A stretch of DNA of 57,014 nt, counting the filler, from Platydemus manokwari (Eukaryota): assembly GCA_037951405.1 (NCBI GenBank). It is 4 parts of 4 records of this genome, joined end to end, with 100 filler letters (N's around TTAATTAATTAA, not from the genome) between each part and the next. Parts side by side here need not be neighbours in the genome. Positions count along the whole stretch, not along the records: positions 8,939 to 27,689 come from JBBMOY010244449.1; 3 more parts are not named here. One strand, written 5' to 3'. Positions 1-57,014 of this stretch are shown in pieces. The notes beneath the pieces are model-generated. The model made no database searches. It was not told where the DNA came from and saw only the letters and a program-made list of their open reading frames with translations. The position numbers were made by a program, and so were the translations under genes. The stretch's first letter is position 1; each line of letters begins with the position of its first letter.

Positions 1-936
1 ACCATTTTTAAATGGAAATTTGGTTTTGAAAGGTTGAAATGACTTATACCACTTTCATAATCAAGGGCTCATTTATAAGTGTTCTTAATTAATCGATTAT
101 TTTAAAAATCTTGAGCATGTTTATAATTTCATATTTTTCAAATTTATCTTTTTAATGATCTTTGAAGATGTCTGAGTTTTCAATTTGCAAAGATCATAAT
201 CAATAACATATTTAAAACCCGAGTATTATCTAACGTGGTATCTATGTTTCCAGAATTTTAATTGCAGTTAGTCAATCCAAATATCACGTGTTAAATCAAA
301 GTGACATTTCCACTGTATTATGATTTTGATTGGTTAATGTATGTGCTTTTAGAAATGTGTTCATCTTTCACACATTAATCAATACAATTATTGATTATTC
401 GAAATCATTCAAAATTCTAAGTGCATAGTTTGGTTTAAAGCGATGTCGAATTTAAATTATACATTGTTTCAAATCCGAAAAACCAAAGCAATCCTTTTAA
501 GTATCCAAAGATGATCAGATTTATATCAAATGTTTGACGAGATCTATCTCAATTTCTTCTAGCATCAGAAATACTCAAACATTAATGTTGGCAAACGATA
601 AAAAATATTAGAAAAGAAATGAGAAATTTAGGGAAACAATTTATTCCAACACCGTGATTTTAAAGAATAAATTTTCGAGGGATATTTGTGCTGTGTAAGT
701 GCTAGAATGTGATATGAGAATAAGGATGTGGAGATGTGGAGATGTAGAAATTGTATCCCATAAAATTGCAATATCCTCTTGTTATTTACTGGATTCATTT
801 CAATAATTTAATTTCCTAGTAGAGATATCATGTTTACTTTATAAACTATTGATATCGATTTAATAACTATAATAATACAACACTTGTCATCGGCCTTTCA
901 GACATTTTCCTGAATATTTTTATAATAATTGATCAG

Positions 937-1882
937 GAAACCAATGAGATATCTTACCGATCTATATAAACTGCTTGGTCGATCACAATTTTCGATTTTG
1001 GCCTTTCACACTGTTGTCGGTAATCAGATAATTGTCAGATCGAGCTCAAATGAACTCGCCACAGCAATAACGGAGGCTATTTCAATCTTATTACCTCGCG
1101 GGTGTGTTAGTCAAGTATAAATTGACAAACATTCCAACCATCGTGATTATTATAAATCATCATTATCAGGGATACAGTGACGCCTCATACATGCAACTAT
1201 TCCAATATAATCTGCTTGGCCTGGATGTCAGTGTGCCACTCTCATCAGAGGTGACAAGTGTTGATGCCGCCCCGTGTGTTGTGTTGCTAATCAATTTGAT
1301 TTCATCTGACAACGAGATCATCTTCGACAAAAACGCTCATCTGACTCATGATAATGTTGGAGTTTTTTTCTTCATCTGCTCTCATATTTGTTTTCTGTTT
1401 ATATTTAGGTAACAATTAGAATTGATTCCAGTAAACCACCCGTTGTTTGTTCCTTAAACTCACCAATCTCAGTTCTAAATGCTCCCAGAATCATCGATCA
1501 GTACATTGAATTCATTGATAATCCTCTGAATTTATCTTGGAAAGTTGTATTGACGAATTTGGAAACCGTTCGAAATGAATGGCTCAACAAGGCCCAGCTT
1601 TATTTCGCATTCAAACGCAAACAAGTGATAAATATAACCATTAATATTTAGGCTGTAATGATATATCACCACTTCATTATCATTCAGGCAACTAATCGAT
1701 TAACCGATAATGAATGTGAACAGCGATTGCTCACATTTCTCAAAATAATCGGCATTCCTTCCGTTGCAGATCACGCTGTGGTGCGATATTGGGTGAGAGG
1801 AATGAGTGAGGAATCCAGGAAGAACATCACCTCATCTATGCAGATAGAATCGAAAAAAAGTGTCGAGACGATGTCATCGTGA
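937..1882 (+). CDS. FLCN: Folliculin, C-terminal DENN part (5'-partial); exons 937-1114, 1170-1355, 1409-1624, 1688-1882
   Basis: Three phase-0 GT-AG introns (55, 53, 63 nt) join four frames into ~257 aa. LLGRSQFSILAFHTVVGNQIIVRS, LLPRGCV, YNLLGL, APRIIDQY, RNEWLNKAQLYFAF and VVRYWVRGMS are colinear with folliculin motifs LAWHVLMGNQVIW, LPVGCV, NFLGL, EEWMNK and KFWMTGLS. Upstream exons were not located. Confidence 0.9.
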
Positions 1883-3299
1883 TTGATTGTCCAAAATGGA
1901 AAAGGGCTTTTTGATGTTTTGCGCTGTCACGTGTTTGATGAGTGGTTTGATATGTATTGAGTTGATATGCATGACTGTACCTGGTCGGGGGGAGGGGTGA
2001 GGCTTGACCAATGATAATTATTTCATATTATTCATCATGAACATCGATTATTTTTGAACACGTGATCTCGAGATTCGTGTCGTACACATAACATGTCGAT
2101 CAATATTCATTTATTGGTCATGATTTATTCACGTGATTTATATCTCATGTTGGCAACAAATATCCTTGATTTATTCTAATATCGATTATTATTAATCACT
2201 ACATTATTTATAACGCTAGCACCTAATTTTACGAAATTCATTCAACACATCGAAAACTTGATTCCGTGATTGAATAATATTGATAGACAAATCTCCATTC
2301 ATTTCACTACAAATATTTGAGTGCTCGTTATTCTTATCTTCTAATATTCGGATATCTGACAATTGTTGTTAAGCATAACGCTCGGATAAAATTGATTAAA
2401 ACAAATGATATATAATTAAGGAGAATCACTAATGGCGATTGTTATTTGATTAATTAAAAATCGATGAAAATTGAGAAGCTGTTTCTGTTGCTTGAATCAG
2501 TGTAATTAAATTGGGACAAATTTTATTGCTCATCACTATTTATTATTGATGGCCATATCGTTTTCATTAAACAACTCTTGTCCATGGGCAGAGCAGTGAT
2601 ATTTTTCCTCGAATATTTTAATTTATAAATAATGAAAGCCTTTTAAATCAAAATGGTGATAGTTAAATGAGTTAAATCAATAATTAAATGAGCTATTGTT
2701 GCTTTTGTAAATTATCATTGATTGAAGAAAGGAGAATTATTTTGCATTGAAGATAATAGATGTTAATATTTGATCGAAAATGAATATCGGGCTTAACGCA
2801 ATTGACTAATTAATGGTTTGTGTCTTGCACGGAGTGTATAGATTTCATCTAATTATTATTTAATCAGTTATTTCATTATTAATGTTTAATTTTAGCTTTA
2901 CTTCCTGTATTAGATTTTTTAAGGTCAAAATAACAAATGAGATGATCTACAATTTTATAAAACAATCAATCCAAATTATGAAAGAATTAAGTTAAATAAT
3001 ATTGATTCATTAAGAGATTATTGAGAAGCACATAAATCGTTCGCATGAGTTATCTTGTTACCATGAAATTATCATAAAGTATTTTATTAAATGAGGTTCC
3101 TCAAATTTCCCAACATTAAATTTTGTAATTCTGAGTAACATTTAACACAAAATTTACTCTTTTCTTTCCTCATCGTTAAATTTGCTCGACTTATGGTTAC
3201 CAAATAGTGTGTTATGTTTCAACCAGACATTTGATGATATTATGTGAAGGATTTATTATAATGAAAGTTATAGTTGAATTTCTTTGATGCGTAATAAAT

Positions 3300-3560
3300 T
3301 GAATTTTAACAGTAATAAGTTATTCGCTGGAATCCCTTGCTGACTGAGCATTCCATTTCCCTTATTCGTCTATCTGCATATTTCCTGTTCGTAAGCTAAT
3401 GAATATTTATACCATTTTTTGTTATTAACTTTTGGTTGGTTTGATTTATTTGTAATTGGTTTTTCATAATTTTCCATGTAACTATGCAAACTGGTTCATT
3501 TTTTGAGTGCTTGTATATATTGCTGTAATCATTCACTACAGACTAAGATTTAGAGAAACT
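3300..3560 (-). mobile_element. Decayed retroelement fragment, possibly Penelope-like RT/linker (copy 1)
   Basis: Shares the identical 32-mer ccatttcccttattcgtctatctgcatatttc (3353-3384) with 5488-5519. Minus strand reads KYADRRIREM amid stops. Confidence 0.35.
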
Positions 3561-5399
3561 AAAGTTCGATAGGAATATATTGATATAAAATATAAATTCA
3601 ATTATAGGTGGTTCTTACTGACAAGTATGAAAGTGATTCACATGAGCTATATATCGAATTATAAAAATATTGAAGTAAAGTAACGGTGAATTAGATTATT
3701 GATAAAACTTTCATTAGAGACAGACTGTTGAATTCAAATTTCCCTTAACATATCCTATTTTCTATCTAATAATAATTTTCTATCTTAATAATAAGTAATA
3801 TTAACCCAAAATATAATTATAAAATTAAATGATATTTAAACAAAATATAATTATATTACTATTAATTATGTGAAATTAAAAATAAAATATTTTTAAAGGA
3901 TTAAATCAAATATCAATAGAGCAAATGTGGGATTTGCAGATAATAATAGCAATTACCGACCATATTTGGTAATTGGAAAAAATGAATGGGTTCATGTTTT
4001 AGTAAGTATGAACAACAGGGTGAGGCAGAATTGATATGCACGGAGATAATAAGTATGTAAAGAGCGAGTTAACTCTTTATTTTCACCCATTCAACAAGAA
4101 AGCTTCAAGAGTAAGATATTATTTGTTGTTATCGTAGCTTGCCCTGCAACAATTGTAGTTATACGGGATTAAAAGTATTTTAGAAGTATTCTATTAGCAG
4201 TGGGCTAATCCGTATAGTAGAGAATTATTGTGTAATATTAGCTAGGAGAAGATTCTGAGCTAATTTATTGAGAATTTTGAGGATTTGTTCGATTGTGTGA
4301 ATGATGCATCCTCAACACTAGTTTGGAAGCAAAATATTATAATTCAAAATTGAAAAAGGAAATTAAATAGAAATAAATATATGAAAATCTGAAATCCAGC
4401 TGTACACTAGAAAAACGAAAATCTGAAATAAATAAAAAGGCCAAAAAATTAAATGTAATTAAAAGAAAAATAAATTTAAAATTTTTATACAAAAATTATT
4501 TTAAAATAAGATAATAGAACAAATAACTTGTTTTACCACAAACAAAATTCTTTTTGTTTATACGACCTCGCGTTCGTCAAGACAATTACCTGGGTCAATA
4601 AAAATTTTATTTCAAAACTAACTACGTCATTACTAAAAATAGTGTAGGTTGATTTATCAATATAAGTACCTTAAAACAGTCGGGTGTTGCTAAATTCAAG
4701 CATAACATCTTAAGAGTAACAACAGGGCAACAAATAAAACGCATAGATGACAAATTTGACCTACAAAATTACTGTATAAGGGCTAATGAATTCAGTTAGT
4801 TTGCACTTTTTTTTACGCGCTTAACTTACTTAGCCCTTGAGCTTATTACGAAGCTTTTATTTAAAGCATTATAAAGAATTATCATATTCCAAACAAAGAA
4901 TTATTGTTAGAAACAGAACTTGAAGATTTTCATTGCCAGTCATATTTCTATTCGAATTCAAAATGATAAGTAAATTTAATTTTTATTATCATGGACCACA
5001 GCTATTTCGATAGATGTATGGTTGTCTTAAAATCCCTAAGGTTCAAACTTGTTATCTCCCACTCTTTTTATCTACAGTGGTGTCTCATCATCACTACATT
5101 ATTAATCTACAGCTGTTTTATCGAGCTCTAATAATATTAAAATTTCGATTTCATTTAATTTATTATATAAAACCCCAACAATTTATAGCTAGTGAAAACA
5201 ACAAATTTTAGATACATAATAACATTATGCATTCAAAGTAATGATTAAGAATTACTATTTGAAACTTTGAAATCAAATCCTCAGTGTTTGCGCTTCAAAT
5301 CACAATTAAAAGAATAAAGTGAATTATCAATTCACGAATTCAGTGCCTAAAAGATCAGACAGCAACAGAAAGAACGACCATAAAACAATGGTCATCAGA

Positions 5400-5645
5400 A
5401 TAGTCACACAAAAAATTACCGATCATTAGAGACTGGCAGTTGTTCTTGATGTTCAACCCCTTTCTGGACTTGTTGTGTGCTTGTTTACCATTTCCCTTAT
5501 TCGTCTATCTGCATATTTCGAGTATGTAAGTTATTGAATTTCATTGACGTAAATCAATATTTGTTGCTCGTTGTTGATGTGCGCAAATGGCCGATCTAAT
5601 TTTATCTATGGGTTGATATTCTGGGATTATTCTGTAGTCTCTATA
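5400..5645 (-). mobile_element. Decayed retroelement fragment, possibly Penelope-like RT thumb/linker (copy 2)
   Basis: Minus strand QPIDKIRSAICAHQQRATNI resembles the Penelope HP..K.S.....RA..I segment. Shares the 32-mer with 3353-3384. Confidence 0.4.
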
Positions 5646-8600
5646 GATATCTTAATTATTTTTCTCAGACATTTAATAATAAAAATTATTTTCATGAAAT
5701 ATCAGAACACTCATTATATATTATCATTTAGATAATAATTAATTTACAATAATTTCCCCGCTTCAATTTATTAAAATTTAATATTTATTCTATCAAAATA
5801 AGTTAGTAAATAAAACATTAAAACAAATTCACAACTATGGCTAGTCCAACTTCGTCTCAATAATAAATTAATACGAGACTTCGTCTTTATTGAATTCTAT
5901 TTAGCAAGATTATTTCGTTCAAGCTATTATGTTTAAGCTTTGAATGAAATCTTAATTTAATCTTTCGATAAATAATTTTATTTATTACTTCAATAACAAT
6001 AAACAAATTATTTGTTATCATTAGCGATTGCCTGCTTATAAATTTCAAACATTTTCTTTCGTTGTAAATTTCTCTATCAAATTTAGTTTTATATTGACAT
6101 ATTTTAACTCCTGCTTCAGCTTTAAATTTTGATTTTTCTTTTAATTTCTTCAGAGATTCTGTAGTATCTTTAATAATTTCAATATTTTTATCAACTTTAA
6201 TTGGCATCAGCAATCGGATGCATTTTATTATTATATTTACTGCTCTTTGTAATGAATCAATTTTCCATTTCTGATTATCTGCAGGCAATCTTTGTTTTCA
6301 TATGTAGAAAAATACATGTTTATCTTGATTGTAATATTAACAGAAAAATTTTTAAAAATACATACTTGCCATTGCATTCATTTTAATCGTAGGAACAAGA
6401 TATTAATTTATTTAAATAATCAAAGCTGTAAATACCTTATATTGATGTTCGTTCACCTCACACAGCCTCATTGTGTGAAGACAATAAGTGTGGTAGTAGT
6501 GATATATTTTACTGAGCCTAACTATCAGTTTCAGATTTTAGAAAAACTATAACTATTTAAAACTATTATCTATGTTAATACCAGTGAAAATGAATATCAA
6601 TTTTACAATCCCTATATGAATAATAACTAAGATTTATTATTACAAATATTTATTAACAATTAGCATCAATACATCAACTGATTAACAATAACAACATAAG
6701 ATTACAATTGATTTTAAACCTACACTATACATCAAATTATATTTATAAAGGACCTTACAATTTCCAGAAAAAGAACGGAAACTATCTTCAACTCGAGGAG
6801 TAGAACCTTTACCTTAAAGATCTTTGAGCAAAAACTCTATAACATAAATACAATATACGATATATAATATAGATCAGTAATTTACAGGTATTGTCTAATT
6901 TTGGGTCTTCCAGCAAATGTCAGGCATATACAGGATTATTGGTCTCAGTGAAACTAATAATTGAACTTAATTTTAAATCTGAAAATTCATCCTTTAGATT
7001 TTTTAAATGATTCCAATATTTTTCCATCAAACAATCTATTGAAGCCCCCTAGGATTAGTAAATAAAATAACAAAATCCAAATTTAATTTAATAAATTTCT
7101 AAATTATTGTCACCAGCTACAATGGTTTTTGGTTTCAAATCAACATATCCACACATGGGACGTTTTTATCAATATTTTCTGAACCGATTTTCAATTTTCA
7201 CGTTCCAATAACCATCATTGGAGTCATGCATTACCAATGATTCTGTTAATGAAATATAGATCAGTAATAAACTCAAACCCGAAAAACTGCTACTAAGCAT
7301 AATTATCACTTGAATAATTTTCCCAACAATCAGTTTATCTAATATTAGGTCTAAAAATCAAATCTCCAGCCATTACAATTATCTGCGTTTAATTCCCTAA
7401 ACAAAATTGATAATTGATTAAGATTTCTTAAAAACTTTTCAATAAAAGATTGCGAGCAATCTGTGTGGAAAAATGTTACGTGAGAAGAAATAGAAAAATA
7501 TTATCAATAAAATATCAAAATAGAAATTCTAACAGAAAATGATAAATCCCACTCCCACATATTCCAAGATAGAATTTCAGTATATTAAACAGAATGAAAG
7601 TTTTTAGCTAAAACTAAAATGACTGTCTGTCATTTACTTGATGTAGAATAAAAATGATCAACTCAATGATTCGAGAAATCTTAACTTGGTTATTTGATAA
7701 CATCATCACTCATCGATTGCAGAGGTGGTTTTGCATTATTTTGTATTATTTTATTCACATCTGTGTATGGCCACTAATTACAAAGGGCGTTGGGGAGAAT
7801 TATTTTATTGACAAAATTAAAAATTTAGATCTTGTTTGTGCCTCGACGTCTAAGTCGTTAGTCAATGCCATCAAATATTAGTTTTAAATAAAGTGTTTAA
7901 ATATCCAGTTATCGCTTTTTCATAAGATCACTGTTAGGTTCAACTATTTAATAAAATTTGAGTTGCAAACGAATCTAATCAGTTCAACCCACAAAGTATA
8001 TTTGATTTAAATATTCAAACCAATTAAATTGATTATTTATATATTTTTACAATCAATATATTTTCTATTTAAAATGATAATTAAAATATTGAGTAATTTT
8101 AAAATCTGAAAATTCTGAAAATTTCAAAACTTATTTGAAATCAGAGAACCAATCGTGTCATATATAATGGTTCATTCAAACTTCAGCTGATTATAAAGAT
8201 AATATTTCAGAAAATATCATCTCAAGAACCAGTGAACGTCTCAGTCCGTATGATATAACAAATACCACCAAATAACCAAAATCACCATCATATAATTTTC
8301 AATTTATTTTGAGTTATCAAAAAGTCATTTCGTATTTTCAAGAATCTGATTTCTCTCTACATCAGATCGATTACTCTTCACTATCAGTACAATAACGAGA
8401 TCATCATTTACTGATAGCAACGATTGTATTCCCCATTGACAAGTAATATGTTGCAATAATTTACATCAATTATGTCTCTTACGAGTTTCACCGTATTTAT
8501 TTGTTGGACAATCGAATCAGTATTATGCTATTCTTCTTCTCAATCGATTTATTAAGCAAAAAAGATATTTCTTATAAATTCGTAATAATAATAATAAGTA

Positions 8601-8737
8601 ATATCTCACAGTTTAGTTATCTTTGTTTGAGGTATAGTCACGATAGAATAATTGTTTTGCTGATAAATGGGTCCTACTTTCCAGTAAATCAATAAAATAT
8701 TTTAATTAAATTAGAGCAAAGAATGATGATAATAAGA

Positions 8738-8805
8738 AATTATTATTATTACTATTTTTAATATTATTATTATTGTTATTATTATTATTATTATTGTTAT
8801 TGTTA

Positions 8806-8838
<33 letters not shown>
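8738..8838. repeat. (ATT/GTT)n microsatellite running into gap
   Basis: Direct reading of tattattatt/tgttat tract. Confidence 0.95.
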
Positions 8839-8938
8839 NNNNNNNNNNNNNNNNNNNNNNNNNNNNNNNNNNNNNNNNNNNNTTAATTAATTAANNNNNN
8901 NNNNNNNNNNNNNNNNNNNNNNNNNNNNNNNNNNNNNN
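8839..8938. other. Assembly gap (100 nt) with artificial TTAATTAATTAA six-frame-stop linker
   Basis: 44 N + ttaattaattaa + 44 N; same structure at the other two gaps. Confidence 0.97.
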
Positions 8939-8983
8939 AAGAAAAGTTGTGACAATCATTTAGTTAATCGACTCGTTAATGAA

Positions 8984-9532
8984 TTGTGGTCACAATTTAA
9001 CGATTCAAATAAATTGTATACTGATAGTGATGATAAATCTGAAAATCATTTGTTGTCATCTGATGAAATTTATGCTTTTCTCTGTAAACAAATGAAAAAT
9101 TCAAATATAATTGTCATCGATCCATTTTTTTCCACTGAAACTCTTGACGAGTGTGGAGATTTGATTTCATTAGGTTATAATCAACGCGATTATCGGAAAA
9201 TTGATTTGATTATCGTTCTTGTAAGTATCAGAAATCAACTTTGGACTCTATTTGTATATAATATTCAATCAAATACCTCTTATTTGTTGGATCCTTCACA
9301 ACAAGCTTTCCAACAAAATCATGTTCATGAAGCAGGAATGTAATTGACTGAAGAAATAAATAAATTCCGTGATGTCGGTGTTGTGAATTATTGCAACATT
9401 GATAACAACGCTGATAGAGTAAGACAGAATAGACGTGATGATTGGTGTGTAATTGTGTATGAATATGGTATTAATTTGAGTCAACAATTGACTTTCTCAA
9501 CTCCAATCGATATTGATCAGATGAGAAGATAG
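8984..9532 (+). pseudogene. Decayed Ulp1/SENP-like (peptidase C48) domain, probably transposon-derived
   Basis: Two ORFs in one frame separated by a single TAA (9341-9343). LSSDEIYAFL, IDLIIVLVSIRNQLWTLFVYN, SYLLDPS, RQNRRDDWCVIVYEY and IDIDQMRR match the C48 layout, with HW and DCG altered. Confidence 0.7.
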
Positions 9533-9903
9533 TTCAAAAATCCCGTGGTTCGTAAATAAATAAAACAACCAACAAGTAAAACAACCAAATAAAATATAAT
9601 GGAAACTGTAAATATTAATAAATGTGTTGATATAATGCTTGATTAAATATATTATTTTTCTGATAATCTTTTATAATCGTTATAATTAATCTCAATTTCT
9701 TTTCAATATCCAATTAAAATTTTATGTTTTTAATCTTAAATAAAATTAATAATAAGTAGTAGTTATTGCTTCAAGTAGTAGTTATCTTCTACAATTTTGT
9801 AAATCATCTTAAGCACACAATTGATTTTACGATATTATTAATAAATTATCTTTTAATTTTTATCGATTGATTTTTTGTAATTTTCCAATTGATATGAAAA
9901 TTT

Positions 9904-12900
9904 ATGTTTCACATTCAATTGTGGTTTATTATTAATATAATCATACAATTCATAATGAAGCTGTTTTACTGCCATGCCAATGTAAACTCGATAGCTCAAG
10001 GAATTAATGAGAAATGGATAATTAATATTTATCCATTATTTGGAAGTAATTGGACAATTAGCTGTATTCTCCCAATCGATTTCTCTGTGGATTATTTGAT
10101 AATGACAGGTCCTAACAATTTATTCCTCAAATATTGTGAACCAAACACAATTAGAAAATGCACAGAACAACGGATCAATGCTGATAGAGTATTTGTAAAC
10201 AATATGAAATCTATTCTTAACATTGAATTGAAAAACATTTCATTAATCGATTCTGGTTCCTATAACTGGACAATTTTCATTCTCAACAAAACTGTCATCA
10301 TTTATCAGCATAAATTAATGATCGTTAGAAAGTTACCCGCAATTATCCAATTCAAATCGACACCAATTAATGTTAGTAAATTATATGAAGGTGAAACGTT
10401 GAATTTATTTTGTGAGGTTGATGCCGGGCATTTAGCTGACTTTTCGACTCTTTACATTCATAACAGTAAATTTGCTGAGACACGTTTTCTAGAGTTTTTT
10501 AATCATTCAACGATACCAATGAAAACCACAGTTATTAGTCAATTAAATGGATCATTTGAATTGATCGAGGGCGATTCTCTCGTTGAATGTAATTCTGTGA
10601 ATAAGTTTGGTGATAAGGCATTTCAGAGAGTTTGGTTTGCCGTATTAATTGTTGATAAAATAACCAGTGGCTCAGATTTGTTGGTGTACTGCTTTAGTGA
10701 TTTCCAATCCATGTATCAACAGCAATTTCGATTTTCCAATGAGACATGCTGGAAAGATACACAACGAATATATTATCAAGGAATCTATGAAAGATCTTAT
10801 CATGTTCGTTTCTTCACTTTGAGAGCGAGAAATATCATAACAAGTTATAGCGGTAGATATCAATGCACAATATTATTCTGTTCAACTTATAACTCAACTT
10901 GTACAGAATTGAAAAGTTGCAGTCGAATGGTTGTCGTATTTCGATCCATGGACCTCACATCCTGTAATATCAAGGATCCAGCAGAGGCTGGAAAGCCATC
11001 TTGGTTTATTGTCAGTGCATTTCCTGGGGAATTTTATTTTCGATCGTATGTACGAATATTTCTACACGACATACCCGAAACATGGCGATTTCAGCCTCCT
11101 ATGGAAGGTCTATACAAAGTAAATTCAACAAATTTATTTGCTAATGTCACCTTTGTGCTCCCATCTGAGCCAGCAACTTTCTCTTCAGTAAACATTTGTT
11201 GCATCCTTATCAACAATGACAACATCCCTCCGTCCATTTCCAAATGTTTACTGAAACCTATTATTCATCTAATGAAAGGTTCTCTGGGTACTGTACCATC
11301 TATTTCTTTAAATGAAAGAATAAAAATCAATTCCACTATCGAATGCAAAGGCGTGACGGGTATTCCCTCACCTGTCTATAAATGGACCCGTATATCCAAA
11401 TCAATAGTGCCTTATCAAGATAGTCCAATACCAGATCTTGTTTCAAGAAATGAATGGCTGTTTGTAGATGATCGTCTAGATATACGAGGAAATATTTATA
11501 AGTACCGCTGTTCTGTCTACCAGTCAGGAAAAAGTCTCCATATCGATATACAATTTGTGATTAGTTTGTGTTCTCATGAACCTCTGATAGATTTAAATCT
11601 AGCACTAAACACACAGGTACACACGATCTGTGGAATTGACAACAAACCAGGCACTGAATTCTTCGTAATTTCATATAAGCCTTTCCTGAAGAGATTAATT
11701 CTATCATTGCCAGTTACCCCTCGAAAAACCCGCATCAGTTTTGTACCTTTCCTTAACTACGAATCGCGACACAATGCTACTTTTTTACCACTTGAAAATT
11801 CCTTGATTGCCAGTCAGATCGCTAAATTACTGGATCAGTTTTCAACTCAGTACCTATCTCCAACATCTAGGCCATGTGATGGGATGCAATTATCCTGCTC
11901 AGGAAAGGGATTTCAAAATCTGTACAATGTAAGATCAAGTGTGCGATCAAAGATTCCTTCTGTTGCTATACTTGGACGTGATGCATCTGCTTGTATAGAT
12001 AACGATCAAGACAGAGCAGATATGAGTTTATATCCAAGCCAACTCAATAAATCTGGAATTCAGGTTTGGCTTCATTATTTTAGTAAAGATATTTCTCTTC
12101 TTTTAGAGGAAGAGAAACTAATTCAACCAACAAAAACTTTCATATTAGTTAAAAAACCAATGGAGAGTAATCCGAACGACTTTTGTTGTGACATGTCAGA
12201 CTTTCCACTTTCCTATTCAATTGATGGCCGGGATTTTTTTCAAAGTATATGTGCATCATCTTCAGTATCTCAAGATCCTTTACAAAATCCTACTCTTATA
12301 ATTGACCCACCTCTACTCTATCGAGGTTTAGATATAATCATTAAATGTTCTGGAAATCCAGGATTTCCCAATGGCACTCTTTATTTCTGTTTAGTTGTAA
12401 ATGTAAATAGTAATTGTCTTATTCCAATCAACGTAACATCATCAACTATAATTAAAAAAGTGACACATATCGAAAGCAAAATCAAATTAGAATCATTTTA
12501 CGAAAACTGGTATATCCTGTGTACCGCCACGAATGACGTACAAACAGCTGGCTATGATCGCCCATTCATAAGCTCATTCCAAATTACATATCTGTCTAAA
12601 CTAATTAGTTTTGTCTTCATAAACATCGTTACAGATTCATTAATAGAAGGACGTTCAATTGAATTCAATTGTTCATTCAATCTTCCAATTCCTCCACCTC
12701 TATTGACAATTTCTCTTAAAAAATATGGATTCCAAGATTTAGAGAGAATATTATATTCGCAATACATTTATCCTAACTTAACGAATAAATCCGTTCTCGA
12801 CCAACAGCTAAAGCTACAATATGTGACAGTTGAGGTGTTTAATATATCCAATGAATGGGATGAATCCACCGTAATTTGTGCTCTAACAAACGACGCAGAA

Positions 12901-15900
12901 CAAATGGCAGCTGAAAAATCGATTTTGATCGAGTGGACTTTAGTTAGACAACCTTCATTAACATTCTTGACTGGACCTAATTACGATATGCGAGGCGTTA
13001 CCATCAATACTGGTGTGCCTTTACAGGCAGAATTTTGGATTGTAGCGAATTGTTCGGGCAAAGTTGGAAATGGAAATAATTCTCTCAATCTCTTTGTAAA
13101 TAAATCGTCTAATTCAATATGGATCATCAATGATCATGACGAATGCCATTTACGTTTTTCTATACCGACAGAGTCTGATAAATATAAATGTTCAGAAATC
13201 AGACAAATAACTAGGAATGAGGATTTTAGAGAGATTTTGTTTTCTATTGCAAAAATATCTCCTGAAGATGATTGGATAAACTTCACTTGCCGAGGTAATA
13301 ATTCTTTGAACTATCTCTCACAATCGATCTCATTCAAAGTATTGCTGGAGGCCCGAATCAATTGGTTTAATTTAATTACCTTCAATAAAATTTGTTGCAA
13401 TGTTTCAGGAAATCCAATTCCTGATGTTCAGCTTAAGGTTTTGTTGGGCTCACCTGAAAATCTTGTGAATATTCTAGAAAATCTTAAACCATTTTATACA
13501 TATGAAAAAAATACCGTTGCTGTTTGCATAGAAGTACCCACATTCGTTATAGGGTTGGTTCTCGTTAGATGCAGCACTAGTAACATGATAAATGATAAAC
13601 GACAAAATGTGTTTTATGATCAGTCCTTTGTGTTTCTAGATAAGAATAATAGAGAATCAGATCTCAAGATAACCCCTACAATAGTCAGGTCAGATGACTC
13701 CGCTCAGTTTAGTTGTTCTCTTAGTGTGGATCTCTATTTTTCCATCAATTATGTTATTATTTACCTACTTGTTCAAACCTTGATCAGTAGAATGCAAATG
13801 TTTCCCGTTGCTGCTAGACGAATACATGGATCTGAATTCTCTACATTAGGTTTGTGGGAAAACGTTTCTGTCGTCGATAACTTTATCAATTATTTAAATC
13901 CTAATACCTCTTGGAATGTCATAATTTTGCCCAATTCAAGGTTATTAAATGTGTAGTATTTTTATTTTTATAAATTTCTATGTGGTATAAAATTATTAAT
14001 GATATTACTAATATTAATATTATTGTTGGGTTTACCAAGCTATCAAGAACTAATTCAAAGCATAGTGTATATATAATCTGTATTAAAAGCCGATTCATTT
14101 TTTTTACTTTTCAAATCTTTTACATGACAGACAAAACAAAACCTACAACATGATGGATGATTACGCTTCAGTAATTCCATCCTTACCAAACAAATTATAA
14201 CATTTACATAAATATAGATAAAGATTCGACTTATACCTACCTATTGGTCATTTATATTGTTATTAACATTAGAAACACGACCATAAATATGATAGCATGA
14301 AAATATAAAGACAGAAAATGATAATAACATTTGTATTGTTTCAGATGGATCTCAGGATTATATCACTGTGCAGTCATATACGATGGTGGTTCCAGAGAAC
14401 TTACAACTCCTCCAAGAGAATTTAGAGTAACCGATAAACCGACTGGTCCAATTATCGTAATTAAAGTCAATAATAGTGAAATGAATCTTTTATATGAAGG
14501 GCAGAAATTTAGTGTCGTATGTTCTGTAAACGTTGGTCTGCCAGAAGAAAAAGGAGTCGCCATTTTAATACGTAATGATTCCCAAGTTCGTGAAGATCGT
14601 TATATTATAACAATCAATTCAGATAATACACAACAGATTTTCATTTCTAAATCTGAAATTGCCACAAGATCGATTCACCTTAATATATATTATAAATGTG
14701 TTGCTACAAATTTAATAGGTTCGATTGAAATCAAATCTAAACCTTTATTAATGTATTATTCTCCTTATCAAATAAGATTTAATCCAAGCGATAGACATGT
14801 GTTCCGAAATGATGAAAATATCGAATGCATCGCTATAGCTAATCCTCCGGCTAATATATTTTGGAAATTATTGATTGGTCCTCTAGGAATTCGATACAAA
14901 TACAGATTTGACCCACTCTATCAATTACATGGTAGTATTTTATTTTTGAACGGAATAAAATCTGGTTTATATTCATTCGAATGTGTTGCTGTTAATAAAA
15001 TCGGTCAAACCAAGAAAATTCTATCAATTTTTGTGACTTCATTTGATGATGCTAAAGACACTATGGAATACTATCCTTCATATCCAGTAATTGGGGGTTC
15101 GTTATCTCTAAAATGCTTGTCTATGCAAACTGATGAATCGTCATCTGATCTAGCAGAAATCTTATCGTCTATAATTTGGTTTAAGCTTGCCCCGTATTCC
15201 CAAGTTCAGATACCTTTGATATCATATAATTTCTTCACTGATACAATTAATTATTATGCGCCTAGAGAGCGATTTTTCATGAGAGGACCATTTAATTATT
15301 TTAGACTTGATATTTTAGATGTAAAACTTGCTGATTTTGGCACTTATGGATGTAAAGTAAAGCTAACTTCAAACTCAACAATAACCATGTTTACTGACAA
15401 AGAAGTTTGTATTCTTGACCCTCCTATCGCTCCGAAAATTATTTTCGACAGAGATGATAAATGTTTCAGGGAAGGCCATGTTTTGGATATTACATGTATC
15501 GGAGCATCGGGTCGATTAGTATGTGGTAAGGTTGTCCGTCGCTATTTAAATCTAATTTTGAATGTTGTGTATAAAGTAAAAGGTAGACAAAATCGTATTG
15601 TACGTTATCATTTGTACACCGTAAATGACACAGCGGATAAATCTTTATTCTTTTCCGGTATTCACCGATGGAAAAACCTGTCAATTGAACTAGATAATGC
15701 CGTCATATATTGTTCAACCGAAGGTCGTTTTCTTGATGAAAAAGCTGACTGGATATCGTGGTCAAGTCTAAATCAGCAATATTCTAGTAACTCATCTAAT
15801 CTAATTTCGTTTCAAATAATTATATGTATTCTGTTTACACCAAGATATATTCATATTGATCCACCACCTGATACGATATATCCTGGTACAAAACTTGTTT

Positions 15901-16475
15901 GTTCTGCTTTGGCTAATCCGGATCCTGTCGTTTATTGGGATACAGATGAAGGTTGGAATGGGCAGTCAGGAAATAGTACAGCCTTTGTTATAGTTCCTTC
16001 TAAAATAAGCCCTGGTGTATTTAATGCTAGATGTTCTGCAAGAAATACCATTGACGGTATTAATTACACAGCCAGTTCAAGTGTAGTTATTTCTATATTA
16101 CCTGAGGAAGAGAAACGATGGAATAGATTGATATTATTACTCATTGGAATTTGTGCTCTTATAGTATCGATATTTATCGGCTGTTGTGTGGGTATTAGAT
16201 TCTTTGGACCATTTCTCTCTTTCTTCTGTTGTATATCATACAAAGTTGATTTGGAGAAAGAATCAGAAGACACAGAAGTCTCTATACCGCCTATGTTTTA
16301 TGCACCAACATTGCCACAAGAGGAAATGTTGGAAATGCTCATTTACGATGAAGGAGATCAGAAAATCGATGATTGCATTGAGCCACCAGAAATCGAAGTT
16401 CCTCTTCATGAAGCCTTTCCGACATGGAACATTATAAAGAATAGAAGTTACGAATTTCCTGAATTACCAAAATAA
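9904..16475 (+). CDS. Large type I transmembrane Ig-superfamily protein (~2055 aa; ~14-15 Ig-like domains plus one vWA-like domain); exons 9904-13940 and 14345-16475
   Basis: Phase-2 intron 13941-14344 (AG|GTTATT...TTTCAG|A) fuses the 1350-aa and 714-aa ORFs and restores an Ig F-strand (NSRWISGLYHC). Hydrophobic N-terminus, repeated EG...C and (D)SGxYxC motifs, TM helix LILLLIGICALIVSIFIGCCVGI, acidic cytoplasmic tail. Confidence 0.88.
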
Positions 16476-17127
16476 TGTTTCCGTTAAGTAGAAGTTAACA
16501 AGTTTTTGGAAAAGGTAAATTTGATTATTTCACTTCTCTGGTCAACTATTTCTTGTCTATCTATTCAGGCTAACTGGCCAAGGAAAACAATACTATGGTA
16601 TTTCGCATCATTGATAAAATCAGAACTAATGATACTCAACGGAAAATAGGCATCAACATTGACTTGAGTGACAACGAAGCAACTTTTATCTCAATCCAAG
16701 TTTTTAATTGTCTCATTCTTATTTTTAGCTATATCGTCAGACTAGCACGTAACTAGTACGAATATGCTATAATACCATTGGATAACAATTACCTGCCCCA
16801 GTATCTAAGAATTCCCTCTTGTCATTCAATAATAAAAACAAAGTATTTAACAGAACTGTTTTGTGTGATCCAAATTTATTACCGAGTTTCATTTTTCAAT
16901 AAATATTATCATTAAGAGTTATTGATTTACCAATCACACACAGATTTATTTATTAATTAATGGCATTAGATAGTGGTCAAAGCTATACTATTGGTTAGCC
17001 AATCAGTATGGACTAACATATCACACAAGATCATGGCAGACATTACATATGATTGAAAATATTGTTACTCGATATATGTGAAAAAAAGATCTTAAAAAAT
17101 TTAATTTGTAAACAATGTTTGAACAAT

Positions 17128-17856
17128 TTATTTCTTTGTAGTGTCCACACCCTCTGTAAATCTGTGAGCAACATCGTCCCAATTAATTATTCTCCATAGC
17201 GCTTTAAGATAATCAGGTCGGACATTCTTATATTGAAGATAGTAAGCATGTTCCCAAACATCTATTCCTAATAATGGTTTCAATCCTGTTGTTGCTTCCA
17301 ATGGATCTTGATTTGCGCATGTCGCAATTTGTAATCTCCCATTTTTCTTGTTCAATCCCAACCAGGCCCAGCCTGAACCCTGTATGCCCGCGGCAGCTGC
17401 TGTTATATCACTTTTAAAGTTATCAAATGAGCCAAATTCCCTTTGCAAGGCAGCCATTAGAGATCCATCGGGTTCATTGCCACCCTTTGGAGAGAGATTT
17501 TTCCAAAATATTGAATGATTAATATGTCCACCGCCATTAAATCTGAGAGCATTCTAAATTATTGAGTTGTGGGATTTCGAAAAAATCTATTTAAAATTTA
17601 CTTGTAAAGATATTATTTTTGTGGTATCATTTTTATTAATTGCTTCATTAAGTTGCTCTTCAGCAATATTTAAATTATTAACATATGCAGCATGATGCTT
17701 CTTATGATGTAGTTCCATTATTTCACCAGATATCGTTGGTTCTAATGCTCCATAATCATAAGGTAGATCCGGTAGTGTATGCTTTGAACATGATGTAAAT
17801 AAATAAATACGAGAACTTTTAAATAACAGAGTAGGCAAAACTTTCGTTTTTAGCAT
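17128..17856 (-). CDS. SOD2: Mitochondrial manganese superoxide dismutase, 226 aa; exons 17856-17602 and 17553-17128
   Basis: Basic N-terminal transit peptide; [46 protein letters not shown]; 48-nt phase-0 GT-AG intron (17554-17601). Confidence 0.98.
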
Positions 17857-19019
17857 TTTTGAATGTAAATATATAAAATATTTTACAAAATAGAATATTC
17901 AAACATCTAATGTCAATAAATATTTCTTTTCTCAATATTCAAAATGATTTTAAAAATTTTATTTGAAAATATCAGAAAATTATCTTTTAAAAAACCTTGA
18001 ATCTTCAAAAATTTATTAATTTCCATTGTTAATTTCATATTTAAGGTTTTACGTTCATTTAATAAAGTTTAATTTAAAGTCGCTATTTTAATAAGTTAAG
18101 TTTAAAGTCAATTGCACGTAGGTTTAAAATAAATGAATTCCAATATAATATTACACTAAGTTATTTTATCAAAAACCCCATCTAAAAGCTACAATTTCTA
18201 AGGTAAATCTAAATAAAATACTTTAAAAAAATAATAAAGAAACGATTCATTAACAAAGGAAAGGGTTTCAAAAAAAAATCCATGGACAAAGAAATAAAAA
18301 AAGATCAACTCATCGAAAACCTTGAAATGTATATGGTAAATATTAAGACAAATAACTGGAATTTCAACTCCGAAATAAGAACAAAGGCAAGTTCAATGAA
18401 AGAAATAACAAAGCCAAAATTACATAAATAGCAAATTAATCGCACTAAAAGATAGCAAAAACTTGGTAAGAAAATCAACATTGTATTATAAATTTCTGAT
18501 TGATAATTTGGACAATATTTTGTGTACTCATTCAATCAAGAATATTTTTTACTATTTCATTTTGATTAGATCTATCTAATTAAGTTATTTAAAACAAAAT
18601 TTTTGCGGTATAAGTTTCACGAATAAATGCAAGTATATTTGCATTTGTAAAATCAAAGTTATTCAAAACGGTTTCAACGATTTGAGGAGTTATTTTAAAA
18701 TCAATTTATTTAAATAAAGTAAGGCATCTCTTCCGACTTCTTTAATATATAAAAACGTTCTTTCTAGAGATTCATAGCTTTCATCAGCTAAGAATCATTC
18801 AACCTTAATTAGTGTAAGGAAAGCAATATTTATTTTAATTTCTTATTGAAAATGAGGATTTCAAAGTGCCAAGAGAAGTTATATTCGAGAAAATCCTCAA
18901 TACTCTACAAAACAAGTAACTTATTTTGGTTTATTATTACTATGTTATAGTTTTCAGAATTGTTTGCCTTGAATAAATATCTGGTTTCAAAGAAATTAAG
19001 TAAAAAATTGGTGATATTC

Positions 19020-20620
19020 CTCAACTGTGTCTATCTTTTTCATTGAAATTTGAGTGCAGGAGCCTTAAATAAAAAATTATAGTAGTATGTATAGTCAGTA
19101 TTCGACTGCGTGATTCCCAAATAGGGTTTATTCAATTTTACTTGTTTTTATGATAATGGACAACAAATAAATATTCACAAAATTTTGTAAATCTTTTATA
19201 AGTTGGTTTTGTATTTTGTTTTCTTGATTTATTTGAATTTGTAAACAGTTTTATATTTTCATTTTTCTAGTATTCTCCATAGTTTTATCAAAGAAAGTAT
19301 TATTCATTAACTTCCAAATAAAATTGGAGACTACTATAATGTACGACAGAATGTTTTTTATCTGTTAGATCAAAAACTATTAAGTCTGATAAATTTATTT
19401 TATTTTCTTCAATTTCATGTTTTTGTTTTTCACTAAACATATTAATATTTACTTTCTTTTTCTATGAAGCTAATGGAAAATCTTTAGTTAATTCTTTATA
19501 TTCATCAGTATATTCAAGACCAACATCTAAAATCAATCTGTCTTTAGAATCTTCTTTAATTGGAGCAATGTAATTTTCAAAAACATTTAAATTAAGATTA
19601 TAATAACAAAGAGTTTTTTCAGAAACCCATATAAAGTCATTATAAGGTAAAGATTCTGACATTGCGCGACCATATTGATTATTTGAATCTATATAGAATG
19701 AATAGTTTGGTTTAAGCTACTCAGAGAAATCTAAACCTTTTATTTTTGTTTATCCTGCTTCTCAGAATTGAGCTAATAAATTTTAAAACTCGAATAAATT
19801 AAAAGAACTTCGTTCAAACGGAATTTCATGGGAGTAACTCAGACTCGGACGTAGTCCGGCTTGTGGCATTCGTCTGACCTTCGGGTAGGAACTACGTTCA
19901 ACTGGATTTCTGGTGGTGCATTCAATCTCTTATGTCTATGGGCATGAAATTGTTTTATTAATAAATCTGTTTCGAATTTATCTAGAATTCTATAATATTT
20001 ATATCCGTCATTTGTATACTTATTATTAGCTTTTCATGACGTCTTCCCATTACAGACGATATTTCTCTCATTATTCCTTCTTCTAATATTTCATATATTG
20101 TTTGGCCTTTAAGTAGTTTTAATTTTAAATTTGTAACTTTTAATCCTGACTTCCATGTTAATGATGGAGATGAAACATAATGAGGAGGATCTAGGTTTCC
20201 TTGGTTTTTATAGTTAGTTCTAAATGACTCTATTTTATCTGCTAACATCCTTTCTTAAATATATTATGGTGTAATCCCATAAAGTTTTACATCGAAATTT
20301 ATGCCAGATATCTTGAGCTCTAAAATATTTTTTATCGGATATTCCTTTAAAATTTTGATAAGAGTAAAATACAACAATAGGTGGTAATTCTGTTTCTTCT
20401 AACACATTAAAAGAAAAAATATTTTCATAGGGATAAACACATTTAGTTTTCAAAACTAGGAATTTTTTTTAGCCCTTAAAAAAGAATTTTTTTACCAATA
20501 AGCTTTTACAGTTGAACTTATTTTAAATGTTTTGAATTCTTTGAGTTTCTTCTTTACTTAAGTTACTTAGATAACTTTAGCCTGTTAAAACATTTACAGA
20601 TAAAGAATCTACTGTTATAT
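19020..20620 (-). mobile_element. Decayed protein-primed family B DNA polymerase of a Polinton/Maverick or adintovirus-like element
   Basis: Motifs in order across frameshifts and stops: KCVYPYE, DYTIIYLRKDV, LDPPHYVSSPSLTW, EGIMREISSVMGRRHEKANNKY, YIDSNNQYGRAMS (motif A), KLMNNTFFDKTMEN (motif B), VKLNKP. Confidence 0.85.
19805..19910. repeat. Cluster of mini-hairpins bounded by a ~22-bp imperfect direct repeat
   Basis: GAAC-TTC-GTTC 19805-19815, CGGAC-GTA-GTCCG 19846-19858, ACC-TTCG-GGT 19877-19886, GAAC-TAC-GTTC 19889-19899. Direct repeat 19805-19827 vs 19889-19910. Confidence 0.8.
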
Positions 20621-21349
20621 TTCCTAATTCAGATATGCTCAAGTCAGTTTCTTAACTCTCATTAAATCAAAATCTAATTGAACTGGAAAATACCTAATTA
20701 CTTGAGTTAAATTTGCTTCTGTTATTTGGATTATTTCAATCTTTAAAGTTAGAGGGAATCTTGATTTTAATGTTGTGAATTCTGATTCTTCGGTATTTGG
20801 ATTATTTTTTATAGTAATACTTTTACAATAATTTGATATTTAATATTGATATATTTATTTATAAAATATGATATATAGATTCTTATTCTTCACAAATATG
20901 GCTACATATATCTTTATTTGGTATAGTTTTCTTTTTAAAAGTAATAGTTTTATAAATATGTGACATAGAATTTCTGCCTTTCTTTATTGTAGAAGTACTT
21001 CGCTCCTCTGTATTATTGTTATTAATAGGTTTTATCGTGATTTCTTAAACCTTGTATATTTACAAAACACTTGTTACAAATTTTACACTTTTTTTAGTTC
21101 ATTTGTTAAGCGTACTATTTTAGAGTAATTTTCTTTTATTGGTTGTTAGCTTAAAAGAGATGATTTAAATAAATTGGGTTGAATTGTCTTTTATAAAGAT
21201 TTTTGTATTTTTTTGTTGAAAAAATAACGAAATCATTGATTTTTGCTTTATCAATATATTAAATGAAAAAAATGTAAATCATTAACAAATTAAATAATTT
21301 AGAAGACATTGATGTTTTAATTTATAATCGAATCAATATATAGGATAGA

Positions 21350-21870
21350 AAATAATATAGTGGAGCGATATGGTTTCCCAAGATGTGAGTTTTCATAAGA
21401 AAAAACAGATATTATTTTGAAGGGTCTGAGGAGTATCATGGATGTCAAAAAGCTTGCTTTGGCTTAAACTGACCTTTTGCGGTCGAGAGTTGTCGTGAAG
21501 GAAATAGAATTTTTCAAAAAAATGTTTCCACACAACCTGAATCGCATTTACTAATTTATCCTACTGAATTCAGTAAATTTCTGCGTTTATGTTTTTCTTT
21601 GTGAAGTACATCACAGAAGAATCCTTGCCAGATCCCAAAAAAAGTAAAAATGTGCTTTTGTGATGACAAACATAAACAAATTGATGTTGTATCAAGATAT
21701 GTCCTGATAAGATCGATTGGCACTGTTTCAATATATATACACTTAATCCACCGTTGTAAGTTGAGATAGAAAGTCCTTCTGTTTTTGGTTGGTAAAACAA
21801 TTCACCCATATTTTTCATCGGTTGGCTTTATTTTCATCTGACAAAAATGTAATAACCATCACAAGGATTA
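21350..21870 (-). mobile_element. Decayed Tc1/mariner transposase fragment
   Basis: Minus strand FLSDE, KKNINAEIY and FYFLHDNSRPQ (mariner FLHDNARPH-like, ~21478-21510), with stops. Confidence 0.65.
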
Positions 21871-23864
21871 TTTTCTAAATTTATGCAAGTGTCGGGGTAC
21901 TAATGTGTCAGACAACAGGGAATTTTTCAGTGTTAATTATAAAAATTTTGCACATATTTCCCTTGTTTTTCCTATTATAAGTGTTATCCTGAACATAATA
22001 TGTAGCGTCTTTTTTACTTGTTAGGAAGAATAAGTGGTCGACCGAATATAAGCGGTAGTAAATATAAATACTATATAAATGAAAACTATAAATACGCAAA
22101 TATTATGCATGCATTTATATTAATAAATATCAATATTTAAATCAATATTAAATCAATATTTCAAATTTTCACAGACTTTTAAATAAATATAATTTTCTAA
22201 CCATAAATGGCTAAATCCAGAAAAAGTTACACCATAGGAAATACTCATATATATATATATATATATATAAATTTTTTGTTAGTATTGGTAATCTCCTACC
22301 TAAATTCTTTCAGATTTTTCTGACGGACAATATTATTCACGCAATGTGTGATTTTTAAATTCATAACTGGTTTCTGCTGTAAATCTTTTAAAGTATAATC
22401 AAAATCAAGTGTCACTCATCCTTTAGAACAGGTGGAATATGTAATTTTCCAGTTTATATGTCTTACCTGATAATTTGCTGATAATTTCTATACACTTTTA
22501 TGCTCGTTATTATTGTGTATTCTTTTGGTGTTCCTTTAACTGATAATCCAATCAAATAATATCGTGGTTGTTATCTAACTTTTAGTAATCTATTTAGTTG
22601 TTTAATTAGTGGTGTATGCCTCATTCTAGATTTTGTCCCGCATTCGTTCAGTATCATTGGTCAATACTATTATCCATTTATTCGGATTATGTACTGATTC
22701 TTACATTTTCGCCCCGTCAAAGTTTTTTAATTTTTCTTGAAAACTTTTATTAAATTGTTTCTGGAATGTCTTTGTCAGTTTGTAGATTTTTTGATTAGTT
22801 TTACTACTTTTGGATCTGCATTTCAATTGCCACAATCAACAAGTTCTTGATCAGCGGGGTATTTTCTAACTTTCTTGAAATTTTTTGTTATATGATCGAT
22901 TCAATTTTATTGTAATGCATTTTTTATGTTTGGATTCAATAGTCAATCTTTCACAATTTTAAATTATGTTTTTTATGCTTTTTGGTTATAATAGCTCTTC
23001 TTAATTGATCTTCACCTTTGCATTTAGCTGTCTGGAATTATAGGTGATATAAAGGTTATAGTTAAATTATTATTTCGTAATTCAGAAATAAAATTGAAAT
23101 ATTTAAATAAACTGTATTCTTATTTTCCGCATTTTAAAATAAAAGTTGGAAATCATATGTGGATTTATATGTACATTGGAAATATCCTAGATATAATCAT
23201 ATAATGTCTTTTGTTATAATAAATGAATTTAATTACCATAATATATGGAACATCTGTACTTGCAAAGCATTCACAAAAGTTATTTTTACACAATTATCTT
23301 GATTATATTTTGAATCAATCTTGTGTCGAGACAAACTATTCATTTGTTATCTGACTCTAAATAAGTGGACAAATATTACCGAAAAAAAATTTTTCTAACA
23401 AATTTCAATTTTCATTTTATCTGATAATGCAAGGACCACAAATTTTAGTTAATGTTTAGTTAACACGCAAAGCATCTGCTCCAGTTCTGCGATACTGGCT
23501 GTTTACTATCGTAATTACTTCTCCGTTAACCGTTATCAGAACAAGCTAACAAATATACCACATCATATTGTATCATTATCATTTATTGTAAAGTTTGAAA
23601 GCCTTCTTGATTTATTTTGACAGTCATTATAGTGGCTAAAGTCAATCAGATTTGCAATAATTTGATTTTTTATATTCATGGGATTTTTAAACTTTGTTAC
23701 GTTTAAATATATTTATTATATCTTCAAGACAAGTCTTAGATTATATTGAAATTAAAATTTATTTTAATATACAACTAAATAACTAAAGCTATCTGAACAT
23801 TATCGATATTCCAGTAATCAATAAAATTGTTACAATATCCATAAATTGCGATTTAATAATTTTT

Positions 23865-24764
23865 TCACAAATTAGTATTTGATATCATTGGATAAACTTT
23901 ACGAAATACTTCCCTCTGTCGACATAAGTATGAAAACATATTCATGTAAAATCGTTTGTATTTATTCCTGATTCCTTTCATCAATGCCAAAAACACAATC
24001 GGGTGAATAACCGTATTCATTGTTGTTAAAATCAATCCAATCTTTGAAGTGAACGGTGAACTAATTGGCTTTATTATTTTCATTTTAAACAATAAGGAAT
24101 AAAAATTATCATAGGCATAGAAAATGAGAAAAAAACAAGTGATAATAAATGCAGAAATTGTAAACTTGTTTCGCATTGAGGCATTCTTACCAGGATGTTT
24201 CAGGTGTTTTAGAATTTTGATAATTTTACTGTAAATATAAATGAAAAGTAATGCAGGGAGTAAATATGAAATGATAAAATAGATATATGAATACATCATA
24301 GAATACGTAAAATTTGGTATTCCAATATATAGACAGGTGTTGTTCTTGTAAGATCTTTGAATTATCGTTGGGATTGCGCAAATAGAAGAGGCTGACCATA
24401 CATAAATGTATGAGAATATGAAAAGGGCTTTGGCTTTTTCTTAATAAACCAAAGCTTTTACAATTGCCATATATTGGTCAATGGCAGTACAGACAAGATT
24501 GTGAATGGACATTTGAACCAGATGATAGTATATCCAGTTTGAGTTCCAAATATAGCAAGCGATTAGATGTCCATTGTTACTTCGAATAACATTGACTAAC
24601 AGATTAACCAAGCATAAAAGTGTATCAATTGTAGATTGATGAATCATTAAATTCGATGTAAGTCGCGATTCTAAAGGATAAGAGAACAATACAATTCCAA
24701 AGGATAAATTGAAAAAACAGGCTAGGGAGAGTATCACTACTTGCAGCAGAACAAAATAATTCAT
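23865..24764 (-). pseudogene. Intronless rhodopsin-family (class A) GPCR with one in-frame TAA at 24441-24443
   Basis: The two ORFs are in the same frame and the 141 nt between them are open (TM4 and ECL2 Cys). Seven hydrophobic segments: LMIHQSTID, AIDQYMAIV (DRY-like), YLLPA...YSKI, FLIFYAYD, TMNTVIHPIVF (NPxxY-like). Confidence 0.85.
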
Positions 24765-26029
24765 GGAAAATGTAATTTGTTTCAATGAGTCCCTCTAACT
24801 ATAAATACTTCTCATAAGATCTTAGTGGTTAAAATGCTGTTTAGATTATTTCTATAAATATCTATACAAATTATTTCTATTAAACTATAAATATAAAATG
24901 AATTTGTATCAAGTTTTGCTAAAATAATTTGTAAGAATTTTCTTTTAAATTTTATTTACTTATATAGTTTAAATTTATAATCCATATCATCTGTTCTGTG
25001 AGCAACATAAATGATAAATGCTAGGATTAATTCTAGTTATTAGGATATTTCAATATGGCGACGCATCTATACAGGTGACGACAAAGCAAAATTTATTTCT
25101 TCAGTAAAGACATAAAAATCAAATCCATAATCGTGTAATTTAATGTACGCACACAAGATCAGTTTGAAATTATCGAGATTAAATTTATGTAGAATTAAAC
25201 TAACTAGCTTGTTAAGTAATGTCAAGCAAAAGACTTTTGTATAATATACAGGATATTGAAAAATTTGATAATGGATTTGCAAGTACTTAAAATGAACTTT
25301 TAATAATTTAATCCTGGGAAAAATTAAAAAAAAACTTATAATATTACTGTAATATTAAATATAAAAAAAATAAGAATTTTAAATCTTAGTTTTGGATTTC
25401 ATGCCTCTTTTTAACCACTACTTTCACTGTTGCTAAGTTCTCTGAAATCGGATGCAAGATAATTGACTTCTCAAAAATATTAATGATTATATATTTTACG
25501 ATTCTCGAGAAATCATAAATATTAAAAACAGAAACGCTGCAGTAATTCCGGATGTGCATAAGTTTGCTTAATTTCAAATAGAAATAAGCTATCCAGAGTT
25601 TTCGGAATTATAAATGTATATACGTGGAGAGAGAGAAAGAATTAATACATAAATACTATTGAGAAAATGCAATATGACATAAAGCTGATTATAATTAAAA
25701 AGAGCACAGATTTACGAGCGTATAATAACATTCCTTCTTTTACATTTATAGAAGAATAAGAGAAAATCATTATTTAAAATATTATTAAAACAAAAACAGT
25801 AATAAGAACATGACTTATATTATTTAAGAATAATAAAAGCTTTTGTCTCCATAAATACATGATGACGACATGCTGACCTAATCATTAATTATATAAAAAT
25901 AAGATATATTAAATTTAGAAACATTGTGTTAAAAAGGACAACAGGATTGTAGATTATTACCAAGTTCTGTTAATAAATATAAGAATAAGTATTGAAGGTA
26001 GACTTGTAAAAGCGTATAAAAATCGAAAT

Positions 26030-26102
26030 GTTATTCATAAAGTTATAAAGTTATTCCTAAAGTTATAAAGTTATTCATAAAGTTATAAAGTTATTCATAA
26101 AG
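26030..26102. repeat. 20-bp minisatellite (gttattcataaagttataaa), ~3.5 copies
   Basis: Direct reading. Confidence 0.9.
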
Positions 26103-26791
26103 AATACTTTAATATAACAATAAATTTTTAAAGGGGTTTACCAAAACGAATAGATATCTGTTGAATAGAATTTATAAAACAACTGATTGTTTTTAATTTC
26201 TACATTTTGATGGATGAGTATCTTATTTAGTATAAAAAAATAAAATTACAAGAAGCTATTTTTAATAGTATTGGATCGATATAAATCGGGACATTTCCAG
26301 TTTATGAAAACATTAAATAATATTTGAAAAATCGATGCGAATAAAAATATAAAAGAATTACTAAAGAATTTCATTTAGATTCAATGTTATATATTTTCTA
26401 TCATTATTCCCTATTCTTTTTTAGTGACATTAAAATGACCTGGGAATTTTGTATCATGAAAATTATATTGCACAGAAAAATATTGATAAATAGTTTTTTT
26501 TCTTTTGTTTATATAATTGATTGAAAAATAATCTTGAATAAATTAGGTTATTACTTTGATAGTTGAAATCATCAAAATGAAAAATTGAAATGAAACGTCA
26601 GATAAATAAGTAACACAAATTATTGGATAAAAACTTTAAGACCAAATAATAATTCAACACTTTTATTTTACTTTATGGGTTTTTTCGAAAAATGTACAAT
26701 AAAATCTGCAAATTTTCAAAGACAGTATTATCTGCATATCTTAAATTAATATTAGAATGATTTGGATTTTAGAGCATAATAGTTATGATAA

Positions 26792-27262
26792 AGAAATATA
26801 ACAGCAAGAAATGTGAATCACTATTGATTTATGTATTTGTATTATCGAAGAACAAAATAATCTTCACCAGCTTGATCGTGAAGTACACATTGTTTTCTAT
26901 ATTTTTCAGAAAACGAAATACATTTTAAGTAGCTGAAATATAGTTTTCGGCGTTAAATATTCGATCGAAAATGTGTTTCCATAAGATTGGCTACATTTTT
27001 ATAATCTTTAATCTATCCACCAAAATGATCTTAAATAGTTTCATCAATTATTAGAACTGTATCGAAAAATATACAAGTCATTAAATTTGATTTGATAAAC
27101 TCATATCCAAATACATGGACATATTTTATATAACAGAAATATAACAACAAGAAACACGATCAACGAAAGTGAATTATTATTGATATTTTATTTGTATTAT
27201 TGAACTTAAAATTCTCTACCAGCTTGATCGTGAAAAACACTTTGATTTCATCACTTTTCAGA
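26792..27262. repeat. Diverged ~120-bp direct repeat pair (about 26792-26911 and 27134-27262)
   Basis: Shared blocks agaaatataaca(g/a)caagaaa, tatttgtattat, accagcttgatcgtgaa and ttttcagaa in the same order. Confidence 0.7.
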
Positions 27263-27562
27263 ACCGTATTGAAAAATACACAAATCGTTGGATTCAATTT
27301 GAGAAATTCATATCCTTATACATTGACTTCACAGATATTTATTGAATCTAATTCATTAGGTTATGAAACAACTACGGTCATTGAACAACCATAGTTAACG
27401 GAGAATGAAAGCATTTTAATTTGTTGTGCACTAATTTAATGTAGTGGCACATATCAGGAATAACAGTAATAGAAGAAACATGATCGCGAACTACAATCCA
27501 CCATTTAATAATGGATTTTCTTGACTAAGGCAACATAAATCTAAAATGTTTTAAAAATTGTA

Positions 27563-27689
27563 TTGGGTCTATAACTTAAAAACCGGAATTTTTTAGAACA
27601 ATTGAGTGTTTTTTAAAGAAAATCTTGTACAATTCTGTTATCCAAAGTAATGTCCATCGGAAGTTACAACATTTCCCCATCTTTCGGGC
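27563..27689 (-). mobile_element. 3' end of a mariner transposon cut by the gap
   Basis: Minus strand PERWGNVVTSDGHYFG* is a mariner transposase C-terminus. TA|TTGGGTCTATAACTTAAAAACCGG is a TIR-like end at 27561-27590. Confidence 0.85.
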
Positions 27690-27789
27690 NNNNNNNNNNN
27701 NNNNNNNNNNNNNNNNNNNNNNNNNNNNNNNNNTTAATTAATTAANNNNNNNNNNNNNNNNNNNNNNNNNNNNNNNNNNNNNNNNNNNN
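27690..27789. other. Assembly gap with TTAATTAATTAA linker
   Basis: N-run with linker at 27734-27745. Confidence 0.97.
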
Positions 27790-27864
27790 GTTAAGTAGTT
27801 TTTAAAAAATTTTGATTTAAAGTTCAATATATAAAAATCGGACATTTCATATGGGACAACCTAA
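27790..27864. mobile_element. Terminal inverted repeat of a second mariner family
   Basis: Reverse complement TA|TTAGGTTGTCCCATATGAAATGTCCGATTTT has a typical mariner TTAGGTTG start next to a TA. Confidence 0.65.
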
Positions 27865-29078
27865 TATATTAAAGATGCGTTTGATAATAATAAACCATAT
27901 GCATTTTAGGGTTACGCAGCTGTATCTTTATGAGTAGCTTATGATAGAGTCCTTTACAATTATGTGCGGCATTTATCTTCATCTTCCGATTCATTTGTCA
28001 TCCGCGTAGTACTCAACATAGCCGTTAAGTTGGTTGTTTAATTTGGGATAAGTATTGAGCCCAATTTATTATAAGTCGTGATTTCTTCCGTTTCTTCTAT
28101 TTTATCTTCTTTCAAAATTCTGGTAGAAAAGATTGGTATGAACGTGTTTCCAAAGAGATTTTTTCGGTAAATATTGTCATTATATTTGGGAATTTTTTAG
28201 AATGGTTAGTTTTTGTTTTGATATATCAAATAGTACTTCAATATGAGAAGATGTATCTGTAAGTGTTCGCTATAATACTCACTTTGGGGCTGTCTGTCAT
28301 CGGATATTTCAATTAGATCATAGTTATATCGATTGAATTTATTTACTATAAGGATCAGTGTCATAGCAATTGGCATTTTGCTTAATAGTTTTATTCTAAT
28401 TTGGAAAATGATAATATTCGGTTATGGTATAATTAGAGTTTTTCCTTGTCTTACTGACAAAAAACAAGTCTTAAGGTTTCATTTGTATGAAGGTCTTGAA
28501 ATGTGAGATGCTTCGATTTGCTTAGCCACCCAATGGTTTATGAAGAAGCCGCCGTATAATAATATTTAGGGAGTACATTAGCATTTATAGTTAACCAAAA
28601 AACATTCCATTCATACTTTCACATCGTAGTACTACCGGTCAACGTATTTCAACCCGTGGGGGGTACCTTCGCAAGAATATTTAAAATAGTTAATACCTTT
28701 AATTGTGAGACCAAGGGATATCTTTGTCCCTGAGATGATTGAATACCTTTTCCTGTTGAATCTTCTTTACCAAATCCTGTTTCGCGGGTATAATCAGATT
28801 AACTTTCTTATCAGTGACCTCTTCATATTTTTTGCATCTAATCGAATGTCGGAGATAAGATAATTGGTAATTTTCCCACTTTTCGTATTATATGGTTTGT
28901 ATCTGTGACTCTATCAAATAGTGTAATATCCTCTTTAAATTATTCAGCTTAATAATTTATTGACAAATGAAACAAAAAAGAAAATCAATATACATTTATT
29001 ACAACAAATGAAATGTGAAACTTTGATTATTCTGGAACGCTGCATTTTATATGGAGTAACGATCTTGCATATGTTGGG

Positions 29079-29300
29079 TTATCAATCAACATTTTAGATC
29101 TGAAAAGCTGTATTAACTAAAGTATTACACTTAGTCACAACAACAGCAACAGCAAATCTTTTCACAATTCACAAAGTAAATCACTCTGGGTGGGATTAGC
29201 GCTCGAAAGTCAAAAACAAAATGAAAAGTAATCAAAAGACTAATTGCTAAAATCATACATAAGCTAAACACTCAAGTTACTGACCAAAAAAGACTGGCCA
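29079..29300 (+). repeat. Dispersed repeat, copy A (inverted partner of 31276-31505)
   Basis: gaaagtcaaaaacaaaatgaaaagtaatcaaaagactaattgctaaaatcatacataagctaaacactcaagttactgaccaaaa aligns with the reverse complement of ~31285-31372. Confidence 0.8.
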
Positions 29301-30046
29301 TCGTTGTCAAAAATGAGCTCTTTTATAATATTCCTACACACTTTTAGTAGATCTATACAATATTTTTCTCATTATCAAGATTTGCTTTGAATTCCATCAG
29401 ATTTCATTTCTTTTTCCTTGAATCTATGTATAATCAAAGCGTTGTCAGCCTTTCAGGATTGACCATGGAGATGTGAAAGTGGTAATTGAGCTTTTAAGAT
29501 TTATAATAACCATTTATAGAAACCATTTGAAAATTGTGCCAACAGAACTTTCAGTGATTATGGATTACTCATCTGATTTGTCGAGATTCAACAAGAGCTT
29601 ATTAGGAGAATGACTGTGATTGTCTGAACTCTTTGATAAACCATTCTATTGATATTAATTTTTTATTAGCTATTTCTTGAGAATTGATCAATGGTCTTAC
29701 TGTCACGTGAGAAGAATCAAAGTGGCTTTGAATATTTTGAAAGGAATGCCTCGATAAAGGTGAGATATTTTTGATTTTCCGAATGATGTCACTTTGGAAA
29801 AGGACACTTTGTGAGGCACAAAGACTCTTCTTTCAATAACTGTTCATATTCAGAGATCAATAAATAATTATTAATTAATTTAATTAATTTTTTTTTATTT
29901 AATATTAAAATAATGATTTAGACGGAGACATTTACAGAAACATATTTATGGCAACAAAATAATGCGGGATAATTATATTGCGTTAAAAGATTTATTTTTG
30001 TTGTAAAAATATTTATTGGAATAATTTGTACTGCAAATCATTTCCA

Positions 30047-30516
30047 TTAATTTATTTTTAGCATAACAAAGCGCATTATTGATTTGATAATTTTCCATCT
30101 GTGATCGACTTTATCTTCAATCAATATAAAAGTTTCGTTGAATAATTTAAAATCCTTTGGATTTTGTTTTAAATGATAATTTACTTCACCGCTTATGAAA
30201 ATCTGGATCGAACTGAAGTTTGGTGATATTGTACCTATTATTTATGATTAAAATAACAATTAAATTGTCTCATAAACTTACTACTTATTGGTAGTGAGCA
30301 TATAGATGAAATTTTTGTTAGAGATTTTGGTAAACTGTCATAGAACTGTTGTATTGCTGATAGAGAAACATTTTCGTGACCATTCCATGTTACTGAAGAG
30401 CCATCACTACAGAAATATGAAGATATTTTCCCCCGTTTCAAATCCATAGTTTTATAATATTCTTTGGCAAAAGATTCAGCAATTTTTGATACCGTGATGA
30501 AATGTTCGTGATCCAT
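30047..30516 (-). CDS. NXT1: NTF2-related export protein NXT1/p15, 140 aa; exons 30516-30282 and 30234-30047
   Basis: AESFAKEYYKTMD, VTWNGH, FYDSLPKS; 47-nt phase-1 intron (GTAAGT...TAG); exon 2 IFISGEVNY, FNETFIL, RWKIIKSIMRF. Confidence 0.9.
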
Positions 30517-31275
30517 AAGAATTAAAAATAGTGAATAATAATAATAATAATGAAAATTTATTAAAACTAATTATTGTTATTTATTCGAAAAATATTGTAC
30601 GTTAAATTAAAAATTTTTATTTCCTTTAATAATTTCGAGTATCTATTTTGATTTCCGTAATTAATTTGATCACTTAATTTAATATTCGTGATAATGAAGA
30701 AACAATTTTTGGGATAAACATAATAATTCTAATTTATTATAACGTAATTATCATATATTATAACTATAACCACTTAACAAATGCCTGTAATGAATGATCG
30801 GATTTCATTGAAAACAAACATGTTGATTGTTCTATAATTTATCGAATTTTTGGTTTGGAATTTGCGGCTATAATATGTTGGTTCATACTAGATAAATATA
30901 ATATTAGTTACTGATCGGTACTTTTTGATAGATATGAGTTAACTCAATTTGATCTCCATTAAAATTTTTGGATATATCACAAGTTGATCAAAAGGATCAC
31001 AAGAACCAAGGAAAGATCAACACATATAAACACTATAAACATACGTACCGCTAACCAATCAGATTCATTCTAATGTTAATTCATATTTAGAAGCTAATAA
31101 TCGACTGGTACATGTTTACAAACGTCAGCAAGCTCAAATATCCCCCAATGGTGTGAGAGATATAAGGAAAATTCCAAGTAAATCGATCCACAAAGAACTT
31201 CAGCGAATTGAAAATGAAGATCCGAGACATCAAGTATACAGACTCGATAAAAGAGGTTGAATTCAATGGATTCTT

Positions 31276-31505
31276 GCCAATCTATTTTGGTCAATAACTT
31301 AAGTGCTTAGCTTATGTGTGATTTTAGTAATCAGTCTTTTCGATTACTCTTCATTTCGTTTTTAACTTTCAAACGCTGATCCCATCTTGAATGATTTTCT
31401 TTGTGAATTTGCCTAAAGATTTGTTGTTGTTATTATTGAGTCTTTGAGTGTATTATTTTGGTTAATACAGATTTGTAGATTCAAATTGTTGTTGATAACT
31501 CAACA
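31276..31505 (-). repeat. Dispersed repeat, copy B (inverted partner of 29079-29300)
   Basis: See copy A. Confidence 0.8.
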
Positions 31506-33429
31506 AAATGATATGTATATGTATTACCCATCACCGCTGGTTTGCTCCTTAATCATGTCGAAAAGCTTTGTGAAGACAATCTATTGGGAATTTTCGAATC
31601 TTCATAAAGATTTGTAGCTTTATGTGTAGTGAATTCTGGATTGTCGATTGTAACAGCAATCAGTTTGTTTATCAACGCTCGATAATTTCACTAGCTAATT
31701 ATCAATACATCAAATCTTTATCTTTGACTCAGTAGTGGTTTCCAAATATATAAAAGACAAATTATGTTGAAAAATATTTATTTGGTTTATAATAAGAAAT
31801 GTAAAATCACATGACCTAAATGTCATGTACTAAATGTTTATCGATTATGTTATTCACATTTAATGTTCAATCCATACTGAACACAATGAAAGAGGCAATC
31901 AATTTTTAACTTATTAATGCTATATTAATTAATGGAACTGCTGATAATTATTGAATCCCGAACAATATTCAATTGTAAGTGCTTCGAATGAACCTGAGAT
32001 TTTCGTATTAATAAATTAAACACTCGGTAAGTGATTTTTATTATCAGAGAACGACCACTCAAAGTTATTTAAATTGCTCTAGAAATAATTGACATGATTC
32101 GTAAACTGCATAAGGACACTTGATAATTCGGTCAGATGTCAAGATTATTAGCTGGAATATTTGTTTCTGTTGTAAAATTAATTATTCAATGCTCCTTTCA
32201 AAATGCTCATTTCATTACAAGAACTGAATTTTAAGAGTATAATTTATCAGTGAATTACTGTCTTTCTAATTTGTAATCGCTATTTTGTGATGATTTAGTA
32301 ATTTTTTATTAACTCCTTTATTGTTTTTCACATTTTATGCCCATAATTTGTAAAATCTCACAGTTAATTGAAGTTCAGAGAATTAATAAAACATCGATAA
32401 ATAAATTGTGTTGATTGATAATTCATAATTGTAATGATTCGCACCAATCGAAATTGATACTCGTCAGTTTTAAAAAAAATGTTCGGTAATTCCAGTCTCA
32501 ATAGATTTATCGAGTGTTGATTTATGCGTTTGTGAATTACCTGGCTATTTGATTGTTGTGTATGTTCAGTGGACTGTGTTTTGCTCCGGTCACACTGACT
32601 TAATAAAATATAAACAGATTTTCACGTTGGCATCATATGATTTACAACGCCTTTTTAATTGATATGTTTTGGTAATCAGTTTTGTTATCTATTATTATAA
32701 TTCTACTGTTATATATTGTGATTCTTTATCCAGCACATTTTAATATTCTCTTAATTTTCGCCATCAATTATTTTCATTTTACAGTTTGTAAGTAATATAT
32801 CTTTATTTCAGACATAAAAGTGATTCACATAAATCATAATGTACAGCAATTATAATGTACACAAGATTAAGTAAAGGCTAGATGAAATGCAATTATTGAT
32901 TACTGGGAATGATCCGCATGTTTCAACAATTATCTAAATAACTTGTTTTATTGCTGGGATTTATTCAGAAATCAGTTTTTGATTATTTTTATAGTGTTAA
33001 GGCTTTCTAACATCCTAGTTATGCTTGGATTACTATTCAGTAGATAAATCCGATCTAGAGTTTCCACGAAAAATAAGCTCTAGGGTTCTGATACTTGTAT
33101 GAAATTGGGTTTAAAAATTCCGGTGGAAACTGTGATATAAAGTTGTTCTATGTTTGAAGACCGGAATTTTTGAGATTCAATGAAAATATTGCTAAATTCA
33201 ACTATAGTGATACAATGAGACATTATGTGGAATTTCCATTGAAAACTTTTACCATTTCTTGTAAACATTAAATTTTCATTACATAGCCTCTTTATTTTGA
33301 TAAATTTAATAAGCAATTATTGATTCCATTCATATATTGGGAGAAGTTGGAAATAATATAAAAGAATTAAATTTAGAATTAAATTACCAAATTCTAATAA
33401 ATACGTTATCCAACACTACTCTTCTCATC

Positions 33430-33710
33430 TACATGACAGTATTTGAAGCTGCTCAGTTTTGGAATCAATCTATGAAACAGAAAATTCAAACCTTTGTATT
33501 ATGGTTACCAAATAATTGGACTGTGTTGAAACTAATCAAAGGATATTAAAAAACAACTTCAAAGTGCTGTGAATATAGATAAATTGTTCTTCAAGACGGC
33601 TATGAGGATATTGATGTCTGTGTTACCTGTTAATGTGATTGCTGCAATCTAAGGGTTGCCTGCATTTCAGTCATACGTCAAAATTAATTTAACATATCTT
33701 AGATTTTAAA
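33430..33710 (+). mobile_element. Possible decayed hAT transposase C-terminal (dimerisation) region
   Basis: KLFFKTAMRILMSVLPVNVIAAI*...INLTYLRF loosely fits IL..LPV....ERSFS....TYLR. Confidence 0.3.
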
Positions 33711-34647
33711 TGCTGCTATATTTGAAAATTATTGCTAAAGATCTTCCTGATAATAGAATAGGACACATTTAATTATCTTAATCTTTATTTGAATGACAAT
33801 GAATTGCAAATACATCAGCTAATCAAAACTTATCAATTGAATAAGAGTAATCATTCCTATTTTTGTAAATCAAACTGATTAAGATTAAATTTCTTTTCAA
33901 CAATATCAAAAAACTAACAATAGTGGCTACCGCCACCTAGTCAACTATTTAAAATCAGAAATTAAACAAACCAAAGATTTATTATAATTAACTAAAAATG
34001 TATCATTGATCAAAATCAGCCAATGATAATGTCAAAATTAGTCCACCAAACCATCACTGGATTTTCCGTTATCAAAAAATCATAATCGATTTTATTTATA
34101 GAACTCTCGGCTCTCAATGAATATCCATAATTTTATAATTTTTATTCGTGTAATTGATCTTAAAAAATCGAGCTTGGTCAATACTTGTGCTGGTGTGATC
34201 ATACTTTACGTTGAAGTGAAACATCTGTCATCATTTTGATTGGTCAGTGGACGTGCCTGCATGAATGTGTAAGTATACATATCATAAATAATGAAAGCAA
34301 TGGTTCTAATGTGTATGTCTTTGCTTGTTATGAATATGTTTTAAGTGGTAATTTAACTCAGTTCTACACAGGTTTCATTGATGTTTCATACTTTGGACTC
34401 TTTTGATTGGATTACACGTTTGATTGTTATTTTAGGTTTGCGTATTTATATCATGAATATTTGTAATTCGTTTTGTTTTTGGTGCCTGATGGAGATGCTT
34501 ATGACTGTGCAATTATGCATGTGCCCAGGTTTAAGCAGTTTATTTAAAGATTTCTGGATATTTGTTTGTGGAGAAAGAATACTCGAACATAAAATTATGT
34601 TCATCAATTTTGGCGAATAAGCCATTATCCATTAAATTGGATAATTA

Positions 34648-35078
34648 ATTAAAATTTTGAATTCAACGAGGTTGAGAACAACTATTTTCAGAATCATGTA
34701 ATCATACATGTAATTTATATACCAACATTGCAGGCATAGCTGAAACATTAATAATTCTACTAGTGTTTTCGGAAAATAACTTTTTTAAAAAGCACAAGCA
34801 GCTTTATTGATAGAAATAAAATATTCCTAATAATCTATACATAATTGTAACACTTTAACATTGTAAAATATTGACTTGATTCATTTTTCTCAGGACAACC
34901 TATTCAGAATGTCTTTTCAAAAATTACATACTTCAAAGAAGAATTTATCGATTTGATTAGGTTACCATACATCTGCAAAAAATAACGAAATTTTTATGGC
35001 TTCCAATCAAATCTGTGGACTCACACTATTATCAACACGGTTTCTGCCGTTTCGGATGGCTGAAGTAAACGAAGACAT
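34648..35078 (-). CDS. Candidate small spliced gene of unknown function (exons 35078-35025, 34972-34932, then tentative micro-exons from 34739 and 34681)
   Basis: aaaATG start; 52-nt intron GTGAGT...TTTTTTGCAG; second donor GTATGT; in-frame MSSFTSAIRNGRNRVDNS/MYGNLIKSINSSLN/YACN. The 3' structure is ambiguous. Confidence 0.35.
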
Positions 35079-37034
35079 TTTAAAATTGAAATCGTAATAA
35101 AATTATTTATGAAATTCAATATATTAATTGTGTGTAATAAACCGATTTGTTTATTTAAAATGCGCTACGACTATCTAATCAAGAATAATTATGATTTATG
35201 CAAATTAGTTGTTTGTTGACGATGATAGGAAACCAAATATTAGAATAAAACAGATTGTGATTGTATTGGGTTTTTAAACGGTGAATTCAGACGGAATGTA
35301 TATCAAAACATACATTGAAATAAATCATTTGGGCTTTATAAATTTTAAAATGACAACCTATATGTTATCTAATTAAACTAAGTTTTTTATCCATTTATTC
35401 TAACAACTCGATTGATTAACATAATAGAAAAATATTGTGATGCCATGGATTAATGAACGAAATGAACAATTTAATATGAATCTCAATGAAATCTATTCTA
35501 TATTTAAAATTATCTGAACTAATGATAATCATTTTATAAAAAAACAAAGATAAGTTGTACTATTTTATATTCAAACTTAACTAAAAGTGCATAGTTATCA
35601 ATCTACTGCCAACGTTTACAATGAAATTACTACTTGTACTAAAACATTGACTTGAATGTATTCTTATTCAGATGATTTTACATAAATGGTCAATGTCCAG
35701 GTTATCATCAAATTAAAGTTGCAATGTATTTAATATTCAGAGATCATCGAATGTAAATAAATTACATCTCACAATTTATTCAAATCTATAAAGTATTATG
35801 ATGAGTTTAATGATAATATTTTAATAAGGTTATTAAATGGTTGGTGCTGGAAAACATTTTCAATGAATATTAATTTTTTTATACTTCGCATTATTCTTCA
35901 AGAACTTGAGTTATTATTACGTTTGGTGATTTATTTTATATTTTATTTACTAACCATTGTTGGTACTATCAATATTATCATTTAAACTGATATTGTAACA
36001 AAAAATTTTTTATCATATGTTCATTAATCAGATACTTATTTTACCAAAAAATTAAAGCTTATTTATGTCAATCATGTTATTATGAAGATAACCAAATCGA
36101 TATATGATTTAGAGATTTTGATGGCTATTTTTGCATAATAGAGTTATGTTTGTGTATTAAAAATTGTTTGGAAAGTGGCAGAAAGTAGAAAATAGTTTAC
36201 GTTTTTAACAAATGTTATTTGATTTACTGCATTGAACAATGATAAGATTTTAAACGAATTTGTTCAACATTTAATAAATATGCTCATAATCCGAATTGGT
36301 TTAATGATTCAGGGGGTACGGACCTTACATTAGTGTATCCCGAGCAAACGTTTAAAGGATGGATTCCATTAAAATATCAATTAACCCATTTATTGCACAG
36401 CCCCTCTGACTTAAATGGGATTTACTATATAAATCAATGTAAGCCCCAAAGGTACTCTAATTTCCAAGGTTTGACTGTAAAAAAAATATTGAACAATTCC
36501 AACAGATAGCATAACGGCACACCAGTTTTATAATTCTTTCTATTCATTAATATCAGATAGGATTTTGAATCCATAATTACATGATTTAATAAAAGTTGGA
36601 GTTCAACTCATGGTCACTTTACTAAAGTATTATTAATCAGTTCGTCATGGTCACATGCTGTAAATGCAATTTTGGTTTCATATAAATTCAATGCTAGCAA
36701 TGACCTTATTAATTGAAATCAGAATACATCAATTCATGATTTCCACAGTTTGGGTTGTGGAAACAATGTATATCACAGTATACAAGTTATATGAGTTGAG
36801 GGAAGCCGGTAAATGTGATAGGCGACGGCTTAGGAAAAAAAATAAAATCAATAAAATAATACTCAGATTCGTTTGTTTCAAATGTTTAACATAAAACACA
36901 ATCAGTATTATAAAAATTATCAAATAATCAATATGATAGCCACCATAATTAACAAGATTAAATAATCACATTTATATTTTCTTATGAGTATAAATCAATA
37001 AAAATAAACTAAAATTGAAATGATTAGCTGATTC

Positions 37035-37577
37035 TCATGTATCCAAAGATCGACGATGACTGAAAATCAATTAGTTAATGTATGAAGATTAAATCGATTA
37101 CTTCATTATCCTAGCAAGTTGAAATAATCCAGTAAATGCCACAAACACATTTACACTGAATAAATTATAATTTTTCGGAATGATAACTAACGAATAACGA
37201 GACCAAATTGTCCCTGTCACAGCAAGCGCGCCACTTTGTGACACACTCAATTTGTCTGCTGGTCTCGCAATGTCGGCAAGCCCAGCAATAACTAGTGTCT
37301 AAATGTAATACTTTTCAACTTAATTTGACAGAAATTGAAAACTGAACAAATATTTCAATGCTTTACAAACCCATTTAAATGTTGGAGCCCAGAAAAATAT
37401 CGTCTTTGGACCTGAAATTAGACGTTTGAAAGTTGAAAAGTAATTTTATCTCGCCATTCAGTTAAGTTATAAATTATTAAATTATCAAATACCTGCTGAA
37501 TGCTGCCATATTGGTTGCAATTTTTGTGGAACTAATTTGTCTAATTTGCTAATTAGACTTCTATAAATTCCCGCCAT
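37035..37577 (-). CDS. MPC2: Mitochondrial pyruvate carrier 2, paralog A (115 aa); exons 37577-37493, 37411-37371, 37298-37102, 37059-37035
   Basis: WQHSAGPKTIFFWAPTFKWTLVIAGLADIARPADKLS and TGTIWSRYSLVIIPKNYNLFSVN; introns 81, 72, 42 nt, all GT-AG. Missed by the ORF track. Confidence 0.95.
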
Positions 37578-37728
37578 AGAATAATTATTATCTTTTAATA
37601 TATTAAAATAATGGTTTAAATGAATGTATTTTACTTTGTTGTATTTAATATTTAATATAATCAGTCAAATAAAAATTCAAATATCATTTAAAAATTATCA
37701 ATAGAATAAATTTGTAAAAACTTTAAGC

Positions 37729-37732
<4 letters not shown>

Positions 37733-37759
<27 letters not shown>
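37733..37759. repeat. (TA)n microsatellite upstream of MPC2-A (another at ~22247-22269)
   Basis: Direct reading. Confidence 0.9.
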
Positions 37760-37765
<6 letters not shown>

Positions 37766-38004
37766 GATGTTATTCCCGGTAGTGTCTGCTCCTTCAAATG
37801 TAAAGTAGAATTATTTTCCATTTAGTTTTTCAATAAAATAATGTTTTTCTTACTGCATAATTCCTCTGGTTTTAAGTGAAAACAATGTTAACAAAATTTA
37901 TTTTCACGATCATATGTAAAAGAAAATTATTTTTACTGAGTGAGTAGTGAAAACATTACAGGACAATCTCAAGCATTATAAGCTTCAGTACTTCTACTAA
38001 AAGG

Positions 38005-38240
38005 AGCGAAGAGTAGCTGGAACCAAGTGGAAAGACAAGATCGTAGGAAGACTGGATGCGAGAAACGACATTAACGCAATACTGAAAATGGGTTGTCATG
38101 AGAACCATGAAACAGATAAAGCCACATTATACCTGACCACAAGGTGACACCATGAACGAGTTTCAGATGGTCCAATAAAATGGTTATATCGCAGAAGCAA
38201 GAAAGGACATTGTTTTCAGACTGCCAGAATGAAAGAAAAA
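38005..38240 (+). mobile_element. Decayed 3' fragment of an RTE-type LINE
   Basis: RRVAGTKWKDKI followed by DWMRETT resembles the RTE post-RT R..G..W.D.I.N..IR..T segment. Confidence 0.45.
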
Positions 38241-38669
38241 ATAATTAATATTGTCAATATCGACTCGCTTTTAATAAAGTAGGATTTTGAATTCTCTTGC
38301 ACTGAATTTGAAATAGAGAAGCGGAAATTAGTTAACTTTGAATCACCACTTTCTTTTCACTAAGGGGCTTATCTTAAATTTATTTTTCAATTTGTGTAGT
38401 TGATGATGACAAATTTCCCTGCTATATGCGCATCCGACATCAATACAGCACATACAAATGGTTATGTAATTAGCATGGAGGTTGGTAGGTATATAACTGT
38501 GTTCGCTCTATCAAACAGTTCAGAAAATTAGATAAAAATAATGAAAATTTTAATTCTATGATTAACTTATTATCATATTTTATTTCATCATATGTGAATA
38601 TCAATAATATTAATGTCTTCTTAAATATTAAACAATAATGCATCGCATCATCATTGTCAATTTAAATTT

Positions 38670-38995
38670 AATTGCGGATTTCCGAATAATTCAGAAACCC
38701 CACCTTATTAACCAAAACCACAAACCTCCACACCAAAGACAGTACGACGGTCGTCATTGATCTAATTGACTTCTCCGTTAAAAAACTATTATTTAAAATC
38801 TCATGAAAGTCCCGGAACGAACTATCTCCAAAACCACAGTTCCTCAACATCCTACACACATAATAATACACATGCCTTAATCAACCTCACCATTAATTGC
38901 AAATCATCTAACAGATGAACTAGCCAAAACTACTCTAAAGTTTCTAAATTAATGAATTACTTCGACTTCATAACATGTTTGTGTTATAAATACAA
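38670..38995 (-). mobile_element. Probable 3' part of the old LINE interrupted by the NeSL-like element
   Basis: Same C-rich top-strand skew as 41900-43900; degenerate Cys-containing C-terminal sequence. Confidence 0.3.
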
Positions 38996-39004
38996 CCACA
39001 AAAA

Positions 39005-41900
39005 ACTAAAATTTATTCAATATAAACATAAAATTCTTCAAGATTCTGTGGCACATGTCCTTACATCAATTTACAGTATGTACATTTTCGTTTCTTCCAA
39101 TGAGTATTCTTGCCGAGATTCTTTACACTAGAATTGCTCAATAGTTGAACTATCAGATTGTAGTCGTTGCAGATATCTGGTTGTATGCTCTTGACCAAGG
39201 TAGGGGCTTCAGTCTCCGTTAGTTCATGTGGGCCTTGTATGTCACGAAGACGTCTTTCTGTGGAGTGCTAATGAAGAACCCGTCGATGAAGGTGATTCGT
39301 GGCTTTTCTAGACCGATGTTGGGTAGCACTTTGTTGTTTTTCGGCTCCCAAAATCCAAGTACTCCAATACAGAGTACATCCAGAAATGTTTCATATCTGG
39401 TTTTTGTTTTGATTTCAGCCACTTGTCCGATATTTTTCAAAGTTCAGAAACCAATGTTTCTCAAAGTTGTCCGAAGTATCAAACGGGATCTTCAGATCGA
39501 TGATGTAAGCATGTCTCTTGGCTTTGTTTCTGATGATGAGATCCTGTCGCAATCTTGCATTTAGTTCCAGTGGGCTTGTATCAATTTCGGTATCCAGTCC
39601 GAGTGATTGTAAGTAGTTGCCTAAGTAGTTCAAAATGATTGAGTGTCTTTTTGATTCCAGATCAGAGATCGCTGGACAGTGGATGAATATGTAGGCATCA
39701 GTTTCCTGTTCTGTTTGGCGTCGTCAGCATAAGGTTGATTTCCCTTTCTTCATGAAATACGGTGCGTAATTCAGTAATAATAAGTTGTCTCTGGCCTGAT
39801 ACGTGAATATCCAGACTTCTGGTGACAAGTGGAAGTTTTTTAGAGGCTTTTACGAGGGATAACTGACTGAGAAGCAGTAAATCAGTCTTCCTTGTTTTTT
39901 TATGATACCCAACTCGCTGTAACAATGCAGAATATCTGAGAGTTTAACGCGATTTTCGAAGTTGAAATGGTAAGTCTTGGTGTTATCCACCGTGAGTTTC
40001 CGGAGAATTTCAGTGCTGTGGTTATAGAGTTCCACATTGATTTGACTATTCCTAAGCTTTCTGATTGCAAAGCAAGTTTTGCTACTGAGGATGGTTTTTC
40101 AGTCGGTAGTTTACCAGAGATCCAGAGTAGTGCTGTCGCGAGATCATTTGATTCAGTGATTCGGTGCTTCACAATCTTGGTTACATGGTTTGACATGAAT
40201 GTTCTAAATTCTTGGTCCGGGCTTGTGAGTTAGCGAAAGGCACCGACAATGCCCCGTATGCAATATCCATGACGGCTGTAGTGAGTACGGTCCAGCCAAG
40301 TTTGGTAGGTCCATAGAAGAAGTTGTTGCTTGAGTTCGATCCGTCTATTTTTAGTATTTTGCGAGATATTCGACGTATTTTTTTGTCGAATGATTGTACT
40401 GATTCATTATTTTGGTTTGAGATCAGTTTTCTTGAATCCAGTTTGGTAGTTTCTACTTGTTGGATTTGGAGGTAGAAAGCCAATATCGAGTGCAGAAAAA
40501 TATTGTAAGCCCGAAATTTTTGTGAAGGATGCAGTCTGGAGTCTGCAATCGCTTCATAATCTGTGATGATTGATTCCAAGATGTGGTCAAATGATGATCG
40601 ATTATGTAGACCGAATGACACTGCGAGATATTTGTAGAGATTGTCACTATCCACGATTGGCACTGACTCTATAATATTGTCAGGTCGATTCGGTTCTTAT
40701 TATTTTTGCAGAAGTAGTCACATTTGAAGGTGCTGATTATGAGTAGAATATCAGTTGCTTGATGAATAAGTTGATTCAGCCGGTATTCCAAGTTCTCTCC
40801 AGAATTTGCTATGAAAACGATATCGTCAGCGTAGGCCAGTGTTGAGAATTGAGTGTCATATATTGCGAGAGGCCCCGGTATACTGGATGGGGAGCGCAGG
40901 ATGAAATCAATAGACAGATTGAAGAGTGTCATTGACAAGGGCCATGTTTTAGGAAAAGGTTTGTGTCTGTCCATTGATCCGGTATTGTTTTGTTCTTGAG
41001 GATTCTATTGAATATTGATTATAAGAAGGTGTGCTGGGGATCGATTAATATCCAGTCTTTGTAAGTGATCTCATCGTTTCCTGGTGCCGAGTTTGCATGT
41101 TTTTGAAGGTGTGCTCAATCTCAGTGAGAGTGATAACATTTAGATTTGAGTTGTCTTTGTGTCTGGGCAGAATTGGTTTAAAGTTTCTGAGATTTGCAGC
41201 GGAGCTGGTTTTGAATAATGATTGATAATTTCTTGTAAGGATGGACTTGAGGTAGGGTTTGTTGATGCCATGATAATTCGAAGTGTCTTTTTTGGCTCCT
41301 TGCGGAATTAATTGCGAAGTTTATAGTCCGGAGTTGATTGATCTGAGAAATGGAGAGCTGGAGGTTTGACCGTTTTCTTTCCATCGAAACGGGTTTGATC
41401 TGTTGTTGCTATTGCCGTACGGGCAGATGTTAGAATTAGTGAGGTTAGCTGCTCCAGTCTAGTCTAGTTTAATTACTTCGATCATAATTGGGTTCATCGT
41501 GGGACTGTTTTCATTGTTGGATTGAATTGAAAGTTTGAGGAAGAGAATTGTGTTTGATATGATCTTGTTGATGTCATTTCGAAGCTGAGGTAGGACTGGG
41601 GTGTGGAATACCGGACATTGGTTTGCATAGTCCAGTATGTGTTGTATCACGAAGAGGCCACAGTCCGGTGAGTTTAGTTGAAGTGGAAGTTCATCTAAAG
41701 TTGATTGTTTCAGATTGATCGGTTCTTTGATTGCAATTATATTTTGTAGAATTGAGTCTAGTTTGTTCCATAGAGACTTTTGAGCTGGAGAGAGATGCCT
41801 CGTTTCTATATCAATGAAGTAGGATCATTCTTTGTCGAGGTCGACTATGTAGAGGTCCCAATGACAGTTGTTCCAGTGAATTAACCAGAGCGTTCGGAAC
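39005..41900 (-). mobile_element. 5'-truncated, frameshifted NeSL-clade non-LTR retrotransposon: Ulp1 protease, RT, zinc knuckle, restriction-like endonuclease
   Basis: Ulp1 NNCHWDLYIVD, YFID, QLNSPDCGLFV; RT LSMTLFNLSID, LAYADDIV, YKYLAV; knuckle ETDAYIFIHC...RH; RLE LRQDLII, IIDLKIPFD, NFEKY, IGVLGFW; AATAAA near 39012-39017. Confidence 0.88.
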
Positions 41901-43900
41901 CCTATTCTCTCCTTATAATATTACACTAATCAACATAACATATATAAAAAACATTGGCTATGGAATTAACTCCAAAATCCATCAGTTCCTATCACTCCTG
42001 CACTGCTTCAACCGAAAAAAGCTTTAGCTTTTATTGATAACACCTTACATTGCTCAAAATATGAAAGCCAATATTATTTCAAGATTTTCAGTAAATTCTT
42101 CTCTATTTTCCTTAAAATTGATGCTGCTAACATTAAAATACCACCATCTTCATTCCTTTGCATTTCTGTAGTCACTCCAGATTATACTAAGGCATCCTGA
42201 AATATGAGTTTCAAAAATATATCCGAGGATAGACCCAATACTTAAATCTTGCCTGCAAATCATGTTTCAAATTTTCAATAACGTCCTTGAAATTTCTCTC
42301 TATTATCTGGAGAGACTTTAAACTCGGCTTCTATGTCAAACCAAATCCCATTTATCATAAAACTAACCATCCAAAGAACAATTACCTAATACTTAGTAAT
42401 GGAACCGTTACTCACAGATTTACTAAAAGTGGTAAATAAAATAGCAACTGATTCTATTCAACCAAGCCAAATATCAAGAAATTTTCTTAAAGCCCAGTGC
42501 CATATCAATTACTTACAATTCCTCCAAATATTACATTCAAGTTGTAACTTGATTATTCTCATGCTGACTGCAGAGTGAAAGAAAAAAGGGTATATAGACC
42601 ATGTATATTGACCATGATGATGTTGTTTTAATCCAATCTACTGAGATACGGTCTTCTTTTCATCCTGATCCAATACTGACTCAGAATCTGATCTTGAATG
42701 TCTCTCATGCTCTCCCCATCTAATAAAACTACCCAACATTTCTCCAATAGCATCGGCATTTATAACTCTTTTCGATGATCGTAACGCCAAATGTAATTTA
42801 TGTACCAAGAAGGATTGTTTCACATTTTCAAGAACATGTCTTGTCCATAGACTTTTTCTAAAAAAATGCGATATTGGAATCCTCCTAAATTTGTTGTACA
42901 ATTGTGGTTTTGTAAGACTATGTAACTAATTTTAAACTACACCTAAATGATCTCCGTCCAAACCAACTGACTACCGAAGATATTCTAACTTAATGGCTAA
43001 GTAATCCAGTCATTAAAACTTACTTGTTCTCTAAACTTTCTGATTTCAAACATCATATTTTTGTCAAACATCAATCTGCCTTGGCTCTTCACCTACCAAA
43101 ATCTTCACAACCTTCGGCAAAATCTCTTTATATGAAATAAATCCAAACGCAAAAACATTTATTAATGACTTAAAAATCCCCTACTGTTGTGTTTTTGTTG
43201 TTTAGTTGGTGTTTTGAAACTCAAAATCGTGAGTTATTTTTTTAATGAGAATTTTTTAATAACAGTTTGTACAAAATAAATCTTAACTATTCTTTATTTA
43301 AAATTAATTAATCGATTATCAATTTATACAGATATATTAGCTCTATTAAGTGATTTTACAAAACAGTAAACTCAGTGGTCTTACCTGGAGTGAGTGCAAG
43401 AGCCGAAACGTTTCCTTATCAAATTCATATCATTTCATATCATTTACCTAAACCAGATGCCCTCGAAACACAATACTGATAAACTACTCAACTGGTAAAC
43501 TTTAAACAACATCCAATCTCACAAAAACTCAACATAGTTTCAACTTTACACTGGATTACTCTATCCTTACCTGTTACTTTCAGTCAGACAAACTTCTGGA
43601 AAAAAATCCTATAAACTTGACTAACATTTATACCAAGTAACGATTTTCCCCATGTATCTAGGCTTTCATTGATTTTTGAATGTTTAAGACAAAATTTACT
43701 TGTCAACAACTGAAAATCGCCAACAACAACTTCGAAAGTTCAAAACCACCAATATTTACTTCAATACTTGGACATGGCTTTGATTACACTAAACAGTCGA
43801 CAGTAGTTCAAGTGAAAATAGACCTATATTGACAATTAAATAAATTTAAAAGTTGACGTCGGTAGCATATCTAAGCTATGTCACCGCAGTGTAAACGCAC
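41901..43900 (-). mobile_element. Heavily decayed non-LTR retrotransposon (host of the nested insertion)
   Basis: Minus strand GIWFDIEAEFKVSPD and tttaagtattggg (FKYLG with a 1-nt deletion, ~42236-42248); persistent strand skew; many stops. Confidence 0.4.
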
Positions 43901-46542
43901 TCCATCGAATAAACCTCATTCAAATACCCAGCTAATCAAAAGACGTCAAAATTAGTATTCAATAAGTCAATTGATTGTTATTTCTACCTGGGCAGTAGCA
44001 ATTTCTATTTCATTATCTGTCAATCTGGTGTCACATAAACCACTATGGGAATTTTTGAAACAACAAATTCTCCGAAAATATTTCATTACATTTTCAATTG
44101 TAAATCTTACAGGAATTTACCCATCGAATTTTTTATTATAAATATTAATTTCATTATCTCATGTTTAATTAAAATTGGTTAGTACTTTTCTCTATCTATT
44201 TTCTGTGCAATCGGATTTAGAGACGGTTCATATAATCGACTAGCATTGTTTGGACTTTAAAATTGGGAATTAATATTTTGTGATTTTTTTTGATATTTAA
44301 TGAAAATTTGTATGCCAACATTGCGCTTATTAATTTCGCTTTTAATTTTTAGTATAAGGTTTGCTTTGAAGTTTAAAATAATTTAAAGTAATGTCTGTGG
44401 AGAATGTGAAAAGACGATCGAAAAATAATTAATAGAGCCAGTGGAACAACTTCAAATGAGCAGATACATATTGGTATAACAGACAAACATCTCAGAACCC
44501 AATCACAGTCTTTTAAATTATCAATATTTTATTGGATTTCAGCTCCCAACACGTGTTTACAGAAAATTACAAGCACTAAAGCACGTCATTTACATTGAAA
44601 GAAATTTTCCAATCAGATGCACGGGAAAACTTTCCAGTCACAGATGGAATATTGGATAATAATAGATAAACACAATAAGTCTATTAAAGGAGTCAAATTT
44701 CGAGAGTAATTGTATGTATTTTACAGTCTGTATTTTCGAATTCTGAACTCATTTTGATTTGACATTTAGAACTGCATTTTTCTGAGTAACTTTGGTTTAA
44801 TATTTTTGAATATTGTACGTTAACGTTCTTATTCAATTTGTATGAGCCGTTATTTTACAACTCTGAGCTTTCATCTTTTTAAAACTACTTTTACAAGTTT
44901 AATTATAACTTCAGAATCACTCTCACAGTCTACTTTGCTATTTACATATTCCTGTAAACTGTCCTCAAACAAATTTTGCACAGTGATCAGATGGAAAAGT
45001 GGCATAATTATTACTGCGAACTGAAATATATAATATTTCGACTTCTATTAAGTGTTTCGGTGTTGATAATTATCTTGAAACAATCTATCAAACTGTACAC
45101 ATTCATTAAGGTAGAAAGCATAACCTTGAATACTTATTAAAATAATCTGTTCCATACTTTGAATTTATTCTCGATTGAACGATTATTTCCTTAGCAATAA
45201 TTTTAATTTCTATTTTATTTTTATATCTTGTATTTTGGATTTGTGGATTTAATATTAAAAAGAAAATTGAATGACCATAACTTTCTCAAAAAAGAACAAG
45301 AATTATAAAGCCATCAGTACAAACATTGACATCATTTGGAATTTAAATTTTGGTCATATGAATTTGTATAATTATTAAATCAAAATTTTTATATACTCAT
45401 AGATTTCGTAACCATTGTTATAATTTTACCACAGCAAACATTGAACCTGTCTCATATGCTTCAACTCTTGAAATTACACCATTTATAAGTCATTAATAAC
45501 ATATTTAGCTTAATAATAACAGTGGCACCTACTTGTACTTTGCCTCCACATGATATTCGGAGGGCTCTTGAGAATATAAATGATACAGAATCGGGATCAC
45601 TAACAAGTACAAAACCAAACCTTAATTATTTTAAAATAATTTTTATTTTCTATCATTTTCAATAAGTTTTCCAAATTTTTTTCAAGTACTTTTAAATATC
45701 GAATTATGACTTACAGGGTCTGATAAATTATTTGTATTAAATTATTTATTGACTGATTGTTATTTCAATTGAAATAGTTATCTTTCATTTTTAAGATACC
45801 TTACGGAATTTCAATAATTTTTCAACTTTGGGACAAAGAAGTCCTATAGTTTAAATACATCGTTTTATTGAAAGGACACAAATACGTGATTAAGCAATTT
45901 TGATATTATCATTGTTCTTCATGACATTTTAAGAGGGCAATTTAAAACTTCATTGGATTTTAAATTGCATCTAAATCAATATGCTTATATAAGACAATCT
46001 ATTTCATCAAGAAATTATCATTAATTATGGTTTATATTTAGAACGAAAAGAGAAGTATTATTAATTGTTTGTAAATAAACTCTGTTCACTAAGTATTATA
46101 ATGAAGTTTGTTGTTTTGGATCGTTTTAACAGGCATATTAAGTGTCTTATAATGCCATAATAGGTACTGATAATCGAAAATAGATAAGATTATAAATAAT
46201 TTTACAGTTGTTTTATATTTTGTATGGTTACTATTAGAACTATTTAAATTATTATTTTGTAAATAATGAACTTTGTTTATCACAATAATAACGTTTTTAT
46301 TCATCAGAATATCTGCATACATTTTTTAATTTCTAAAATTTCAAACATACAAAGAAGAATATAAAATAACAGAAATACAGTAAATTATAATATAAAAAGT
46401 AATTTATATTTTATGTTACAAAGTGTTTTAGAGAATTGTATAAAAAATTTATTAAGATTAGAGAAAGAATTGATATTTTAAATTTTAATTTTAAAATAAT
46501 TTTCACAACTTTCTTTTAAAGCACTAAATAAATTTCTTTGAA

Positions 46543-47079
46543 ATGGCGAGAATTTACAAAAGTGTAATAACTAATTTAGATAAACTTGTACCAACAAAAT
46601 TTCAAGGATTTTGGAACCATCCAGCAGGTTTATATAACACTTTTAAATTATTTAAACGAATAATTAACTATAATATTAGGACCTAAAACAATTTTTTTCT
46701 GGGCTCCAACTTTCAAATGGGTAGCATATTATTGTTACATTAACATATAATACATTGAATAATGATATATTTTGTATTTTTAATTTCAAAATTTAGTCAT
46801 TGGTAATTGCCGGCTTGGCCGATCTTGCAAGGCCTGCTGATAAATTAAGTTTATCACAAAGTTCTGCCTTAGCATGTACTGGATTAGTTTGGTCTCGTTA
46901 CTCATTGGTTATTATTCCCAAGAATTACAATTTATTCAGTGTCAATGTTTTCGTGGCCTCGACTGGTTTATTTCAAATAGCAAGAGCTTTAAAGTCTGTT
47001 TAATTAAAAATATTACATTGATAATTTATCATTTTGTTTCAGTTATCGCCGATCTCAAGAAAAATCAAAACAAACATAA
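46543..47079 (+). CDS. MPC2: Mitochondrial pyruvate carrier 2, paralog B (119 aa); exons 46543-46627, 46680-46720, 46797-46993, 47043-47079
   Basis: FWNHPAGPKTIFFWAPTFKWSLVIAGLADLARPADKLS and TGLVWSRYSLVIIPKNYNLFSVN; introns 52, 76, 49 nt, all GT-AG. Confidence 0.96.
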
Positions 47080-47642
47080 ATATTGTTTTGGAATATTTTT
47101 TAAAATTTTAATGATTATCGATGTTTTAATTTAGATGTATGTTTTGTATTTTAAAATCGATCTAATGAATGTAGTCCCTATTTAAAATTTTACAGTGATA
47201 GACTTGCCTTTTATTAATAAATAATTAATTTTAGATTTGTTGTTTTTAATTTATAATAGTTTATAATTTTGGAAAATGGTTCATTCAAAGTTAATTGTGG
47301 TTTAATTATTTCTTAATTGTGCTTTAATAATTTAAATTTAATCCCAGAACAATTAAAACTGTTTTAGATGCGGTTAAATTGAAGTAATAGTTGCATAATA
47401 AATTACTAAAATTAATTTGATATGAAATAGTATGGTTTCATTACAATTAATAGTTTTGTTTGTTTATTGCAAATATTTTCATATGATATCGTGATATTAA
47501 CAGAATTTACCCACATTTCTATTATAAATATTTGATTGTCATATTTTTTGAATTTTATAAAAATAAAATATGGTTAAACAAGCCAGTGTAATTTATTAAT
47601 AAGAATGATTATTATACAAGAAAAGCTGAATATTTCCTAATG

Positions 47643-47742
47643 NNNNNNNNNNNNNNNNNNNNNNNNNNNNNNNNNNNNNNNNNNNNTTAATTAATTAANN
47701 NNNNNNNNNNNNNNNNNNNNNNNNNNNNNNNNNNNNNNNNNN
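47643..47742. other. Assembly gap with TTAATTAATTAA linker
   Basis: N-run with linker at 47687-47698. Confidence 0.97.
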
Positions 47743-48899
47743 TCTACTTATATGGATTTACTATCGCAAAAATGTTCGACAAGTGATTGTGATATCGATT
47801 GAATACCATTTATTATCACTGATTAAATGAATTAATTTTGTGAAGAAGACATATTAATTGAAGTTATTTATATAGTTTAGCTGTCCAGAATTAGTGATAT
47901 ATATTCATATTTTTACAAATTATTTATTGGTACTTGAAACCTCACAGTCTCCTTCTCGGAATTCATAATAAAATATAATTTATAAGATCTTTAATAGCGA
48001 TACATTTATTTGTTTATCAATCTAGACCCGAACATATTTATAATAAATAGTTTCAACAATGTTGATATACAAGTAGTATTATTCGAAAAATAATTTTAAA
48101 AAAAACTATTCAGAAAAAATAGTGGAAATGTATTGAACTAATTATTTTTTTGAAAAAATAAATACACATTGAGTCTCGATAAGCAGATAATTGTTAAGAT
48201 ATTCTACTGACATTATAAAATCTAAAAATATCACAATGTATTTCTTAAGTCTATTTGGAAAATATATATTTTGAATTTAATTTCTAATGTAATAATTTAT
48301 GAAATTCGAATTTGAAAAGATTTTCCAGATGTTGATGAAATACCTACACGACGAAATCGTCAAATTTGTTATCAGTGAAATTTAGAGCAAGAGTATTATT
48401 CTCGAGAGAAAACCGATTCTAAATTTCTCAAAGAATTTTGTCGATTCAATTTGTGATAGACATTTCTTGAGGAAAATTTAAAATATAATTTACTAATCAT
48501 AGAAAGAAGGACTTGGTATGAAAGTATCTATATAAATAAAGCCTTTCATAGTTTCTCAGCCAATATATGAACCGTATATATAAGCCTTAGGTGGAACTAT
48601 AGTTTTATTTATAATATTAAATTAAAAGATAGATAATATCTGATATGTTTGTTTAAATATTCAGAATTAAGCTTACGATTAATAAAGTTATGGCATCACG
48701 TTCTCGTGTTACGGTAACCACTCCGATATTAATGTGCTCAATCAAGCAATAAATATATTTTCTAATTTACCCCGGAAAACACATGAATCACATTCTTCGA
48801 TGTCTCTTCTCATATAGCAGAGAACTAGTTAAAAAATAATAAAAACTTTGGAATTTTCTAAAAGATGGAGTTATAATTCTCATTTGATATGTTATTTCA

Positions 48900-49450
48900 A
48901 AGAAATACTGAAGAGCTACAAGAGGATTTTAGTACCAAGGGAGCTGTTCCAAATTATGCCGTCGAGATCTTGTTACTAATTTGCAAAAAACTAACCCCAT
49001 TAAACATGTAAATATTATTTGGTAGTTATTCGAAAGACTTAAGAAAAAGACATGAATCAAACGAACAGTTTCAGAGATTTAGTGCTGGAAATGTAGAATA
49101 GAAGCCAAGATAAATTATACAAATGAAAAATAAAGTGATATATTTTTGAGATATTTTGAAATCTAAGGTTGTCTCAACATCCAAGGACAGTCCACAACGA
49201 CTTATGCAGATGATAGGCATTGAGTTTTATAAATCATGTAGAGGAAGACGACTCAACAAAATGAATTTTTAAAATCCTGGGCTTATTTTTGTTGCGGAGA
49301 ATGAAACAAAAAATTTTGATTGCCTACTTCGAGATAAATACTGATATGCGGTAAAGTAGGCCATTCACTTAAATAATATTATTGGGAACTTATTGGAAAG
49401 CCTCATATCAAGAAGTCTGAAGTCATATTAGCTTAAGAGACGTTCAAATA
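48900..49450 (+). mobile_element. Possible decayed non-LTR reverse transcriptase fragment
   Basis: RGF*YQG (~48921-48941) followed by TYADD (49200-49214); spacing is longer than usual. Confidence 0.3.
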
Positions 49451-51015
49451 TTTTCTGGAAAAGATAAAAATTCAAAGTGTTAGGAAAAAATCTTCTTATG
49501 AAAATTGTTTCATCAAGCTACGAAAACCGAGAGATTTAAAACCATTGTATCGAAGAACATTTATTTCATACAACTTTGATTTAAAATTAATTTTTTTATA
49601 AAAAATAAATTTATACATGAAATGTGAGGAAAATATACGTAAAATTAAATTATAAAATTACTTCATACATCATTTAAGCCTGAGTTTAATAGCCTTCCAA
49701 GTTAATTATTGATTATTTTTATAAAGGTAAACGATTGTTAGCATGTTGACAATTATATGTCGAAATTACATTTATATACGAAACGATCTTCAAATTTGTT
49801 GTAACATTTTTAAGAGTTTCACAAATAAAAATCTATTTCGAGAAAGCAAAAAAGAAAAATCCAAGTGAATTTTTTATCATAAAAAATACAATTGAATTTT
49901 ATTTCCAACTATAATTAAAATTTACAGATTTTTCCAGTCCAATATCAAAACTATTTCTCAATGGTAACAATTAAATTCAATATTGAAAATTTTTGGACTC
50001 CAAATTCAATAAAGAGTAAATTAGATTATCAATGGCTAAAGATGAAAATGTATTGATTAGATTGAAAGTAACATTTCGTTAAGTAATTCAAAAATTTATA
50101 AAACGATCATCTATGCAATTATCGTAATCTTTAAATGGATAAATTTTGATGGCATACAAATATGTATTAAGAAAGGAAATTTTATTTAAAACTTAACTAT
50201 CACGTTGAATTTTACAAATTTTCATTCTAACGTAATAAATAAAATATTAGCTAATATATTCTAATATAAAATGAACAAATTACCATTTTTATAAAAAATG
50301 AGTATTGATATACTTACTTAGAGAAATTTTAGAAAAATTTTTACTGAAATTTTGTGACAAAATAAAGTTCAAAGATTATTCAGAAATTATCATACACCAA
50401 ATAATCGAAAGAAAATTGTAATCAACATTGAAGAATCTATTGGAAAATTACTATAGTTCTGTTGAATTAAAAATATCATCATATAAATTTTAAGAATTAT
50501 AAATTAATCCATTAATAAATATATAATATGTATTTTCACTATAATATTTGATGCGGACAATTATAAAAATAATGGAATTAATATTACTAAAAATAACAAG
50601 AATTGTAAGCTAGTAATTGCATTCAACGAATTATCACAATCAATCCGAAACAAACGACAATTGATAAACGAATCAGAAATCTCACCTTGTAGATCTAATT
50701 GTAAAATAGATACAATCCCAAATATTGATATTAAATTAAGCATTCAAATAGAATAAACGATCAACATAACTCTGAATTCGTGTTTCAATTTCAATACAAT
50801 CTTTTACTATGTAATTGTAAATGTCATATTGGAATTAGGCTAAAACTTATTGGTACGTTTATTATAAACAATGTGATATATGAAATCCGATAAAATTTAT
50901 ATTTATATATGTTTGAAAAAAATCAAATAAATATCAATTAGTTTGTAATGATATTTTAAATGATAAGACTAATTTAGTTTAAATCTTTGTTCGACTTTTC
51001 ATTAATCTCTAAAAG

Positions 51016-52048
51016 TAATAAAAACCCCTTTATTATGTTATGATTCAAAAACAATGAGGTCAGTTTTTAAAACCAAACTTATTATACCATGCGATGCATA
51101 AGTCTCCGCTTCTAAAACTAAAATAAAACAACAAAACATGGTACAATTTATACTCATTGATATTAATTATTATTCACTGATTATTGTACTTTATTTCTTA
51201 TTAATCAGTCGCATTATTACAATATGGTGGAAGCAGCTGGTGATGTTAAATTTTCGTTTGCGGATAGTGCTTATAGTTATCCATGCAATAATGTACCAGA
51301 GTAGTGCCAAAGCTTGCCAAGAATTTAACAATGTTTCAATCGTGCACCATAACAATTATACAACGCTCAATGAACTCGAAGAAGCAATTTCACATGAATC
51401 GATAGACATCAATCAAGAAGTCGTCCGTAAATGTTATTCAGGATTTAGGAAACGATGCAATCTTTGTTTGGAACTGTCATTGACATGTTTCGAAAAGGAG
51501 ATTTCTCCGGGAGAATATGGATATGATATGAAATTTCTTATATAAATTTAATCTGGTCTTTTTGACAAGCACGCTCATTTGAATGGGGTTGTGAAATATT
51601 TGATTTAAAAGTTACTTCAGCATAAATAAATATCAAATGATTATGCTAAACAAGGATAACATTACAATAGAGATTTGTTTTGGGATGAATTATTAATTAA
51701 GCAATTTCCTTTGGGATAGAGAGGGATTAACAAAACTATGCCTCTTATAAAGTGCATTGATCTCTGAAGCAATTTACAGCAAATATCTCAGTGATGTTTG
51801 TAATGATGATTGTACAGTTAATAGCTCGAGCTGTTTCCTTAGCGATAGAGTAATTTGTAAAACTATGTTACTTCTAAGGTTATTGTGTTTTGTTGTGCAT
51901 TAAAATAACTCAATACATTTAGTTCGTTTTTACTGTTGCTTTATTTTAGTTTTCGAGACGGAGACTTATGAATCGCATGGCATAATTAGTTTGGTTTTTA
52001 AAAACTGACCTCATTGTAACATAACAAAGGGGTTTATTAATCGCACGG
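51016..52048 (+). mobile_element. Internally deleted Tc1/mariner-superfamily element with ~115-bp terminal inverted repeats
   Basis: 51016-51133 is an imperfect reverse complement of 51934-52048; right end ...atcgcacgg|TA. Internal ORF carries YTTLNELEEAI...INQEVVRKCYSGFRKRCNLCLELSLTCFE, a Tc1/mariner transposase C-terminal helix pattern. Confidence 0.85.
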
Positions 52049-55000
52049 TATAAATATCAATAATTTAAAAAGAAATACGCAATCATATCAACAGCACAAA
52101 TTAAGTTTATTTTGCTGGTATTTGTTTTGCAATTATTTAAAATTTTCGAATAGATCATGATTGGAATTTATAAATATAGACGGTTTCATATTAGGACTGG
52201 TCTTATCATTTTAATGTAGCTCTAATATTTAAATTTAACGTTAAATTAATTTTAAGTTTTTGATTTATAAAGATATGAAACAAATCGATAAATCATCATT
52301 TTCAAGTTGAATTTCGTCCATGTTGGTTGTAAAGATTTCCGATTTTTCTTTCTAATGTTAAGAGATTTATCCATCGATCTAGGAATATCTTCTTATTCAT
52401 AAGTATCAGATAAAACTTAGAATTTATCATTTAATAATCCAAACAATAATAAGTTTTAATTCACAGTATTTCAAATCATCACGTGATTATAAGAATCTTT
52501 CATTTTTTTTGAAATATATCTTATAATAAATAATGACCATAACAATTTAAGACATCATATTAAACTTTAAGATCCCAGAATTTGATTAAGAAGCAACTAT
52601 ATGCAACCCAACCATCCAATGTTAGTTCAAATCAAATTACACATTAAGATATTTTATGAATATAAGCTCAAGTAAATCTTATAGATTACATTAGTGAAGA
52701 AAATTTATTGCATTTAAGTTGCAGCTAAGAAACAAATATTCTTAATAAATCTTAATAACATGCGAGACATCAATATGAGTCACAAAAATATGTTTTGCAA
52801 AAATATTAAAATATTATGATTACTTATTCTTACAAAACAAAACGAGATGGCTTGCGAGTAGTTTAATTAAATAAATTCAGTTAATAATTTATTAAGAAAT
52901 TTATCGTGTATTACTTATTATACTTTAAAAATCATTTTTCATTTCGCTTTCTTGCTTCATTTAATTTAATTTTATGAATTCAATTATCAATTTCACCGAT
53001 GATAAAATGCAAAAGCATTACAAATACCCAGAGGTATCTCCGCGATTAGCCAGGACTAAGTTCGGGCAGGGAAAATTTGACTTTGATTAATTTAATATCC
53101 ACAAAAAATGGAAACGGGCAAAAATAAAACTTTTATGCGATAGATTTTACATGTTAAATGAGCCTTCATTCATTCATAAATAATTTTTTCAAAAAACATG
53201 ATTAAATTTTGATGGATTTTATAAAAAACATCAAATTGGTTCTTAAATTTAGTGTGTAATAACATGAAATAATGATTTATGAATCAATGCAAATCTACTT
53301 ACTGGTGAATACTAAAGATTGGTAGTATTGGATCTGTTACGATATAAACCTTTCGAAATAATTCAGTAAATCGTAATTACTAAAATTACAAAAATCATTT
53401 GTTCCAAAAAAAGAAAATAATCATTTCAAGAATTATTGATCATGAAAACTGATAACTCCTCTCGAGACTTGACTCTTTTTATAGGCTCTGTTGTTTGTGC
53501 CTACTTACCGTTTAAAGTTTAACTTCCTAATTTTAAGAGCCATTCGAAAACTTGCTCATGAGTTGGTAAATTTTCCTCTAACTCTTAAATCATTAGTGCT
53601 TTTCGAAATTCGTTGTTTTCTGTTAAAGTTCATTAAAAGAAAATTCGTAATCCAATCAAAAGTTGTAATTTGAAGTCCTATGGTTGGCTATTGGAATAAT
53701 GTGTTATATTTGACGGTGTGTATCTTCTTAAAGGCCTAATTTCAGGGTTTTTGGTCGAAATTTTTGAATAACTTCAGATACACTCCACACTCAATTAATA
53801 ACTAAGAAATCAATAAACAATATCATTTTCAATCGGTCACAGTATTTCTCCTAATGTTACTTTAATGCCTTGGCAAACACTACTGTTATTTGAAAGTCGA
53901 GGTTTCTGGAAATTTACATTATTGGTAATCTTGCCTTACTTATACAAAAACGTCTTCAGTCTCACAAACTCTCAGACATTAACATATTCATCTAAAGCAA
54001 GATCGTCTATGTTGACTGTATTCATCATATTAAAATTGCTAAACTTCAGGAAATAGATATTCTTGTTAGGAAGCAGCTCAAACTTATTATTGAAGTTTCT
54101 CAATTAAGTTAATTAAGACTGCATCATAAAATCAATTGTGCATTGTCTTTACTAAATTTAGAATAGACAAGCACTTGTGCGTTCTATTTCAGTCAATAAA
54201 GCACTTCGTCTTCTCAAATATCCTAATAATCTCTCTGAAAGATGTTCTAATCTGGCTATGTTTCCATAGGGAGACAAAACAGAGTTAGGCAAGATCCTTG
54301 AAGTTATCCAACATGATTCTAGGAAACTTAACATATCTGTTTTATTTGTTCTTGTGGATGATAAAATATCCTTGAAAGACTTCCAAAATAAACCTACTCA
54401 TCGCAAATCTTGATATCACAGTGTCATTGTCAGCTTTTTGAAGACCAAAGAAATACCAAAACTGGATTCAATAAATCAAAAGTGGTAGATATGATAATAA
54501 TGCTGTGCTATTAGGAGGGGTTTTGTGGGGACCACCTATTGACGAATTTTATTTTTTGAATAAATCCCGTACACATGCACTTCTACATTTAATATGAAAT
54601 ATATTCAGGACATGGTCGTTAGAACATGTAGACATTAATTGATATGGTTGGGTTGCGGTTAATTTTAGATTTTACTGGTTCTGGGGCTTCAGTAACTGGT
54701 GTGATGATCTTCATTGCATTTATAAAAATTTGCTCAAGTTAATTTTACACATCGATATAAATTACTAGAGTTATACATTTATAAAACTTGGTTATTTTTA
54801 CACATCTATATAAATTACTAAAGATAAAATAATAAATAAAAAGTATTATTAACACAAAATTGTTAAGATTTAATGTTATTTTTCGCCTTGCTTGGACCGA
54901 TCCCCAACAGAAGTGCGAATAGAATGACGAAGACAGGAAAACCATACATGAATGAAAATTATGAAAGTTTAGTCACTGTTCAGTAAGTCTTGGTCTCATT

Positions 55001-56639
55001 CTAATAATTTAAGACGTTATCATAAAATCCAATGTTATTTAAATATATAGTTATTTTTTATAGTTATGATTATGTTTGATAATCATTTTCCTGCTATTTC
55101 GAAGCATCATAGAATGTTTCATGACAAATTTAATTTATAAATCCAAAAAATCTACATTCAAAATAAGGGACTGATTAAATAATAGATTAATTCTAAATTG
55201 AAAACAAAAAAAATTATTTTAGCACTAAAATTGAATCTTAAAATTTGAGCCAACATTTACTTTTATTTGCAATAAATTAAATAATTATAAAATACAGTTC
55301 AAAAAAAAATTAATCTGCAATAAAATGAATGAATAAAGTTAATTTAAATTAATTATAAACATAAATTTTAATCTTCATTCATTTTGTCAGTGACCTTTAA
55401 TAATTTTCGAAAAAACAGCCATCAAAAATTAAAAATATTTAATATTTAAAAATATTCTTATATTAATTCAACTAAACAAACCAGTAGAAATATTTTGAAA
55501 CACGTAATTACTTTTATAAATTGTTTTCAATATGAAGTTTTGCAAATATGAATAAAATGCTGATTGAGTGAAACTAATAATTCTTAACCATGGGAGAATA
55601 AATGTCTCTATCAGTTATTTATTGACAAAACAATTCTTATCTGATTCGAATTGACTGATAATAGTGTCGTGAATTCACTGACTGTTGTGAATGTGTTTTT
55701 ACATTTTATATAAAACAAAACAATTTTATAAATATTTTAAACAAAACCATCAATGGTTAAATGTAGCGAACTGAAATTGATTATCCCAAGGGGGATTATC
55801 AAAGGGGTTTATTCAAAATATAAATAAATGATTTTACAAACCAAACAATTAATTGCAATATAGACAAATTGAGTGGATACTCAAAGATAATGAGAAAAGT
55901 ATTAAGCTTGAAAGCTCGGAAATCCTTAGTAGAAAAAGTGATATTATGAAAATGAATTTGGACCTTCATTAATGTAACTGAAATATTCCAGTGTGTAAGA
56001 AATAATGTTATATTACTTGTGTTACTTTTAAGATTGTATACTCATCATATCTAAGAACTCTAAGAATTCATCCGAGTTTTTATGTTTTTAAATAAGCACT
56101 TATGTCGAAATATGAAACAACTCAGTAGTATATAGCCAAGGTTACCGAGAACCAAGAGTCCTCGCAGGTAGACTAAAGGCATGGTGAGCCATCTATGGTC
56201 AAATCAATCCCAATTAGGTAACAGAATAAAACAGATACTGTATCTTCAACAGTTTTATTGCTTGATAATAATCATAACGAATTTCCTTCAGAAAATAATT
56301 TTCGATTGCTTTCCAAGATCCAAAAAAGATAATAACTAAACTAAAGCTATAAATGGTATTGTCATTCACGTTTCTGTCAAAAATTACACACATTTATTAG
56401 GTCGCATTTATTACATCAAAAGAAAAGAAGTAAACGTTGAGGATTTCAATGTTTTCAATATTATATGAGCATTATTTGCATGGCACATTAAAAATAAGAT
56501 TGCGGTTCCTCGACAAACAGAGGTTCCATATCCACAGAAATATAGAAAACCTTGAAATAACGTCTAAACCTTGTCACAAATAAACCAATTATCTGAAGGT
56601 TTTACGTACCACGCACAAGGGTCTTAATTCATATAACGA

Positions 56640-56810
56640 GAATCTCTATCAAGTTACCTGTAACTGAAAATGAAAAATTACCTTGGTAGATATTATAGTA
56701 AAAAATGAATAAAGGATATAATGAAGAATTCACAACATATGCATTCGCGTTTCCAAACACTTATGTAAAAGGTAGAAAGCACATAATATTAGATAAATAT
56801 TTAATAGTGA
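56640..56810 (+). mobile_element. Possible Penelope-like RT remnant
   Basis: TENEKLP/VDIIVKNE (frameshifted LPFLD-like) followed by TYVKGRK...KYL. Confidence 0.25.
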
Positions 56811-57014
56811 AATATTTTTCTATAAATTTCTTATACTAACAATGACCAGAATATTGACGATTTCTTCTCCAAGTGATAAAAGGTAAATATTATGTCACTT
56901 AAAAAATATAATAAATGTTATCCAAATGAATTATACTAAACGATTGCTTTCTATTGTAAAGAGTTATAATTTCAAAATATTTTCACAGACGTATTATCGT
57001 GCGTTTATTGAGAA

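Follow-up and report, generated by a model that had tools for sequence, protein, structure and literature searches.

A predicted 2,055-residue membrane protein with Ig-like modules on both sides of a possible VWA-like module in a Platydemus manokwari assembly

Introduction

All-Ig adhesion receptors, such as Kirrel/Neph, MCAM, BCAM and CD22/sialoadhesin, carry between 5 and 17 Ig modules and no VWA domain. In DSCAM, contactin, L1 and nephrin, the Ig modules are followed by FN3 domains, and none of these proteins has a VWA domain either. The basic plan of ANTXR1/2 (TEM8/CMG2) combines a VWA domain, an Ig-like domain and a single transmembrane (TM) helix: one N-terminal, MIDAS-bearing VWA is paired with one Ig-like domain, and the cytoplasmic domain is long and conserved. 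Hemicentin is a secreted protein with an N-terminal VWA domain and with TSP1, G2F, EGF and fibulin modules at its C-terminal end (see also bioRxiv 10.1101/2021.11.24.469833).

Here, we describe a locus from a Platydemus manokwari assembly (GCA_037951405.1). All positions refer to the window, that is, the whole stretch of DNA analysed (57,014 nucleotides, filler included). We regard the locus as a real animal gene with two exons, predicted to encode a 2,055-aa single-pass membrane protein. Its domain order is a signal-like start, five Ig-like modules, a non-Ig module of ~234 aa, ten further Ig-like modules, a TM helix and a tail. Our favoured reading, held with somewhat more belief than doubt, is that this single-copy gene would encode a type I glycoprotein of the Ig superfamily (IgSF), with a VWA-like module lacking a MIDAS between the two Ig arrays, acting as an adhesion or recognition receptor. 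No literature on Ig-VWA-Ig membrane proteins was found.

Gene model

Two open reading frames lie on the + strand, 9904..13956 (1350 aa, ATG start) and 14331..16475 (714 aa). At the base frequencies of the piece, a stop-free run is expected by chance at ~1e-49 for 1350 codons and ~1e-26 for 714; about 8% of random codons in the local DNA would be stops, and neither frame is interrupted across the 2,055 codons. The first-pass annotation had proposed a splice from 13940 to 14345, and the genomic sequence agrees with it: GT (13941-13942) and AG (14343-14344) stand at the proposed sites, joining restores the frame exactly and an Ig module continues across the junction (Table 1). The predicted junction reads ...NVIILPNS-R-WISGLYHC, an Ig E strand running on into the F-strand Y-x-C motif, which places the intron inside one Ig module (module 10). 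GC content is 0.30-0.41 in the exons against 0.22-0.28 in the intron. A genomic DNA contig of run X1 covers 13299-16499, intron included, and confirms the contiguity of the DNA. Looked for among RNA runs, the stretch was found in none.

About 83 residues separate the two cysteines of module 10. This is a long span, and it may hide a small unrecognised intron. One candidate within the module (13724/13726 to 13787) was rejected, as it would measure 62 or 64 nt and break the frame.

Table 1. Predicted features of the locus, in window coordinates
Feature	Position	Strand	Details
Exon 1	9904..13940	+	aa 1-1345 and the first two bases of codon 1346; ATG ORF
Signal-peptide-like N-terminus	9904..9978	+	aa 1-25, hydrophobic core LWFIINIIIQFIM; read by eye from the translation
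Ig-like modules 1-5	9979..11559	+	aa 26-552; Cys spacing, sub-threshold Pfam, Ig-profile hhalign
Putative VWA-like module without MIDAS motif	11560..12261	+	aa 553-786; ESM and hhalign
Ig-like modules 6-9 and first part of module 10	12262..13940	+	aa 787-1345; Cys pairs 58-79 apart
Intron	13941..14344	+	404 nt, GT..AG, phase 2; predicted from genomic sequence
Exon 2	14345..16475	+	third base of codon 1346 followed by aa 1347-2055; ends with TAA at 16473-16475
End of Ig-like module 10 and modules 11-15	14345..16109	+	Pfam, PDB, ESM, Ig-profile hhalign
TM helix	16128..16196	+	LILLLIGICALIVSIFIGCCVGI; hydrophobic 23-mer, exon-2 aa 595-617
Cytoplasmic tail	16197..16472	+	92 aa; hydrophobic juxtamembrane stretch with CC pair, then acidic Pro/Tyr segment
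Two AATAAA hexamers	16831-16836 and 16898-16903	+	read from the sequence; may serve as poly(A) signals

The Ig-like modules

The protein parses into 5 + 10 Ig-like modules of 96-136 aa each, with a Cys pair 44-79 residues apart in 13 of the 15. Exon 2 gives the clearest matches. Three Pfam families exceed their cut-offs there (Ig_3 at 34.5 bits, cut-off 30; I-set at 28.2, cut-off 23.7; Ig_2 at 27.4, cut-off 27), and V-set matches at 24.5 bits. The best PDB sequence matches of this exon are DSCAM, contactin and neurotrimin, with modules 12-13 reaching 7.5e-07 against DSCAM and 3.5e-05 against contactin-2. An ESM feature search places exon 2 nearest to IgSF adhesion clusters (Kirrel, MCAM, BCAM and CD22-type), at 0.94-0.95. 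Membership of the IgSF follows from the recognition of at least one Ig-fold domain by curated profiles, in exon 2 (Pfam, PDB). In exon 1, Pfam yields sub-threshold Ig matches only (Ig_3 and ig, at modules 5 and 2). BLASTP ties exon-1 modules 6 and 2 to the Pfam-supported module 11 (29% identity over 78 aa for module 6), and pairwise identity among modules does not exceed 30%.

We also built a profile from 45 Ig pieces of this assembly and aligned the modules to it by hhalign, with 25 shuffles as a control. Twelve of the 15 modules (2, 3, 5, 6, 7, 9, the first part of 10, and 11-15) score above every shuffle; modules 1 and 4 do not beat all shuffles and module 8 is borderline. Neither half of the central module matches this profile, nor does the TM/tail region. 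hhalign alone proved sensitive enough: in hmmsearch the 45-row profile scored no better than decoys, and an HMM built from the five best Ig modules failed to find the remaining modules or other Ig genes. AlphaFold without an alignment returned a pLDDT of 30.0 for aa 26-1225. The earlier count of about five plus about ten Ig-like domains stands in its order and, by profile, for 12 of 15 modules; modules 1, 4 and 8 are without profile support and are called Ig-like from their position, length and Cys spacing. The protein contains 37 N-x-S/T sites, in keeping with an ectodomain.

Membrane anchor and tail

Kyte-Doolittle means over 19 residues peak at 3.06 in the TM region. The single TM helix with juxtamembrane cysteines seen at first pass is recovered as a hydrophobic segment with Cys pairs within it and just after it, and these flanking cysteines are probably palmitoylated. 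The acidic Pro/Tyr tail had been put at ~80 aa; it is somewhat longer at 92 aa and is indeed acidic (20 D/E and 7 K/R, with 11 P and 4 Y), and no Pfam family matched it.

Relatives, copy number and genomic context

Homology searches used the two exons separately, not the joined protein. A word search over 5.8 billion proteins found no relative of exon 1, and a full HMMER search over 1.84 billion representatives found none for its aa 1-1200. For exon 2, a word search found no relative among candidates of 393-1250 aa, a range outside which a full-length ortholog would fall, and a search of JGI metagenome contigs found none either. Nowhere in these exon-wise protein and metagenome searches did a one-to-one ortholog, or a characterised family sharing the domain order, come up. 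The check on paralog number that the first-pass annotation called for gives a single-copy gene: no paralog at E <= 1, and no paralog cluster, occurs in the assembly. Two candidates were set aside. A long ORF with a VWA match (C231117) is a calcium-channel alpha2delta subunit, and a 1205-aa Ig ORF (C458889) looks like an unrelated muscle-type Ig protein. The Ig array appears old, since no two of its modules exceed 30% identity, and fast divergence combined with thin sampling of the lineage is a likelier cause of the missing relatives than recent invention.

The assembly is a mixture: it contains at least four different animal cox1 genes, so that more than one animal was present in the sample, and AT-rich long contigs occur beside GC-richer short ones. 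The Ig receptor gene is a single-copy nuclear gene of an AT-rich animal. It adjoins a gene for Mn-SOD, which has a 59-nt GT..AG intron and whose protein matches include one at 87% identity and all others at 72% or less, without singling out one phylum; a weak rhodopsin-type GPCR also lies nearby. Very long exons occur elsewhere in the assembly (e.g. 1003 aa of the alpha2delta subunit in one exon, and Ig genes whose open frames span 800-1700 aa), and introns are few and short in the few genes inspected in the AT-rich fraction.

The central module and alternative readings

The module at aa 553-786 is best read as a probable VWA-like alpha/beta module without a metal site, on sequence evidence that is weak but concordant. 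The competing view is that these 234 aa are not a VWA at all, and form a lineage-specific spacer or another fold within a receptor built on a string of 15 Ig modules; we consider this doubtful, yet a serious contender. In an ESM feature search, nearly all of the best matches shown are VWA clusters, at 0.81-0.84, which is below the level of trust and a range that shuffled proteins often reach, so that these matches are a lead only. Against a VWA profile of 44 rows, hhalign pairs aa 592-616 with VWA positions 21-45 (score 23.0) and aa 671-722 with positions 89-136 (score 19.4). These independent matches run collinearly, in the order and spacing of one VWA domain, and their sum of 42.4 is reached by none of 200 shuffles and reproduced by no other part of the protein; the module is also clearly unlike the Ig profile. 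On the side of a different fold, the hhalign probabilities of these matches are just 2-6%, Pfam VWA gives no match for aa 531-800 and a PDB sequence search of the module no VWA match (both at E <= 10), and a PF00092 scan of the whole assembly at E <= 0.01 did not return the contig of this gene. AlphaFold without an alignment gives a pLDDT of 30.3 for aa 548-788. The D-x-S-x-S motif of the MIDAS, expected where strand beta1 ends, was not found: when the hhalign register is followed backwards from aa 592, ICGIDNKPG falls at the motif position, with the Asp kept and both serines replaced, and the serines are missing from the alternative register LIDLNLALN too. What survives of the vWA-like domain first proposed is thus the ESM neighbours and the two collinear matches; the searches of Pfam and PDB stay blank, and the metal-binding serines are gone.

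Two further readings concern the gene as a whole. Very improbably, in our view, the gene model is wrong, and the locus is either an unexpressed relic or a pair of genes, the first of them for a secreted Ig protein of 1,350 aa. The first frame does end at a stop, TAG 13954-13956, only 16 nt beyond the proposed donor. However, exon 2 starts with neither an ATG nor a signal sequence; it opens part-way through an Ig module, and exon 1 closes with the first half of that module, which carries the B-strand Cys. The exact return of the frame at GT..AG sites and the long intact coding sequence, in DNA so rich in chance stops, also speak against a wrong model. We also give little chance to a parasite or symbiont origin, in which a fast-evolving surface protein would serve attachment or immune evasion at a host interface rather than endogenous adhesion. 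The mixed cox1 genes and the two GC kinds of contig would allow for it, as would the extreme orphan character of the protein, but nothing ties the contig to a parasite, and host-interface families are usually expanded whereas this gene is single-copy. The neighbouring Mn-SOD, a housekeeping gene, is neutral on this point.

Proposed function and significance

Returning to the endogenous receptor, cell adhesion or recognition is its most likely role, judged from architecture. In such a long receptor, the Ig string would hold a binding surface out from the cell. Part of the way along the rod, the MIDAS-less VWA-like module could bind proteins without the help of metal, and the short tail might recruit cytoplasmic adaptors without having enzyme activity of its own. 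A bolder version, in which this module is a ligand-binding or homophilic 'lock' and defines an unseen class of IgSF receptor for lineage-specific cell-cell recognition (e.g. of gametes, tissue boundaries or self/non-self), strikes us as improbable. The 'undescribed system' of the first-pass annotation was overstated: the protein adds one to the lineage-specific surface proteins of the IgSF, here in an animal that evolves fast and has been poorly sampled.

If the architecture is true, an Ig-VWA-Ig single-pass plan joins the known designs of animal adhesion receptors, and would offer a way into cell recognition in a lineage of animals barely covered by protein databases. The array is also a clean example of Ig module drift, as Pfam fails to see nine of the ten modules in exon 1. 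For now, the protein is one orphan surface protein among many, and makes no open question testable yet.

Comparison with known systems

We class the protein as an IgSF receptor for adhesion or recognition, in a lineage-specific variant whose domain order is unusual. The allorecognition IgSF families FuHC and Alr are marked by clustered paralogs and high allelic polymorphism; this gene is single-copy with no paralog at E <= 1 and no paralog cluster, so families of that type fit less well. One DNA run shows no variant letters, in contigs of a kind that hide variants. The ANTXR plan differs in the place and number of its parts, since the VWA-like module of this protein sits within the chain, has no MIDAS serines and lies among 15 Ig-like modules; the tail has no Pfam family and there is no PDB sequence similarity to ANTXR.

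With Kirrel/Neph, MCAM, BCAM and CD22/sialoadhesin, the protein shares a type I topology, Ig modules in the ectodomain, a single TM helix and a short tail with no enzyme domain. Unlike them, it carries a putative VWA-like insert; inspection by eye shows neither of the tail motifs of that group (PDZ ligand, ITIM), and exon-wise searches give no sequence-level orthology. DSCAM and contactin resemble it through the best PDB matches of modules 12-13. In contrast to DSCAM, L1 and nephrin, however, no fn3 family is found in either exon at E <= 1 (Pfam), and the membrane-proximal module 15 fits the Ig profile.

Like hemicentin (fibulin-6; HIM-4), the protein would combine one VWA-type domain with a long Ig string in a very large extracellular protein. 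No EGF or fibulin match was found by Pfam, and the distinction from hemicentin, DSCAM, L1 and nephrin drawn at first pass is upheld by these missing modules, by the missing FN3 domains, by the internal position of the VWA-like module and by the TM helix. Where hemicentin begins with its VWA and is secreted, here the VWA-like module starts at aa 553, behind five Ig-like modules, and the chain ends in a TM helix and a cytoplasmic tail.

Gene structure and splice junction

The contig carrying the Ig gene (C244449, window 8939-27689) belongs to an assembly of 911 Mb in 1.99 million contigs, and the gene occupies two long open reading frames (see the table). This piece is about 29% G+C, and stops are expected at about 8% of random codons. 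The chance probability of such lengths is about 1e-49 for the 1350-aa frame and about 1e-26 for the 714-aa frame, and G+C is 0.30-0.41 within both frames versus 0.18-0.28 outside and between them.

The first-pass annotation had proposed a splice at 13940/14345, and at the sequence level this junction appears sound. Exon 1 ends in ...TCA AG at 13940 with GT directly after it (13941-13942), and the intron ends in ...TTTCAG at 14344. Joining the two turns codon 1346 into AGA, and the frame runs on through W-I-S-G-L-Y-H-C. One Ig module is completed across the junction: its first half closes exon 1 (B-strand ...AQFSCSLS, then ...NVIILPNS), and its F-strand motif GLYHC forms the opening of exon 2, which has neither an ATG nor a signal sequence of its own at its start. 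The predicted spliced product is 2,055 aa; AATAAA occurs twice downstream of the stop, at distances of 356 and 423 nt. The neighbouring Mn superoxide dismutase (Mn-SOD) gene, whose exons are separated by a 59-nt GT..AG intron, indicates that ordinary spliceosomal introns are used here.

Just one public run holds the stretch, and no RNA run does. The contigs of the public run span 10500-13291 and 13299-16499 with zero differences from the window, which is not independent support since the run is probably the source sample. Within exon 1, at 13291-13299, the run contigs break while the assembly is unbroken, and no variant letters are reported; the break may reflect heterozygosity or low sequence complexity at this spot.

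Features of the Ig gene and its neighbouring loci
Feature	Position	Strand	Description
ORF 1	9904..13956	+	1350 aa, ATG start
ORF 2	14331..16475	+	714 aa
TM helix	exon-2 aa 595-617	+	23 hydrophobic residues; CC pairs within and just after
Mn-SOD gene, two exons	17128-17856	-	Pfam Sod_Fe_N (N-terminal exon), SOD (C-terminal exon)
Three short ORFs	19462-20453	-	by eye, organellar or viral type B DNA polymerase fragments
Two ORFs, 114 and 144 aa	23865-24785	-	weak rhodopsin-family 7tm_1 matches, E ~0.01
119-aa ORF, contig edge	8984-9343	+	no credible family; HSR at E = 0.06

Ig modules and membrane anchor

The signal-like N-terminus has a hydrophobic core of 13 residues (LWFIINIIIQFIM) and then ...CHA/NV, and the remaining ectodomain splits into modules of 96-136 aa, with modules 1-5 before and 6-15 after a central module (exon-1 aa 553-786). 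In 13 of the 15 a Cys pair lies 44-79 residues apart, in contexts as expected for Ig B and F strands, and there are 37 N-x-S/T sites. Exon 2 exceeds the Pfam cut-offs for Ig_3 (34.5 versus 30), I-set (28.2 versus 23.7) and Ig_2 (27.4 versus 27), and V-set reaches 24.5 bits. Its PDB sequence matches are DSCAM (7.5e-07), contactin-2, neurotrimin and Robo1, and an ESM feature search places it among IgSF adhesion proteins (0.94-0.95).

Exon 1 is much more divergent, with Pfam Ig matches at modules 5 and 2 only, both sub-threshold, and a PDB sequence match to titin at E = 0.14. Each module was judged by hhalign against an Ig profile (45 Ig_3 pieces from elsewhere in the same assembly) and 25 shuffles of itself. 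Modules 2, 3, 5, 6, 7, 9, 10a (the exon-1 part of module 10) and 11-15 outscore all 25 shuffles (z = 2.8 to 8.3), and their alignments keep the proper register of the B or F strand. Module 8 is a borderline case, and modules 1 and 4 gain no support from this profile. The negative controls (two central-module halves, TM/tail) stay at z < 1. By BLASTP, exon-1 modules 6 and 2 also match the Pfam-supported module 11 (module 6: E = 2e-4 with 29% identity across 78 aa; module 2: E = 1e-3). Long-stretch identity is about 30% at most for every pair of modules, which marks the array as old rather than as a recent tandem expansion. Beyond the membrane helix, the 92-aa tail (20 acidic, 7 basic, 11 Pro, 4 Tyr) matches no Pfam family.

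The central module and its probable VWA-like fold

The vWA-like domain of the first-pass annotation stands in part. At E <= 10, Pfam gives the central module neither VWA nor any other credible family, its sole row, SMP_MUG190-like, staying below threshold (E = 0.024, 14.6 bits versus a cut-off of 35), and a PDB sequence search returns nothing. AlphaFold without an alignment gives pLDDT 30 in both models made, and C244449 is not among the contigs listed by a PF00092 scan of its own assembly. On the other side, the best ESM matches for aa 540-800 are mostly VWA clusters, at 0.81-0.84 among the rows listed, a range that the search itself grades as a lead only.

Profile comparison adds two collinear matches. 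With a profile of VWA domains from the same assembly, hhalign aligns aa 670-722 to VWA 88-136 (the ...ILGRDAS... strand and the next helix-strand) with a score of 21.0, reached by none of 150 shuffles (mean 12.5, maximum 18.7). A 44-row VWA profile retains this match (19.4) and adds aa 592-616 (KPFLKRLILSLPVTPRKTRISFVPF) to VWA 21-45 (helix alpha1 and strand beta2; 23.0). The two are spaced by 79 residues versus 68 in the profile, and their summed score of 42.4 is reached by none of 200 shuffles (maximum 18.6); all other 243-aa windows of the protein score 14.7 or less. When the register is extended back to strand beta1, ICGIDNKPG falls at the D-x-S-x-S position of the metal-binding MIDAS motif, with the Asp kept and both serines absent. 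We lean towards reading the module as a VWA-like fold without a MIDAS site.

Genomic context and assembly composition

The Mn-SOD gene (4e-23 to Sod_Fe_N in its N-terminal exon) is convergent with the Ig gene, with about 650 nt from stop to stop. The 114- and 144-aa ORFs cover 7tm_1 positions 18-93 and 152-259 and are probably a divergent two-exon GPCR. The ORFs at 19462-20453 have no Pfam match at E <= 0.1; by eye they look like a type B polymerase of the kind found in Polinton/Maverick remnants. The contig-edge ORF resembles, again by eye, the degraded core of a Ulp/SENP-type peptidase such as transposons carry.

The assembly contains AT-rich contigs several kb long (G+C 0.24-0.33) and many short contigs at G+C 0.37-0.56. 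At least four complete, differing animal cox1 genes are present, with mutual identity of 64-87% (contigs C1514745, C1389203, C1344449, C1440324 and C43481; L045-L049). At sites that are Asn in the other genes C1440324 has AAA, and at their Ile sites it has ATA; read from codon usage, its code is the flatworm/echinoderm mitochondrial code and that of the others the general invertebrate code. Several different cox1 genes make the assembly a multi-animal mixture, and a flatworm origin of C244449 is possible.

Introns are few and short in the small number of AT-rich genes examined. A voltage-gated calcium-channel alpha2delta-like gene (L033; C231117, 1258-4852) has a single exon for 1003 aa and a further ORF of 168 aa, with a VWA domain bearing an intact DCSLS MIDAS motif and then a long C-terminal region. 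Several Ig genes of the assembly have open frames of 800-1700 aa; given such long exons, a 4-kb exon is not odd here. Other AT-rich contigs (C1652625, C1106886, C603994 and others; L036-L038) carry tandem VWA domains, each intron-split near profile position 62/63, a pattern suggesting that the same organism has a family of multi-VWA matrix proteins similar to collagen VI or matrilin.

Relatives and comparison with known receptors

Relatives were sought exon by exon rather than with the joined protein. Exon 1 had none in a word-based search of 5.8 billion proteins (candidates of 742-2362 aa), and its aa 1-1200 none at E <= 1e-3 in a full HMMER search of 1.84 billion cluster representatives. Exon 2 had none in a word search restricted to candidates of 393-1250 aa, nor in a scan of JGI metagenome contigs. 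For the Mn-SOD exon next to the gene, one match is 87% identical (a 907-bp metagenome contig) and all others are at 72% or below; so poorly matched a neighbour implies an almost unsampled lineage, and the absence of relatives calls for caution. Neither exon has a second match in its own assembly, and a single copy argues mildly against an allorecognition-type family.

The Ig-vWA-Ig gene as first proposed is confirmed in its open frames, the in-frame GT..AG join, most of its Ig modules, the TM helix and the tail, and partly supported in its vWA element. Its product is best read, from sequence features, as a type I IgSF adhesion or recognition receptor. It has a long Ig rod, interrupted behind Ig module 5 by a VWA-like module that is probably a metal-independent binding site, and the short acidic tail would act via adaptors. 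An ANTXR identity was rejected. The kind of receptor, IgSF, is already described; the Ig-VWA-Ig membrane order would be new, and no described protein with this order was found in open-access literature text.

The differences from known families drawn in the first-pass annotation hold. Unlike hemicentin, which was rejected on these grounds, the predicted protein has a VWA-like module that is not N-terminal, lacks EGF/fibulin modules and is membrane-anchored, and the absence of FN3 sets it apart from the DSCAM, L1 and nephrin type, likewise rejected.
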